Part shown: piece after piece, positions 1 to 46,359 of the stretch
How the letters are laid out: the number at the start of each line of letters is the position of its first letter
Numbering within the stretch: position 1 is the stretch's first letter
Notes under the pieces: model-generated
What the model was told of the DNA's origin: nothing
Database searches by the model: none
Seen by the model: only the letters and a program-made list of their open reading frames with translations
IMG/VR virus record: IMGVR_UViG_3300037424_000570
Span: 1-46,359 of that record
DNA: 46,359 nucleotides
Reading direction: 5' to 3' (one strand)
Source of the DNA: a virus
Taxonomy: Duplodnaviria; Caudoviricetes
Position numbers and translations under genes: made by a program

Positions 1-127
1 CCCGCGCTTCGATGGTCTCCTGGCAGTTCTCGCCAATGATCTTGTAGAAGTTGGCGGTGAACTGGTCGAAGGATTCGATTTTGAGTTGCTGGGAAGATTG
101 AAGCGCCTCGCCGCGCGAGGTCTTGTC
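1..127. repeat. Terminal direct repeat, copy 1 (circular assembly overlap)
   Basis: 1-127 is identical to 46233-46359, and the capsid ORF reads in frame across the junction. Confidence 0.97.
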
Positions 128-394
128 AATGCTGACCAGGGCATCATAGATCACCTGCGGGGTCAGGTCCGTGATCTGGCTCAAGGTGCTGGAGCCGATG
201 GACATGCCTGACTGCACCGGGAAGTACGTGGTGCTGGACCGCATGATGTCATCCATCGTCATCCCTGGGACGTATTTGGTATAGTCTACGGCGGTCTGCG
301 CGTAGAGCATTGGAGCCTTTGCGCCCTCAAGGAAGCTCTCGTTGTAACGAGCGATGATGGAGTTGATGCTCGGTGAAGTAGTGGTTTGAGGCAT
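1..394 (-). CDS. Major capsid protein, N-terminal part (continues at 46232-45370; ~418 aa total)
   Basis: ATG at 394 with GGAGG RBS. MPQTTTSPSINSIIARYNESFLEGAKAPMLYAQ... is open to base 1 and in frame with the 45370 ORF; lies directly after the scaffold gene. Confidence 0.85.
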   Translation of the reverse strand, partial: MPQTTTSPSINSIIARYNESFLEGAKAPMLYAQTAVDYTKYVPGMTMDDIMRSSTTYFPVQSGMSIGSSTLSQITDLTPQVIYDALVSIDKTSRGEALQSSQQLKIESFDQFTANFYKIIGENCQETIEAR

Positions 395-407
395 CTAGCC
401 CTCCTGA

Positions 408-1136
408 TTATTTTCTGTTGCGGTGCAGGGCCTCCAATTCCAGGTTGATCTGTTTGCGTTCAGCCGCTAGCTGTTTGTTCTTCCCAAATGGATCTGCCCG
501 TTGGATTTCCGTCAACCGCTTCGTAATGTTTTCCTCCAGGTTCCCGCCCGGCGCAGCTCCCTGTGTGGAAGTCACGCGATCCGGGTTCCCTGTCGGCGTC
601 GGCTGTACAGGCGGCTGCTCCACGACTCTCCCCAATCGCTGCGCCTTCCTCGCCATCGCCTTATCGAACGCGGCTTTGAAGGCGGCTTTGTCCAGGGACT
701 TCAAGTTCGGGTCTGAGAGTTCCGGATCTCCCGGTCTCAGCGCAAACTTGTGTCGCATGATCTGCTCCGCCGTATACAGATTGATTTCTTCGACATCTTC
801 GGGGGTAGGTGGTGGACCCGAAGGCGGTTGAGCAACCGTCTCCGCATCCAGCGGCTTCTCAAGCTCGGCCATTGCCAACTTGGTTCGCCCCTGGGCCATC
901 ATATTATCTGTGACTTCGATGCCCTGAGCGCGCATGGCTTCCGCCCAACTCTGAACCCGCTCTTCCAACTTGCCTATCCGTTTGTCTTTCGTGCTCTGGA
1001 TAGCCTTCAGGAGTTCGTCCTTCATGCTAACCAGTTCATCCTTCGTAACGTATGCTGGCTGCACCTCCGGCTGTTGCTCCAAATGCTGCTCTGCGTCTGG
1101 GACGGCAGAAAATGCAGTCAAAGTATCGTCACTCAT
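408..1136 (-). CDS. Capsid scaffolding protein
   Basis: Acidic, helical, Pro-rich 242 aa immediately upstream of the capsid gene; AAGGAG RBS. Confidence 0.7.
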   Translation of the reverse strand: MSDDTLTAFSAVPDAEQHLEQQPEVQPAYVTKDELVSMKDELLKAIQSTKDKRIGKLEERVQSWAEAMRAQGIEVTDNMMAQGRTKLAMAELEKPLDAETVAQPPSGPPPTPEDVEEINLYTAEQIMRHKFALRPGDPELSDPNLKSLDKAAFKAAFDKAMARKAQRLGRVVEQPPVQPTPTGNPDRVTSTQGAAPGGNLEENITKRLTEIQRADPFGKNKQLAAERKQINLELEALHRNRK

Positions 1137-1177
1137 GATTACTCCTTTCGCGTGGTAAGGTGCTGCGTTCTGTTTTG

Positions 1178-1203
1178 ATTAATCCGATTAATTATAACAC
1201 AGT
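1178..1203 (-). promoter_or_regulatory. Late promoter (TGtTATAAT) with palindromic operator ATTAATC-C-GATTAAT
   Basis: Extended -10 upstream of scaffold/capsid; 19 bp (1178-1196) identical to 13899-13917. Confidence 0.7.
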
Positions 1204-1241
1204 TTTGCTACAGCGTATTGGTTGTGCTACAGTAGATAGTG

Positions 1242-1341
1242 TGATAGAATAAGAGAGCGGGAAGGCATTGGTCAGCAAAAGGCTGCTCGATCACAGGCTT
1301 CCCGCAAGAATGCCGACCAGTGTGACGGGCAGCCTTTTGCT
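1242..1341 (+). promoter_or_regulatory. Promoter (TGaTAGAAT) plus structured two-state leader/attenuator
   Basis: 16-bp stem 1274-1289/1326-1341; the 5' segment 1257-1273 is complementary to the loop 1298-1319. Confidence 0.55.
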
Positions 1342-1357
1342 AAGGAAAGGATTGACG

Positions 1358-1549
1358 ATGAGCACGTGTGAAATATGCGGAGCAGAATTAGCATCGTTCG
1401 ACTGGACGATTGATAGTCCGCTCGTCGCTGAGATAACTTGCGAGAACGGACACACCACTTCGCGTGGGATATGGTGGTTCTGGGATCGGCCTATACCCAA
1501 ACTGGAGGATCACTCCACCCGCATCCCCAACGACTCAGCCCAGGCGTAG
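1358..1549 (+). CDS. Small putative Zn-ribbon protein (63 aa)
   Basis: CEIC...CENGH motif; purine-rich RBS; has its own promoter. Confidence 0.55.
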   Translation: MSTCEICGAELASFDWTIDSPLVAEITCENGHTTSRGIWWFWDRPIPKLEDHSTRIPNDSAQA

Positions 1550-4500
1550 AACCCCTCTCCCGGTCTGCCGATCTGCTCCCACACGTACCGGGCGAACCGC
1601 ATCTCGCCGATAGTCAGCGCCCTGCCCAACTGCGCCGCCGACAGCGAGAACCCGAACCCCGGATACTTCTCCATGTAGCCCTGTATTGCCGCCTGCTGGT
1701 TCTTCTCCGCGTCCGTGTCCGTGACGTACTGCTCTGTCTGCGGGAACGCGGCGAAGTAATCATCCTTCCAGGCGTTGTATTCAGTCCACGGTAAATCCCT
1801 GAACAACTTCTTGCGCTCTGCCTCGGGCAGCTCATACCCGTAGCTCATCGTCGCCGCCAGTCCGGGGAACAGTTGTTCCCGCTGCTGGTAATACATCTGC
1901 ACCGCCTGCGCATCGTTCATGGGCGGCATCTCCAGCGGCGGCGCTTCGATGACTTCCTGTCCGGGTGGGACTGGCGCTTCCCCTCCCAACTGCTGCGCCC
2001 ACATCGCCAACGTATCGCTGTCGATCAGCTCATCGTCTCCGCTCAGGAACATCTCGAAGTCAGGCCCCAACTGGTCGCGTATCGCTCGCTTGTCCAGCGT
2101 CGTGGAAGATGTGTACCTGTCCCACACCTCGTTCGTCAGCATCCCGTGCAGTCGTTCCTCCGGCTCCTTGAACAGCGCAATCCTTGCCTCATACTCCGGA
2201 TGCTCCTTGAAGAACGTATCCAGCGCCTGCTTATTGCCTGCGTGCCAGGCATCCCAGGCCGCGGAGTATTCTTCCTTCAGTCCGCGCAGTTCCAGTTCTC
2301 CGGTCGGCAGCAGGTCAGCCGGCAGCCAGCTAAACAGCGCGCTCCCGATCACGTCGGCCAGGTTGCCCTCGCCCTTCAATGCCTGCACGCCCTGATAGAG
2401 TGTCGAGATCCCCGGCGTCTTCAGCATCGTCTCGAACTGGACCCGCTGAACGGCCTGGTCGAATGCCTCCCCGCTGCGCTCGATCATCGCTGTGCTGGCG
2501 TCCCTTGCCGTGATAACTCCATCTGCGGCCATGTTCGCAAGCTGGCGGTCGATGTAATAGTCGCCCCACTTCCCGAACTGCGAGATACCCGCGCCCCTCT
2601 TATACGCCGCTTCCACGTCCAGCTTGGAGAAGCCCTGGATCCCAGTCGCGGCGGCCAGCGCCTGCGCCAGTCTGCTGGGCGGGAACGGTCCCACTTCTTC
2701 TGGCTTGCCCTGCAACAGCTTCTGCGGGATGCTGATGTACAGCGCCGGTGACAGGAACATGCTCATATAGTCCAGCGCGTCGCCGCCCTCGCTCTCCTGT
2801 GCGGCCATCAGCGCCCGCTCCCACACCGGCCCGCTCTTATTCAATTGCGCCTGTCTGCCCGCATCCTCGTTCACGTCGCCCGTCTTGATCCAATCGTTCA
2901 GCAGGTCATAGGCCTTATTCTCGAAGCTGTGCTGCTCCTGCATGATGCGCTCGAACGGCCTGAGCATCTCCATGAACGGGAACACTTTAGCCAGCGGATT
3001 GACGTACACACCGCCGCCTGCCCACTCCGGCAGTCCGGGGAATGGTATTCTCAGCTTGCCGCGCACCCGGCTGGCAATTGGCAGCTTGTCGTCCTGTCCC
3101 TGGCTCATGAAGTTAGCCATGCGTGCGAAGAACGCCAGCATACCCGGCCTGTCTGCGCTTCTCATCGCCCAGTTCTGCATCGTCCTGGTGAACCAGAATT
3201 GATACGGCGCGTAGGCGGTGAGCACCCGGTCGAAGTTGTATCGCTTGTCGTAGTTGAGCAGAGAGAAGTCACGCTGCGCCTGTGACACGTTGAGGGCAAC
3301 GTTGTGCGCCTGCGCCAGTCCCTGCTTGCTGTCCTGGTATAGCTTGCGCACGATCTGCTGTCCCTGCGGGTTGAGGAACTCGAACCCATAGCGCCCGCCG
3401 CCCGTGTCATTCAGCATGGAATTGAACAGCGCATTGATACCCGGCTTCATGTAGGCGTGGATCGCCTCGCTGTTCAGCTCGTAGTCGTACACGAAGTCAT
3501 TGATACCGAGCGCGTCTGACATGCCAGGGGCGATGTCGTGAGGCTGTTGCTGGAACTGCGGAGGTTGCGCGGCTTCAATTGGCGCGGCTGGCTCAGCCTT
3601 CGCCTCCACCCGGCTGCGTATCGTCTCGTTCGCCACGTCCCAGGGCACATCGTGCAGCGCAGCGTACTGGCGGTATTCGAAGGCGGACTTGATTTGGTCG
3701 GGGGAGAAAGCTATAAAAGACCTACCCCCAAATTCCTCATCTGAGACAATAATTCCGTCATGCCCTAACCTTTTGAGATTGTCTATGAATTCTTTCGGGC
3801 CTCCTTCATCCAATACGATTTTAGCCAGATTCCAGATGCCATCATCATAGCTATAGGGATTTTTGAGCGAAAGGTTGGCAGAATAGACTCTTTTAACCCC
3901 CATCGCCTCGCTAACGTCGTGATCACTAAACCATGCACCAAGTTCTGCAAGTGCTATGGCTTCGGGATCGTTTGTATTGATACGGGTTAATTCCCCCAGT
4001 CTTGAAAAGTCGAAGGCTTCAAAGTCCTCGGTTGTAGCATGGTAAACAGTTAGCGGCGCACCGCCCTCGTCCACCACCTTGCTCTCGCCAAACCACTTCT
4101 TGAACCCTGCACCTGCATCCTTGTTAACCGCGCTCAGCAGCGCCTTATGTCCACGCGTCCACCCCAGGCCAGTCAGTATCTCCTTGCTCGCCTGGTCTGC
4201 GAACTTTACCTTGCCCTCCCAGCCACCGACGGTATCCTCAACGTGCTCGCTCAACAGTCTATCAAACACGCCGCGCATCTCGTCGGATACCTTCGCAGTC
4301 ATGGCCGGGTCGGTCTTGCCCTGCTCTTTGAAGTGCGCCCACAATTCTGTGAGCCACGTCTTGAACTTCTCGAACACGTCACGCAGCTTGAAGTTGGGCG
4401 ATACGCCTTCTTGCAGGTACTTCAGCCCAGCGTTGGAGAACGCTTCGCTGTCGCCGCCGAACTCTTTAGCCACGATTGCGAGGTCCGCATCACTCAGCTG

Positions 4501-7500
4501 CCGCTCGAACAGGTGGAACGATTCGTGCGCAAAGCTGGACACGTCGGCAGCCTCGAACATGTGGATGATTGCGCGCCCGTCTGCCAGCCACTCGATTGCG
4601 CCGCGGGTGTCTTGCGCCTTCGCCCCCTTCTGCTTCAGCATCTTCTCGACTGCCGCCGGGCTGCGCCGTATCTCTGCGATGCTCTCGCTGTACCACTGCT
4701 CAATAGTCCGCTTCGGGTCAAGCGCCGCCCATGCTCTCGCTCTCGCATCCAGGAGCGCCTTGTTAGCTCCCCGCTGTGCGGCGTCAAGCTGCGGCAGTGC
4801 ATTGTCAATCATCCACGCCAGGGCTGCGCGCGGCTCAATGTTCACGTCCGTACCCGGTAATGGCTGCGTCCTATCGTATGGGTTGGAGTCTGCGAATGCG
4901 TTCCGGCTTGCGTCGGCTGCGTCGGCGTTGTCGCCCAGTCCCCAGTTGAAATCGAACCCGCGCCGGTACACGTCCTTACCTTCCGCGTCCGACCACATGC
5001 GGATGATACGGTTCGTCATGGCGTTGCGCAACTGCTCTACCCCTGCCTTAGCCGCGGCCTCGTCTGCGAACCCGATGATGAACTCGTCCCCGCCCGGTCT
5101 CTTGCGGTAGATGTCCAGCTTCAATTCCGTGGCCTGGTCTACCATCGCCTGGATGTATGCGTCACCAGCCCTGGTGCTGATGCTGTCATTGGTGTACTTC
5201 AATGCCTTCAAGTCCAGGCTGGCAGTGACAGGGTACCTGGCATAGAACGCTTCCTGTACACCCTCCACCCCTGTCCACAGCTTAGCTCCGGTGTTGGGGT
5301 CGCGCTTGCGCGCTTCAAGTGTAGCCTTGCGCCGTTCCTTCCCAACCCAGGGCGTGCGCGGCTTCGGTTCTGCGGCTGGCTCGGGTGTCTTCACAACCTC
5401 CGGCTCCTGTACCTTCACCGGATCCACAGGCGCGGGCGCTTCCTGATTCTGTCTGTTCGTCACGGCCTCTGCCCGTCTGCGTTCCAATAGCTGGCGATAC
5501 AGCTCAGGCGCGGGCTGGATGTCACGCGCCGGCGGTCTGCCGTCAATCGCGGCGAGCAGTCTCAACGCCGCTTCCTGTCCTTCTGCGGTGGCGCGTGTCC
5601 CGGCAGGCATCAGGATCTCCTCGTAGAAGCGCGGCCACATCTCCCCTTTGCGCGCCGGCGGGGTATCGCCTACGAAATTGCGCACCTCGTCCAGCACGAT
5701 CAAGTCAGGCTCGCCCCGTTCCCAGGCGCGGAAGTCCGCCATCACACGGCGCAGATACTCTTGCGCTCCGGCTGTATCGAGCATGTACTGCTCAGCCGCC
5801 GGGCGTGTCCGCTCTCCGAACTTGCCAGCCACCATGTCTGCGAACGGCTGCGCCATGCTCTCTGTGAACTCGAACTCACGCAACGAGGACGTATCGTATG
5901 CTTTACCCAGCGTCTTCTGGACAACACCGTATTCATCCCAGAACTTGACAGTATCATAGTCCTTCGCCCGCTTCCAGAAGTCTGCCCATTGTTTCGTCCG
6001 GTTCTCGAAGAACGATCCCCACTCGCCGTTGATCCTGCCAAGTTGCGTACCAAATGTACTCATCAACTCAGGGCTGCCGCCGTTGCCTCGTATCAGCCCG
6101 GCGTAGGTTGTCTCCACCCACTTCTGGTGTTGTCTCCAACTGCGGTCGGCGTCGCTCAATTTGCCCTTGACGTAATCGCTCTTCGCCTGGCCACGCAGGG
6201 CGGAGGCGTTATCCCAGGTCATCGTCATATCGACGGCCTGCGCCACACTCATGCGCATGTTGGCATCCATGATCGAGTACAACACGTCGCCCATCACAGC
6301 CGGGTCAGCCATCACGCGGCTTGCCACTTCCATCTCGCGGCGCGGTAAATCTTTGTCCAGGTACTCGTCCAGCTTTGTTCTTAGCTGCTCTTCCAGTCCG
6401 ATGATTGCGTGCTCCGGCGTCTCGCCGCGCTCCAGCCGCTCGTTCAGCGTGTCGAAGATCCCGCTCTCACGCATGAAGTCGGCGGTTCCCTTCGTCGTCT
6501 GTGTGGCCACGTCGTTGGCGTACTTCTCAACATTCCTGGTGACTTCGTCGCCAAACATCCGGCGTTGCTGTTTAGGATTTACAGCCGTCTGTAAGTCGCG
6601 CATGAATTCATCAATCCTTGCACCCTGGCTCCTCAGTATCTCCCTGTCTGCGGGCGTAAGCACCTTTTCCATCGCCGCTTCCATCGCCAGCGGGAAAGTC
6701 TTACGATGTGCCATGTAGGTTGCCCTTGCGCTGTCCGCCTGCTCCCAGGCCGCCGCCGCTTTGGTGAACACGCCCACTGTCCGGTTGACTGCGCCGGTGG
6801 AATCAATCACGCGCTGGCTCAGGTCCTTGCCACGCGTCACGCGCCTGATCTCGTCCTTCATCTTGGAGAACTCGGTCTCTAAATGCTTGCCGCCCACGTT
6901 ATCCCAGGCCGCCTGTCCCAATCCCTCTCGCAGTCTGGCAGGAACGGCGCCCATCTTCTCGAAGTAGGCGTTGATCTCGCGCATCGAAGTCCACCCACCG
7001 ATGCCGTCATACATGCGGGTAATCATGTCGGTCGCCACGTTGTTGACGAGATAGGATGGGGAGAAGGATAGCAGCGCCAGAGACTGAACGCCTTTAGCAG
7101 CAGACAACACCCGGTCAATCGCCTTGCTCTCGGTCACGCCGAAGAACTTGGGCAACGCCTTTGCGATGTGGTCGTCAAGCTGGACGTGCAGGTGGGCGCG
7201 GTAGTGCTGGTCGTTCAGCGTCCAGGGGTTCTCCTTGAAGAACTTTGCGTAGTCGGCAATCATCGCCGCGTTCACGCCGCGCAGGTCCGGGTTCTGTGAC
7301 ATTAGGCGTTCGATTGCACGCATGGTATCCGCGTCACCGTCTCCGATCTTGCGCGCCAATACCTCGATGTCCTGCCCCATGCGGTCGGCGATGTTGCGCA
7401 GTCCCTTCAACTTCTCGTTGGCGAGGGCACGCGTGGCGTCCATGTTCCGCATAATCTTCCAATCGAAGTCGTTGAGCAGTCCCTTGTATGTGGCGAATGT

Positions 7501-9165
7501 CGGCGTGTTCATCGCCTTCGCCGCGCCGACTGCGTTCTCGAACGATCCAGTCTCGATAGACTTTATCAGGCTCTTGAACTCGACATCATTCAGGTTTGAT
7601 ACCGCGCTGCCCATCCAGTCCACGACAGCCACTGCGCCAACCTTCGCCTGCGCCTCGGGCTGTAACTCATTCAGATGTGCGTACCACGGCCACACCTTGC
7701 CCAGCAGCCCGCCGCCACGCGCCAGGTCGATCTCTCCTGTCGGCGTCAGTCCTCCGAGTGTGCGTTGCATCCAGGTCGGCGCGCCTTCCAATGTCGTGCC
7801 CTTCAACACTTCCGGGTAGAGCTGGAACGTTTTCGACGCGCCACCGTAGTATTTATCGGCCATCTTCGCGGCCTGCACCAGTGCAGTGTCGCCCGTCACT
7901 TTGCCCAGCAGCTTCAATCCACCGGTCTCCACCTTCGGGACCGCGTTCAATGGGTCGAGCAAGCTCTGCCCGATCAGGTCCATGAGCTGGCCGGAGAAAC
8001 CGTATTGCTCCTGGTACTTGCCGATGATCTCTTGATAACTCTTGCCGGGGTTTGCAATCTGTTCGGCGGTCGCCATCTGTAATAGCGCCAGCCCAGCCGC
8101 GGGCACACTGACAGGCTCAAGCTGGCCGATGGTCTGCACCTGCCCAGCCTCCGCGAACCTGACGTCCGTACTCCCCTGCGTCAACATGTCGCTCAGCCAC
8201 TCGATGTGCGCCGGCAGGTTGCCAATCTCCTTGCCAACAGGGGTGGGCGCAAGGCTCTCATACGTCAGCCTGCTCGCTTCCCATACCTGCGGGATGTTGT
8301 TCAATAATTGCTGGAAGTCTTTATCATCCGAGAGCGCCGCGTCGCCAAGCTGCCAGGCCATGCCGATGGTCTGTTCGGCCTTCTCTGCCAGCCAGTTGAG
8401 CGCCAGCAGTCCCTTCGTTCCCATCCCTTCGAGGTCGCCTATCCAATCCTGGTTGCCGAACTTTGCCCGCAGTTTGTTGTACGTGTCAGGCGAGCCAGCC
8501 ACACCCAGGCCAACGCCCAGGCCCAGCAGGCCCACGGCAGGGAGCAGCGTACCACCCGCCACCAGTGCGCCAACGCCAGCCAGCGCAGCCCACGGTGCGG
8601 TAGCCGCCAGCCCATAGAGCACGCCGGATGATTGGATCGTGGCGGTTGTCTTCTGCCATGATGGGAGTTGCGCCCACTGCTCTGGGGTATAGGTGAACGC
8701 GGGTACTGCGCCGGCAGACTGTATCGGTTGTCCTGGTTGGGGTGGGTTCAGCAGCTCAGGCGGGGCAAAGTCTCCGAGTATCGCAGTCCAGTCAATCGTG
8801 CTGTCCTTGCTCATCCACTGGCTTTCTGGAGGCGGCGCGGGCTGTTGGTTCAGTAGCTCGGCGAAGTAGTCGCCCGTCGTGGGCAACGTCCATTCGGTCC
8901 ATTCTTTATTTGAGTTGAGCCCTTTTGCGTAATTGTACGCCGCCTCCACAAAGCCCGGATCAATGCCGAAACTCTGCCAGTCAAGCCCCTGCGTGTCCGC
9001 TTGAATGGCGTTGTAGTGCATGGCAATGTTGCGCGGGTCAGTCCAGTAGCCGCGCTCAATAGGTGCGGCAGGCGCTTGCGGCGACCAGTAAGACTGCGAT
9101 GGTTCGGGTCTAACCGGTTCTTGCTGCGGCGTTGCGGTCGGAGTTGGCGACCAGTAGGAGGCCAT
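1510..9165 (-). CDS. Giant internal virion/ejection polyvalent protein (GGDEF-like, HExxH metallopeptidase and ADP-ribosyltransferase-like domains)
   Basis: 2551 aa in the portal operon; motifs RPGGDEF, AHESFH...EAF and FKKWFGESKVVDEGGAPLTVYHAT...LKNP...DGII...FSPDQIKSA. Confidence 0.8.
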   Translation of the reverse strand: MASYWSPTPTATPQQEPVRPEPSQSYWSPQAPAAPIERGYWTDPRNIAMHYNAIQADTQGLDWQSFGIDPGFVEAAYNYAKGLNSNKEWTEWTLPTTGDYFAELLNQQPAPPPESQWMSKDSTIDWTAILGDFAPPELLNPPQPGQPIQSAGAVPAFTYTPEQWAQLPSWQKTTATIQSSGVLYGLAATAPWAALAGVGALVAGGTLLPAVGLLGLGVGLGVAGSPDTYNKLRAKFGNQDWIGDLEGMGTKGLLALNWLAEKAEQTIGMAWQLGDAALSDDKDFQQLLNNIPQVWEASRLTYESLAPTPVGKEIGNLPAHIEWLSDMLTQGSTDVRFAEAGQVQTIGQLEPVSVPAAGLALLQMATAEQIANPGKSYQEIIGKYQEQYGFSGQLMDLIGQSLLDPLNAVPKVETGGLKLLGKVTGDTALVQAAKMADKYYGGASKTFQLYPEVLKGTTLEGAPTWMQRTLGGLTPTGEIDLARGGGLLGKVWPWYAHLNELQPEAQAKVGAVAVVDWMGSAVSNLNDVEFKSLIKSIETGSFENAVGAAKAMNTPTFATYKGLLNDFDWKIMRNMDATRALANEKLKGLRNIADRMGQDIEVLARKIGDGDADTMRAIERLMSQNPDLRGVNAAMIADYAKFFKENPWTLNDQHYRAHLHVQLDDHIAKALPKFFGVTESKAIDRVLSAAKGVQSLALLSFSPSYLVNNVATDMITRMYDGIGGWTSMREINAYFEKMGAVPARLREGLGQAAWDNVGGKHLETEFSKMKDEIRRVTRGKDLSQRVIDSTGAVNRTVGVFTKAAAAWEQADSARATYMAHRKTFPLAMEAAMEKVLTPADREILRSQGARIDEFMRDLQTAVNPKQQRRMFGDEVTRNVEKYANDVATQTTKGTADFMRESGIFDTLNERLERGETPEHAIIGLEEQLRTKLDEYLDKDLPRREMEVASRVMADPAVMGDVLYSIMDANMRMSVAQAVDMTMTWDNASALRGQAKSDYVKGKLSDADRSWRQHQKWVETTYAGLIRGNGGSPELMSTFGTQLGRINGEWGSFFENRTKQWADFWKRAKDYDTVKFWDEYGVVQKTLGKAYDTSSLREFEFTESMAQPFADMVAGKFGERTRPAAEQYMLDTAGAQEYLRRVMADFRAWERGEPDLIVLDEVRNFVGDTPPARKGEMWPRFYEEILMPAGTRATAEGQEAALRLLAAIDGRPPARDIQPAPELYRQLLERRRAEAVTNRQNQEAPAPVDPVKVQEPEVVKTPEPAAEPKPRTPWVGKERRKATLEARKRDPNTGAKLWTGVEGVQEAFYARYPVTASLDLKALKYTNDSISTRAGDAYIQAMVDQATELKLDIYRKRPGGDEFIIGFADEAAAKAGVEQLRNAMTNRIIRMWSDAEGKDVYRRGFDFNWGLGDNADAADASRNAFADSNPYDRTQPLPGTDVNIEPRAALAWMIDNALPQLDAAQRGANKALLDARARAWAALDPKRTIEQWYSESIAEIRRSPAAVEKMLKQKGAKAQDTRGAIEWLADGRAIIHMFEAADVSSFAHESFHLFERQLSDADLAIVAKEFGGDSEAFSNAGLKYLQEGVSPNFKLRDVFEKFKTWLTELWAHFKEQGKTDPAMTAKVSDEMRGVFDRLLSEHVEDTVGGWEGKVKFADQASKEILTGLGWTRGHKALLSAVNKDAGAGFKKWFGESKVVDEGGAPLTVYHATTEDFEAFDFSRLGELTRINTNDPEAIALAELGAWFSDHDVSEAMGVKRVYSANLSLKNPYSYDDGIWNLAKIVLDEGGPKEFIDNLKRLGHDGIIVSDEEFGGRSFIAFSPDQIKSAFEYRQYAALHDVPWDVANETIRSRVEAKAEPAAPIEAAQPPQFQQQPHDIAPGMSDALGINDFVYDYELNSEAIHAYMKPGINALFNSMLNDTGGGRYGFEFLNPQGQQIVRKLYQDSKQGLAQAHNVALNVSQAQRDFSLLNYDKRYNFDRVLTAYAPYQFWFTRTMQNWAMRSADRPGMLAFFARMANFMSQGQDDKLPIASRVRGKLRIPFPGLPEWAGGGVYVNPLAKVFPFMEMLRPFERIMQEQHSFENKAYDLLNDWIKTGDVNEDAGRQAQLNKSGPVWERALMAAQESEGGDALDYMSMFLSPALYISIPQKLLQGKPEEVGPFPPSRLAQALAAATGIQGFSKLDVEAAYKRGAGISQFGKWGDYYIDRQLANMAADGVITARDASTAMIERSGEAFDQAVQRVQFETMLKTPGISTLYQGVQALKGEGNLADVIGSALFSWLPADLLPTGELELRGLKEEYSAAWDAWHAGNKQALDTFFKEHPEYEARIALFKEPEERLHGMLTNEVWDRYTSSTTLDKRAIRDQLGPDFEMFLSGDDELIDSDTLAMWAQQLGGEAPVPPGQEVIEAPPLEMPPMNDAQAVQMYYQQREQLFPGLAATMSYGYELPEAERKKLFRDLPWTEYNAWKDDYFAAFPQTEQYVTDTDAEKNQQAAIQGYMEKYPGFGFSLSAAQLGRALTIGEMRFARYVWEQIGRPGEGFYAWAESLGMRVE

Positions 9166-9168
9166 AGA

Positions 9169-9915
9169 TTATATCGTCCAGTTTGAGAGTAACCCCATCC
9201 ATGACGGGACGCCAGTGCCAGCGGCAGGTGGAGTAGACGGGGTCGGCTTGCCCTTGATGATCACAGTCGGTGGAGGTTTGCCGATATGCCGCCTTGCTCC
9301 ACCCTGCGGACCACCCTTGCCGCGGATCTTGAACGGCGCGGGCGTACCGATTGGCTGTCCGTATGCGTTCAGCGCGCCGGGTTCGCCTGTATCCTTGCCA
9401 CGGCTCAGGTTCTCATAGCTCAGGCCGTAGTCGATACCTTGCCCTGTCCAGTACCCGCCGGGGCTGTAGTTGCGGGTCATGTTCGCCCACTCTTCGCCGG
9501 TGAATGGACCGACGCCGCCGAACGGGGAGAAGGCAGGGGCTTGCGTTGTAGTTGCCCGTCCCTCTGGCGCAATCCCTGGTGCTGGTTGCGGTGCATATGG
9601 GAATCCATAGCTTTGATATTGCCCAGTCGGTGCGAACCCGGAAACATTTGAAGCGCCTCCTACGGGTCGCACTCCAGCAAATACATTTTGGAATGATGGT
9701 GTAGCCGTTTGGTTCATGAACGTCGGCCAATAGCCCACGCCCTGTGTCTGCTGCGGTCCGAGGTTCTGCCGCGCCCAGTCCCACATGTTCCCGTACAGGG
9801 ATTGCAGGAAGCTCATCGTTTGCTGGTTGGCCGGGGGTTTCCGCTGTCCCTTCTTAGGCATTGAGCCATAGCCTACCACACCAAGAGGATTACCGGGGTT
9901 CACATAATCAGGCAT
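9169..9915 (-). CDS. Gly/Pro/Gln-rich putative internal virion protein
   Basis: 248 aa low-complexity ORF with AAGGAG RBS, between portal and giant virion protein. Confidence 0.6.
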   Translation of the reverse strand: MPDYVNPGNPLGVVGYGSMPKKGQRKPPANQQTMSFLQSLYGNMWDWARQNLGPQQTQGVGYWPTFMNQTATPSFQNVFAGVRPVGGASNVSGFAPTGQYQSYGFPYAPQPAPGIAPEGRATTTQAPAFSPFGGVGPFTGEEWANMTRNYSPGGYWTGQGIDYGLSYENLSRGKDTGEPGALNAYGQPIGTPAPFKIRGKGGPQGGARRHIGKPPPTVIIKGKPTPSTPPAAGTGVPSWMGLLSNWTI

Positions 9916-9916
9916 G

Positions 9917-10129
9917 TCATTTCTCCTTTAGCTTGCTCATCACCCGCTCCATTGCGACCGGGTTCTTATCCGCCAATCTAGCCTGCATCTCAGGCGGCAG
10001 GCCCGCCAATAGCATACGCTTCTCGATGTCGGCAACGGGGGCGAAGAACCGTGTCAGCCAGCGTTGCTGCCAATCCAGCACCTTCGCCTGCGATCCCATC
10101 TGCGAGGAGATTATGTTGTCGTAGTCCAT
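9917..10129 (-). CDS. Hypothetical protein (70 aa)
   Basis: Tight operon packing, RBS. Confidence 0.6.
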   Translation of the reverse strand: MDYDNIISSQMGSQAKVLDWQQRWLTRFFAPVADIEKRMLLAGLPPEMQARLADKNPVAMERVMSKLKEK

Positions 10130-10132
10130 ACG

Positions 10133-10510
10133 TCACTTCCTTTTCTTCTCGACATCGGCCACTACCCAGAAGATAGCCTTGGTAAGCTGGGTCACTACTC
10201 GCTCCTCGTGGTGTATCTCGTCCTCACGCATCTCGTTTACCAGGATGTGAAGTAGCTCGTGGACAATTACCCTCTCTGTCTCGTCATCACTTAGCTTTTC
10301 AATGACCGGTAGGTTTACATGTATTTCTGCCTTGCCATATATCCAATGGGTATATGTTCGGGCTACGACAAGAGTATCATCGTCGTTTACCCCGAAGTGG
10401 TCGATGATTGATTGTGGGTCGTTATAAAAGCTAATGTCAACGCGCCACCACCCCAACCCAAGCCTGGTGATCCACTTCTTGAAGAGCGACTCTATCTGCT
10501 TCTTCTTCAC
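10133..10510 (-). CDS. Small zincin-like (HExxH) protein
   Basis: VIVHELLH followed by EE; start overlaps portal stop. Confidence 0.7.
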   Translation of the reverse strand: MKKKQIESLFKKWITRLGLGWWRVDISFYNDPQSIIDHFGVNDDDTLVVARTYTHWIYGKAEIHVNLPVIEKLSDDETERVIVHELLHILVNEMREDEIHHEERVVTQLTKAIFWVVADVEKKRK

Positions 10511-12201
10511 GCTAATCCCATCCCTTCTTCTTCCGGCATCTGCTCGAACGCTGGCGTCTCAGGCCCCATCCCACCCATCTCCGTCTGTTCTACTGGCAGT
10601 CCCGATGCTGGCGGCTCTGTTGGCGCGCCGGCTGGTAGCTGCGGCTGCGGCGGCTGTAGCATCTTCTGTACCTCCATAGCATAGTATGCCTGATCCATCT
10701 GCTCGTCCCACAACTCTTGCTGTGCGTCGGCGTACTGTCCCATCTTGAGCAGCTCCTCATACAGCACACGTGTTGGCACCTTGCCGTATAGCTGGCCGAA
10801 TACCGCCGCGTTCTGCTGCATGTTCTGCGGCAGGGCAATGTCGAGCTTCACGTTCAGGTCAAACTGCTCGTCAATGCGGGCTACGTCGATGTCAATCTTC
10901 TTCTTCTTGCCGTAGTCGAACACGCTGTACGTACCGCCGCCCTTGCTGTCGTTCTTCAGCCATAGGAAGGCGATGCGCAAGGCTTCGGCGATAACCCGCC
11001 CTGATTGGTTGCGGATCGTCTCCAGCGGTATCTGCGCAGACTGCGACAGCATAGCGTGGGTACTGAATGCAGAGCCAGGGGACAGCGACGCGCCGCCGGC
11101 CACCTTGTACATCGTGCTCTCTTCGCCGGCGCGGATCGCCAGGTTTAGCGCCATCTCGAACGCCGGATCCATCTCATGTCTGAGTGTGGTCAATGTCCCA
11201 GTACCGGCATCAATATACTGGAACAAACCATCACGCTTGATAGCAGGCCGAGGTGCACCCTCGACGGGAGAACTCCACACAAGCGGCGTTACAAAGCCCT
11301 TTTCTCTCAGTTGCGTAAACATAGCGGTGTACATCAGGTTCTTGCGTGCGCCCATGCCGGAGCGCAACTCGGTAAGCAGGAACGGTTCGCGTTGATCCTC
11401 GGGTGAGCCGAACATGTCCGACCCCTCGCCCAGGTTGCAGGCGAACGGGATGAACGGGAGCTCATGGGGGATCAGATACAGCGGCTTGTCTGTGCCCTGG
11501 ATGTAGCAGCACTTGGTTTCCAGGTTCCAGTATTCCACCACCTTCTTCTTGGCAATCGTGCTGTCCAGGTCTGCCTTCGATGTGATTACCTTGCGAGCGT
11601 CCTTGAACTGTGCCAGTATCTGTTCGATGGTCAGCTCCCGGATGTAGACGAACTTGCATAGGCCGTAGTCATCCCACACCGGGTTGCAGGCGAGCGGATG
11701 CAGCGCCCGGAAGATGTACGGGGTGGCAGCGGCAAGCCGCTCAACCCTGGCCCGCTGCGCCGGAGATGCATCCTTGCCCAGCGCCGCGAGCATGTCAGCC
11801 GTGCTGTTGATTGCGATGATCGCCTCCGAGTACAGCAGCTCGGACAGAGATACGTTGTAGTGCAAAGGCTTCTGGCTGTAGTGGTTGGAGCAGGAGAGCA
11901 ATGCCTGCGCATACTTCTCCAGCTCGTCGGCCTGGTCTTTCAGCCCGCCGTCGTTGCGGTCGTATGGAACATTGACTATCGGCTCAGTGGATGTGAGCAG
12001 CCGCCGCGCCATGAGGATTGCGTTGCGGTTATCCGGCGAGCGGGTGAGTACGATTGTCTGCTCCGCCTCGTGCGGTGGGACGGGGATGTCATCGCGCATC
12101 AGGTAGATATTCTCGATTGCCTGCGCCGTGTCGTCCCGCTGCCCATAGCTGGCGATGATGTGCTCCGCGTCGTGTCTGATGTCATCAAAGGATAGTGTCA
12201 T
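10507..12201 (-). CDS. Portal protein (564 aa)
   Basis: Follows TerL with ATGA overlap and AGGAG RBS (start 12201 rather than 12297); size and acidic/Pro-rich C-terminus typical of podoviral portals. Confidence 0.8.
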   Translation of the reverse strand: MTLSFDDIRHDAEHIIASYGQRDDTAQAIENIYLMRDDIPVPPHEAEQTIVLTRSPDNRNAILMARRLLTSTEPIVNVPYDRNDGGLKDQADELEKYAQALLSCSNHYSQKPLHYNVSLSELLYSEAIIAINSTADMLAALGKDASPAQRARVERLAAATPYIFRALHPLACNPVWDDYGLCKFVYIRELTIEQILAQFKDARKVITSKADLDSTIAKKKVVEYWNLETKCCYIQGTDKPLYLIPHELPFIPFACNLGEGSDMFGSPEDQREPFLLTELRSGMGARKNLMYTAMFTQLREKGFVTPLVWSSPVEGAPRPAIKRDGLFQYIDAGTGTLTTLRHEMDPAFEMALNLAIRAGEESTMYKVAGGASLSPGSAFSTHAMLSQSAQIPLETIRNQSGRVIAEALRIAFLWLKNDSKGGGTYSVFDYGKKKKIDIDVARIDEQFDLNVKLDIALPQNMQQNAAVFGQLYGKVPTRVLYEELLKMGQYADAQQELWDEQMDQAYYAMEVQKMLQPPQPQLPAGAPTEPPASGLPVEQTEMGGMGPETPAFEQMPEEEGMGLA

Positions 12202-13469
12202 AGCACTCCTTGTTTCTGCAAGGCTTGCAGATAGTTGTCTCGCTGGGTGGTGTCGCCTGCTGTCTGTGGGCGTGGTGCGTTCTGCATCGCCCGCCACATG
12301 AGCGCGCGAGCGATAACGGTATCGTCGTGCAGTCCCTCGGGCGCGGAGTAATGAGATAGCCCCGTCTTGGTGGGTGTGCGCTCGTATGCTTCAAGCTCCG
12401 CCTTGCCTGCCTGGTCGGGGAGAAACTGGATTGACACACTGTCTAAGGCCAGCGCCAGCGCCTCAACGATTGCATTCTTCTGGGTGTGGCTGTTGGTCGG
12501 TATCCCCACAACTCTCAACTCTGCCTTGCGCAGGTAGTCAAGCGCCGCCTCCCCCATGCTGGCACTGTCACCGTAGATCACGGCCACCTTCCAGGCGTTG
12601 TATGCGCTCTCGATCCTCTGGTTCTGGTAGGTGTAGTCGATCTGGTTGAACCGCTCCAGGTATACCTCTTCGGCGCACGTGGCGCACCCGATGCTGATCA
12701 CCGTATAGTCTCCGCTCTTGGCATAGTCCAGACCCATCACAAGCGTATGCCCTTTGTGCTTCTGTACAGTAGTGGCCGGCGCATTCAGGCAGGCGTCGAT
12801 ATTGCGGAACACCTGGCCTTCACTCTCTAGGAACTTAGCAAGTATCTCCTGGTCAATCATCTCTTCTGTCATGTCGGCCATGAGCCTTGCCAATGCGTCT
12901 GGCTTGAGATATGGATTGTCATAGCTGGTCCCGTGGAATGCCGCATACTCGCCGGTCTCGTTGGCCTGTGCCTTGAGATACATCGTGTGTGCATGGTTGC
13001 GCCTGTTGGGGGTGAAGGCGAACCACGCGTCACCATCAGTATCAAGTAGCATCGGAGCACCCACTACGGACCATGTTCCCTCTGTCATAAAGCTGTACTC
13101 GTCAAGCAAGAGCAGGTCAGCCCAGTCACCACGCAGGGTATCGGCGTCATAGGCTGTCTGAGTTTGGATAAAGCCACTGCCCATCTCAAGCACACGGTCG
13201 GTCTCATTCTTGTACACGTAGCCCGCATCTATCAGCGGCTTCAGATACTTCTTGCACTTGCGCCAGAAGGCGTTGGTCTGCTTTGCCACCGGCGCAGCTT
13301 CGATCACCTTCTTCCCGTTTAGAAACGCTACACATGCCACCAGCGCGAAGAGTGTAGTCTTGCCAAACCTGCGGGCACACGCTAAAACCTTGCGCTTCGC
13401 CTTACTATTGACAATCTCAGTCTGCTTCGGCGTCGGTCTCGGAAGCCTCACGTCCAATGTCGTCGTCAT
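12198..13469 (-). CDS. terL: Terminase large subunit
   Basis: Walker A ARRFGKT, Walker B LLLLDE, FTP coupling motif, nuclease GLDYAKSGDYT and HDDTVIA. Confidence 0.95.
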   Translation of the reverse strand: MTTTLDVRLPRPTPKQTEIVNSKAKRKVLACARRFGKTTLFALVACVAFLNGKKVIEAAPVAKQTNAFWRKCKKYLKPLIDAGYVYKNETDRVLEMGSGFIQTQTAYDADTLRGDWADLLLLDEYSFMTEGTWSVVGAPMLLDTDGDAWFAFTPNRRNHAHTMYLKAQANETGEYAAFHGTSYDNPYLKPDALARLMADMTEEMIDQEILAKFLESEGQVFRNIDACLNAPATTVQKHKGHTLVMGLDYAKSGDYTVISIGCATCAEEVYLERFNQIDYTYQNQRIESAYNAWKVAVIYGDSASMGEAALDYLRKAELRVVGIPTNSHTQKNAIVEALALALDSVSIQFLPDQAGKAELEAYERTPTKTGLSHYSAPEGLHDDTVIARALMWRAMQNAPRPQTAGDTTQRDNYLQALQKQGVL

Positions 13470-13716
13470 AAATGATCCTGATTAGCAGAGGTCCTCCGTC
13501 ATTCGCTACTGGTTGCTTGGGCTTGCCAACTGCATACTCAAGCAGCAGCCTGGCAGCAGCCACGTCACCACGCTTCGCCTGCCTGATCAAACCGTCGAGG
13601 ATTGCATCGAACTCGCCGTTCGTCAGGCGCGCAGATAGCCGCTGCACCAGGCGCTCCTCTGCCTGCCGCTTAGGTCTCCCGCTTGGATTTCCGCTTTGCC
13701 CTGGCTTGAAAGTCAT
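13417..13716 (-). CDS. terS: Terminase small subunit (DUF5681-type)
   Basis: N-terminal FKPGQSGNPSGRPK motif and GDVAAARLLLEY..GKP, directly upstream of terL. Confidence 0.75.
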   Translation of the reverse strand: MTFKPGQSGNPSGRPKRQAEERLVQRLSARLTNGEFDAILDGLIRQAKRGDVAAARLLLEYAVGKPKQPVANDGGPLLIRIIYDDDIGREASETDAEAD

Positions 13717-13900
13717 TGTTAGTACCTTGATCTGGGCTTGCTATCAGCTTGATTTGACATGATACATAGCCGTGGATCATGCCCAGTAATTCCTGTGCCT
13801 GTGACAGCGCATACTCAGGTAGCTCCAGCGTCACATGGATTGTGCCGTCACTGGCACGCGAACGAACGCTCTCAATCTCGCACTCGAATTGCATACGCAT
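13670..13900 (-). CDS. Hypothetical protein (76 aa), first gene of packaging operon
   Basis: ORF starts ~11 nt after TATAAT; probably near-leaderless. Confidence 0.55.
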   Translation of the reverse strand: MRMQFECEIESVRSRASDGTIHVTLELPEYALSQAQELLGMIHGYVSCQIKLIASPDQGTNNDFQARAKRKSKRET

Positions 13901-13923
13901 TAATCCGATTAATTATACCACAC
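13899..13923 (-). promoter_or_regulatory. Late promoter (TGgTATAAT) with palindromic operator
   Basis: Same 19-bp motif as 1178-1196; upstream of the terminase operon. Confidence 0.7.
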
Positions 13924-14010
13924 GCTGTATACGATTGGCTACAGTTGCGGGGTGGAGACTGTGAATTCTTAGAACAAAATAGAACGAGTTGTAAAACCGC
14001 CTTATACCCC

Positions 14011-14039
14011 TTGACTACTAGCTAATAGTATGATATTAT
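14011..14039 (+). promoter_or_regulatory. Sigma70-type promoter
   Basis: TTGACT-N17-TATTAT with extended TG. Confidence 0.75.
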
Positions 14040-14066
14040 ATAGGCAGATAGAGAGAGGAGCACGAG

Positions 14067-14480
14067 ATGACCGAGAACATGAGCGTAACCGAGATTGAAC
14101 GAGCAGCAGCAACCCTACTCAGCAAGACCGTAGTTTGGGATCCCGCAGTCGAGAGCTGGATCGAGCGCCTGTTAGCAGATCCAAGCCTCATTGAGTACTG
14201 CCCGGAGGGGCACCACCCCAACAGCGCATCATATGAGATGAAATTTGATTGGAACGATCCATCCCTGGGCGACAAACTTCCTCGCCGTCAGGCACGCCTG
14301 ATCTGCCAGGCAGTCTGCAACTTGGGTTACTCACTCGTTGCGTACCGGGACGACGGCAGGCCAACTGGAGATGTGATGCACTCCATCGGCAGTGGCCTCG
14401 CAGTAACAACCAGTCTGGCGGCAGCAGTTGTTGAGTTCCACCTGGCAGTCCTGAACGCGGCCTACCTGGAGCAATCATGA
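14067..14480 (+). CDS. Hypothetical early protein (137 aa)
   Basis: GAGGAG RBS, downstream of a consensus promoter. Confidence 0.7.
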   Translation: MTENMSVTEIERAAATLLSKTVVWDPAVESWIERLLADPSLIEYCPEGHHPNSASYEMKFDWNDPSLGDKLPRRQARLICQAVCNLGYSLVAYRDDGRPTGDVMHSIGSGLAVTTSLAAAVVEFHLAVLNAAYLEQS

Positions 14481-14890
14481 CCAGCCACACTCGCACCCCC
14501 GAGGCTAACCGCAAAGCGAACGCCGCCCGCCGTTCCCGCCTCACCCAGGCGGCGCAGGCAGCGGGATACGGAAGCATAGACCAACTAGCGCAGGCAATTT
14601 TGAGAGGAGAGATTGAAATGAGTACAAACTATGGCAAGGTGATTTACCAGGGCAAGACCTACAAGCTTTACAACCAGGCCGAACTGACAAACCGTGTGTT
14701 CCCCGGTTGGTGGGGTGATGCCGAGAAAGGCGAGTCATACACCGCTGAGTGGGCAGCCGATGCCGCCGACGAGCAGGGGCAGGATTGCAAGGTTGTCTGG
14801 CAGTGGCAGGAGATCAAGGGCGAGGAGCTGGAAGACGCTGGCAACTACCCCTGGGATGACGATCAAGTAGATCGTATAGTCGAGCAATAA
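14477..14890 (+). CDS. Hypothetical protein; second in-frame start at 14618
   Basis: ATGA overlap at 14477; internal GAGGAG RBS before MSTNYGKVIY. Confidence 0.7.
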   Translation: MTSHTRTPEANRKANAARRSRLTQAAQAAGYGSIDQLAQAILRGEIEMSTNYGKVIYQGKTYKLYNQAELTNRVFPGWWGDAEKGESYTAEWAADAADEQGQDCKVVWQWQEIKGEELEDAGNYPWDDDQVDRIVEQ

Positions 14891-14914
14891 ATCATATCTC
14901 TTCCCCCTCCCGCG

Positions 14915-14986
14915 CCGGCTGCCTCTGCGACCCTGCAAGCAGCCGGTTGCCGTTTAACGCAAGAGCCGCCAGATTAGTGGCGGCTC
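14915..14986. terminator. Two hairpins between convergent transcripts
   Basis: CCGGCTGC/GCAGCCGG (14915-14946) and GAGCCGCC/GGCGGCTC (14963-14986), the latter followed by TTGCGTT on the minus strand. Confidence 0.55.
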
Positions 14987-15000
14987 CGTGTTCCTACAAT

Positions 15001-15172
15001 GTCGATGGCAAGGGGAGTGGGCCGACTGGTAGCCAGTTATTCTCCGAGAAGGGCTACTCCGCGCAACTCCGTGAGGAGTTTCGGGGCGTTACTCCCTCAT
15101 CAGGCGCCAAGCCTCGGATCAGATGCTGCCTGCATATCGGCCCGGTGGCAGCCCACGCCCATTGCCATCGAC
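15001..15172 (-). ncRNA. Structured non-coding RNA containing a type I hammerhead ribozyme (core 15043-15118)
   Basis: Minus strand reads GCGC-CUGAUGA-GGG..CCC-GAAA-CUCC UCAC GGAG-UU-GCGC with extended stem I; enclosed by GUCGAUGGCAA/UUGCCAUCGAC. Confidence 0.85.
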
Positions 15173-15179
15173 TTGATTT

Positions 15180-15208
15180 ATTATACCACGTGCGCGTTCT
15201 TGCACGTG
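15180..15208 (-). promoter_or_regulatory. Promoter of the hammerhead RNA with overlapping inverted repeat
   Basis: TGgTATAAT (15180-15188) 7 nt upstream of the RNA 5' end; CACGTGC-N8-GCACGTG at 15187-15208. Confidence 0.7.
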
Positions 15209-15238
15209 CCTGAGTGTGAGCGCGCAGGGGTGCACGAT

Positions 15239-15640
15239 TCACGCGTTCGCACCGCCGGGGGAGGGGGCTAGCGTTGCCAGTAGTGCGGCGCGGCAGATCA
15301 TCAATGGCACTTCGTCAATAGATTCAAATTCAACGTAGCTCTCAACGAAATCTGGCAATCCCGGCATTCCGTGCACGAATGACACCGACCATACGTTGCT
15401 CCCAAGATCAAATTGATAGCGCTTGTTCATCTTCTCCACCACCTGCCACGCCGCGGCGATGTCGGTGGAATAATACTCAATGATTGGCGCACCCACAAAG
15501 GGAATTGGGTCTCTAGTATGCAGCCACTCGCCAGAATATTTGTGAACGAATGGCAACCCCATCACATATTCTGCTACCCAGGCATCCATCTGCCTGCCTG
15601 CTGGCTCACTCTCAATCATCTCTCTCATTAGTTCGTCCAT
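15239..15640 (-). CDS. Phage ABA-sandwich-like protein
   Basis: DAWVAEYVMG...YSTDIAAAWQVVEKM...PLMICRAALLA pattern. Confidence 0.7.
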   Translation of the reverse strand: MDELMREMIESEPAGRQMDAWVAEYVMGLPFVHKYSGEWLHTRDPIPFVGAPIIEYYSTDIAAAWQVVEKMNKRYQFDLGSNVWSVSFVHGMPGLPDFVESYVEFESIDEVPLMICRAALLATLAPSPGGANA

Positions 15641-15641
15641 C

Positions 15642-15854
15642 TTATTCTCCTCTCTCTTTCGCTAGTACCGTCGGGGGAGGGGGCTTGAGTATATTCTCCC
15701 CTCTACAATGCCGTCTAATATCAACCGGTTTGCCTTTCACGAGCTTATAAGTGGCAGCGAGATCGTGCCCATGAATACCGCAATATCCGAGGGCGTCCGG
15801 TCTTCTGCTAACAGTTTCAGTACATCCACATTTGTATTCAATAATCCAGATCAT
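15642..15854 (-). CDS. Small Cys/His protein (70 aa)
   Basis: CGC...CGIH; RBS; operon packing. Confidence 0.6.
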   Translation of the reverse strand: MIWIIEYKCGCTETVSRRPDALGYCGIHGHDLAATYKLVKGKPVDIRRHCRGENILKPPPPTVLAKERGE

Positions 15855-15869
15855 TTGTGCCTCTTTGCA

Positions 15870-16460
15870 TTATAGCCCATCGACCGGCTTCAGCACCTGC
15901 TCCATGATCCGATGCCCCTCCGCTGTCAGTCGCAGCCCCAGCTGACGGGCGTCCGGGTCCTTCCACTCCGCGAGCTGCCGTGTCACCATCTCATCACGCA
16001 GCGCCTCGAACTCGGTGATGCTGAATGGCCTGTACTTCCCCGCCCATGCCCGCTCGGAGAACGGCTTAGCCTCCACCAGCAGCCCGCGTGCCAGCAGTTC
16101 GAGCTGTCTGTCTGTGACGGGGAGGTAGTAATGCCTGGCCGCCTGGAAGCCCGCCTCATTCGTGTAGTACACGTTGATGGGCTTGCGTGGCTCGGGCGGA
16201 GGCGGCGCCGCTTCGACTGCATGGACCACGGGCAGCGGCTCGCGGGGGTAGGCTGCATCACGCCACACCAGGAACGATGACCACAGCCAGTAGACCATCA
16301 TCACCCCCCCCACTCCGACTGCAATTGGGAGGGGGGGTCGCCAATCCCACCACACACACGCGCCGTATGCTATCACGCCGACGACCAGCCCGAGGCCGGC
16401 AGCCTGGGCAGCGGGAATTACGACAGCAGACGAGCACGAGTCAGAGTAACGCGATGGCAC
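15870..16460 (-). CDS. Membrane-anchored protein with C-terminal winged-helix-like domain
   Basis: Two hydrophobic helices, Pro linker, ...LRLTAEGHRIM wing motif; upstream GTGTATAAT near 16533-16541. Confidence 0.6.
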   Translation of the reverse strand: MPSRYSDSCSSAVVIPAAQAAGLGLVVGVIAYGACVWWDWRPPLPIAVGVGGVMMVYWLWSSFLVWRDAAYPREPLPVVHAVEAAPPPPEPRKPINVYYTNEAGFQAARHYYLPVTDRQLELLARGLLVEAKPFSERAWAGKYRPFSITEFEALRDEMVTRQLAEWKDPDARQLGLRLTAEGHRIMEQVLKPVDGL

Positions 16461-16568
16461 AAAATCACAGGCTTTCTACACACTTTTTCATGGTTCGTGT
16501 AATATTTCTTATCAGAACCATACACTGTATTCGATTATACACTACGTAGTCGTTACCCCCCACCCCTC

Positions 16569-17060
16569 TCACGTCTCCGGCAGTACCCGCGGCGTAGGCA
16601 CCGCAATCACCGGCACAATCGCGAACCCAGTCAGCGCCGTGCTCATCGCCTGCCCGACGCCCTGTACCACGTGCCAGCCGTCCGCCGTCAGCGCCTTCGC
16701 AAACTCCGACATCCGCATCCAGCGCATGGCGTAGCCGGGGCCGGCCAGGTAGCGCACCAGCAGGTCGCGGCACTCCGACGTGCGCACCATGCAGGCGAGA
16801 TTCCAGAGTTGCTCATTGCCGTAGCGCGCTCCCGGCCAGATGACGATGCGTGTGCCTGTGATTTTCTCTTCCAGCACCTGCGCCAGCGGGTTATTCATCG
16901 CAGTTGCCACGCCCGTGATTGTCTCAATCTCGCTGATCGCCACGATCTCTGCCTCCCCGATGGGCATGCCGCCGGAGCAGGACACCAGCACGAAGGCAAT
17001 AAAAAAAAGCGCCCATTGCTTTAATGCGAAGCGGTAAGTATAAAAATATTTTGTGTCCAT
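16569..17060 (-). CDS. Putative lipoprotein
   Basis: Hydrophobic signal ending in lipobox-like LVSC. Confidence 0.6.
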   Translation of the reverse strand: MDTKYFYTYRFALKQWALFFIAFVLVSCSGGMPIGEAEIVAISEIETITGVATAMNNPLAQVLEEKITGTRIVIWPGARYGNEQLWNLACMVRTSECRDLLVRYLAGPGYAMRWMRMSEFAKALTADGWHVVQGVGQAMSTALTGFAIVPVIAVPTPRVLPET

Positions 17061-17061
17061 A

Positions 17062-17229
17062 TTAATTCCCTTTCTCCGTTAGCTTCTTGTGTATGTCCAT
17101 AGCCGTTGTTGCAATCACGAATAGACAGAAACACCCCAGGATCAGGAAGGTCTCTGTTAGGCTGAGATCTAAAATATCAGACGCTATTGCAAGAACAACA
17201 AAACCAATCGTAAATAGAAAGCTCATCAT
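17062..17229 (-). CDS. Small two-TM membrane protein (55 aa, not in ORF track)
   Basis: MMSFLFTIGFVVLAIASDILDLSLTETFLILGCFCLFVIATTAMDIHKKLTEKGN; ATGA overlap. Confidence 0.55.
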   Translation of the reverse strand: MMSFLFTIGFVVLAIASDILDLSLTETFLILGCFCLFVIATTAMDIHKKLTEKGN

Positions 17230-17534
17230 ATTCTCACTTTCTTTTCGTCCACTATAGTTTCAAGATGCTCTGCCCATTGTTTCAGGTTTGCGTTCTCCTC
17301 CCTCAGCCGCCGCAAGTCGGCGAGCAACTTATCCTCAATCGGGCGGGTGTTCCACATTATTATCGCCTCCTCTTTCGATAAGAGGATGTCCGATCCGGTA
17401 AACGCACACTCGTTCACGTTTTCTTGAGCACATAAGATTGGGTCGTAATATTTGCAATCAACAGTCCAGCCGCCTACTCGGTTAGCTATAACGGCGGCTC
17501 GCCCACAGAACGGGCATGGCTTTAGTTCGTCCAT
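17226..17534 (-). CDS. lar: Lar-family restriction alleviation protein
   Basis: ELKPCPFCG...EEAIIMWNTR signature. Confidence 0.75.
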   Translation of the reverse strand: MDELKPCPFCGRAAVIANRVGGWTVDCKYYDPILCAQENVNECAFTGSDILLSKEEAIIMWNTRPIEDKLLADLRRLREENANLKQWAEHLETIVDEKKVRI

Positions 17535-17537
17535 CTC

Positions 17538-17930
17538 TCACTCGCTTCCTTTGTCATATAATCCATACTGCATCAAGAGGAATACCCTGCACACTGCCAT
17601 CTTCGGGTCGTCCGCTCGCGCCCAGAAATTTACAACCGGCAGCGGGCCGGGGCCGAAGTGATCGAGAGCCTTGATCTCGGCCCAGAAAATGACGTGATTA
17701 TCGACGCCATACCCGGCTACCTGCGTTAGCCTCCTGAACGGATTGGCTACGATCCTGTCAATCAGGTAGCCCGTGTCACGCCAATCCGTAGATGGTTGCC
17801 ACTTGCGGATGATGCGCTTGCCGTCACGCCAGATGTTGCTCCGTCCGATCTGCTTCCAGCCCATCGATACGGCGACTGCCGCGTCGGTCTGCTTGCCGGG
17901 TTCGAGGGATAGGATCTCGTCGCGTGTCAT
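17538..17930 (-). CDS. Phage ABA-sandwich-like protein (paralog of 15239-15640)
   Basis: DAAVAVSMGW...PSTDWRDTGYLIDR...PKMAVCR. Confidence 0.6.
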   Translation of the reverse strand: MTRDEILSLEPGKQTDAAVAVSMGWKQIGRSNIWRDGKRIIRKWQPSTDWRDTGYLIDRIVANPFRRLTQVAGYGVDNHVIFWAEIKALDHFGPGPLPVVNFWARADDPKMAVCRVFLLMQYGLYDKGSE

Positions 17931-18172
17931 GGCTTCACCCATTCCGCGCACAACTGCGCCGCATCTGTGCCAGGTATCTCAGCCCACGGCACGCCAAAGA
18001 TACTCCCATCATCGCAGATCACCTGGCATCCACCCGCCATTGAGACGTTATTGGTATAGCCCATGTAAGTGCACGCTATCGAGCTTGCTATCTGCGTGCC
18101 AACCCATAGTCCAAATATCATGCAAAGTATCATCAGTATTATCCAGCCAATAGCATTGTCGTTCATTCTCAT
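17927..18172 (-). CDS. Small membrane protein (81 aa)
   Basis: N-terminal TM helix; AAGGA RBS. Confidence 0.55.
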   Translation of the reverse strand: MRMNDNAIGWIILMILCMIFGLWVGTQIASSIACTYMGYTNNVSMAGGCQVICDDGSIFGVPWAEIPGTDAAQLCAEWVKP

Positions 18173-18250
18173 CCTTCTTTCTATCTAGCGCCCGAAATGT
18201 AACGCTAAACTGCACATTGTAGGGCATTTTAATACGCTGTAGACAAGTGA

Positions 18251-18979
18251 CTACTGTCTCACAACGCATACCTGACGTAAATAGCCACCATCATAGCGCA
18301 GCCACTCGTAACTGTAGCCGCTCACCGTGATAACACGCGGCGGCTTGACAACGCTGATCGTCAGCCGCTTCAACTTAATTGGTTGGGAATACACACGGCA
18401 AGATTGAATAACACGTGCCCTATATGATCCTCCTGGTGGTGGAGGTGTAACGGGGGTAACTGTCGGCCTGGGGGTTGGTGCAGGCGCAGGTGCAGGTAAC
18501 GGATCTATCTCACTCGTGAAGTTGAACGCATTGGCGTAAGCATACGGCGGCTTGCGCACTTCCCAATGTAAATGTGGTCCCGTGGAATTGCCGGTATTAT
18601 CAGAGAACGCCACGATGTCCCGGTAAGTCACGCGCTGCCCGACCGTCACGTTGAATGGGTGATTGGCGCGCAGGTGAGCGAACAACGCCCGCAGCGATTG
18701 GTTGGGATCTGTGAGCGTGATGTAATATGCGTAGCCGACCGTCGTATACCCTGCCGACGAGATGATGCAAGTCGGGAACGGGCAGTACAGATTGGTGCTG
18801 TTCGGCATCCCGTAATCGAGCGCTGGATGATAGCCGCTATAAAGCTGTGTCAGTGGAAAGTTGCCACGAAATGGTCTATATATTTCATATCGCCCGCCCT
18901 GGAACGGGGATGCTTTTGCTGGTAGAAACGGGATAACCAGGCTGAGTAGGATTACAAGTATCAATATCTTTTTTATCAT
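18251..18979 (-). CDS. Secreted M23 peptidase (cell-wall hydrolase)
   Basis: Signal peptide ending AKA; HPALD, FAHL, NTGNSTGPHLHWEVR; Pro/Thr linker; possible SH3-like C-terminal domain. Confidence 0.9.
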   Translation of the reverse strand: MIKKILILVILLSLVIPFLPAKASPFQGGRYEIYRPFRGNFPLTQLYSGYHPALDYGMPNSTNLYCPFPTCIISSAGYTTVGYAYYITLTDPNQSLRALFAHLRANHPFNVTVGQRVTYRDIVAFSDNTGNSTGPHLHWEVRKPPYAYANAFNFTSEIDPLPAPAPAPTPRPTVTPVTPPPPGGSYRARVIQSCRVYSQPIKLKRLTISVVKPPRVITVSGYSYEWLRYDGGYLRQVCVVRQ

Positions 18980-19674
18980 CCGTCCCTCTCTATCGTCACG
19001 GTATACCCTCCGCCCTTTAGCACGACCGGTAGAAAAGTCTGCTTCTCCCCTGGGAACGGGTACGCTGCGGTATTGAATCTGTCCAAGTCTATCTCCCTAC
19101 TCGACGCGCCATAGCGTGCCCCGTTCGGTGACACCTCGTATTGATGAATTAGGTGACTGCCCGGTCGCCAGCCGTTGATGGTGTTGAGCTGCCCGGTGGT
19201 CCACTGCGCGTGCCAGAGATGGACGCCGCCATCTTGCCAGCTCGTGCCAGGATTAGTAACTACTTTCGCATTCCAGAAGCCGGGCGACGTGTAAACCATC
19301 CTGCCGCCCAGTTGGGCCAGAAAATCAACAACACTTTCGCGAATATCACGTGGTCCCAGTCCTCCCGTCTCCTCAACATCACACGCGTGCGGTATCGTCG
19401 CGTCTCTGTCCTTGATGAGATCCCGGAAGTACTCCGCCTGCCTGATCGGGTCATGGTTCGGTCTGAAGTACCAATAAAACCCCCATACCTTGATGGGACT
19501 TGCCAGGATCCCGGCGTAGTGCTGCTCCAGCAGGTCGTCGGTATACGGCACGCCCGTCGCGTTGTCGGTGGATCCGGCGCGGATGATAGCAAAGCGGACA
19601 CCGGCGTCGTATGCCTTGTCCCAGTCCATGCGGCCATTCCACTTTGACACATCGACTCCAAGTATTTCGGTCAT
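18976..19674 (-). CDS. GH25 muramidase (endolysin)
   Basis: GVDVSKWNG, FAIIRA, GFYWYF, QAEYF, DVE, DLD motifs. Confidence 0.9.
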   Translation of the reverse strand: MTEILGVDVSKWNGRMDWDKAYDAGVRFAIIRAGSTDNATGVPYTDDLLEQHYAGILASPIKVWGFYWYFRPNHDPIRQAEYFRDLIKDRDATIPHACDVEETGGLGPRDIRESVVDFLAQLGGRMVYTSPGFWNAKVVTNPGTSWQDGGVHLWHAQWTTGQLNTINGWRPGSHLIHQYEVSPNGARYGASSREIDLDRFNTAAYPFPGEKQTFLPVVLKGGGYTVTIERDG

Positions 19675-19847
19675 TCTTCCTCGTCTTTCTTCTCATCTTC
19701 CTCCGGCTCGCACTCCAGGCATATCAGCCTATGGCCATCCCAGCGGTGGCGAGTCTGCTTGCCTTTGCCCTCGTGATTGCTGCACCATATGTAGCCGACG
19801 TCATCGCCGGGGTACACACGTTGCAGCGGTTGCGTGTTCAGCGTCAT
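19671..19847 (-). CDS. Small Cys/His protein (58 aa, not in ORF track)
   Basis: MTLNTQPLQRVYPGDDVGYIWCSNH...ICLEC; ATGA overlaps on both sides. Confidence 0.55.
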   Translation of the reverse strand: MTLNTQPLQRVYPGDDVGYIWCSNHEGKGKQTRHRWDGHRLICLECEPEEDEKKDEEE

Positions 19848-20107
19848 TCACTTTCCTCTGCCAATGCGCGGCGGTAGATTTCGTGAAGCTCCGCCATCGT
19901 CGCCTTATCGCCATAGATATGATCGCTCAACACGTCGCCCATATCCGCGACACAATCCCTCAGCCGCCGCAAGTCCGCGAGCATCTCCGGCGCGGCGTTG
20001 CGGAGGGCAATGTCGTAGTCTGTCAAATATCCCCAATAGCCCTCAGTTTCCTCTTCGGATTCGTACTCTTTTTTTAGCAGCTCCAACTTATCTAAGTTGT
20101 AACTCAT
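19844..20107 (-). CDS. Hypothetical protein
   Basis: IALRNAAPEMLADLRRLR phage-typical motif; operon packing. Confidence 0.6.
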   Translation of the reverse strand: MSYNLDKLELLKKEYESEEETEGYWGYLTDYDIALRNAAPEMLADLRRLRDCVADMGDVLSDHIYGDKATMAELHEIYRRALAEESE

Positions 20108-20108
20108 C

Positions 20109-20255
20109 TCATCCAATCCTCTCACGTAGAAATCCTAGTATCGCCATCCAGATAATTTTTAGCCACGGCACCGCCTGCTCGCCGTGGCGCCACGCGTCGG
20201 CGCTCGTCTCCAGCAGGTCGGTCAGGTCTGATAGGGTACGTTCGGTGTCGGTCAT
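20109..20255 (-). CDS. Hypothetical protein (48 aa, not in ORF track)
   Basis: ATGA overlap with methyltransferase stop; GGAG RBS. Confidence 0.45.
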   Translation of the reverse strand: MTDTERTLSDLTDLLETSADAWRHGEQAVPWLKIIWMAILGFLRERIG

Positions 20256-20896
20256 ATCTCCATCCTTATCTGTAACTTTGCTTGCTGAATACGCTTGATT
20301 GCGATGTCGAAATACTTCTCATCAATTTCACAGCCGATGAAATCCCGTCCAGTCTGCACGCAGGCGACTCCAGTCGTGCCGCTACCCATAAAGGGGTCGA
20401 GGATGGTGCCTGCTGCAGCCAACTCAATACACCATTTCATGAGTGCAATCGGCTTTTGAGTAGGGTGCAATCCATTCTCTTTGAGCATTGCAGCGCGCGG
20501 ATAAGAGAATATTCGCACCGCCTTATCCTGATTACTCCAGGCAAGTTCGCCATCTGCGAGGCTAAAATCTCGTTGCCCTTTGTCCCATATAAGCCATTGC
20601 TGGGTTGGCGGTAAATAATCAGTGAAGTAATTCCCGCCCCAGATAATAACGGTTTTCCCTACTCTTATCATTTGATCAAAACAATCTTTTGGTGGTCTGG
20701 TCTTATCCCATTCGCCTTGTTCTCTATAATCTCGCCAGCCATTTATGCCACGTCCGCCACCTGAAATAATGTTTATCCCATACGGCGGATCAGTCACGAC
20801 CGCATCCACACTCCCCGCCGCAAGCGTCGGAAGGATTTCGAGACAGTCGCCCAGGTACAGTTTCATGCCATCCACCTGCCACATGGGTGCTATCAC
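20252..20896 (-). CDS. DNA N4-cytosine/N6-adenine methyltransferase (beta class)
   Basis: GDCLE, VTDPPY, HPTQKP, LDPFMGSGTT; GTG start with GAGGAG RBS. Confidence 0.92.
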   Translation of the reverse strand: MIAPMWQVDGMKLYLGDCLEILPTLAAGSVDAVVTDPPYGINIISGGGRGINGWRDYREQGEWDKTRPPKDCFDQMIRVGKTVIIWGGNYFTDYLPPTQQWLIWDKGQRDFSLADGELAWSNQDKAVRIFSYPRAAMLKENGLHPTQKPIALMKWCIELAAAGTILDPFMGSGTTGVACVQTGRDFIGCEIDEKYFDIAIKRIQQAKLQIRMEI

Positions 20897-20960
20897 GCCG
20901 CCACTCTCCTCGCCTTGCCTCGCTCCCAGCCCCACCGTTGCGCCGTCCGCGCTATGTCGG

Positions 20961-21308
20961 TCATAATTCCCTCGCCTCCACCAGCGCCACCAGCAGCTCC
21001 AGCGCACTCACCGCGCCCATGCCCGGCGACTTGTTCCCGCGCCTGGCTGCGCGCTCCCGCGTCCGCAGCATCAGCGCCGCAACCATCAGCGATAGGCCGT
21101 ATTGCGCCTCGCTGTCCAGTAAGTGCCAAAAGTAGCAGGCGCGCCAGGTGTGATCTTCGGCAGATACGGACGACTCGATGTCCTTGCGCACCTGGAGGGC
21201 GAGCGCGGCATACTGGTGATGCTCGCCACAGACTGGATGCCCGTTATGCGAGCCGGTCTGTAACGGGCTGGCAGGTTGGTTGCAGATGGCGCAGCGTTTG
21301 AGTGTCAT
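20961..21308 (-). CDS. Zn-finger hypothetical protein
   Basis: CAIC...CGEH; ATG at 21308 with GAGG RBS. Confidence 0.6.
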   Translation of the reverse strand: MTLKRCAICNQPASPLQTGSHNGHPVCGEHHQYAALALQVRKDIESSVSAEDHTWRACYFWHLLDSEAQYGLSLMVAALMLRTRERAARRGNKSPGMGAVSALELLVALVEAREL

Positions 21309-21487
21309 TTCGTATCCTCTTTCCACATATCGTACATGCGTTCTATCCTCATCTCTATCGCCCACCAGCGCTGGCGGTAGTACTCCGCCGCCTCGTACAT
21401 CTTGCAGACGTAGTGCCATGCCGCCAGCGAGCAGTAGCGGCGGGCCAGCAACGTGTCGGCGGCGGTCAAAGTCAGGAAGTCGGACAC
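21305..21487 (-). CDS. Hypothetical protein (60 aa)
   Basis: Overlap-coupled small ORF. Confidence 0.5.
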   Translation of the reverse strand: MSDFLTLTAADTLLARRYCSLAAWHYVCKMYEAAEYYRQRWWAIEMRIERMYDMWKEDTK

Positions 21488-22008
21488 TCAAACTCCACTC
21501 GCGCCATCAGCGCCCGCTCCAGCGTGGAGCGCAGACGGGAACGGGCCAGGGATACGCGGTATTCGTCCTCGCAGGCAATCACGAACGCGTCACCGTCCAC
21601 GCGCGCAATCCACATCTCGCCAAACTGTTGACGCAGGCCACGCGGTACGTCGTTCATCACAACGTCGAAACGGCTGACTTGCATCCGGTACTTCTCCCTC
21701 ACCTCTGCCGGCGTCGGGTCCACAGGTGTCTCACGTTCATAGCTCTCTAGTATTCCCGCGGTGTAGTCCACGTGTTTACCGTTCCCGTTCTTGCCATTCT
21801 CTTTGTAGCCGTTCACCTTCCAGCGTTCCAGTATCGCTCTGGCATAACTCCACTTCCTCACGTTGTTCACGACTGCCAGTTTCACGGCCTCGACTATCCA
21901 CTCACTCGGGTACTCGTCCTCTGCGCTCATCAGCTCATCTTTTAGCAGCGGCGTTATCATGCCTATGTTCTGCTCGTATAGTAAGAAGATGTTCGCCGGT
22001 TCGTCCAC
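21472..22008 (-). CDS. DnaD-domain replication protein with C-terminal DnaA domain I-like region
   Basis: IFLLYEQNIG...EWIVEAVKLAV...WSYARAILERWK (DnaD YxxxILxxW); C-terminal FVIACEDEY..SLARSRL resembles DnaA_N. Confidence 0.8.
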   Translation of the reverse strand: MDEPANIFLLYEQNIGMITPLLKDELMSAEDEYPSEWIVEAVKLAVVNNVRKWSYARAILERWKVNGYKENGKNGNGKHVDYTAGILESYERETPVDPTPAEVREKYRMQVSRFDVVMNDVPRGLRQQFGEMWIARVDGDAFVIACEDEYRVSLARSRLRSTLERALMARVEFECPTS

Positions 22009-22009
22009 T

Positions 22010-22385
22010 TCCTCGCTCCTCTCTGGACCTCTGTTACTTTATGTTCAGGCGCAATGACCTCCCCGCGTAAGAGTACGCGGTTGAACGCTTAGTCAGGCTC
22101 GCTCGTACATTACGGATGAGCGACATCCCTCAACGCAGATCACCTGTTATTCACAGGGCGGCCCAGGTCTCGTTGATCCTTACCCTAATCTGCGAAGCTC
22201 CCCGCCTTTCGGCTACCGAGTACGGGTGTGGGCATGGTCACTAAGCGGCTCGCAAGCTCGCAGTAGATCGCATGGGTCGTCCCACCATCTGGGTTTTTAG
22301 TGCTCCATTGGCCAGCGCCTTGCAGCCTATGAGGGAGCTATGTAGTCCGGTTTGACAGTACGCATCCCCGGCTCATGGAAGCGGT
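22010..22385 (-). ncRNA. Large structured non-coding element upstream of the replication gene
   Basis: No credible ORF; at least 8 helices including long-range CGCTTAGT/ACTAAGCG and CGCAGAT/ATCTGCG, plus a GAAA tetraloop on the minus strand. Confidence 0.6.
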
Positions 22386-22811
22386 TTACTTTAGATACGC
22401 ACCGTTCTCAACCCAGTTGATGAAGCGGTCGACCAATTCAAACGTAGTCGTTTGGGTTGTTCGTGTGCGCCACTTGCCCATAAATCTGTATTCTGTGACG
22501 GTGGTGTTGGCAACGTCAATATCACCTTGTGAGTTGTGCGAGGCAATAACCGTGAGCGTTGGCTTTACTTTTTGCATGTCGTCTGTCTGTCTCTCAAGCG
22601 CCAATCGTTGCCCAAATGGAAGCTCTGCACTCTCGTACTTCGTTTCGATGTAGACATAGCAGATGTTCTTGTATTCAATCATCCCGTCTACATCAGTTGG
22701 TGTTATATTCCCGAACCGCAGCCCGCTAAAATCCCTTACTTGATTTGCGTATTCACGATTGCGGATTATGCCGCGTGTATCATTTGTATAATATGGTTCC
22801 GAACCCATCAA
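22386..22811 (-). CDS. PD-(D/E)XK nuclease-like protein
   Basis: PTDVDG...YIETK...GQ pattern. Confidence 0.6.
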   Translation of the reverse strand: MMGSEPYYTNDTRGIIRNREYANQVRDFSGLRFGNITPTDVDGMIEYKNICYVYIETKYESAELPFGQRLALERQTDDMQKVKPTLTVIASHNSQGDIDVANTTVTEYRFMGKWRTRTTQTTTFELVDRFINWVENGAYLK

Positions 22812-22841
22812 ACTCCTCGGCCAACAACTGAATGCTGTCGC

Positions 22842-23759
22842 CTATTTGCATATTAGTGCTACCCACCCCATTTCTTTGAACTCGGCTATAAACTTTTCGG
22901 GGTGATCGCCACAATAAACAACGGCCTGGCCTTGTAGCGGTGCGCCGGAAGGCTGGCCGTATTGATCTATAAATCGAATGCGTCCTCGCGGGAACAACAC
23001 AGCAGACGCGACTGATACAAGATCGGCGAACCAGGATGTTTCGGTTGCGTTATTTACAAGAACAATGGCTTCGCTTACATCCCCACTCGCACAATGCTTA
23101 TTTAATTTGTTGGTGAATTTACCTATTAGCTCTGCGGCATAGGGTGGGTTCATCCAGACACGCCCCGCCCAGTCATGGCTCAGCCCATCATCGTACATGG
23201 TGTAATACTTATCCGCCTTGACTGTTTGATTGGCAAAGTCCGATGATGCAGGGTCGAGGTCGATGCCACCCATAACTCGGCGAGCGGCTTCGATGTATCC
23301 TTTAGGGGTGTACCACTCGTTCTCTTCGGAGTTGAAGGATACGTGGGGTCCGAGTACATAGCGGAGTAACCCAGCCTTGGTAGGTTCTACCTGTTTCTCT
23401 ATGCAGTCGTCAATGTAATCGTCAATCTCATCCAGCGATATTTCAAGTTCTTTCTTTCGCCGCTGCCATTGCATACGGGTGAAGCCGTAGTCGATCAACG
23501 TAGAGGTAACGGCATCGTTACTTCTATCGTCCCACCTGTGTGGACCATGATAAATGTTCGGCTCAACGAGTTCTGTTGTCTTGCGTCGTGCCAGGATGTA
23601 GATGCGGGAAGCCTCGACTACGCCTTCGTAATCGTTCTGTTCTTTCGCCCATGCCTTAGCAGCAGCGGCTAGGGCCTCGACTTCGTGGGATTCTTTAGGG
23701 GTATTGGCGTTCTGTAATGCAAGTTCAGCTTTCGTTATCGGTGTTATCTCAGTTTCCAT
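22842..23759 (-). CDS. Phage Dam-type DNA N6-adenine methyltransferase with helical N-terminal extension
   Basis: EWYTP, IDLDPAS, DGL, VWMNPPY, GRIRF. Confidence 0.9.
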   Translation of the reverse strand: METEITPITKAELALQNANTPKESHEVEALAAAAKAWAKEQNDYEGVVEASRIYILARRKTTELVEPNIYHGPHRWDDRSNDAVTSTLIDYGFTRMQWQRRKKELEISLDEIDDYIDDCIEKQVEPTKAGLLRYVLGPHVSFNSEENEWYTPKGYIEAARRVMGGIDLDPASSDFANQTVKADKYYTMYDDGLSHDWAGRVWMNPPYAAELIGKFTNKLNKHCASGDVSEAIVLVNNATETSWFADLVSVASAVLFPRGRIRFIDQYGQPSGAPLQGQAVVYCGDHPEKFIAEFKEMGWVALICK

Positions 23760-23899
23760 TTTTTCTCCTACCTCCGCTTAGTCCCATGTTCGCGGAGGCC
23801 TTTACCCTGTGACTAATTCCCTGCCAGCCGTCCGCCCGGCAATCCCTACCGCGGCTCCCTTCACCTTTCATCTCTGACAGTACCACTGGGCCAGGGCAT

Positions 23900-24020
23900 A
23901 AAACAAAAACCGCCTGGGCTGCATCTGTGTCTGGAAGCGCCCGCCGAAGTAGGGCATTACACAGACACAGCCCACGCGGCTATGTCCTTCGGCTACGCGG
24001 CTACCAGACCGCTCTATCTA
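23900..24020 (-). ncRNA. C4/CI-like antisense/attenuator leader RNA with intrinsic terminator
   Basis: GCGG-UCUGGUAG-CCGC hairpin whose loop complements CUUCCAGAC inside a long branched stem (23910-23979) followed by UUUUUGUUUU. Confidence 0.6.
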
Positions 24021-24026
24021 CCATGT

Positions 24027-24055
24027 AGTTTAGCATATACTCTGTCCCATGTCAA
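24027..24055 (-). promoter_or_regulatory. Sigma70-type promoter
   Basis: TTGACA-N17-TAAACT with extended TG. Confidence 0.75.
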
Positions 24056-24095
24056 TACTGTAGCCGTTATTCAACTACGTAGTATCGAACTGTCA

Positions 24096-24204
24096 GTAAG
24101 GTTTATCCTAACGTCTGGTTTACTTTGTGCACGTTTAGTCATGCGATTCGCCGCCTAATCCTTACATCTCAAACTAGTTGTAAGGTTTATCCTAACGTCT
24201 GGTT
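24096..24204. repeat. 25-bp perfect direct repeat GTAAGGTTTATCCTAACGTCTGGTT, two copies
   Basis: 24096-24120 and 24180-24204, 59-nt spacer. Confidence 0.9.
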
Positions 24205-24367
24205 GTCTCTCACGTGTGTCTCAATTGGGCGGGCTGACTCGAACAGCAGGTGGTTGTCTAGCAAAGCTAGTCTCTCCGGCCACGCGGCACCCTCGCCGCC
24301 GCCGCCCATGTTGCTACTCTCTCTTGCCGCCATAGAATCACCACACTTATTCAAAAGTGGAGTGGTT

Positions 24368-24718
24368 TTAAGGTGAACCGGCGCGGCTTCTCACCGCGTA
24401 CTCCACGTATTGCAGCGCCAGCCCCGTATCAATCCAGGTGGACGGCATCGCCAGCACCAACCAGCCCATGCAGGCGGCCTCGCAGTATTTGCGGCAGTCG
24501 TTATCATAGCCAACTCCACGAACGTGTTTACCCTGGGCAAACGTTCCGCCTTGTATTTCGACTGCGATCATCCGCTGCGGGTCGCTAATATCCCAGCGCC
24601 ACCTGCGGACCGGATGGAAGCGCGCCTCGCGGACAAATCCGGTGATGCCTGTCACTTCAAGCTGCTGAAGCAGCGCGGCGGAATAGTCGACTCGGTAGGA
24701 TACGCGGCGTTTAATCAT
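24368..24718 (-). CDS. DUF559/Vsr-like endonuclease
   Basis: REARFHPVRRWRWD...IAVEIQGG...H...D..KY.EA...GW. Confidence 0.75.
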   Translation of the reverse strand: MIKRRVSYRVDYSAALLQQLEVTGITGFVREARFHPVRRWRWDISDPQRMIAVEIQGGTFAQGKHVRGVGYDNDCRKYCEAACMGWLVLAMPSTWIDTGLALQYVEYAVRSRAGSP

Positions 24719-24935
24719 GGCTCTCCGCCCAATGCTTTACTCGTTCTGGTGCTCCGAACATCCATGCCCACAGTTTCGGCGCAATTACCAGTGTCACGAC
24801 GAACGCCGCCAACGCATAGCCCGGCTTCTCCCAGGGCGTGGCCAGCAGTACCAGCGCGGCCACAACCCAGGCAAAGACGACGGAGGCGACCAGCGAGCAG
24901 CAGCACGTGCGGGTAACGGGGGTCGGGGCGTTCAT
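24711..24935 (-). CDS. Small two-TM membrane protein
   Basis: ATGA-coupled start at 24935; two hydrophobic segments. Confidence 0.55.
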   Translation of the reverse strand: MNAPTPVTRTCCCSLVASVVFAWVVAALVLLATPWEKPGYALAAFVVTLVIAPKLWAWMFGAPERVKHWAESHD

Positions 24936-25516
24936 TGCTCTATCCTCTTGAATGTGATCGCCCATACCCAGGGATTGCTCTCCCAGGGATAGTCACGCTT
25001 GGCGTTGATGCTGTCCCATAGTTCCGAGAAAGTCATGCCGATTGGTGTACCTTCCGCGATATGATCCTCCCAGGATATTTCCTGTAATCGCTCCACCCTA
25101 ACAGTGGTCACTTCGAGCAGGATACGGGATGCCCAGCGCGGCATGAAAATTGATGGACGCCACTCATAACCAGGGAGCGTAAATTCTCCATCTGCCCGAT
25201 AACTTACAAAACCCGGAGAAGGTTCGATGTTGTTGCCGCCCCGATAATGCCACGTCTCCCGTACCCACAATCTGTCACCGGGGACGCCGAATGGACAGCG
25301 CAGGTCGAACGACCAGTCGTTCATGTAGACTTCACCCATGTGTTGACTTGGGGCATCGCCAGCAATCGTCCATGACACTCCGTTGAATTCGATAGTGTCG
25401 ATTGGTTTATCCCCTAACCCATCCTTGATAACCCTTCTAGTCTGCGTCTTTCTCCCCTCCAGGATCGCTCGCACCATCTCGGCGCTGAACAAAATCGGTC
25501 TCTCTTTCATGAGCAT
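24932..25516 (-). CDS. ASCH/PUA-like phage protein
   Basis: PILFSAEMVRAILEGRKTQTRR, PGDRLWVRETW, WRPSIFMPRWASRI, NPWVW. Confidence 0.8.
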   Translation of the reverse strand: MLMKERPILFSAEMVRAILEGRKTQTRRVIKDGLGDKPIDTIEFNGVSWTIAGDAPSQHMGEVYMNDWSFDLRCPFGVPGDRLWVRETWHYRGGNNIEPSPGFVSYRADGEFTLPGYEWRPSIFMPRWASRILLEVTTVRVERLQEISWEDHIAEGTPIGMTFSELWDSINAKRDYPWESNPWVWAITFKRIEQ

Positions 25517-25522
25517 GGCCTC

Positions 25523-25690
25523 CTATCTTCGCAGCCTGTAATCGTCCGCCTGGGCGCTCACCGCGCACAACGCGTACGCGAACAGTCCAACCAGCGCGCC
25601 CAGGAATGCGCCGACTGCCGCGCCCAGCTCGCCGAACGTCAGATAGCCGATGATGGCGCACACCAGTGTTGTATACAGTATGAGTATCAT
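25523..25690 (-). CDS. Small membrane protein
   Basis: Hydrophobic 55 aa, ATGA-coupled. Confidence 0.5.
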   Translation of the reverse strand: MILILYTTLVCAIIGYLTFGELGAAVGAFLGALVGLFAYALCAVSAQADDYRLRR

Positions 25691-25878
25691 CTCTGGCCCC
25701 TTTCCAGCAGTGCAAGTTGAGCGCGCTGGCATCGGCGCAGGCTGGCGGGGGTGATGTCCTCATAGGATTTATGAGTACCGTATATCATGTTCCCGTCCCT
25801 GTCTGTTTCCCGCCAGACGTCAACCCGCCGCCCGCGACTAATATCGCAATCAACAACGATTGAGAAAATTGGGTTCAT
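25687..25878 (-). CDS. Hypothetical protein (63 aa)
   Basis: AAGGA RBS; operon packing. Confidence 0.55.
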   Translation of the reverse strand: MNPIFSIVVDCDISRGRRVDVWRETDRDGNMIYGTHKSYEDITPASLRRCQRAQLALLERGQR

Positions 25879-25900
25879 CTCTGTTATCCTTTCTCCCTGC

Positions 25901-25928
25901 GGCCTCCCGGCCCGATTGCCGGGAGGCC
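25901..25928. terminator. 11-bp GC hairpin (terminator/stabiliser)
   Basis: GGCCTCCCGGC-N6-GCCGGGAGGCC, intergenic; no U-tract on the coding strand. Confidence 0.45.
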
Positions 25929-25949
25929 TTCCAAAGGAGAAGAAATGAG

Positions 25950-26474
25950 CTACTGTTCCGCCCGGAACACAGCTACTTTGTTATCCTTGATTACGGCGTA
26001 TTCCATGCCGTCCATCGGCTGGTACTCCTGGCCGATAGGCCACGCTTCCCAGCCTGCGCAGTTGGCGGGGATGACTTCGGCCCACGCCTTGATACCGAAC
26101 TTGCTGAACTTGCCGCCCTTCACCTTGACGTGGTGGTGGCCGGTATCCGTTACCGCGTGGGCGATGCTCTCCACCTTGATAACGACTGTCTCTTCGCCGT
26201 GCCCATTAGCGGCAGCCGGCGGCGGCGGTGTTCCCTTCGCGGTAGGCGGAGGCGTGCCAGACTGGGGTGCTGGGGCTTGCGCCTTTGCGCCTACCGGCAG
26301 CGCTCCGTGTTCCTTGAGCCACGCCAGAGCCGTCTTGGTCTTCGGCATCAACTCATCCCCGCCATTGGCGCGCAGCGTCAGCATGCACTCGAAACCGTCC
26401 ACCACGTAGCGGACGTTCCAGCTTGCCGGAGCCTCGTTGAACGTTGGGCTTGTTGGTCCTTGCTGGTCAGTCAT
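25950..26474 (-). CDS. Two-domain hypothetical protein, possible ssDNA-binding/recombination role
   Basis: EAPAS N-domain, Pro-rich linker, beta-rich C-domain; AAGGAG RBS. Confidence 0.55.
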   Translation of the reverse strand: MTDQQGPTSPTFNEAPASWNVRYVVDGFECMLTLRANGGDELMPKTKTALAWLKEHGALPVGAKAQAPAPQSGTPPPTAKGTPPPPAAANGHGEETVVIKVESIAHAVTDTGHHHVKVKGGKFSKFGIKAWAEVIPANCAGWEAWPIGQEYQPMDGMEYAVIKDNKVAVFRAEQ

Positions 26475-26491
26475 TTTGGTACACTCCTTTT

Positions 26492-26767
26492 CTACTTACT
26501 GAATGGCATTGTCTCACCCGAGGCGCATCCGCCCCGGATGTAGGTAACACACGAGAAGCAGGCATCGCCGTCCACGGGGCAGCGGCACTCATCGTCATCT
26601 GGGATAACTTCCGCTTCCGGCGCCCACGTGTCGATACAGACCGGGGTGTCCAGGTATCCCCGGTAAAGCAGGCTATTATCGGCCGTGCGCAGATAGACTA
26701 GATCGTCTTCCCGATGGAGAACCCGGACTGGGTGTCCCTTGTAGGTTCCGTAGTATGGAATGCTCAT
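26492..26767 (-). CDS. Hypothetical protein with C-terminal Cys cluster
   Basis: Start MSIPYYG with GGAGG RBS; CRC...CFSC. Confidence 0.6.
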
Positions 26768-27252
26768 CTCGCCTCCGCCTCTTTCAGCCACTCCACGGCC
26801 AACTTGATCCATGCACCATAGCGAGCGATCTCGGCATCGGTATATTCGTAGCATTCCCCAATCTCCGCGTAGTGCTTCAGCCAGTAATCGTAGGGGTGCC
26901 GCTCGCAACCGATGGAGATGTATCCACCCGCCGCGATTGCCTGGTGCCTGCCGCCCTGAAATGTCGCAAATTGGCCTGCGGCGAAGCTCAGGTCGGCGTC
27001 ACTCAGGTTGGCCCCGCTCAGGTTGGCCCCGCGCAGGTTGGCCCCACTCAGGTTGGCCCCGCTCAGGTCGGCGTCACTCAGGTTGGCCCCGCTCAGGTTG
27101 GCCCCGCGCAGGTTGGCCCCACTCAGGTTGGCCCCGCTCAGGTTGGCCCCACTCAGGTTGGCGTTGCGCAGGTCGGCGCGTTCGCCGCCAACCTCGCCGC
27201 GCAGCCGTGCCGCGTGTTTGGTAAGAACAACTTTTAGATCATCTGCGTTCAT
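26764..27252 (-). CDS. Pentapeptide-repeat protein
   Basis: A(N/D)L(S/R)G repeats; [15 protein letters not shown]-terminus and ISIGCERH...W C-terminus. Confidence 0.92.
26986..27175. repeat. 15-bp tandem units with an exact 75-bp higher-order duplication
   Basis: 26986-27068 equals 27061-27143; encodes the pentapeptide repeats. Confidence 0.9.
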
Positions 27253-27425
27253 CTCGCCTCATTCCTCTCCAGGTATTCCTCCAGCGCCCTGCGCACGATC
27301 TCGCTGGCGCTGGTGTACTCGCCGGTATCCAGCGTTCTCTGCGCGGCCAGTTGATTTACTCGCCGCCGCAGTTCCGGGGAAACCAAACTCGACAAACCCA
27401 CTTGTTCAGGTTTTTTCTCGTCCAT
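27249..27425 (-). CDS. Ribbon-helix-helix (Arc/CopG-like) regulator in the Cro position (58 aa, not in ORF track)
   Basis: [20 protein letters not shown]...[14 protein letters not shown]; GGAG RBS; first gene of the leftward early operon. Confidence 0.75.
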
Positions 27426-27474
27426 TTTTTACTCCGTAGTAGTCTACTATATCTGTAGTCACTTCACTGTATAC

Positions 27475-27503
27475 AGTCTAGCACAGTGTTTCTAATATGT
27501 CAA
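27475..27503 (-). promoter_or_regulatory. Early leftward promoter
   Basis: TTGACA-N17-TAGACT with extended TG; ACTGTATACAGT palindrome at the predicted start site. Confidence 0.75.
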
Positions 27504-27542
27504 TAAGGAGTTTTGTGCTATCATTATGACGGAGGTGAAACC

Positions 27543-28094
27543 ATGTATACGGACGACTATGTTGAAGATGAGATAGACGATCACGGGAGCGAACTACGTG
27601 AATTCTTCGAGACACGCTTCGCCCGCTTTGCGGAGATGAAAATGAAGAACCGTAAGCGGCATGGGCCGATGCCGTCGGTCAATACCTTTGCTGAATTCCT
27701 CCATCAGCACCCGGCAACTGTTGGGAGTTGGATGCGTGGAGCGCGACCATCCATCGGCTTGCAGAAAGTAGTGGAATTAGCGATCAGGTTTTGGGAGTTG
27801 GGGGAAGTTGGTAACAGCCCCTTCGGCTCACAAGACGCTGATGAATTGTTCAGGGTTGCCGGTCACGAGCCGGTCATGCGTATCAGTGACTTCAGGTTGA
27901 AGGAAATTGCCTATCAATGGAATAGGCTGGACAAAGATAGCCAGGAGGATCTATACCGCCGTGCATACCAACTCCTCGATACACAAGGAAATCACAGGCC
28001 AGCAGCTAGTGACGGAGGGGATGCCCCCCCTGACGAGCGACGAACTGCTGATGGGAATACTACAGACCTGGCGGAAACTAAACCACCACGGTAG
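27543..28094 (+). CDS. HTH (XRE-like) repressor
   Basis: SVNTFAEFLHQHPATVGSWMRGARPS HTH; GGAGGTGA RBS; divergent from the RHH gene. Confidence 0.7.
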   Translation: MYTDDYVEDEIDDHGSELREFFETRFARFAEMKMKNRKRHGPMPSVNTFAEFLHQHPATVGSWMRGARPSIGLQKVVELAIRFWELGEVGNSPFGSQDADELFRVAGHEPVMRISDFRLKEIAYQWNRLDKDSQEDLYRRAYQLLDTQGNHRPAASDGGDAPPDERRTADGNTTDLAETKPPR

Positions 28095-28176
28095 GGTTTT
28101 GATGTGGCGTAGATTCTTGACGCACTACAAGAATATGAAAATCTGGTCCCGGTTATTGCTCAAGATGGGCCGATAG
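28021..28176 (+). CDS. Small basic protein overlapping the repressor 3' end (51 aa)
   Basis: GGAGG RBS before ATG 28021. Confidence 0.5.
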   Translation: MPPLTSDELLMGILQTWRKLNHHGRVLMWRRFLTHYKNMKIWSRLLLKMGR

Positions 28177-28399
28177 ACTACAAGAGCCAGACATAACTAC
28201 TGTGTCTGGTTTCTTGTACGAGTTTTATAGAGACTACGTATATATTTCGCTTAATAGTACCTATCAGAATGCCAATACTGATTAGTGCGTGATACTGTAC
28301 TTAGTCATATACAGTGTAATCTAACAGTTTTGCAAGGAGATTTCTACCGTAGTTGTGACAAATGTGTACAGCTGTTATAAAACCATGCTAAGATAGTGC

Positions 28400-28490
28400 A
28401 GACCTGGTTTCACCTCCAAGAAAATCAGGTACGCATCCTAAATGGGACAAGGGGGAGAAGTCCCATCTAAGGAAATTGCCCCTTAAGCGA
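28400..28490 (+). ncRNA. Candidate anti-Shine-Dalgarno sRNA
   Basis: Upstream TGcTAAGAT and TTGTGA-N17-TATAAA; hairpin with CCUCC loop; 28405-28417 is the exact reverse complement of 27531-27543; possible 3' pseudoknot. Confidence 0.5.
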
Positions 28491-28510
28491 CTACGTATAA
28501 CAAAATAAAT

Positions 28511-28600
28511 ACACAGTATTGATACTGTGTTATAATTATATTTATAAAGCCCCGGTCGCACCGGGCAGCACGCCCGGCTAAACGAGTCGGGCGTTCGCTT
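28511..28600 (+). promoter_or_regulatory. Promoter, palindrome and double-hairpin leader of the holin operon
   Basis: ACACAGTAT-TG-ATACTGTGT palindrome; TGtTATAAT; hairpins CCCGGT/ACCGGG and ACGCCCGGCT/AGTCGGGCGT. Confidence 0.6.
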
Positions 28601-28617
28601 TATGGAGGAAAAATCAA

Positions 28618-28890
28618 ATGGAACAAGTATTCGGAGCCGTGACGCCGTTCTCGATCATGATGGTGGTCACACTACTCACCCAGTGGATCAAAGCAAATTA
28701 CACGCTCACCGCCAGGCAGGTCCAATATGTCGCCCTGGCGTTTTCATTGGTCCTCATCGTCGCATTCCAACTGTTGACTGTCGAGGGCATCGACGCCTTC
28801 GCCGTATTCAGCGCGCTGATCTTCGCCCTGTTGGGGTGGTTCGCAGCCATTGGGATGTACGAGGTGGCGACAAAGCAGCTAGGCAAATAG
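28618..28890 (+). CDS. Putative holin
   Basis: 90 aa, three TM segments, LTQWIK and GMYEVATK pattern; GGAGG RBS. Confidence 0.7.
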   Translation: MEQVFGAVTPFSIMMVVTLLTQWIKANYTLTARQVQYVALAFSLVLIVAFQLLTVEGIDAFAVFSALIFALLGWFAAIGMYEVATKQLGK

Positions 28891-28894
28891 CGCC

Positions 28895-29203
28895 ATGCCC
28901 ACCGACACCGCCGCCGACAACAACGGGAGGGTGACAGTCGCCATAATCGGACAGCGGCTCGACGCCCTGATAGCGCAGAATGAGAAATTCCTTGACAAAT
29001 TTGAAAGACACCTGGAGCAGGCGCACACGCGCGACCGTGAGCTTGCCCTGCTGCGCCGGGACATGGACGACATCGAGTGCGACGTGAGAGACCACACCGA
29101 GAAGATCGAGAAGATCGACACGCGTGAGAAAATTTGGTCGGGCGCAAACTCGATACTCGCAACCATCGCCGGTATCCTGGGCGGCGCTGGACTGAGACAG
29201 TAG
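28895..29203 (+). CDS. Coiled-coil protein with C-terminal hydrophobic anchor (lysis accessory-like)
   Basis: Follows the holin; heptad region then ILATIAGILGG. Confidence 0.55.
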   Translation: MPTDTAADNNGRVTVAIIGQRLDALIAQNEKFLDKFERHLEQAHTRDRELALLRRDMDDIECDVRDHTEKIEKIDTREKIWSGANSILATIAGILGGAGLRQ

Positions 29204-29217
29204 AAAGAAGGGATGAC

Positions 29218-29460
29218 ATGAGTGCAGAAGAACAGATAGACCTATTGGCTGATTACATCATGGCAGAAATTCCGAAAGAAATATTCGACGGGGGAGCGGG
29301 AGACGTGGCGGTTAAGGTTCTCAAGAAGCACCGTAAAGCATTCCGGGACATCATGAATGAATTGGGCGTTCCGGGAGATGGGTATCCTGCTCCAGTTGCC
29401 AATGCCTACCGTATTGCCGAGTTGACACTGGACGGGGGAGATCATGAAACGCAAACCTAA
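29218..29460 (+). CDS. Hypothetical protein
   Basis: Start MSAEEQID; ELGVPGDGYPAPVANAY motif. Confidence 0.6.
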   Translation: MSAEEQIDLLADYIMAEIPKEIFDGGAGDVAVKVLKKHRKAFRDIMNELGVPGDGYPAPVANAYRIAELTLDGGDHETQT

Positions 29461-29827
29461 GAAAGTTTCCCCGCTCCTCGAAGTCCTGATTTTCCTGGCG
29501 CTGGTGGCGCTGTGTCTGCTAATCTTCTTGTGGTTCTGGACGTGGCCCTCACCACCGCCAACGCGGACGCCAACCGCAACACAGACTGCCATGCCAACGA
29601 GGACATTTACCCCCATTCCAGACACCCCCACTGCCACATTTTCGCCAACTGCCACTAACACCCCCCTAGTGGCAAATTCCGAAACGCCAACACCGCTACC
29701 GCCCACATTGACGCCCCTCCCGCCGCCCACGCTGACACCCCCGCCGCTGCGACCGGACGTGGAGGACTGCAAGCGGCTGATCAATCCCGACCGGGAACGG
29801 GTTAGAGCGTGTTTGGAGAGGAGATAG
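29444..29827 (+). CDS. Membrane-anchored Pro/Thr-rich protein
   Basis: TM helix followed by PTxT repeats and a Cys pair. Confidence 0.65.
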   Translation: MKRKPKKVSPLLEVLIFLALVALCLLIFLWFWTWPSPPPTRTPTATQTAMPTRTFTPIPDTPTATFSPTATNTPLVANSETPTPLPPTLTPLPPPTLTPPPLRPDVEDCKRLINPDRERVRACLERR

Positions 29828-29829
29828 CG

Positions 29830-30030
29830 ATGGATGAGGCAATTGCCAAACGAATCATCGCCGCCTTCGATGTTCTGCAGAATGGCTTTTATGAATCAGA
29901 TTGCACTGAGCAAAATGAGGCCGATGTCGAGAGCATAAGAAAGCGTTATGCAGAACTGAAATGGAATTTGTCTTTTAGCGATGCCATGAGAACTGCTAAG
30001 ACGGAATTTATTCTCATGGTATCGCAATAA
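29830..30030 (+). CDS. Hypothetical protein
   Basis: GAGGAG RBS. Confidence 0.55.
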   Translation: MDEAIAKRIIAAFDVLQNGFYESDCTEQNEADVESIRKRYAELKWNLSFSDAMRTAKTEFILMVSQ

Positions 30031-30052
30031 TACCGTACCCTAACAATTGAAT

Positions 30053-30871
30053 ATGCCAACACACCTGATAGTCGTAAGTGACTTTCACATCAACAGCACG
30101 TGCGCCCTCTGCATCCCCGGTGTGAACCTGGACGACGGCGGTACATATCATCTCAGCCGCACGCAGCACGAACTATGGCGGGCATGGCTTGACTTCTGCC
30201 AGGAGTGCGCCGCTCTCCCCGGTCGCAAGGTCGTGCTCATCAATGGCGACATGGGCGAGCTGGATACCAAGCGTCGCTCCGTACAGCTCATCACCGCCAA
30301 CAAAGCTACCATTCTGCACACTGTGTCAGATACGCTCGCCCCGATATTCGACCTGGCCGATCGGGTGATCGTCACCCGTGGCACTCAGGCGCACGTCGGC
30401 AAGGGCGCCTGGCTGGAAGAAGTGATCGCCGCCGACCTGGACCACATCGTCAAGGATAAAACCAAGAAAACATCGAGCTGGTATCACATTCGCACCACAA
30501 TCGACGGCAAGCACATCGATGCCAGCCACCACGCCAGCATGTCAGGGATGCCGTGGGGCAAGGGCAACAGCGCCAATAACCTGGCGCATAAAATAACCTG
30601 GGCTTACATGGTGGACATGCACCAGCCGCCGCCGGATCTGGCCTTGCGGTCGCATAACCACAGGCTGGCACGCAGCGAGGGCTTCCCGGTCGAGGTGCAG
30701 TACACCCCGGCCTGGACCAGCGCCACGGAATTCGTCTATCGCCAGGGCTACGAGAACACGCTGGCTGACATTGGCGGGTTGATTTACACAATCGAAGCTG
30801 GACAGATGAGCAAGCGGGAAATCATATTCAAGCCCGCAGAAATGAAACGGATATGGAAACTTACAATCTAG
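30053..30871 (+). CDS. Calcineurin-like metallophosphoesterase
   Basis: VSDFH, NGD, RGTxAH, HH and SHNH motifs. Confidence 0.8.
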   Translation: MPTHLIVVSDFHINSTCALCIPGVNLDDGGTYHLSRTQHELWRAWLDFCQECAALPGRKVVLINGDMGELDTKRRSVQLITANKATILHTVSDTLAPIFDLADRVIVTRGTQAHVGKGAWLEEVIAADLDHIVKDKTKKTSSWYHIRTTIDGKHIDASHHASMSGMPWGKGNSANNLAHKITWAYMVDMHQPPPDLALRSHNHRLARSEGFPVEVQYTPAWTSATEFVYRQGYENTLADIGGLIYTIEAGQMSKREIIFKPAEMKRIWKLTI

Positions 30872-31098
30872 AGCTGACAGAGGACGAACTGCTCGCCGAA
30901 CTCCTGTCGGAGATCGGCATCGAGAAACTTCCCCGCTTCGAGGATGGCTGGCGCAGTGTGTCTCAAATGGCTGAGGCAAGCGGTGAAACGCCTGAGTATG
31001 TCCGCAGCCGGGCTGAGAAGAAGTACAAGCTCGGCCTGGTGGAGCGGTGTATCTACAAGAAGTCGCATTATTATCGGACGAAACAGGATATTGAATAG
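30853..31098 (+). CDS. Small winged-HTH-like protein
   Basis: SVSQMAEASGETPEYVRSR...GLVER...YYR. Confidence 0.55.
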   Translation: METYNLELTEDELLAELLSEIGIEKLPRFEDGWRSVSQMAEASGETPEYVRSRAEKKYKLGLVERCIYKKSHYYRTKQDIE

Positions 31099-31110
31099 AA
31101 AGGCGAAGAG

Positions 31111-31452
31111 ATGAAGATCGAGGATTGGATTTATGACCATCTCGGTATTGAGTGGTGCGGCAAAGGCGGCGGCATGGCCCCTCCTGGCGATCATCTGACT
31201 CTTGAATTTGGCGAACCAAATGATGACGGTCGTCCAGTATATGTTGCCAGTACCACTAATGATGGGTTTGAATTGTATGTAGGATTTCGCAACGAGTGGT
31301 TATTCCATTGCTGGGCTGGAGATGCTCGCCGCATAGCATGGTTCGTGCTGTGGGATTGGTGGATCAAATCTACGTGGTTTGGGCTGAAGCGAATCATCTG
31401 GTATTGGGCGCTCGGTCGCAGGGTTGCAAAATATCGAGGGCTAGCTAAGTGA
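31111..31452 (+). CDS. Trp-rich hypothetical protein
   Basis: RBS; operon packing. Confidence 0.55.
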   Translation: MKIEDWIYDHLGIEWCGKGGGMAPPGDHLTLEFGEPNDDGRPVYVASTTNDGFELYVGFRNEWLFHCWAGDARRIAWFVLWDWWIKSTWFGLKRIIWYWALGRRVAKYRGLAK

Positions 31453-31542
31453 TCCGCCTCCTCCTCTGCCTGCTCGATGCGCTGTTCCGCCACCCGCGGT
31501 ATGTAGTATCACGCGGCAGTATCAGGGATAAGAGGCTGTGAC

Positions 31543-31743
31543 ATGGGCAATCGTTTACTTCATGTTCCGCATTACGTCACCTTCAGCGAAATATGGAGTA
31601 TGGGAAATCACTCCGGGATTGGTCGCTTCTGGAAGCGCCGTCTCTCAAAGGCAAGACGGCGCTACATCCGCGACCTGCTTCGCCTCGGACGCGGCAAGGA
31701 ACCGGCTGGACTGGAAAGCGTTGTGAACTGGAAGGACTGGTGA
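31543..31743 (+). CDS. Small Arg-rich protein
   Basis: FWKRRLSKARRR; GAGG RBS. Confidence 0.5.
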   Translation: MGNRLLHVPHYVTFSEIWSMGNHSGIGRFWKRRLSKARRRYIRDLLRLGRGKEPAGLESVVNWKDW

Positions 31744-31819
31744 CTCTCTTCGCCCTCTGTTTCTTGCTTGCGTTTGCCTATGTATACATTTTTGTAGAGG
31801 TTACAGAAAGGATTGCAAG

Positions 31820-32050
31820 ATGGATGTTACGGTTGATTTTATAACGATAGGCGCCAAGTTGATCGAGCGCCACTGTAAGACCTGTATCTCCCGGGTCCGC
31901 GGCGAAGATACATCATGGGGCGGATGTTCAAGTCCGAAATTCAACCGCACGGGCGACGTCTCAACCGACACGGACGGCGTAGAACTCGGTTGCTGGGCGC
32001 TGTTCGGCGAGGACTTCGGCTGCGTGCATTGGGCGGAGAAACAAGACTAG
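31820..32050 (+). CDS. Small Cys-rich protein
   Basis: CKTC...C...EDFGCVHW. Confidence 0.6.
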   Translation: MDVTVDFITIGAKLIERHCKTCISRVRGEDTSWGGCSSPKFNRTGDVSTDTDGVELGCWALFGEDFGCVHWAEKQD

Positions 32051-32559
32051 CCGAAGCGCGTCGCCTTGATTGAAACGTAGTTGTAAGCGGAGTTGTTATA
32101 AAGCGCCAGATTGCCCCCCGTTGTCTGGCGTATCTGTATGTCGATATACCATCCTGCCACCAAGTAGATGTCATCTGATCCACTGAGCGACATGTACACC
32201 GCTCCCCCGCTGGAATCAAGTCCCGCTCTGTGCGCCAGGTTTGAGTATTCTGCCCCATTCTTGTACAGAAACAAACTTGCCGCTTCGGTGAGCGCCCAGG
32301 CTGTGCTTGCATCGAACATATTGCGCGCTTTCACCGAGTAATAAGCAGTCATCGGGGCTGTGAACTTCCAGTTCGCTCCGGTTGTTACGCAATTGTGTGT
32401 GTCGTAAAAGTTGTAATCGTAATTTACAATAGTTGTACTTGCTGTTGAGATAACCTGAGCCGCATCGGTGATGTAGCGCGTCGCAATCGTGCGCCCGCCG
32501 ACCATCATCTTGTTCAGCCTGCGTTCCAGTTCCATCACCTTTGCTTCGAGTTTATCCAT
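32047..32559 (-). CDS. C1q-like domain tail/receptor-binding protein
   Basis: Short coiled coil, then YDTHN...KFTAPMTAYY...LYKNG beta-sandwich pattern. Confidence 0.7.
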   Translation of the reverse strand: MDKLEAKVMELERRLNKMMVGGRTIATRYITDAAQVISTASTTIVNYDYNFYDTHNCVTTGANWKFTAPMTAYYSVKARNMFDASTAWALTEAASLFLYKNGAEYSNLAHRAGLDSSGGAVYMSLSGSDDIYLVAGWYIDIQIRQTTGGNLALYNNSAYNYVSIKATRFG

Positions 32560-32917
32560 GCAGTTTCTTCCTCACCACGGCGACTACCTGTTCCTGCGGT
32601 GTATCGCTGTCTACCTCGTCTTCGGTTATCACCTTCACTTCCGGCACACCGAAGTGATTGGCGATGCGCCTCCGCTGGAGCACGTCCTCGGACTTCGCCG
32701 CGCCTGTGTGCCAGCGGCCTCCATCGTACTCCAGCGGCTGAGAGAGAGGAATAGTCATCACCAGCCAGTCGATCACCACGCCGCCGCGCAAGAACTGCCC
32801 ACCCCATAACTCGTATTGAAAGATATATTTCAGCCCCAGCGTATCGAGCGCGGCGGAGATCTTCGCCTCCGGTATCGTCGCCCAGCTTCCCTGTACTAGA
32901 ATTGGCTCGTCGCTCAT
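32552..32917 (-). CDS. DUF559-like nuclease-fold protein
   Basis: PE..I..AL...QY...VIDW...EYDG.RWH. Confidence 0.6.
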   Translation of the reverse strand: MSDEPILVQGSWATIPEAKISAALDTLGLKYIFQYELWGGQFLRGGVVIDWLVMTIPLSQPLEYDGGRWHTGAAKSEDVLQRRRIANHFGVPEVKVITEDEVDSDTPQEQVVAVVRKKLHG

Positions 32918-35628
32918 ATTTCGATCAGTTGGAACTGGACAACGTAGCTCGTCTTGCCCTTCGTGTTGATCGCCTTGAAGCCCCGGGGGGTCAGTCCATC
33001 CACGAACGCGGTCTTCCCGTCGAGCATGTCGATCTGACTCTCGATCGTGGCGGGCGTCGTGCTGTCGTTCATGGTGTTCAAGGCGTTGAACTTTGCCAGC
33101 GCGCTGGCGTATTCCGGGTCATCGTCCGGGTCGAGCCGGCAGCTTACGGTCGTCACGTATTTATTAGTCAGCCTGGTTATGGCTTCGAGCACGGTAGCCA
33201 GGACGCGTGGGGTAAGGTCCTCGTTCGTCGTCGCCAGCCTGAACTTGAAGCAGATACGGTAGCCGGTGACGCTTGGCGTGGCGGCTAAGTCCAGCTCCTC
33301 TCCGAACGTGTCGATAGAACCGGTGACGCTGGTCCAGGAGGTGTCGTTGTTGACCTGATAAGACACGTCAACGTATTGATTGCTGGCTGTCAGTTCCTCG
33401 GCCACAACCTTGATGGAGTTGAATAACTTGTTTACGGCGTGAAGCTCCAGGTATATCCAGGAGGTTATCAGGTGCCCTTCCGAGCAGAATGGATAACCAT
33501 TATCGGGGTGGTTGAACGGATCTACTGACAGGGGCAGCCAATATAACGCAGGTCCGGCATTGAACCACAGCCTGTCTACCGTGTTTCCCGGAATGCTCTG
33601 GGCATACAGGCTTTGGATTCTCTGCCCCAGTGCGGCCAGATACATTTCGCACCAGCCCTGCTCGTTGTATGCCAGGATGCTCGAATAGCCCGCTGTCCCG
33701 GCGTCGACGCTCCCATAAAGTATGTCTGCGTATCCCGTAATGGCAGAGAAATGTCCCTGCCTGTTGCTGCTCGGTATTCCGGCCTCTGCCTTGTCTGGTC
33801 CAACTCTGTCCAGACTGCCGCGGTAGTAGCGGTTCATGCTCTGGTGCCAGCTTGTGTACAGGTAAACACCCTGCACCCAGTGCGCCATCCCGTTCCGGTA
33901 ATCCCGCGACGACCTGAACTGGTGTACGTCCACGTCATACCACTTGCGGTCTTCGTAATATTTCATCCCGCCCTCTTTCAGGGCGAACGGGGTTTCGTAG
34001 CCGTAATTGGGATGAGCATACAGTTCCAACCCGCGGACGCGCTCGTAAGTATCGCCGCAACTGATGTTGTCTTCCCACACCAGGGCGGCCTCGCCGCTCC
34101 CGGCCTTTGCCGAATAGTCTATCACCGGCGCTATGGCGGTCTGCGATGGGTAGCCGCCCTTCGCCCCCATGATGTATGTGCCGCTCATGTCGGAGAAGAT
34201 TAATAGGTAGGTGAATTTGGCGTCGGTCGTATCCTCTTCCGCGCTCCCATCGCTGTATGTGCTGCCAGTGTGGTCGCTGAAATTGTAGGTCCAGGTTCCG
34301 CTGGCATCATAGGCGTACATCCTGACCATGACTGCGCTGTCGCCGCAGGCGAAATAGACCACGCCATTGGCGGATAGCACATCGGTTACTTTCACATTGT
34401 AGTTAGTATCAAAGGCCGCAATCTCCGTCCACTCATCGCTGTTCACAATGGCGAATATGGTGGTATCGTCCGGCATTATGTCGAAGGCCGGGCTTACGGT
34501 GAACGAGGACGTGATCGGCGGACCTGCGCCGCTGGCGTCATTGTCCGTGATCTCCCGCCAGGGTTGGGGCTGGTCTGTCCCTGTCCCTTTCACGAGGACA
34601 AATATCGACCCAATCGCCTCGTCCGCTGCCCAGTTCTTGATCCCGCTGTGGGTCTTTATCACGGTCGTGGTTGTGCCGGTAGTCTCGCACACTCCCTGGT
34701 CGCCATTGAGGTAGAGTTTGCTGTTCGTCGTGTTGTCGTACTGATAAGCCGCGTAGAGCGCGCCCTTATACTCGAAGTAATGCGCTTTGGTGTTGGTTGC
34801 CGCTGCGAGGACGGTGAAATATGGCACTTCATCATCTGTCCCCTGCGTCCAGGAGCTCCCATTCAGGCTGGTGTAGTAATCGTCTACGGACGTGCTTTCG
34901 TAGCAGTAAAAATATCCCTGATAACCAGACCCGGCGATCAATCTGAACAGGATGGCGTACTCGCTTCCAGAGTTCAGCGACTTGGCTACGTCCCAACTGA
35001 TCGAGGAAACCACGTTTGGCTGGAATTTCTGATCGGTATAGGCTGCGTTGGTGGCCCAGACGATATTCGCCACCGTGCCGCCCGAGATTTCACCGATCCC
35101 GGCCAGCACGCTCAGATTCCCGGGATAGGACCCCGATACTTTCGTTATGTTGATGCTGGTTTGCAGGTTTGCAACCGTCACCGTGGAAGTGGCCGCGAAA
35201 TTCCAGGCGTAATACACGGTCGTGGCGTCCGGCATTGCGATGGTTTTGGTGGTGTTGGCGTAGGTTGTGCCAAAGTTGGTGGCGTTGAATGATACTGTTG
35301 CCTTCCCGGCCAGAATGATCTGGCCCGGCCTGGTGGTGTCCACCTGGTAGCCGTCAAAGTACATCGAGGCGTCTTTGTCAAAGTCCTTGCTTCCCCTCCC
35401 TCCGCTCCAATCGGTCTGCGCTACCGGGGTCCAGGGAGGTTCCTGGTCGGAATACTTCTGCAGCCCTGAATACATCTTGAGGCTGGATTGCCTGATCGGG
35501 TCGCGTGTAAACGCCAGCTTATTCTCCCTGCCGTTCGGGTCGCACAGGATCATCGGGACTATCACGCCGTTGTGCGTGAGCTGGAGATCAAACTTCTGAT
35601 TGCGGGCATCCGGGTCTACGAGCGCCAT
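32914..35628 (-). CDS. Tail nozzle/tubular B-like structural protein (904 aa)
   Basis: Beta-rich, DWSGGRG N-terminal motif, follows a tubular-A-like gene. Confidence 0.7.
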   Translation of the reverse strand: MALVDPDARNQKFDLQLTHNGVIVPMILCDPNGRENKLAFTRDPIRQSSLKMYSGLQKYSDQEPPWTPVAQTDWSGGRGSKDFDKDASMYFDGYQVDTTRPGQIILAGKATVSFNATNFGTTYANTTKTIAMPDATTVYYAWNFAATSTVTVANLQTSINITKVSGSYPGNLSVLAGIGEISGGTVANIVWATNAAYTDQKFQPNVVSSISWDVAKSLNSGSEYAILFRLIAGSGYQGYFYCYESTSVDDYYTSLNGSSWTQGTDDEVPYFTVLAAATNTKAHYFEYKGALYAAYQYDNTTNSKLYLNGDQGVCETTGTTTTVIKTHSGIKNWAADEAIGSIFVLVKGTGTDQPQPWREITDNDASGAGPPITSSFTVSPAFDIMPDDTTIFAIVNSDEWTEIAAFDTNYNVKVTDVLSANGVVYFACGDSAVMVRMYAYDASGTWTYNFSDHTGSTYSDGSAEEDTTDAKFTYLLIFSDMSGTYIMGAKGGYPSQTAIAPVIDYSAKAGSGEAALVWEDNISCGDTYERVRGLELYAHPNYGYETPFALKEGGMKYYEDRKWYDVDVHQFRSSRDYRNGMAHWVQGVYLYTSWHQSMNRYYRGSLDRVGPDKAEAGIPSSNRQGHFSAITGYADILYGSVDAGTAGYSSILAYNEQGWCEMYLAALGQRIQSLYAQSIPGNTVDRLWFNAGPALYWLPLSVDPFNHPDNGYPFCSEGHLITSWIYLELHAVNKLFNSIKVVAEELTASNQYVDVSYQVNNDTSWTSVTGSIDTFGEELDLAATPSVTGYRICFKFRLATTNEDLTPRVLATVLEAITRLTNKYVTTVSCRLDPDDDPEYASALAKFNALNTMNDSTTPATIESQIDMLDGKTAFVDGLTPRGFKAINTKGKTSYVVQFQLIEI

Positions 35629-36554
35629 TAGCTGTATACCCTCACTTTGCCGGGTTCACCGACATAATCCACCGTCCCGCCCAACGTCCAGGCGCTCCCC
35701 TCGTTCGGCTCGGGCAGGTTGTTGAGTTTCGGGCGGTACTTGGCTTCTTTGCGCTCGGCATTGCCAATGCTCTCCATCATCATGGCGATCTTGTCCGGGT
35801 CCTGGCCGCGCATCTGCCCAACCTTCCAGTGCATGCAGTAAGCCGCAGCCCCCCACTTGATCCAGTTGATGTCGTATTGGTCCGGAAGGGCGTCGTCGTC
35901 GCTGTCCAGCTCCGTAAAAGGCACGTTGTATGTCAGTCGGATGCGATAGCCGGCAACCGTTGGCTGTTGAAACTCGGTGAAGAACAGGTCATCGTTGAGG
36001 ATGTACCACTCCGCCTTTGGCACGGCCACGTAGTCATACGGCGCGCTGGTATTGCTGGCGATCTCCACCCGCTTGATGTTGAATTTCCCGGTGGGCAGGT
36101 CGTAATTCATCTGGTTGGCCACGGTGATATAAGCCGCGTCGGAGTATTGCAGATCCTCCCCGCCGATGTCGGACAGAATATAGTTGATACCCTGGCGCAA
36201 GATAAAGCGCGGATAAGTCCAGTCGGAAACGCTGTATAGGTCGCCGTCTTTTGTCACCGCATCAGCCGCAGCAAAAGTGAACGTCACGGCAGGCGATGTT
36301 CCCAGTTCATAGTCGCTTATCACCCGCGTGTCTCCCTGGTTGGCAACCGATGCGCTCGAACAGGTGACGAAAAAGATCGTACCGAAGTTATAGTAGTCGT
36401 CCGGCGGCGCGCTCCCGCTGCCCGTGGTAAATGGGAAGTTGGCATCCACCAGCGTGGTCTTGCCGGCCGCGCCGTCAGATGTTGCTTCGCTGTCGACCAC
36501 AGGCGTTATCAGCTTGGCGGTTGCCAGCGTTGCGCTAAATAATGTCTCGCTCAT
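35628..36554 (-). CDS. Tail adaptor/tubular A-like protein
   Basis: GINYIL...YDLP...RIRLTY...LPDQY..WIKWGAAAY pattern. Confidence 0.7.
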   Translation of the reverse strand: MSETLFSATLATAKLITPVVDSEATSDGAAGKTTLVDANFPFTTGSGSAPPDDYYNFGTIFFVTCSSASVANQGDTRVISDYELGTSPAVTFTFAAADAVTKDGDLYSVSDWTYPRFILRQGINYILSDIGGEDLQYSDAAYITVANQMNYDLPTGKFNIKRVEIASNTSAPYDYVAVPKAEWYILNDDLFFTEFQQPTVAGYRIRLTYNVPFTELDSDDDALPDQYDINWIKWGAAAYCMHWKVGQMRGQDPDKIAMMMESIGNAERKEAKYRPKLNNLPEPNEGSAWTLGGTVDYVGEPGKVRVYS

Positions 36555-36753
36555 ATTCTGCCTCCGTTTGGTGCAGCCATTCGCCGCGCTCCCTGCTCAT
36601 AACTGACACGATCCACCAGCCGATGTGAATGTCGGCGTACAGTGGTGCGATGCTCAAGTGCAATCCCGCGCTCAGCCACGCGCCCGCAAGCGCGTACACA
36701 TTCAGACATAGCGGCCCGAACAGCCAGTAGCGTGAACCCTCGAACCAGGTCAT
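36535..36753 (-). CDS. Small hypothetical protein (72 aa)
   Basis: ATGA-coupled start MTWFEGSRYW. Confidence 0.45.
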   Translation of the reverse strand: MTWFEGSRYWLFGPLCLNVYALAGAWLSAGLHLSIAPLYADIHIGWWIVSVMSRERGEWLHQTEAEYERDII

Positions 36754-37490
36754 ACAAGCTCGAGCATACCCAGCGCGATCTCCAACACCTGCTTCTCGGT
36801 CAGGGCAACCTTGTAGAACGCGCACGCCCCGATCTTGCCCAAGAAGAAGTTCGCCAACGATGACGAGTCGTGCGTGGCTCCAATGTGGGTGAGGTCCACG
36901 CTCGCCGGTGTGTTCGAGTTGGTGTCGCTGCCCTTGTTCCCAAAGTGGGTGTATGCTGTGGCGCGGCTGTTCTTCGAGTAGATAAACGCCGTCCGCAGGC
37001 TGGCGGTCGAAAACACACCTGCGCCCACGTACCACGTGCTTGCAACGTAGCCCGTCCCGGTCGTGGCGGTCCTGGCGGTTGCCGCCTGGGTGGATACCGC
37101 CGTCACCGGGTCGTTAGACGTAGCGCCCGCCGCCAGAATCTTGAACGAGTTGTGCGCCGAGGCTTCCCGGTCGATGGACATCAGCGCGTAGGCGGTCGTT
37201 ATGTCGTCTGAATTGAACAGGGCTATCATCGAGAGCGGGACAGCCGAAGCGATTGCGCCGCTGCCTACCGTCAGGTAGGTGGTAGCCCCATCGAATGTCC
37301 AGCCGGTCGCGGATGCGAATGTCGGCGTGGTCCCAATCGCGGCGTCGTTCGTCCCGCGGCTGTTGATGTTGAACAGGCTCTGCGAAATGTTGAGCGCGCC
37401 AATGGGTTGGAATGCGCACAGGCATTCACTTGGCTCAACCGTGCCGCGCAGCCACCAGGGTTTTACTCCAATTACTCTTTTCTCTGTCAT
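36750..37490 (-). CDS. LamG/concanavalin-like virion protein
   Basis: GWTFDGATTYL, WYVGAGV, IGA, FLGKIG..FY..AL. Confidence 0.7.
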   Translation of the reverse strand: MTEKRVIGVKPWWLRGTVEPSECLCAFQPIGALNISQSLFNINSRGTNDAAIGTTPTFASATGWTFDGATTYLTVGSGAIASAVPLSMIALFNSDDITTAYALMSIDREASAHNSFKILAAGATSNDPVTAVSTQAATARTATTGTGYVASTWYVGAGVFSTASLRTAFIYSKNSRATAYTHFGNKGSDTNSNTPASVDLTHIGATHDSSSLANFFLGKIGACAFYKVALTEKQVLEIALGMLELV

Positions 37491-37500
37491 TGCTTGCCTC

Positions 37501-37632
37501 CTATTTCTTCTTGGGCTTGCCTTTCTTCGCCTTGCGTTTCTTGGGCATCATGCCCTGCATTTCGGAATCTGCCATCATCATGCCGCCTGGCATCTTGTGC
37601 ATTCCCTTCTTCTTCATGGGTTTCTTAGCCAT
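37501..37632 (-). CDS. Tiny Lys/Met-rich protein (43 aa, not in ORF track)
   Basis: MAKKPMKKKGMHKMPGGMMMADSEMQGMMPKKRKAKKGKPKKK; GGAGGT RBS. Confidence 0.6.
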   Translation of the reverse strand: MAKKPMKKKGMHKMPGGMMMADSEMQGMMPKKRKAKKGKPKKK

Positions 37633-37799
37633 CACTTACCTCCTGGGCGTTTGCCCCGTCTCTTCTTACTCTTCTTAGACTGCGGCCTGGCCTTCCTGCT
37701 CGCTTGCGCGTTGGCGATCCTGGCCGCGCTCTCTTCGCTTTTGCCTTCTGCTCTCAAGGCCTCGTACACTTTCCAATTCTTTACCGTATTTCCAGGCAT
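37632..37799 (-). CDS. Small basic protein (55 aa, not in ORF track)
   Basis: VYEALRAEGKSEESAARIANA plus K/R tail. Confidence 0.65.
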   Translation of the reverse strand: MPGNTVKNWKVYEALRAEGKSEESAARIANAQASRKARPQSKKSKKRRGKRPGGK

Positions 37800-37802
37800 G
37801 GC

Positions 37803-38270
37803 TCACCCGAATAATTTCTTGTACCAGGGTCGGTTATCGACTTCGCCCTCTTCTTCGATTGCCGCAACCATCAGCGGCTCGCTCTTGTCCTCGACAGGTG
37901 CGGCGACAACTGGAGTATTCACAGGTTGCGCTTCCGCGGCCTTGACAACAACGGGCGTAACTACCGGTTTTGCTGACTTTGGATTCAGCCCGGCAAATGC
38001 GTTCCAAACCCGAACGACGGCGGTTTTGACCTCCGCGTCGCTTGCTTTGGCATCGCCAATCAGAGTCGCCACTGCCAACGCGAAGCGCGGCGCAAGCTCG
38101 TTGCTGCGCCGCATGACGTCCTGCGCCAGCGTCACCCGTCTCACATCAACGTCATAATCTCCGCTTGAGTTCTCTTCGCTTACGGCGATAGCAATCTCAA
38201 GCGCAGCCTGCATGACGCGCTCAAAAAATAAGTTTGACTTTGCTAGTGCCACCTGTTCGCTGTAGTTCAT
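37803..38270 (-). CDS. Hypothetical virion-associated protein
   Basis: GGAG RBS; late operon. Confidence 0.6.
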   Translation of the reverse strand: MNYSEQVALAKSNLFFERVMQAALEIAIAVSEENSSGDYDVDVRRVTLAQDVMRRSNELAPRFALAVATLIGDAKASDAEVKTAVVRVWNAFAGLNPKSAKPVVTPVVVKAAEAQPVNTPVVAAPVEDKSEPLMVAAIEEEGEVDNRPWYKKLFG

Positions 38271-38278
38271 GTTATCTC

Positions 38279-38971
38279 CTATAGTGCCGCCATAGCATCC
38301 GATACCGCTGCCACTTGGGTTGGGTTTAATACGGTGTCGTAGTACACGAATTGCGTGATTGTCGATCCGGCCAGACCCTCTGCCACGCCGCCATTGTTAT
38401 AACCACCAATGTACATTTCAGTAGTCGGTGTGGCGGTTTGTACGGCCAGGGCGCTTGCTTCTGCTGATCCATTCAGATAAGGTTGTACCCCCGCGATTGC
38501 AATAACTCCTGATGTGAGAGTACCGACAAAACTTGTACTGGAATTGTGTTGATAAAACCGTGATCCGCCTGTATGTCTCGGATAGGCTCTTAGCCTATTT
38601 GTTGCGGATTCGTATACACCAAAAAAAGGATTCCCAGATACCGCCGCTGCGTTAAAATTGATGATTACCGTACCCCCTTGATTCGCTGCTGGCACAACCC
38701 CGGTTTTCAAATATTGAGACGTCCCGTCAAAAGTCCAGCCTGTCGCGGTATTGAATGTGGGTGCAACCCCAAGCGCGGCGTCAAGCGTCCCTGGCGTAAT
38801 CAGGTTGATATAGCTCGCGGCCAGACTTGCCGCGCCCTTTGGCTGGTAAACGGCAATGCAATTCACCGCCGCGATCCCGCCCGTCAGATACCAGGGGATA
38901 GCCGCCGCCCCGCCCACCTTCTCGTTCCAGTGGACTATCATTGATTTCTGCGGGACGGTGCGTAATTTCAT
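38279..38971 (-). CDS. LamG/concanavalin-like virion protein, paralog of 36750-37490
   Basis: Shared QPxGA...S..N...GT.DAA.G..PTF..ATGWTFDG..YL N-terminus. Confidence 0.7.
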   Translation of the reverse strand: MKLRTVPQKSMIVHWNEKVGGAAAIPWYLTGGIAAVNCIAVYQPKGAASLAASYINLITPGTLDAALGVAPTFNTATGWTFDGTSQYLKTGVVPAANQGGTVIINFNAAAVSGNPFFGVYESATNRLRAYPRHTGGSRFYQHNSSTSFVGTLTSGVIAIAGVQPYLNGSAEASALAVQTATPTTEMYIGGYNNGGVAEGLAGSTITQFVYYDTVLNPTQVAAVSDAMAAL

Positions 38972-39561
38972 ATCCGGTACTCGATGTGCAGCTTCGGCGC
39001 GCTGGCTGCCGTCCCGTCGTAGGCGGTGATAGAGGTGTCCCGCGCCACGTCTCCCGCTCTCGATGTCCAGACAAAGCCCATCGCAGAACCCGCCGAGTAG
39101 TCGTAGCTGGCGACAAGCTCGGCCACGATTGCGCTCAGGTCAGCCGTGTTGAAGTTCCCCGGCGCTCCCAGATTGGCGCTTGCCCAGTTCACCGAGGCGG
39201 TCGTCCTTGTCCTGCCGCTGATGTTGTTGGCGTCGGTCGTGAACGTCCCAGGGTTGGCGGTGTCCAGCCCCGATATGGTCACGTCCGGCTCGTCCAGTGA
39301 TGCGGTTGGGAAGTTGAGCGTCAGGTACGCGGCCTCGATGGTTGCGCCAACCGGGATTGTCACAGCCAGGAAGCGTACCCCGTTCCACTCGTTCGCCCCG
39401 TCCACGTTAAGGAGCGTGGCGCTCGTGAGCGCCATCAAGCCACCGCTCTGCTCGTCGGCGTCGTCCGCGCTCGCACCCACCTGGTAGTCGAGCACCGCGG
39501 GGGCGACACCCTCGGCGGGGCTGTGAGCATGCAAGTGGAGATGGCGAACGAGGATGTGCAT
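38968..39561 (-). CDS. DNRLRE-like beta-sandwich virion protein
   Basis: GVRF..VTIPVGATIEAAYLTL...APKLHIEY. Confidence 0.6.
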   Translation of the reverse strand: MHILVRHLHLHAHSPAEGVAPAVLDYQVGASADDADEQSGGLMALTSATLLNVDGANEWNGVRFLAVTIPVGATIEAAYLTLNFPTASLDEPDVTISGLDTANPGTFTTDANNISGRTRTTASVNWASANLGAPGNFNTADLSAIVAELVASYDYSAGSAMGFVWTSRAGDVARDTSITAYDGTAASAPKLHIEYRI

Positions 39562-39867
39562 CTAGCGTCCGAATTGGTACTGGAGCGAAGCGGTCGCCGT
39601 CTCTTCGATCACCTTCACAACAGGTGTGAGAGGCGCAAGCGGGATGATCACCGGCGGGTCGCCCGCCTTCAACTGGAAGCCCAGCGACGTGGTAGCCGCT
39701 GTCCCGTCCAGCGTGAAGCGCACGTTCTGCGTCAGCGCCTGGATCATCAGCTTGCTTGCTCCTGCCGGGATTGTCAGCGAGACGGCGCTGGAAATCGCCA
39801 GGCCGCTGTTATGCGCGCCGACCGGGGTAAAGGCCAGATCGTTTACGTCTACGGTTGCTTTCGTCAT
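39562..39867 (-). CDS. Small beta-rich structural (decoration-like) protein
   Basis: IQALTQNVRFTLDGT..T.S.GFQL.AGD; GGAGG RBS. Confidence 0.6.
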   Translation of the reverse strand: MTKATVDVNDLAFTPVGAHNSGLAISSAVSLTIPAGASKLMIQALTQNVRFTLDGTAATTSLGFQLKAGDPPVIIPLAPLTPVVKVIEETATASLQYQFGR

Positions 39868-40259
39868 GTTTGTTCCTCCTGTTTTCGTACCTCCCCAGGC
39901 GCTTCGTCCTGAAGGCTTGGGGCCTCTTCTAGCGGCTCCGTGTCCCGGATGCGCCGCCCGTATTCGTCTTCTTGATGCCAGGGCATGGCGGGAACTTGCC
40001 CATGGAAATACCTGTGCCCGCGGTCTGCCGGGTGGTGTCTGAATAATCTGCTCACGGTCAGGTCTTTGCCGTACGTCTGCCTTATCTCGTCGGCCACGGT
40101 CTTATCCTTGACGATGCAGCGCCCTTTCTTATCCAGCTTTAGCTCGCCCATGCTGGTCTGCACCGACTTGACGGGCATCCCCTTGAACGAGTTGCGGACA
40201 GCGTAGATCATCTCACCCTGGCCGTGCTCAGCGTCTGCGTTGTGATCGGGCGCGCTCAT
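39864..40259 (-). CDS. Hypothetical protein
   Basis: Start MSAPDH adjacent to upstream stop. Confidence 0.55.
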   Translation of the reverse strand: MSAPDHNADAEHGQGEMIYAVRNSFKGMPVKSVQTSMGELKLDKKGRCIVKDKTVADEIRQTYGKDLTVSRLFRHHPADRGHRYFHGQVPAMPWHQEDEYGRRIRDTEPLEEAPSLQDEAPGEVRKQEEQT

Positions 40260-40260
40260 A

Positions 40261-40680
40261 TCACATCGTCTTTTCAATCACCTTCAGGACCGGTGACGAT
40301 TGCTGGGGCAGGTTCCCCAGCCTGATCTGGTAGTGTCTCTGGCACAGCGGCGTGGAGAACGAGCCGTCAGCCCAGAACGCGGCAAGCTGGTTGCCAAGCT
40401 CGCCGTCCGCCCGGATCGGGTGCGTCTTGCAGGCGAACACCGCCGTCACAGCGTGCTCCAGGTTGCAGTCCCAGCAGTCGCCGGAATACTCGTACACCGC
40501 TTCGCCGTTGCCGGTCTCGATGCGGTACTTCGGCTTGCCGCTGTCTACTTCTTCCTCCACGGTGTACTCTTCCACCACAGTCTCAGGCAGCGGGACTTTG
40601 ACTACCTCGCCTTCCTCAATCTTCAGCGCCGGTTTGCTGGTGTCGATCTTCTGTACTACCTTACGCTTGGTTGCTGTCAT
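40261..40680 (-). CDS. Hypothetical Cys-containing protein
   Basis: CWDC...LCQRH. Confidence 0.6.
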   Translation of the reverse strand: MTATKRKVVQKIDTSKPALKIEEGEVVKVPLPETVVEEYTVEEEVDSGKPKYRIETGNGEAVYEYSGDCWDCNLEHAVTAVFACKTHPIRADGELGNQLAAFWADGSFSTPLCQRHYQIRLGNLPQQSSPVLKVIEKTM

Positions 40681-40928
40681 TCCTGTTCATCCTTTCTTTC
40701 TAAAAGGTCTAGTATTTCCTGCTTGAGTTCTTCTAGGTCATAGCGCGGGTCAAAGTAAACTCTACAATTGTTATCTCCTTTAGACCACACCCGCACTTCC
40801 AGAATACCTGGGATCTTCTCGATTTCCCAGAAGCGCGGTGTAGGGTCGCCCCATACCATCAGCATTTGGCTGGCTTGGTCTTTATCGTCGATCAAATATT
40901 CTTTCAACTTCCTAGCCATCCTGCTCAT
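40677..40928 (-). CDS. Hypothetical protein
   Basis: Overlap-coupled ORF. Confidence 0.55.
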   Translation of the reverse strand: MSRMARKLKEYLIDDKDQASQMLMVWGDPTPRFWEIEKIPGILEVRVWSKGDNNCRVYFDPRYDLEELKQEILDLLERKDEQE

Positions 40929-41103
40929 CCTTTCTCTTCATCACGATCTCAACTAATGTGTTGCGCTCATCCGTGGGCGTGCTCGGGTCTTCGATTGCCC
41001 GCAGCATCGCCTGGTTATGCTTCTGCTCCATCACGCTCAGGTGTTGGCGCAGCTCGTCCAGGTTCTTCGCCTCTTGCACCAGGCTCTCAGTCCTCAGGCT
41101 CAC
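40912..41103 (-). CDS. Hypothetical protein
   Basis: GGAGG RBS, GTG start. Confidence 0.55.
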   Translation of the reverse strand: MSLRTESLVQEAKNLDELRQHLSVMEQKHNQAMLRAIEDPSTPTDERNTLVEIVMKRKDEQDG

Positions 41104-41350
41104 GTCTCGCCTCCAGGACTACCCCGAACATCTTCCCGCAGATCCCGCACCGCTGTTCCTCTCTCTTGTCCAGGTCGTACACCTGGCCTTTGCCGACGTA
41201 CTTCGGGACCACCTGCGGCCTGTGGCAGTGCGGGCATTCGACAATCAGCCACAATTCCTTGACGGTGGCTAACTCCGTGTCCATCCCGCCTCTTGTTTCA
41301 GATGGACTATCATTGCTCTTATTCCTTCTTTTGTTCCGCCCATGACCCAC
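41087..41350 (-). CDS. Zn-ribbon protein
   Basis: CPHC...CGIC; likely start MDTELA. Confidence 0.6.
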   Translation of the reverse strand: MGHGRNKRRNKSNDSPSETRGGMDTELATVKELWLIVECPHCHRPQVVPKYVGKGQVYDLDKREEQRCGICGKMFGVVLEARREPED

Positions 41351-41487
41351 ATGGTCTTATCTGATCCGCACCCATCACATTTCGAAAAGGGCCATGCGGG
41401 AATCGTAAGGTATTCTTGACTGTTCCCAAGTAACTTCGCACAGTCCTCACAAATGGAAAGAAGTTGAATGTTTCCGCTCATCGCCAC
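41269..41487 (-). CDS. Small Zn-finger protein
   Basis: CEDC...CDGC. Confidence 0.5.
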   Translation of the reverse strand: MAMSGNIQLLSICEDCAKLLGNSQEYLTIPAWPFSKCDGCGSDKTMWVMGGTKEGIRAMIVHLKQEAGWTRS

Positions 41488-42401
41488 GCTTCTCCCTGCT
41501 CTGCGCCGCCGTACAAGTTGCCGCTCAATAGCTTGCTTTGCTCGGGTAGGTAAATCTCCACACCCCTGCCAGCCGCCACACCCAGCCAGAACTCGGCGCT
41601 AGGCTTCTGCAAGGAGTACTCGTTGTCGCCCGCCATGTCGAACCCGTATACTTCGATGCGCTGGAAGTCCCCAAGCAGTGCCAGCGCCACCATGTAATCA
41701 AACGACGAATTGAAATACCTGATTGGCTTATCGCCCTTGCGGATGTTGCCCAGGAGTTCGTAGCATACGTCCTCAAGCGGGTAGGCTGTGCTCTTGGGTA
41801 CGTCCTTCAGCACGTGCGGCAAATAAATCGGTATCTTCCAGGGGTTCTCTCGCAGCCAGTCGTAGTGCCCATGTATTCCGCGCTTGGCGATCTTCTGACG
41901 GTAGGAGTTGTGAACCTGAAACCATGCGGTAGCCCTGGTGAAGAACTTGAAGGCGTGCGCCTCGTTCTCGCCCCAGATTTCTACATCGTTGTCCCTGAAT
42001 GGAGCCAGCCCGCACGAGCTGGATGCCAGCCCAACGAGAGCAACGGTTAATTTTCCTTTCCGCAGTCCGCGCAGTCTTTCCGCAACCTCGGGATCTTGCG
42101 GATCCAGCCGGTCGCTGAAGTCTGCGAACACGAACTTGTCATAAACGGACAGATAAGCCAGCGGCAGCTTGCCCTCTTCGTCCAGCTTCTTCAGCGCCGC
42201 CTCGATGTATTCCTTCGTCCAGTTGTCGAGATGGACTTCCTTAGCGTCAATCTGCTCGCTGTTCTTCAGCCGCTCCATCTCGTCCGGGCTGAACCCAACC
42301 ATGCCATGCACGCGCCGCAAGGTGTGGAGGGCGTCATACTTGCCCTCGTTCACGGTTAGCAGCTCAATCAGCGCGATGCGTTCCTGCGATTCCAGTTTCA
42401 T
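41478..42401 (-). CDS. Fusion of a 44321-type domain and a sialyltransferase/MAF-like glycosyltransferase-fold domain (307 aa)
   Basis: ATGA start 42401; N-part aligns with 44321-44656, C-part with 43539-44324. Confidence 0.7.
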   Translation of the reverse strand: MKLESQERIALIELLTVNEGKYDALHTLRRVHGMVGFSPDEMERLKNSEQIDAKEVHLDNWTKEYIEAALKKLDEEGKLPLAYLSVYDKFVFADFSDRLDPQDPEVAERLRGLRKGKLTVALVGLASSSCGLAPFRDNDVEIWGENEAHAFKFFTRATAWFQVHNSYRQKIAKRGIHGHYDWLRENPWKIPIYLPHVLKDVPKSTAYPLEDVCYELLGNIRKGDKPIRYFNSSFDYMVALALLGDFQRIEVYGFDMAGDNEYSLQKPSAEFWLGVAAGRGVEIYLPEQSKLLSGNLYGGAEQGEAWR

Positions 42402-42994
42402 TCCAACCCTCTTTCCAATATCCAGACGAACTCCCATTCCACGCCGCGCCCGATCAGGCTCTTCCCGATCTTCAGCCCGGCCTGTTTGAACTTTTCTTCC
42501 CACGTGCCGCGGTACAGGTGCCACTCCTCCTGCACGCTGCTGGCGTACCAGCCTTCATCACTGCGCCCCGACATCAGCAGATTATTGGGCGCTTCCAGGT
42601 AGATTATCCCGCCCGGATTGAGCATTGCCGCAGCCCGTACCAGCCCGTCAACCACATCCTCGAAGTGCTCGGCTACGCCCATCAGCGTGACCACCTCGAA
42701 CGGCCCGTGAGATACGACATCTTCAACTGTGCCGTGTACGAACACAGCCCCAGGCGCTCCAGCCCTGGCAAGACGGCAGGCCACCTCGGATACATCCACC
42801 CCGACGAAGCGCGTGTCAGGCCACAACATCTTTAGCAGTCCGATGGTGTGCCCGTTGCCGCAGCCCACGTCCAGCAGGCTCTCCGGTTCATGCCCCAGAT
42901 AGCCCTCGATGGACCAATAGGCGAACTCATCACGCGGCCCGGATGTCCACTTGTCGGGCTTATCGCGGTAGATCGCGTCGTAATCTGTATTCAC
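42398..42994 (-). CDS. Class I SAM-dependent methyltransferase
   Basis: LLDVGCGNG, GVDVS, GVAEH, LNPGG...APN; GTGA-coupled start. Confidence 0.88.
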   Translation of the reverse strand: MNTDYDAIYRDKPDKWTSGPRDEFAYWSIEGYLGHEPESLLDVGCGNGHTIGLLKMLWPDTRFVGVDVSEVACRLARAGAPGAVFVHGTVEDVVSHGPFEVVTLMGVAEHFEDVVDGLVRAAAMLNPGGIIYLEAPNNLLMSGRSDEGWYASSVQEEWHLYRGTWEEKFKQAGLKIGKSLIGRGVEWEFVWILERGLE

Positions 42995-43536
42995 TTTGCC
43001 GCCTTTCCGTAAGACATCGAAAGCCATTTTAGATATTCTTCCTGAGATGTCATGTCAGGCGAGTCGAACGAGTAGAATACCTTCTTGGTCGTCATGTCCT
43101 TGTAACGCTCTCCAACCAGGATGATGGTGTTCTCGCCGTCTTCGATGCAGGAATACGCAGCCCCGAGTTTGCTCAGCGTGTATTCCGCTTGCGGACGTCT
43201 ATGCTGTGTCTCGATTATCAGCGTACCGGCGGTGGCCAGCTTGCCAATCATCCAGCCCACCCATTCCCCGGCGTCGTCTACTCGCTCCAACGCCTGAACA
43301 CAGGTTATCAGGTCGAACTGCCCATTCACCTGCTCGCGCTCGGTGACAAACTCCTCGATCTCCGGCTTATCGTCGCCCAGCGTCAGGCCGACTATGACCG
43401 CCCAGTTCTGAACCTGGAGCTGCTGGAGCAGGTAGCCCGTGCCGCAGCCCACGTCCAGGCAGCGCTTGGGGGCAAGCTCCATTCGATCGGCGAGCGTCGC
43501 GATCCGGTCAGCGTGCTCGCGTGCGGACTTGTTCAT
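42991..43536 (-). CDS. Class I SAM-dependent methyltransferase
   Basis: CLDVGCGTG, FDLITCVQALE, GTLIIET. Confidence 0.8.
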   Translation of the reverse strand: MNKSAREHADRIATLADRMELAPKRCLDVGCGTGYLLQQLQVQNWAVIVGLTLGDDKPEIEEFVTEREQVNGQFDLITCVQALERVDDAGEWVGWMIGKLATAGTLIIETQHRRPQAEYTLSKLGAAYSCIEDGENTIILVGERYKDMTTKKVFYSFDSPDMTSQEEYLKWLSMSYGKAAK

Positions 43537-43538
43537 CG

Positions 43539-44324
43539 TTACCACCCATCCCCCTGTTCGTTGCCGCCGTACAGTCCAGACCACAACAGTTGGTTCCCTT
43601 CCGGCGTGTATATCTCAATCCCTTTTCCCATCGCGTACCCAACCCAGAACTCTGCGCACGCCTTCTGTTTCACGTACTCGACGTCATCAGCCATCTCGAA
43701 ACCATAGACCTCGATCCGCTCGAAGTCCTCCAATACGGCGACGCCCATCATGTAGGCGAACGAGCTGGTGAAGTATTTCACCTTCTTGTCGCCTTTGTTG
43801 AACAGCGGGAACACCTTGTCCATGATCTCGTGGAGTGGGTAGCCCACGCTCTTTGGTATGATCTCCTGGTAATACTGCATGTAGATCGGAATGTCCCAGG
43901 GGTTTTTCTTCAGCCAGTCGAAGTGGCCGCGCACGTCCCGTTTGGCAATGTATCGCTTCCACGAATCGGAGTTGTGGATCTGGAACCAGCGGGTGGCGCG
44001 CTTCATCCACGGGAACGCGTGAGCCTCGTTCAGCCCCCATATTTCCACGTCGGGATCATCGAACGGAGCCAGGCTGCACGATGTCGCCGCCATGCCAACT
44101 ATTGCGACAGTCTTCTTCCCTTTGCGCAGTTCTTTCAGCTTCGCGGCGGTCTCCGGGTCTTGAGGGCGCAAGACTTTTCCGACGTCCTCGCCAACAATCA
44201 GAGCCTCGTAATGGTCGGCGTACCCGTTCGTCCTGCGCACAACCCGGACGGCCATATTGCAGACCGGGCAGGTTGTGCGGTCGTTCTCGCCGCCGACAAT
44301 GATCGGAATGAGATTGCCGCTCAT
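43539..44324 (-). CDS. Sialyltransferase/MAF (GT29/GT42-like fold) protein
   Basis: VAIVGMAATS...EIWGLN...WFQIH...SSFAYMMGVA...IEVYGFEM. Confidence 0.65.
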   Translation of the reverse strand: MSGNLIPIIVGGENDRTTCPVCNMAVRVVRRTNGYADHYEALIVGEDVGKVLRPQDPETAAKLKELRKGKKTVAIVGMAATSCSLAPFDDPDVEIWGLNEAHAFPWMKRATRWFQIHNSDSWKRYIAKRDVRGHFDWLKKNPWDIPIYMQYYQEIIPKSVGYPLHEIMDKVFPLFNKGDKKVKYFTSSFAYMMGVAVLEDFERIEVYGFEMADDVEYVKQKACAEFWVGYAMGKGIEIYTPEGNQLLWSGLYGGNEQGDGW

Positions 44325-44656
44325 TGGTAGATAATAACGAACTTGTCAAAAACGCTCAGGTATTCTTCCGTTAGCTCTCCCTTGTTGTTCATCTCGGAGA
44401 GCGCATTGCGGAATACCCGAGTCATGTATTCATCGACCGGGACGTCCCTCACGACCTCGTTCGCCTTCTTGGTGCTCCACTGTGTTTGTGGTTTTCCGTC
44501 CGGTCCCTGGCCAGTTCTTATCTCGTAGAATGCAAGTTCTTCCGGTGTAAACGAAAGCATCTCCCTCGTGCGCCGGATAGTTCCCAGCGCGGCATAGTCG
44601 CCTTTCTTGGGGAGAAGAGTAAGCAAGGCGAGCCTCTCGTGTACTGCGAGTTTCAT
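44321..44656 (-). CDS. Phage hypothetical protein
   Basis: MKL..ERL.LL.LLP..G...LSFTPEE; paralogous to the N-terminus of 41478-42401. Confidence 0.65.
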   Translation of the reverse strand: MKLAVHERLALLTLLPKKGDYAALGTIRRTREMLSFTPEELAFYEIRTGQGPDGKPQTQWSTKKANEVVRDVPVDEYMTRVFRNALSEMNNKGELTEEYLSVFDKFVIIYQ

Positions 44657-44673
44657 TCAATTGACCTTTCTAC

Positions 44674-44697
44674 CCCGGAGGGCTTTCGCCCTCCGGG
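44674..44697 (-). terminator. 10-bp stem with GAAA loop after the capsid/decoration genes
   Basis: CCCGGAGGGC-GAAA-GCCCTCCGGG; no U-tract, so a stabiliser or leaky terminator. Confidence 0.55.
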
Positions 44698-44710
44698 AAT
44701 TACGTGATGG

Positions 44711-45358
44711 TTATGAAGCTGCCAGCGTGGTGGTGGTCAGGCACGGGATGTAGTAAGTCCCGGAGCCAAGCTGAACCGAGATCGCGCTGATTGGCACGGT
44801 GGTGCCAAGCGCGGAGGTCAGGAACAGCCCTGCCGTTACAAACCCATTGGTGGTGACGGCCCCAACGCCAGCCGCAGTTGCGCCGGTTGAGATCAGGAAG
44901 GACGGAGCCTTCGAACCCTGCGTCAGGAGGACGGTGTTGCACGTGCCAACTTCGCCGCCGGTGCTGGTGCTAACGTAGGTGATGATAGAGTTCAGCACCG
45001 ACTTGGTACTGGCGGACACGTACAGGACACTGTTCGTAGCAGTCCCCACCGCGATTGCGCCCGTGCTGGTCACGGATACGCTGAACGCGTTTGCCGCAGT
45101 CGATGAGAGCACCGCGGTGAACGGACTGACGCCAGACAGGGTAATCCCAGCCGCGCTGGTGATCGCGCCCGAGGCAGACACAACAAACACCTCGGTGCCA
45201 GCACCGGACTGCGCAACCAGGAAATCGCCGGTCATCGTACCGGTCGAGCCGGTCAGGGTCAGGATGTCAACCGCTTCATCGCCAGCGGTTTGCTTGATTT
45301 CACTTTCGCCGTACAAAGGGACGGCGAGGGCCTCGTAGGTATCAGTTCCTTCAGCCAT
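44711..45358 (-). CDS. Ser/Thr-rich capsid decoration/fibre-like protein
   Basis: Immediately after the capsid gene with AAGGAGGT RBS; very high T/S/G/A content; C-terminal GTYYIP. Confidence 0.65.
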   Translation of the reverse strand: MAEGTDTYEALAVPLYGESEIKQTAGDEAVDILTLTGSTGTMTGDFLVAQSGAGTEVFVVSASGAITSAAGITLSGVSPFTAVLSSTAANAFSVSVTSTGAIAVGTATNSVLYVSASTKSVLNSIITYVSTSTGGEVGTCNTVLLTQGSKAPSFLISTGATAAGVGAVTTNGFVTAGLFLTSALGTTVPISAISVQLGSGTYYIPCLTTTTLAAS

Positions 45359-45369
45359 TTCATACCTCC

Positions 45370-46359
45370 TTAAGTGCTGTGCTCATAACTAACCGAGCAC
45401 TCGTAGCGATAGAGGTTCTTCTGCGCGATCAGGCCGAAGTTACCCCACCATTTCCACGCCAGGCTGTCCCACTGATGGGCGAGGCCTTGCTTCAACGGGC
45501 CGACGATTGCCGCGCCCGGAACACCAGGAACAGGCCGCGCGTCGGGGTCGCCGTTCTGCGGGTCGGTGGCGTAGATCTGCACCAGCGATTCCGGTCCGGC
45601 AAACAGCATTGTGTACACGCTGTCGTTGTTGTTGACCGCTTCGCTCGCGGCGTGGGCGTACTTCAACCCGCCGTTGACTGCGAAGCCGTTCAGGGTGATG
45701 GTGGTCGTGGAAGCAGACAGCGCCCGGAACTGCTCGTTCATCGGGTAGTAGGTCGTTGAGGTCTCTTCGGTGCCGATGTTGTACAGCCGGCCTTTGGCGA
45801 TGTTGGTGGACTTGTCGTCAGTGGTGACGAGCGTCACAGCGAGCGGGGTGGAAGCGGTTGCGACTGTGGTAGCCTGCTCGGTGTCGTGGGTTGCGCCTGC
45901 GCCGAAGAACACTTTGGCGTAGGGACTTTCAACGATCTTGAAGCGCCCGAGCTTGCCAAGCTGCCAGTTCAGGATGATGTTGTCGTTCTGGTACTCGCCT
46001 ACGTAAACGACCTTGCCGCCCTCCTGGATGTCGTGAGACACCCATGGGTGCATGTAGCAAGCCCACTCGGGGCCGGTGGCTTCCTCGAAGCCGCGTGTCC
46101 GCAGCGATGCGAACAGGCCAGCCGCCCGGCGGAACACTGCATCCGAAGCATTGTGCCCGGAGGTGCCGGCGTCCAGGCTGCCGCGTGCGGCTGCCCGGTC
46201 GTAAAAGGTTCCAGCAAGGGCAACCGCGATTGCCCGCGCTTCGATGGTCTCCTGGCAGTTCTCGCCAATGATCTTGTAGAAGTTGGCGGTGAACTGGTCG
46301 AAGGATTCGATTTTGAGTTGCTGGGAAGATTGAAGCGCCTCGCCGCGCGAGGTCTTGTC
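45370..46359 (-). CDS. Major capsid protein, C-terminal part (N4-gp56-like)
   Basis: YMHP.V..DI, QLGKLGRFKIVES and AWK motifs; open through the window end. Confidence 0.85.
   Translation of the reverse strand, partial: DKTSRGEALQSSQQLKIESFDQFTANFYKIIGENCQETIEARAIAVALAGTFYDRAAARGSLDAGTSGHNASDAVFRRAAGLFASLRTRGFEEATGPEWACYMHPWVSHDIQEGGKVVYVGEYQNDNIILNWQLGKLGRFKIVESPYAKVFFGAGATHDTEQATTVATASTPLAVTLVTTDDKSTNIAKGRLYNIGTEETSTTYYPMNEQFRALSASTTTITLNGFAVNGGLKYAHAASEAVNNNDSVYTMLFAGPESLVQIYATDPQNGDPDARPVPGVPGAAIVGPLKQGLAHQWDSLAWKWWGNFGLIAQKNLYRYECSVSYEHST
46233..46359. repeat. Terminal direct repeat, copy 2
   Basis: Identical to 1-127. Confidence 0.97.

What the first reader, a model, noticed from the sequence alone, without database searches (positions are those of the whole stretch)
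15001..15188. Stand-alone phage RNA gene built around a hammerhead ribozyme
The minus strand holds a complete type I hammerhead: CUGAUGA (15103-15097), stem II GGG/CCC, GAAA (15082-15079), stem III CUCC/GGAG and a GUU triplet with predicted cleavage between 15065 and 15064. Stem I is GCGC/GCGC, an internal loop, then GGCU/AGCC and UCCGA/UCGGA. It is one arm of a multi-branch RNA with side hairpins (GCUGCC/GGCAGC, ACUGG/CCAGU) closed by a ~20-bp terminal stem. TGgTATAAT places the start exactly at the first base of that stem (15172), and a terminator-like hairpin follows (14963-14986). Hammerheads are known in phage intergenic DNA. Here no gene lies downstream on that strand, so the nicked but still base-paired RNA appears to be the product. 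Its function is unknown (decoy/sponge, antisense release, or RNA-repair substrate).
Basis: partly seen in the sequence, partly recalled or inferred. Interest (0 to 1): 0.88.

Follow-up and report, generated by a model that had tools for sequence, protein, structure and literature searches.

The report
Self-nicking double-knot RNA of phages
Many unrelated bacterial viruses carry a small, tightly knotted RNA of a kind we found in no catalogue, and most copies contain a hammerhead ribozyme placed to cut it at one fixed spot, which hints at one job for viral hammerheads: maturing another RNA.

Summary
The hammerhead is real (1 descriptor match; 0 of 500 shuffles), but it is a plug-in. It sits in one linker of an uncatalogued, roughly 100-nt RNA with four interlocked helices (two pseudoknots). 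Helix pairing is 99.6%, with compensatory changes at 24 of 30 pairs.

Three architectures occur: continuous with hammerhead (this window), hammerhead-less (often between tRNA genes), and circularly permuted with the hammerhead at the 5' end. The predicted cut always lies two bases before GYGGA. Both halves start with CGYGG, which suggests a fused pseudo-dimer.

Best reading: the hammerhead is a maturation latch that frees the conserved CGYGGA strand. The core is a protein-free, trans-acting RNA, most likely a decoy that binds a host-conserved ligand; that function is inferred, not shown. No Rfam match, no partner gene, and no paper found; some candidate-RNA supplements could not be read. Cleavage and transcription are untested.

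The parts
15180..15188 (-). Extended -10 promoter-like element, no -35; predicted start 15173-15172
   Evidence: Sequence; not listed by scanner; untested
15158..15172 (-). P1 terminal stem, 5' arm
   Evidence: 14 pairs with 15015-15001; long P1 in 54 of 80 copies without an upstream tRNA, 5 of 25 with one
15153..15157 (-). Conserved CGUGG, start of half B
   Evidence: CGUG in 103 and CGCG in 4 of 107 copies selected on the 3' half only
15125..15152 (-). P2 hairpin (15152-15147 with 15130-15125); its loop holds the PK1 5' strand (15143-15136) and AUGCA
   Evidence: P2 100% paired, 5 of 6 pairs compensatory; PK1 100% paired, 7 of 8 compensatory
15113..15124 (-). Conserved AUCU (15124-15121) and P3 5' strand (15118-15113)
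   Evidence: P3 100% paired, 6 of 6 compensatory
15061..15107 (-). Type I hammerhead in the P3-to-PK2 linker; GUU triplet; predicted cut between 15065 and 15064; 4-bp stem I uses the conserved CGC
15058..15063 (-). Conserved CGCGGA (CGYGGA in the family), start of half A, freed by the cut
   Evidence: GCGGA in 76 of 77 copies picked on the 5' half; C/U only at Y
15029..15057 (-). PK2 helix (15057-15052 with 15034-15029); between its strands lie the P3 3' strand (15048-15043) and conserved GAAUAACU (15042-15035)
   Evidence: 6/6 pairing in 70 of 76 copies not selected for it and in 103 of 103 distinct hits of a second subtype
15019..15028 (-). CA junction and PK1 3' strand (15026-15019)
   Evidence: 8/8 pairing in 70 of 76 unselected copies
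15001..15015 (-). P1 terminal stem, 3' arm
14963..14986 (-). Terminator-like hairpin with a weak U tail
   Evidence: not called by scanner

Best explanation
The gene encodes a compact RNA of about 100 nt (core) closed by a terminal stem. The core is two related halves. Each is CGYGG, a 6-bp hairpin and a tail; the loop of each half pairs with the tail of the other, giving two pseudoknots (helices shown by covariation; the duplication is inferred). The hammerhead is an accessory maturation latch. Its stem I holds the core's conserved CGY (shown by covariation). Self-cleavage two bases before GYGGA leaves a 4-bp stem that can open, so the CGYGGA strand can dock into the core, possibly on the CGYG of the other half (inferred). 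The product is a two-piece RNA with a 5'-OH on the 3' piece, equivalent to what the permuted genes make directly. The mature core then acts in trans, without a phage partner protein, during lytic growth. Most likely it is a decoy or sponge that binds something conserved across host phyla, such as a nucleotide signal or an RNA-binding defence factor (inferred). Odds: architecture about 0.95, hammerhead as processing device about 0.75, decoy function about 0.4.
For: Covariation: 99.6% of 1583 cells paired, 24 of 30 pairs compensatory, slid controls 38-43%; unselected helices confirmed in 68-70 of 76 copies. Fixed register: in 107 parsed copies not chosen for hammerhead status, 81 carry a hammerhead, all in the same register, none off-register and none with another long insert. 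Triplets in the first set are NUH by selection, mostly GUC 34 and GUA 24 of 69. The fourth stem-I pair tracks the core's Y: A-U 53, G-C 11, G-U 8, unpaired 9. Permuted genes open at the same linker and put the hammerhead first: 17 intact plus 1 damaged and 2 more; their P1 is closed by a loop. Trans action: no protein family shared by more than 4 neighbouring loci, or by more than 6 of 16 whole carriers, and that one is terminase; single copy in 16 of 16 carriers; a same-strand ORF within 100 nt downstream in only 14 of 47 loci; transcribed with tRNA arrays or closed by P1. Carrier phages are recorded on Mycobacterium, Arthrobacter, Enterobacter, Pectobacterium and Microcystis hosts, and it occurs in E. 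coli chromosomes between antiterminator Q and holin.
Against: No cleavage, transcript end or ligand was observed; the read lay was uninformative. Hammerhead-less copies with a 4-6 nt linker are common (21 of 129 in a set enriched for them; 20 of 107 unenriched), and hammerhead-less copies do not form one clade (AU p = 3e-7), so the nick is dispensable or is made by something else. A few copies keep a damaged hammerhead (L033, L045, L092, L482). In this copy the triplet is the rare GUU (4 of 69), and an alternative fold of the isolated segment is 2.9 kcal/mol more stable than the hammerhead fold, so it may cut slowly. CGYG-CGYG pairing rests on compatible C/U variation only. Nothing positive points to a specific ligand; the decoy role is chosen by exclusion and analogy.
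Confidence: 0.42

Rival explanations
1. The core is itself a new ribozyme class, for example cutting at its own 5' edge to trim tRNA trailers as theta ribozymes do, or using the freed 5'-OH as a nucleophile for ligation.
For: Size, double-pseudoknot fold and many near-invariant junction bases resemble small ribozymes (recalled). In 12 of 22 continuous copies with a tRNA just upstream, exactly 3 nt separate the acceptor stem from CGUGG. Theta ribozymes lie with their cut at tRNA 3' ends (PMC10879173, passages).
Against: Most copies are not next to a tRNA (5 of 52 hammerhead-bearing ones). The other tRNAs in those arrays have the same N73-C74 ends with no such RNA behind them (98 of 124). In P1-closed and permuted copies a cut there would fall beside a helix with no clear product. 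No Rfam ribozyme model hits the core.
Confidence: 0.2
2. The two pseudoknots form between molecules, so the RNA builds rings or cages like ROOL, GOLLD or prohead RNA and has a structural role in late infection or packaging; the nick relieves strain for assembly.
For: Loop-to-tail pairing between two similar halves is the geometry of a domain-swapped oligomer. A ROOL intermolecular kissing loop was first read as a tertiary contact from covariation (PMC12286853, passages). Terminase genes lie within 2.5 kb in 8 of 48 loci and in the window. Tandem copies occur in L533 and L635.
Against: Carriers have unrelated packaging proteins (terminase homology links only 6 of 16), and close kin can lack the RNA (15 of 5426 E. 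coli genomes carry it). 4-nt linkers fit an ordinary intramolecular H-type knot.
Confidence: 0.14
3. It is a cis-acting mRNA processing and stabilising cassette: the hammerhead splits a long phage transcript and the knot blocks exonucleases on the downstream part.
For: Some copies sit tightly between same-strand genes (L266 between terminase and portal, 15 and 14 nt; L289). Polycistronic processing is the standing proposal for bacterial hammerheads (PMC3088659 and PMC6765202, passages).
Against: In the window a terminator-like hairpin follows and the next genes converge. P1 and the pseudoknots keep both fragments joined. Copies between tRNAs have no mRNA to protect.
Confidence: 0.12
4. The nicked RNA is a substrate or inducer for RNA repair: its cyclic-phosphate and 5'-OH ends feed RtcB or switch on the host repair operon to counter tRNA-cleaving defences.
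For: RtcB directly downstream in L334, Ro60 about 1 kb upstream in L385, an RlaP-like gene in L278. The host repair operon is reported to be regulated by damaged tRNAs (PMC7790460, title and abstract start in a listing).
Against: Only 3 of 48 loci have such neighbours; RtcB in 4 of 50 records with no control set. Hammerhead-less copies make no such ends by themselves.
Confidence: 0.07
5. It is a selfish, retrozyme-like element spread by reverse transcription.
For: Patchy distribution, unrelated contexts and circular permutation.
Against: Single copy in 16 of 16 whole carriers; near-perfect helix maintenance; one origin of the permutation is not rejected (AU p = 0.13).
Confidence: 0.03

Closest known systems
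Type I hammerhead ribozymes of phages and prophages (Perreault et al. 2011, PMC3088659; Rfam RF00163 clan)
   Same: Core consensus, three stems, NUH triplet, open stem I, phage intergenic location.
   Different: Here it is a module inside a larger conserved RNA; its stem I borrows that RNA's conserved bases; it is optional and always in one register.
ROOL and GOLLD RNAs (PMC5737381, PMC12286853)
   Same: Protein-free, pseudoknot-rich phage RNAs of unknown function, often near tRNA genes.
   Different: Several times larger (659 nt and often over 800 nt); no Rfam match here; no hammerhead or permuted form seen in the passages read.
Theta (HDV-like) ribozymes (PMC10879173)
   Same: Small double-pseudoknot RNAs that abut phage tRNA 3' ends.
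   Different: Different helix order and conserved bases (HDV layout recalled); most copies here are not beside a tRNA; the only recognisable catalytic core is the hammerhead.
Two-piece (circularly permuted) tmRNA (Rfam RF04321 model; processing recalled)
   Same: One RNA class existing as continuous, nicked and permuted genes, all opened in one dispensable linker.
   Different: No acceptor stem, T-loop or tag frame; the cut is made by an internal ribozyme, not by host tRNA-processing enzymes.
c-di-AMP riboswitch aptamer (pseudo-two-fold fold, recalled)
   Same: Two related halves interlocked into a ring of helices with conserved junctions, a layout that can hold a ligand.
   Different: No Rfam match, no expression platform, not in 5' UTRs of a consistent gene set; phage-borne.

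Membership tests
Type I hammerhead ribozyme | Core C3 U4 G5 A6 N7 G8 A9, G12 A13 A14, A15, U16, H17 | tested here: met
   against the consensus quoted in PMC3088659
Type I hammerhead ribozyme | Stems I, II, III paired next to the core; stem I open | tested here: met
   Descriptor match, 0 of 500 shuffles; the stem I pair next to the cut covaries CG 44, GC 13, AU 8, UG 4
Type I hammerhead ribozyme | Stem I to stem II tertiary contact for fast cleavage | tested here: inconclusive
   A possible 3-bp partner (UUR) for the UAAC loop is present in 11 of 25 such copies and in 7 of 27 with other loops
Type I hammerhead ribozyme | Score above an Rfam hammerhead gathering threshold | tested here: not met
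   No hit for this copy; homologues score 24-31 bits, below threshold
Type I hammerhead ribozyme | Site-specific self-cleavage | not testable with these tools
   Read lay gave no ends
Any Rfam 15 family (core RNA) | Covariance-model match to the core | tested here: not met
   Window and 40 loci of all three architectures at E<=1 or 2: only tRNA, tmRNA, RNase P, weak hammerhead and sub-threshold hits listed; no family reached its threshold on the core
ROOL / GOLLD | Large size (over 500 nt) and family model match | tested here: not met
   Core about 100 nt
ROOL / GOLLD | Phage-borne, often near tRNAs | tested here: met
   tRNA within 60 nt in 27 of 51 hammerhead-less and 5 of 52 hammerhead-bearing copies
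ROOL / GOLLD | RNA-only oligomer | not testable with these tools
   Needs biophysics
Theta / HDV-like ribozyme | HDV-type nested double pseudoknot with the cut at its first G | tested here: not met
   Helix order P2-PK1-P3-PK2 from covariation differs from the recalled HDV layout; no model hit
Theta / HDV-like ribozyme | Start within 5 nt of a tRNA 3' end | tested here: inconclusive
   15 of 22 copies with an upstream tRNA, but only 25 of 105 copies have one within 60 nt
Two-piece tmRNA | tRNA-like domain and tag reading frame | tested here: not met
   ARAGORN finds no gene in the window; no Rfam hit
Y RNA (YrlA) | tRNA-like module and linkage to Ro60 | tested here: not met
   No YrlA hit on the core; Ro60 beside 1 of 48 loci
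Retrozyme | Multi-copy repeats with hammerheads in terminal repeats | tested here: not met
   One copy in 16 of 16 whole carriers
Riboswitch aptamer | Consistent position in 5' UTRs of functionally related genes | tested here: not met
   converging genes in the window
Riboswitch aptamer | Ligand binding | not testable with these tools
   Needs in-line probing

The most novel reading that the evidence does not exclude
A widespread phage RNA class descended from a fused homodimer is made latent, with its conserved strand locked in a hammerhead stem, and arms itself by self-cleavage. The armed RNA is either an RNA-only sponge for an immune signal (an RNA counterpart of protein anti-defence sponges) or a new trans-acting ribozyme that needs the freed 5'-OH. 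This would be a natural ribozyme-activated RNA zymogen.
Probability: 0.3. Interest if true: 0.95.

Novelty: categorically new. Interest (0 to 1): 0.82.

Why it matters
The biological roles of bacterial and phage self-cleaving ribozymes are described as largely elusive (PMC6765202, passage). This family offers a concrete, testable role: a hammerhead held in one register in about 150 distinct copies, whose cut defines the start of a conserved strand of another RNA, with natural minus-hammerhead and permuted controls supplied by evolution. The core is also a new, small, very well conserved phage RNA that crosses host phyla and has no protein partner. It is present in culturable phages with laboratory hosts (Gaia on M. 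smegmatis, Constance on A. globiformis) and in E. coli chromosomes at a prophage late-gene position, so genetics, probing and structure are directly feasible.

Tried and rejected
Rfam at gathering and E-value thresholds gave nothing for the core; a 22-nt group II intron sub-match at E = 0.32 is the hammerhead stem II and was treated as chance. BLAST of the window region against named phages gave only short chance hits; an exact 30-nt pattern gave 0. The covariance model found 0 of 50 bacterial and archaeal genomes, with only 57 candidates scored per genome and no positive control; neither result shows absence. RNA-seq: the E. coli-type permuted copy, not the window, was used; contigs of 2 RNA runs cover it but show no ends, and 2 raw-read runs held no reads, so no evidence either way. 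Pairing of the P2-loop GC with GCG was rejected because the second subtype changes the loop (GACA) while keeping G-Y-G. A twister-like reading was considered by eye and dropped. An anti-GYGG hairpin in medium linkers is suggestive only: 22 of 32 give 4 or more pairs against shuffle means of about 3-4.5, and only 2 of 32 have p<0.05; two subtype II linkers show the matching CCAC change. A first P1/promoter script was too permissive and was redone; the P3 register was off by one and was redone. Nebkiss (L483) and L292 were chance hits. No other ribozyme class was found in the linker. Literature searches found no description of the core.

Full report
Setting. The window is a complete 46,359-nt phage record with terminal repeats. 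The finding lies on the minus strand, 67 nt after the last gene of a long minus-strand run (ABA-sandwich protein, 15640-15239). It is followed by two converging plus-strand ORFs and then the terminase genes.

Observation. All hammerhead elements are at the stated coordinates. A full type I descriptor matches once in the window and in 0 of 500 shuffles. The loose core pattern alone is at chance level (3 matches, 3.5 expected), so the stems carry the signal. Rfam has no hit at gathering thresholds and no hammerhead hit at E<=10. The -10 is perfect with a TG extension but has no -35, and the downstream hairpin has a weak U tail; the scanner lists neither.

Homologues change the picture. A pattern for the hammerhead core found 20 viral loci, of which 13 share the whole flanking RNA. 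An independent 5'-flank pattern gave 92 distinct hits; 77 paired P2 and 76 of these had the 3' half. In these 76, helices not used for selection were fully paired in 70 (PK2), 70 (PK1) and 68 (P3). On a 54-sequence alignment, five helices pair in 99.6% of 1583 cells, with compensatory changes at 24 of 30 pairs; slid controls give 38-43% (PK2 was a selection criterion in that set). A metagenome scan aimed at hammerhead-less copies added more (84 loci), for 129 distinct cores. A second subtype, first seen in phages Gaia and Constance, gave 103 distinct hits, all pairing PK2 6/6, plus 8 real of 18 in a third scan.

Three architectures. (a) Continuous with a hammerhead in the linker between P3 and GYGGA, as in the window. 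(b) Hammerhead-less, with linkers down to 4 nt. (c) Circularly permuted: hammerhead first, then the 3' half, P1 closed by a short loop, then the 5' half. In 107 parsed copies not chosen for hammerhead status (4 more could not be parsed), 79 are type a, 26 type b and 2 type c. No hammerhead is off-register and no other long insert occurs. The cut always leaves one base before CGYGGA. Stem I pairs with that conserved CGY, and its fourth pair follows the Y (A-U 53, G-C 11, G-U 8, unpaired 9). Gaia's hammerhead carries U3 and A8 together, which keeps the 3-8 pair (role of that pair recalled). On a weak tree (91 columns, paired sites, bootstrap not settled) the hammerhead label needs at least 13 changes. 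Hammerhead-less copies are rejected as one clade (p = 3e-7), while a single origin of the permutation is not rejected (p = 0.13). Repeated loss from a hammerhead-bearing ancestor is the simplest reading (inference).

Internal symmetry. Each half reads CGYGG, then a 6-bp hairpin whose loop holds a 6-8 nt strand and a short conserved stretch, then a short junction and a tail. The loop of each half pairs with the tail of the other. In the second subtype both halves usually start CGUG (72 of 107, or 85 counting a variant with one extra base), and Y is only C or U in either half. A scan for any base other than G before CGGAG found 0 hits. I infer an ancient duplication, and possibly a central CGYG-CGYG helix that can form only once stem I lets go. 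This is not shown.

Context. No neighbour family is shared by more than 4 loci (1241 ORFs). Of 254 ORFs from 48 loci, the recurring labels are terminase (8 loci), lysis and antiterminator genes, methylases and HNH nucleases. RtcB, Ro60 and an RlaP-like gene occur once each; RtcB is in 4 of 50 records, 1 of 21 near-complete ones. Across 16 whole carriers only terminase links as many as 6, and each has one copy. Ends appear to be made in two ways: a long P1 in 54 of 80 copies without an upstream tRNA against 5 of 25 with one, and tRNA adjacency in 27 of 51 hammerhead-less against 5 of 52 hammerhead-bearing copies (lineage effects not removed). Named carriers: Mycobacterium phage Gaia, Arthrobacter phage Constance (continuous, hammerhead), Microcystis phage Mwe-JY26 (hammerhead-less, tRNA array), Pectobacterium phage Pappous and 15 of 5426 E. 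coli genomes (permuted; between antiterminator Q and holin in the one opened), and an Acinetobacter plasmid (permuted, damaged hammerhead). Karkharias, Taid, Setonix, SDFMU_EhYP and 10 more Acinetobacter plasmids are BLAST hits that I did not open.

Mechanism. Shown by sequence comparison: the fold, the fixed register, the sharing of CGY between stem I and the core, and the dispensable linker. Inferred: cleavage in vivo, release and docking of CGYGGA, action in trans, and the decoy role. Conservation across host phyla without a partner gene or a guide segment points to a universal ligand or to intrinsic chemistry. I put binding (0.42) ahead of catalysis (0.2), oligomeric structure (0.14), cis mRNA processing (0.12), repair substrate (0.07) and selfish element (0.03). 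Against the latch: short-linker copies seem to need no ribozyme, some hammerheads are damaged, and this copy has the uncommon GUU triplet (slower cleavage recalled) and a competing fold (-15.2 against -12.3 kcal/mol).

Novelty. The hammerhead is a new member of a known class. The core matches no Rfam family in the window or in 40 loci. Nine literature searches found no description; a motif search returned one unrelated paper. Papers seen: PMC3088659 (passages; 11 supplements searched, no motif hit); PMC10085705 (abstract, one section, supplement list only); PMC5737381 (passages; supplement unreadable); PMC10690425 (passages; 7 supplements searched, files 1 and 2 unreadable); PMC6765202, PMC12286853 and PMC10879173 (passages); PMC7790460 (listing only). 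The unread candidate alignments, and subscription papers outside the library, could hold part of this RNA; I estimate about 0.75 that the core is unpublished. Earlier scan notes gave no look-alike by sequence. One note on a 152-nt multi-pseudoknot phage RNA could not be compared.

Verdict. A real feature, more interesting than first read: an uncatalogued, widespread, pseudo-symmetric double-pseudoknot phage RNA with an optional hammerhead as its processing module. Interest 0.82.

Noticed in passing
window 15208-15203 and 15192-15187: Two CACGTG palindromes 16 nt apart, one at the -35 position and one abutting the extended -10; possible regulator sites for the RNA promoter.
   Followed up: no
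window about 14949-14914: A second strong hairpin just beyond the terminator-like one; it probably ends the converging plus-strand pair of ORFs (14067-14890).
   Followed up: no
window 13941-13912 and 13716-13417 (minus): Promoter-like site ahead of a 99-aa ORF that looks like a terminase small subunit (motif recalled), directly before the large subunit.
   Followed up: no
window 9165-1510 (minus): 2551-aa protein with an ART-PolyVal domain, a phage polyvalent protein.
   Followed up: no
tRNA arrays of L381, L038, L392, L405, L432, L434, L453, L457 and others: 98 of 124 tRNA genes end N73-C74 without a full CCA (24 CCA, 2 other; some arrays are related), which suggests a processing cut after C74.
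   Followed up: partly
L529, L530, L546, L554, L563, L612, L620, L622: Hammerheads with long stem III inserts whose GUCA-containing segment can pair with the UGAC in loop II; a possible loop II to stem III pseudoknot variant (seen by eye).
   Followed up: no
L533 and L635: Two copies of the core in tandem, the second in L635 degenerate.
   Followed up: no
L011, L032, L044, L072: An extra conserved GC-rich hairpin with a GUAAG loop inserted before the hammerhead in the linker.
   Followed up: no
L028, L043, L052, L064, L080, L095, L136: Enterobacterial-type permuted genes have a leader-trailer stem (-34 to -38 kcal/mol) that would keep the cut-off hammerhead attached.
   Followed up: partly
L038:2697-3037 and L414:1102-1461: RNase P RNA and tmRNA genes in the same tRNA arrays as hammerhead-less copies.
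   Followed up: no
L477 (phage Gaia): BLAST reports a second matching place in the Gaia genome, not opened.
   Followed up: no

Follow-up and report, generated by a model that had tools for sequence, protein, structure and literature searches.

Structured elements located directly 5' of genes are usually cis-regulatory. During replication of ColE1/pMB1 plasmids, RNA II forms a persistent RNA-DNA hybrid and its cleavage by RNase H primes synthesis; RNA II carries a conserved G-rich hybrid-forming tract, and the antisense RNA I is transcribed from a convergent promoter. Three plasmid-replication motifs, ARRPOF, GEBRO, and PAGEV, may act as RNA or as ssDNA (Weinberg 2017, PMC5737381; PMC12990946); the structure of ARRPOF is given in PMC12990946, and ARRPOF is located in a region supporting replication without a rep gene. 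On the protein side, DDBH2, its following helix, and the tail form the DNA-binding module of B. subtilis DnaD (PMC2978336); for S. aureus DnaD, binding of PriA and ssDNA was assigned to its C-terminal region (PMC4909229).

The DNA analyzed here, called the window, is a complete virus record of 46,359 nt with direct terminal repeats, from a sediment phage. As a PHROG scan of 41 ORFs found a terminase and a major head protein to be encoded, the virus is apparently a tailed dsDNA phage of 46 kb; the same scan, in which the majority of ORFs had no family, recognized neither a helicase, primase, polymerase, or other initiator nor a reverse transcriptase or integrase. The named homologues of the DnaD-domain protein belong to Anaerolineae/Chloroflexota and, judged solely from these, Chloroflexota are the likely host group. 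On the minus strand, a gap of 377 nt (22009-22385) separates ORF 22386-22811(-) from the DnaD ORF 21472-22008(-). This gap holds no gene, in agreement with a preliminary description that had noted a GC-rich, non-coding stretch, but with a GC content of 0.56 versus 0.567 for the genome the element is not GC-rich. It is present in a single copy in its own genome; a 28-nt stretch inside a small ORF at 18006-18033 (-) matches element positions 22134-22160 at 82% (E 0.04), probably by chance. Among sequencing runs, no RNA run was listed as containing the sequence; the one DNA run, which may be its source, shows neither variants nor joints. The window showed no GC-skew switch and, as to AT-rich patches, a mild one only (GC 0.35 at 21954-21993).

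The protein encoded downstream begins at its DnaD domain and has a DnaA_N-like C-terminal end, as had been proposed. DDBH2 (Pfam DnaB_2) was matched with an E value of 7.9e-9 and contains the YxxxIxxxW motif; the protein falls in PHROG 186. When the structure model of the 178-aa protein (pLDDT 77) was searched with Foldseek, the predicted fold of the C-terminal domain was DnaA-domain-I/DciA-like, with DnaA domain I as best match (E 1.2e-3), followed by DciA (E 0.04) and none at E<=0.001; Pfam DnaA_N is matched by 2 of 10 aligned relatives. The further claim that the DNA-binding domain is missing holds for the winged-helix domain and the repeat linker, which are gone, whereas the DDBH2 DNA-binding motif is retained. 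The initiator starts with GTG, an in-frame stop lies 11 codons before it, and a separate gene for the missing N-terminal domain was not found in the genome. Relatives are mostly longer: at least 123 aa are open in frame upstream in 66/70 and 41/43 viral loci (overlapping sets), and at least 117 codons in 75 of 80 metagenome loci, 4 others being cut by contig ends; about 75 of these 80 control loci resemble cellular Chloroflexota DnaD genes and not phage genes. Among the exceptions, L070 and L407 proved on translation to be full-length genes with a frameshift, L071-L073 resemble L070, and L404 is cut by a contig end. The frameshift of L070-L073 and L407 lies in the repeat-rich linker, upstream of position 1501, and the four near-identical cases may reflect phase variation or an assembly error.

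One of the 80 metagenome DnaD loci, L146, has a similarly headless initiator. When the regions upstream of DnaD homologues were searched, as the preliminary description had suggested, the same locus was the sole one of 152 to match the element at E<0.1 (nhmmer, E 3.4e-5), and here too the element lies directly upstream of the short initiator. The two initiator proteins share 45% identity over 102 columns, and the L146 protein is without the DnaA-like C-terminal tail. Within 400 nt 5' of DDBH2, 41 of the 52 viral loci with full-length initiators have three or more near-copies of a 10-mer (downstream control, 7/56), as compared to two in the window and two in L146, a count that tracks iterons only roughly because many linker repeats are codon repeats. 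At least five other database proteins (P0163, P0172, P0166, P0174, and P0243, known as protein records) have their initial Met at this same position. In a quick, poorly resolved tree of 64 columns, whose "short" group includes three probable fragments, L146 and P0166 group with the full-length P0195/P0253 (SH-aLRT 95), while the C-terminal domain of the window protein is common to the full-length P0165/P0169. As the L146/P0166 group and the tail of the window protein point to different full-length relatives, the comparison suggests that a cassette was swapped onto different protein bodies.

Table 1. Features of the element and its neighborhood (window coordinates; changes are those between the window and L146)
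Feature	Coordinates	Strand	Remarks
Operon promoter, probable	24055-24027	-	sigma-70-like, 10/12, TG
Attenuator-like leader hairpin with U-run	within 23900-24055	-	fold z -4.4
Dam-like methyltransferase	22842-23759	-	between operon promoter and element
141-aa protein	22386-22811	-	between promoter and element; 266 database homologues, assigned to neither a Pfam nor a PHROG family
Variable 5' half; helix PX probably closes it as a domain	22200-22385	-	no similarity to L146 above shuffles (297/500 equally good)
Helix PX	22328-22324 with 22199-22195	-	5 pairs, 2 double changes and 1 wobble change; weakly aligned region
Hairpin H1	22319-22314 with 22304-22299	-	5 pairs: 1 doubly changed, 2 with wobble change; weakly aligned region
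Conserved core, ~165 nt	22036-22199	-	94/147 columns identical (64%) to L146:1408-1554
Helix Pa	22194-22187 with 22141-22134	-	8 pairs, 3 of them doubly changed; encloses small junction
Pb	22168-22165 with 22145-22142	-	invariant; in junction inside Pa
Pc	22164-22162 with 22158-22156	-	1 double change; in junction inside Pa
Small hairpin competing with Pb and Pc	22157-22143	-	3 invariant pairs; pairing probability 0.89 and 0.99
Hairpin Pe	22123-22118 with 22104-22099	-	6 pairs, 3 of them doubly changed, 0 broken; loop carries pseudoknot strand
Pseudoknot PK	loop 22114-22108 with 22056-22050	-	7 pairs: 6 invariant, 1 C-G to U-G
Hairpin Pf	22063-22080	-	pairing probability 0.89 in window
A-rich single-stranded 3' tail	22036-22049	-	near-invariant in alignment
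Ribosome-binding site	22009-22023	-	AGGAG at 22020-22016, 7 nt 5' of GTG
Truncated initiator, 178 aa	21472-22008	-	DDBH2/DnaB_2 (10-69), disordered linker, C-terminal DnaA-domain-I/DciA-like domain

Folding of the single sequence did not separate the element from chance. All stems named in the preliminary description were located, but the dense pairing that it had emphasized does not exceed that of dinucleotide shuffles (MFE z +0.78 on the plus and +0.23 on the minus strand), and none of the 60- or 120-nt windows fell below z -2.2. Exact inverted repeats of 7 nt or more number five in the element, as compared to a mean of 3.6 over 123 genome windows, 32% of which contain as many. Single-sequence pairing probabilities are mostly low for the conserved helices, so that formation of the fold would depend on tertiary contacts, on folding during transcription, or on a partner. 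From the comparison with L146, by contrast, compensatory changes became evident, so that covariation was found with one homologue. The local alignment between the window and L146 scores 72, whereas 300 shuffles reach at most 48, and the core (94/147 identical) is more conserved than the adjoining DnaD coding stretches (120/202). The consensus energy is -28.2 versus -18.9 +/- 3.8 for column-class shuffles, one of 100 being as low, and a stem of at least 6 bp with three double changes is reached by 4% of 300 shuffles, or by 1% when the 3' half is taken by itself. The 38 hand-picked pairs, those of the loop-to-tail pseudoknot among them, show double changes in 10 cases, wobble changes in 4, and no broken pair; for six helices on the full alignment, in which Pe is misaligned, 32 pairs contain 7 double and 4 wobble changes and no broken pair, a result matched by 3 of 500 shuffles. 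These change counts lean toward the model because the helices were chosen from the same two sequences on which they were scored.

Simple descent of both copies from an ordinary spacer, or from the decayed coding sequence of an N-terminal domain, with stems arising by chance, would fit the chance-level folding of the single sequence and the sample of two, yet we consider it very improbable in view of the conservation of the core beyond that of adjoining coding DNA, the consensus energy, and the 10 double changes without a broken pair. A degraded coding sequence, which the preliminary description had named as a possible objection, was rejected: N-terminal sequences of 206 relatives scored at most 20.8 bits in tblastn, within the range of 20 shuffles (19.6-25.0). 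Recoding of stop codons was likewise rejected as each frame holds all three stop types. Rfam 15 gave no match at gathering threshold over the window and none at E<=10 for 21900-22500, L146 gave five sub-threshold miRNA/lncRNA/plastid matches and nothing else, and ARAGORN found no tRNA or tmRNA gene in the window. The proposal of a structured element is thus upheld for a conserved, covarying, Rfam-negative sequence on the minus strand that precedes initiators without N-terminal domain and repeat linker. Both loci for which DNA and a headless initiator are available carry it, whereas the full-length loci and 72 phage records do not. As judged by this comparison, we take it to be a real, uncatalogued structured RNA, known in two copies and tied to the headless initiator, with a function that is inferred; its core measures ~165 nt and the whole probably ~300 nt.

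Several stems of the preliminary description reappear in the fold model. Compensatory changes support Pa (3 of 8 pairs doubly changed) and Pe (3 of 6), although for Pe the change count alone is matched by 57 of 500 shuffles, the set being small, and the small hairpin at 22157-22143 has a counterpart in L146 with three invariant pairs. For Pf, L146 has a hairpin at the same place, but sequence and length differ. The 8-bp long-range stem is not conserved as such, L146 offering a 6-bp helix in a similar place with a shifted register, and neither is the GNRA hairpin at 22213-22204 conserved as such. The pseudoknot between the Pe loop and 22056-22050, helix PX, and the near-invariant 3' tail are new; PX and H1 can form together in both sequences. 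A GCNTGA hexamer, which encodes Ala-stop in one frame, occurs twice in the core (22098-22093 and 22051-22046 (-); L146:1497-1502 and 1539-1544), the variable base of both copies being C in the window but A in L146, and the first copy ends a 5-codon mini-frame common to both sequences, which begins in the loop of Pe and lacks an SD. A 9-mer of the long stem (22248-22240, 22093-22086) recurs in the leader hairpin of L146 (L146:1116-1124, 1157-1166), and in the window its complement is found shortly upstream of the Dam-like gene (23782-23774); counts and duplex energies of this 9-mer are at chance level, and the long stem as a DNA site was rejected (7 matches versus 8.6 expected).

The assignment to the minus strand, already favored in the preliminary description, is strengthened by two invariant U-G pairs and by the fact that all four one-sided changes yield G-U on that strand, although the consensus energy of the plus strand is nearly as low (-26.4 versus -28.2). 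These data bear on the possibility that the fold acts as ssDNA, as a primosome-assembly or single-strand initiation signal for DDBH2 or PriA. DDBH2 binds ssDNA, the consensus energies of both strands are close, and plasmid motifs such as GEBRO may act in this form (Weinberg 2017, PMC5737381). However, invariant U-G pairs, single changes that are all wobbles, and the GNRA loops present in L146 are more typical of RNA, and the phage appears to be a tailed dsDNA phage of 46 kb, so that we regard action as ssDNA as improbable.

Pairing between the Pe loop and its distal strand can form 7 bp in both copies and is near-invariant; since no double change occurs among its seven pairs, support for PK comes from conservation. 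Its position is relevant for a reading in which the element is a cis-acting translational switch that doses the initiator without an origin role, which we consider a tentative but serious alternative. Pe and the pseudoknot would leave the RBS free (ON), and otherwise the 5' strand of Pe would pair with the RBS region (OFF). The element lies on the same strand directly upstream of the initiator gene with no terminator between, neither a terminator nor a processing signal being found at its 3' end; the pseudoknot ends ~30 nt 5' of the SD, and pseudoknot-activated rep translation is known (PMC8053102). Positions 22018-22013 repeat the 3' strand of Pe and are able to pair with its 5' strand; this candidate RBS-sequestering helix has 6/6 complementarity in the window and 5/6 in L146 (before AUG 1578), includes three matched double changes, and is equaled by 8 of 2000 shuffled RBS windows, and the forced ON and OFF states differ by <1 kcal/mol in the window. 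Yet the complementarity is one match among 362 six-mer pairs tested, which is about chance. Moreover, in L146 a better SD precedes AUG 1605, 27 nt beyond AUG 1578, and the OFF helix costs 3.6-5 kcal/mol above the MFE; neither a conserved antisense promoter nor a conserved leader peptide with an SD was found in the window and L146, and such a switch would leave origin recognition and the large upstream domains unexplained.

An 8-nt direct repeat brackets the element (22034-22041, 22386-22393), and excising the element gives a normal stop-SD-start gene junction. Together with the multi-helix fold, the pseudoknot, and the invariant single-stranded tail, this would suit an independent functional RNA, be it a ribozyme, a processed sRNA, an atypical intron, or a small mobile element, whose insertion at the initiator locus displaced the N-terminal domain. 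The repeat is absent from L146, however, the element is single-copy, no Rfam intron or ribozyme match was obtained, no upstream exon restores a full-length initiator, and the PHROG scan found no reverse transcriptase or transposase in the window; such an insertion therefore seems unlikely to us. A target-site duplication was rejected because of the absence of the repeat from L146 and because two other exact 8-mer repeats occur within the same 600 nt. Group I and group II introns were rejected as well, as there was no Rfam match and no upstream coding trace, and the helix order, compared by eye, did not fit that of the catalytic cores.

The layout of L146 is the same as that of the window, with a sigma-70-like promoter (L146:1039-1067) and, behind it, a strong leader hairpin that bears a U-run (z -4.4). 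In L146 the element comes directly after promoter and leader, whereas in the window the genes for the Dam-like methyltransferase and the 141-aa protein intervene; it is thus the initiator gene, and not the promoter, that the element accompanies. A second folded stretch precedes the Dam-like gene within 24055-23757 (-); this promoter-leader region has no Rfam match and aligns only weakly by position with L146:1039-1200 (E 8.1), and the leader is probably an attenuator at the head of the replication operon. Pairing of the element with the operon 5' leader was rejected, as 12 of 60 and 19 of 60 controls were equally good. L146 also contains (L146:1-292 and 198-1022) an array of at least seven dual-repeat 36-nt units and beside it a gene whose product has a Transposase_20 (IS110-like) domain alone, an arrangement that resembles a TIGR-Tas locus.

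Further copies were not obtained. Covariance models of the core had no match in a first set of 49 phage records or in a later one of 72, almost all of which encode DnaD initiators of full length. When viral contigs were scanned for motifs, only chance matches were among those listed (80 of at least 120 loci examined in one scan), and a scan of GTDB genomes gave 13 matches, all by chance. In GenBank phages, blastn with the window or L146 copy as query yielded only chance matches, and blastn of 72,556 plasmids yielded one 40-nt chance match (E 0.3). Model R2 had one chance match in 149 genomes of one phylum, inside an aldolase-like ORF, and a model search of 93 genomes from another phylum gave chance matches only, both phyla being other than Chloroflexota. 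Locus L163 was rejected as a further copy because its score arises from selection by the same motif. Literature listings and text passages, including those of preprint 10.64898/2026.09.22.753630, showed no description of the element.

The reading that we prefer, with a probability of roughly 0.40, is that the structured RNA occupies an exchangeable slot for the origin and guides the truncated initiator. The RNA would be transcribed with the early/replication operon, in the slot otherwise occupied by the winged-helix domain and the repeat-rich linker, and would take over origin marking from the lost protein part. It would fold during passage of the polymerase, forming Pa, Pe, and the pseudoknot, and might stay at its own locus, where it would either form an R-loop, in the manner of ColE1-type primers, or tether the newly made initiator. 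DDBH2 would then bind the opened single strand and recruit the host helicase-loading machinery, and the DnaA-domain-I/DciA-like tail of the window protein may assist helicase loading; as the L146 protein is without such a tail, DDBH2 would have to be the shared partner. In favor of this origin module, the element seems to co-occur exclusively with short initiators in the loci examined, no other origin-binding protein was found, and apparently the same RNA stands before two differently built protein bodies. Against it, a single shared origin of the short form could explain the co-occurrence without any function, and an unrecognized origin-binding protein could exist, because most ORFs of the genome have no family. 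We consider it possible but doubtful that, in a family of phages, a cis-encoded pseudoknotted RNA has taken the place of both the winged-helix domain and the iterons, with the RNA providing origin specificity and a stand-alone DDBH2 protein coupling it to host helicase loading. The preliminary description had let the element specify or prime the origin; neither a conserved G-tract nor an origin signature was found, and a cis-regulatory role is about equally likely. The origin role and the role as translational switch are not mutually exclusive.

The analogy to ARRPOF and GEBRO drawn in the preliminary description can be kept as an analogy. ARRPOF, GEBRO, and PAGEV have an average size of 223-349 nt, are pseudoknotted, are linked to replication on a mobile element, and have no proven function, and the element resembles them in these respects. 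Unlike these plasmid-borne motifs, the element is phage-borne, has no Rfam match at gathering threshold or at E<=10, and is tied to a headless DnaD-type initiator with its RBS, whose DnaD homologues point to Chloroflexota. With ColE1/pMB1 RNA II it would share the principle that a folded cis transcript could define an origin without an encoded origin-binding protein. It differs in that it directly precedes the gene for an initiator fragment, that no G-tract is common to both copies and no origin transition was found, and that there is no RNA I promoter, the one 9/12 plus-strand site being at chance level and without a counterpart at the matching place of L146. Like the rep leaders of IncI1, IncB/O, and IncL-M plasmids (PMC8053102; references in PMC10724649), it has a hairpin loop able to pair with a distal strand a short way 5' of the initiator RBS. 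Unlike them, it has no plasmid sequence similarity, its PK strand lies ~30 nt before the SD, large extra domains lie upstream, and neither a coupled leader peptide nor a conserved antisense RNA was found, the shared mini-frame being without an SD. If it were only a translational switch, it would still be an uncatalogued pseudoknot regulator of a phage initiator with DnaD relatives from Chloroflexota.

Phage replisome organizers and DnaD-like initiators (PHROG 186 and 6251; Pfam DnaB_2) have in common with the window protein DDBH2 with its YxxxIxxxW motif; the C-terminal DnaA_N-like domain is found as in P0237 and P0218, and the place in an early operon is that of phage initiators. Unlike nearly all relatives with DNA context, the window protein is without the N-terminal part of 120-260 aa and the repeat linker. 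Whereas the replication-linked motifs ARRPOF, GEBRO, and PAGEV have no known mechanism or protein partner, the element comes with a candidate, a DDBH2 protein of 98-178 aa, and with a natural control, the full-length relatives that have a winged-helix domain and no RNA. As partner candidate and natural control both exist, the replacement of the initiator's origin-binding domain by an RNA is directly testable with a cassette of ~1 kb and, if true, it would amount to an RNA-specified, protein-assisted phage origin, of a kind undescribed so far.

Follow-up and report, generated by a model that had tools for sequence, protein, structure and literature searches.

The c4 RNA of phages P1 and P7 is cut from the transcript that it controls, and lysogeny is kept by termination or antirepressor silencing. 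The ribbon-helix-helix (RHH) type genes located near sar in phage P22 are Arc and Mnt. The c4 antisense RNA constitutes the Rfam family RF01695 (PMC2864571, in part), and the CI RNA of phage P4 is processed from the transcript under its control and maintains lysogeny by termination or antirepressor silencing (part of PMC4825925). According to the cited part of PMC12197685, the phage RNAs sar, OOP, aQ and 24B_1 silence antirepressors, activators or antiterminators and are mostly cis-antisense. In arbitrium phages, a proposed aimX antisense control of the repressor is described as minor relative to its small protein (10.1101/2025.11.23.689978, in part).

Whereas sar and OOP are encoded on the strand opposite their targets, the candidate RNA analyzed here is on the same strand as its putative target, the start site of a helix-turn-helix (HTH) gene. 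Positions 28401-~28485 have, in our estimate, about an even chance of encoding a ~85-nt trans-acting sRNA that would act by loop binding followed by stem unzipping onto the HTH start site.

Genome setting and the predicted regulator gene

The phage record is a complete IMG/VR entry with terminal repeats, obtained from a sediment metagenome. All 46,359 nt were analyzed, and this stretch is referred to as the window. The majority of its genes are oriented leftward. The following features surround the predicted regulator gene.

27249..27425, minus strand: small RHH-like gene, divergent from the HTH gene, at the head of the leftward gene block
27503-27475, minus strand: promoter-like site of the RHH-like gene, TTGACA-17-TAGACT (promoter scan)
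27497..27524, plus strand: promoter-like site of the HTH gene with extended -10 TGCTATCAT (promoter scan and motif search)
27531..27546, plus strand: target site on the HTH mRNA, from the SD across the spacer to the AUG (complementarity)
27543..28094, plus strand: gene of a XRE/cI-type helix-turn-helix protein of 183 aa, a predicted regulator (fold and distant homology)
28179-28218, plus strand: long hairpin behind the HTH gene, without a canonical U tail (z -5.45, 0/200 shuffles as good)
28318..28326, minus strand: extended -10 motif TGTTAGATT pointing leftward, away from the candidate RNA promoter (motif search)

The HTH protein has no direct match in Pfam or PHROG, and a Foldseek search with its AlphaFold model (pLDDT 73) yielded none at E ≤ 0.001, the best being E 0.024. 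Its first match in the ESM Atlas (0.94) is among HTH_3 clusters, and the distant homolog P0004 belongs to Pfam HTH_3 with an E value of 2.3e-6. VIA-align of the N-terminal domain of the model resulted in a best Z score of 7.3, with XRE/cI domains dominating the list. These methods, each weak alone, assign to the target a predicted Cro/C1-type HTH fold of the repressor type. Neither integrase nor ParA was found in the complete record (PF00589, PF00239 and PF13614, each 0/1), where diverged forms could escape such a search. With tyrosine and serine integrases and ParA all undetected, the label of lysogeny repressor is unproven, and the HTH protein may instead gate early versus later genes.

The RHH-like gene matches Pfam RHH_1 with E 0.0011 and 19.3 bits, under the 20.5 cut-off, and is separated from the divergent HTH gene by the intergenic region 27426-27542. 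The HTH mRNA is predicted from its promoter-like site to start near 27530, and thus the SD would sit at its extreme 5' end. The calculated cost of opening the target site 27531-27546 is 2.2 kcal/mol.

On the 3' side of ORF 27543-28094 come the strong hairpin and 523 nt of spacer free of genes, and then a holin-like gene preceded by a consensus extended -10 at 28528. The hairpin at 28179-28218 is, judging by its predicted fold, likely the terminator of the HTH gene and possibly bidirectional; the terminator scan did not call it. The area around the 28318-28326 motif resembles the RHH promoter region in a repeat comparison. The leftward extended -10 at 28326 could yield a second RNA of ~130 nt (window 28311-28180, minus strand) converging on the hairpin behind the HTH gene, and this putative RNA is complementary to no start region over more than 8 nt. 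The motifs ACTGT/ACAGT and GACTAC/GTAGTC are repeated at 27434-27490, 28230-28330, 28489-28530 and 24057-24095, and 17 of the 65 copies of ACTGT are within intergenic DNA, which makes up ~6% of the window. These repeats may serve the HTH or RHH protein as operators.

Elsewhere, the window contains three methyltransferase-type genes and, at 1510-9165 (minus strand), the gene of a polyvalent-type protein of 2551 aa, in which residues 1699-1829 form an ART-PolyVal ADP-ribosyltransferase domain. A densely paired element at 1255-1345 (plus strand) is positioned between an extended -10 at 1242 and a 63-aa ORF. It includes a 13-bp stem (1274/1329) and the crossing complementary words GCGGGAAG/CTTCCCGC, GCATT/AATGC and GGTC/GACC, which suggest pseudoknots; its fold has a z of -3.47 (1/200 shuffles), and Rfam gave no credible match to it.

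Protein-based scans for homologous loci returned nothing usable, with two weak loci, none elsewhere, and two relatives for which the scan gave no locus. Among terminase relatives (43 viral loci and 7 genome loci), the HTH family was present in 0/5, 0/5 and 0/37 records, the last count referring to the 37 given of 45 viral loci. The distant homologs of the HTH protein, three and one more, are all on short Logan contigs. DNA-pattern searches gave 11, 10 and 6 matches that appeared chance-like on inspection, and GenBank phages gave no protein match and short DNA matches only. No RNA runs were found among the listed holders of the sequence. No family of Rfam 15, the c4 antisense RNA included, matched the window at gathering score; over 27300-28800 there were 3 weak matches (E 0.88-4.4), none on 28400-28490. 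A literature search, mostly of papers available without subscription and of their main texts, returned no description of the candidate RNA.

The candidate RNA and its complementarity to the HTH start site

The candidate RNA and the holin-like operon downstream of it comprise the following features.

28386-28394, plus strand: extended -10 TGCTAAGAT of the candidate RNA, 4/6 to TATAAT
28402..28430, plus strand: hairpin 1, whose loop ACCUCCAA (toehold) and 5' arm UGGUUU make up the 13-nt complement (folding)
28436..28484, plus strand: domain 2, a stem 28442-48/28460-66 with a G-rich loop pairable with 28479-84 (predicted pseudoknot)
28528..28536, plus strand: promoter motif of the holin-like operon, a consensus extended -10 TGTTATAAT (motif search)
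28541..28617, plus strand: structured leader and SD of the holin-like gene (fold z -3.28, 1/200 shuffles)
28618..28890, plus strand: holin-like gene, 90 aa with two to three hydrophobic segments (hydropathy and ESM Atlas)

The segment 28405-28417 is the exact reverse complement of 27531-27543, spanning the SD, the spacer and the A of the AUG, as a first-pass annotation of this DNA had reported. The pair is unique; GGAGGTGA occurs once per strand in the 46,359-nt window. With the flanks included, 15/16 positions match (27531-27546 / 28402-28417), the single mismatch being opposite the U of the AUG. Complement and target are on the same strand with about 860-874 nt between them. The annotation was also correct in that the SD-like sequence on the minus strand lacks a start codon, with AGG in place of the target's ATG. 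The only reading frame over the site is a 57-aa minus-strand ORF that is disrupted by 1-nt indels in variant contigs, and a coding explanation was rejected on account of these single-base indels.

The same annotation placed the CCUCC seed in a hairpin loop just past an extended -10. The seed is indeed 10 nt behind the 28386-28394 motif, but the two-hexamer promoter scan omits this site, the -35 of which is weak. From the position of the motif, the RNA is predicted to start at 28400-28401. The hairpin 1 stem (28402-28410/28422-28430) has 9 pairs, including one G-U (28407/28425), and its 3' arm mimics the target sequence. The loop is open, with 28412-28419 unpaired at P 0.97-1.0; 28405-28410 are paired in the predicted fold, however, which leaves about half of the 13-mer in the loop and about half in the stem. 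The annotated second hairpin and pseudoknot have their elements in place (ATGGGAC at 28442-48, AAGGGG at 28449-54, GTCCCAT at 28460-66 and CCCCTT at 28479-84), and the domain 2 stem can be extended by 28436-40/28468-73. Nonetheless, the nested minimum-energy fold pairs AAGGGG with CCCCUU in place of the 7-bp stem; the pseudoknot pairing, which is outside ViennaRNA's fold model, was judged from the sequence. Overall, 28401-28490 folds modestly better than its shuffled counterparts (z -1.64, 14/200).

The terminator scan called no plus-strand terminator behind the candidate RNA, between 28430 and 28543. The palindrome 28511-28530 was rejected as a terminator of the RNA, having a U tail on the minus strand only and 10 changes in a variant. 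Inspection by eye against consensus features dismissed two further classes, neither with Rfam support: an HDV-like ribozyme, for which there is no P3/L3, and a preQ1-like riboswitch, with which the G-rich loop disagrees. The G-rich loop word GGGGGAGA (28451-28458) is repeated at 29435-29442, in the SD of ORF 29444, and the reverse strand of domain 2 would expose the complement of GGGGGAGA.

The window contains 36 independent inverted matches of at least 13 nt, in 4 of which the arms are less than 2 kb apart, and match length alone is therefore no evidence. When intergenic DNA was shuffled, a match to one or another of 77 start regions arose in 192/2,000 trials, and the shuffled spacer matched the HTH gene alone in 1/2,000. 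For shuffled promoter-proximal RNAs (14 promoters), the match arose in 43/20,000 when the first 40 nt were considered and in 151/20,000 for the first 90 nt. Among the 14 real stretches behind extended -10 motifs, only the candidate RNA contains a complement above 9 nt. The narrower nulls (promoter-proximal, and spacer against the HTH gene) were picked post hoc, when the match was already known, and the chance probability is thus taken as a range of about 0.2-10%; an accidental match is unlikely.

Specificity was assessed with a home-made hybrid-plus-opening score over 77 hand-curated starts (17 automatic calls dropped and 16 added). The longest perfect helix with the candidate RNA is 13 pairs at the HTH start and at most 7 at the other 76 start regions. 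By hybrid energy, the HTH start ranks first of 77 with -25.8, followed by a runner-up with -19.1. Net of hairpin opening it again ranks first of 77, with -11.5 versus -10.3, a margin of 1.2 kcal/mol over a plain GGAGGU site. The small net margin implies that the loop alone is a generic anti-SD and that selectivity would require displacement of the RNA's 3' arm. GGAGG is present in 13/77 genes, and only the HTH gene provides 8/8 in-register pairs beyond GGAGG. G28407, a wobble within the RNA's own stem, forms a Watson-Crick pair with the HTH target. Eight of the 13 nt are what we take to be generic anti-SD, on the basis of a 16S 3' end that may differ from the host's. A ribosome-binding-site tag shared by several genes was rejected; the 2,926 start-region pairs have at most 12 nt in common, and the HTH gene is in none of the six pairs with 11-12 nt.

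A small non-coding RNA from its own predicted promoter at 28386 would then repress translation of the neighbouring HTH regulator. In the proposed mechanism the open loop ACCUCCAA would first capture the SD of the HTH mRNA (GGAGGU, at the 5' end), after which GAAACCA of the mRNA would displace the RNA's own 3' arm. The resulting 13-bp duplex across SD, spacer and AUG would block 30S binding. Specificity would derive from strand displacement, as the loop by itself can contact any GGAGG site. The 3' domain, with its stem and predicted pseudoknot, would likely stabilize or terminate the RNA, and lowered levels of the regulator would allow expression of the divergent RHH-led block. The earlier proposal of an sRNA directed against the repressor is thus sustained with respect to a structured plus-strand non-coding RNA and an HTH-specific seed, to which the nulls, the top rank among the phage ribosome-binding sites and the variants point. 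It does not carry over to the identity of the target as a lysogeny repressor or to trans action in preference to cis pairing, which is equally favourable in the models.

Sequence variants and alternative readings

Variants were read through the contig graph from unphased contigs of one sediment run (X1) with at least two sequence types, differences being listed beyond 30 nt from contig ends; run X2 covers the target side thinly and the RNA not at all. In 28333-28545, 32/213 positions (~15%) differ among the X1 contigs, three unlisted differences having been placed by inference. The contigs merge over 28403-28438 (seed) and 27531-27560 (target), and seed and target are without change between the variants; no compensatory seed-RBS change is present among those of X1. 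Two 1-nt insertions are the only listed differences within 28403-28468, and on the target side 27526 and 27530 differ. By chance, P is 0.05 for a 36-nt block free of changes and 0.11 for an unchanged 13-mer. The extended -10 at 28386-28394 has no listed change in a variant contig that differs at 28367, 28373, 28385 and 28397. The changes 28401 G>T and 27530 C>T each gain a pair and 28402 A>G retains one as G-U, which fits a plus-strand RNA. These three flank changes keep or add pairs in hairpin and duplex, and the match would be 18/19 if they came from one strain.

The listed changes in domain 2 are 28470 A>C and 28483-84 TT>AC. Depth arithmetic is best fit by two unlisted short contigs at 28409-28448 and 28421-28466, which would place changes at the predicted partners of 28470 and 28484 (28439 and 28449, respectively) and a third within 28450-28466. 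The partners 28439/28470 and 28449/28484 would then have changed jointly, the changes at 28470 and 28484 being read by letter and those at 28439 and 28449 deriving from the contig graph. Two such double changes have P 0.012-0.022 under random placement, and the slid control is maximal at offset 0. The 28483-84 TT>AC change would cost two pseudoknot pairs unless the partners, whose letters are unseen, changed as well. In sum, the variant pattern speaks more for a structured RNA on the plus strand than for the target.

The holin-like protein has no Pfam or PHROG match; in the ESM Atlas it scores 0.91 with 209/256 features in common, among Phage_holin_5_2 clusters. The predicted fold of its leader (28541-28617) is a three-way junction with the SD partly covered. 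Variant contigs have at most one difference across 28546-28640, whereas the preceding 60 nt are ~30% different. Consensus extended -10 promoters (TGnTATAAT) are common to 1183-1203 (minus), 13902-13920 (minus), 15188 (minus) and 28524-28538 (plus). A 15-nt copy of the holin-operon extended -10 region is located at 1189-1203 on the minus strand, and the same TAATCGGATTAAT follows two of the four. On sequence similarity these promoters are likely a late promoter class. The GH25 and M23 lysin genes (18251-19674) are on the opposite strand, 9 kb away from the holin-like gene.

The element is downstream of the HTH gene on the same strand, 874 nt from the SD, and could be the far 3'-UTR of a read-through HTH mRNA that folds back on the SD of its own molecule, a self-limiting arrangement resembling that of icaR, likewise a repressor mRNA (PMC3868564, in part). 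In an RNA of 27530-28490 hairpin 1 gives way to the 13 pairs, predicted at P 0.86-1.0, although equilibrium folding of 960 nt exaggerates long-range pairs. The intervening 28179-28218 hairpin lacks the canonical U tail, a point in favour of such read-through, yet it is very strong (z -5.45); the leftward promoter motif at 28326 opposes read-through, and the extended -10 ahead of the seed is the same in the variant. We regard this reading as unlikely. The RNA could alternatively be the 5' leader of an early holin-operon read-through transcript that masks the holin SD in cis and is omitted from transcripts of the late-type 28528 promoter, as in the lysis timing of T4 gene e. The absence of a called plus-strand terminator between 28430 and 28543 agrees with such a transcript, as do the two tandem promoters ahead of a lysis gene, like those of T4 e (PMC3014915, in part), and in an RNA of 28401-28660 the loop pairs with the holin SD at P 0.75. 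The holin leader is, however, a secondary and weaker seed partner (6+6 pairs at 28603-28616), ranking just 6th-7th of 77 by hybrid energy; the cost of opening it increases just modestly, from 3.2 to 4.9 kcal/mol, and hairpin 1 would form first during transcription. The perfect match to the HTH start would be left unexplained, and holin masking is accordingly given a small probability. The sRNA, the icaR-like cis pairing and the T4 e-like masking are not mutually exclusive. In a broader and improbable version, a natural, pseudoknot-capped toehold-switch RNA at a genome hinge would rely on one seed to silence both the upstream cI-like regulator and, in a read-through form, the downstream holin start; lytic entry would then be coupled to lysis delay in a phage in which no integrase was detected.

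Two further readings dispense with a specific RNA-target pair. The structured RNA could act broadly, damping many phage or host mRNAs with strong SDs through a generic anti-SD loop, and the further five matching nt would be incidental. Its accessible part is ACCUCCAA only, the loop by itself binds other genes with calculated energies down to -10.3, -8.6 and -8.4, and GGAGG sites are available in the 13 genes noted above. Five more matches by chance, however, are expected at ~1 in 1,000 per given site, and the stem wobble favours the HTH site, which makes this reading very unlikely. Alternatively, the match may be an inverted copy of the start site, arisen by accident or decayed, within an AT-rich promoter or operator region that encodes no regulatory RNA. 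The abundance of inverted 13-mers, the outcome of the widest null, the modest fold z and the richness of the spacer in ACTGT/ACAGT and GACTAC DNA motifs are compatible with such an origin, and recombination can produce conserved blocks. The promoter-proximal null (43/20,000), the location of the seed in a loop and the structure-compatible variant changes argue against it, and we consider it doubtful.

Relation to described regulatory RNAs

The trans-acting RNA, at about even probability the leading reading, would resemble P22 sar as a phage RNA in a control region that blocks translation initiation of a life-cycle regulator mRNA, with an RHH-type gene nearby. Unlike the candidate RNA, sar is opposite its target and silences an antirepressor (PMC12197685, in part). 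The candidate RNA is on the same strand as its target, ~860 nt away, pairs over 13-16 nt and would act on a cI-like protein. In being encoded apart from short target sites within the same control region, and in exposing loops, it is similar to P1/P7 c4 and the P4 CI RNA (the latter in PMC4825925, in part); it differs from them in having one site on the HTH mRNA, no Rfam match and no integrase detected in the phage. Since there is no Rfam match, the RNA is not opposite its target and the target is cI-like, it belongs to neither group, though as proposed it functions like both.

The partial descriptions of icaR and T4 gene e provide the cis counterparts. As in Staphylococcus aureus icaR, the SD of a repressor-type gene is complementary to a C-rich motif located 3' of it on the same strand; the icaR motif is 7 nt long and internal to the mRNA that it controls, whereas here a hairpin and a promoter motif intervene and the match extends from SD to AUG (PMC3868564, in part). 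As in T4 gene e, an upstream RNA is able to cover a lysis-gene SD and a late promoter is downstream of the masking strand. The T4 e stem-loop is local (PMC3014915, in part), in contrast to the pairing considered here, which bridges 190 nt with imperfections and would have to compete against a better partner. Lambda OOP (PMC12197685) and the arbitrium aimX antisense (10.1101/2025.11.23.689978) are phage RNAs proposed or shown, in the cited parts, to lower a lysogeny regulator; both are cis-antisense overlaps, unlike the candidate RNA, and the failure of the aimX antisense model counsels caution for the present one. A trans-encoded RNA directed against the cI-like regulator's own start site would constitute an RNA antirepressor, and its loop-then-displace design, which would explain the selectivity of an anti-SD loop, would be a natural counterpart of toehold switches.
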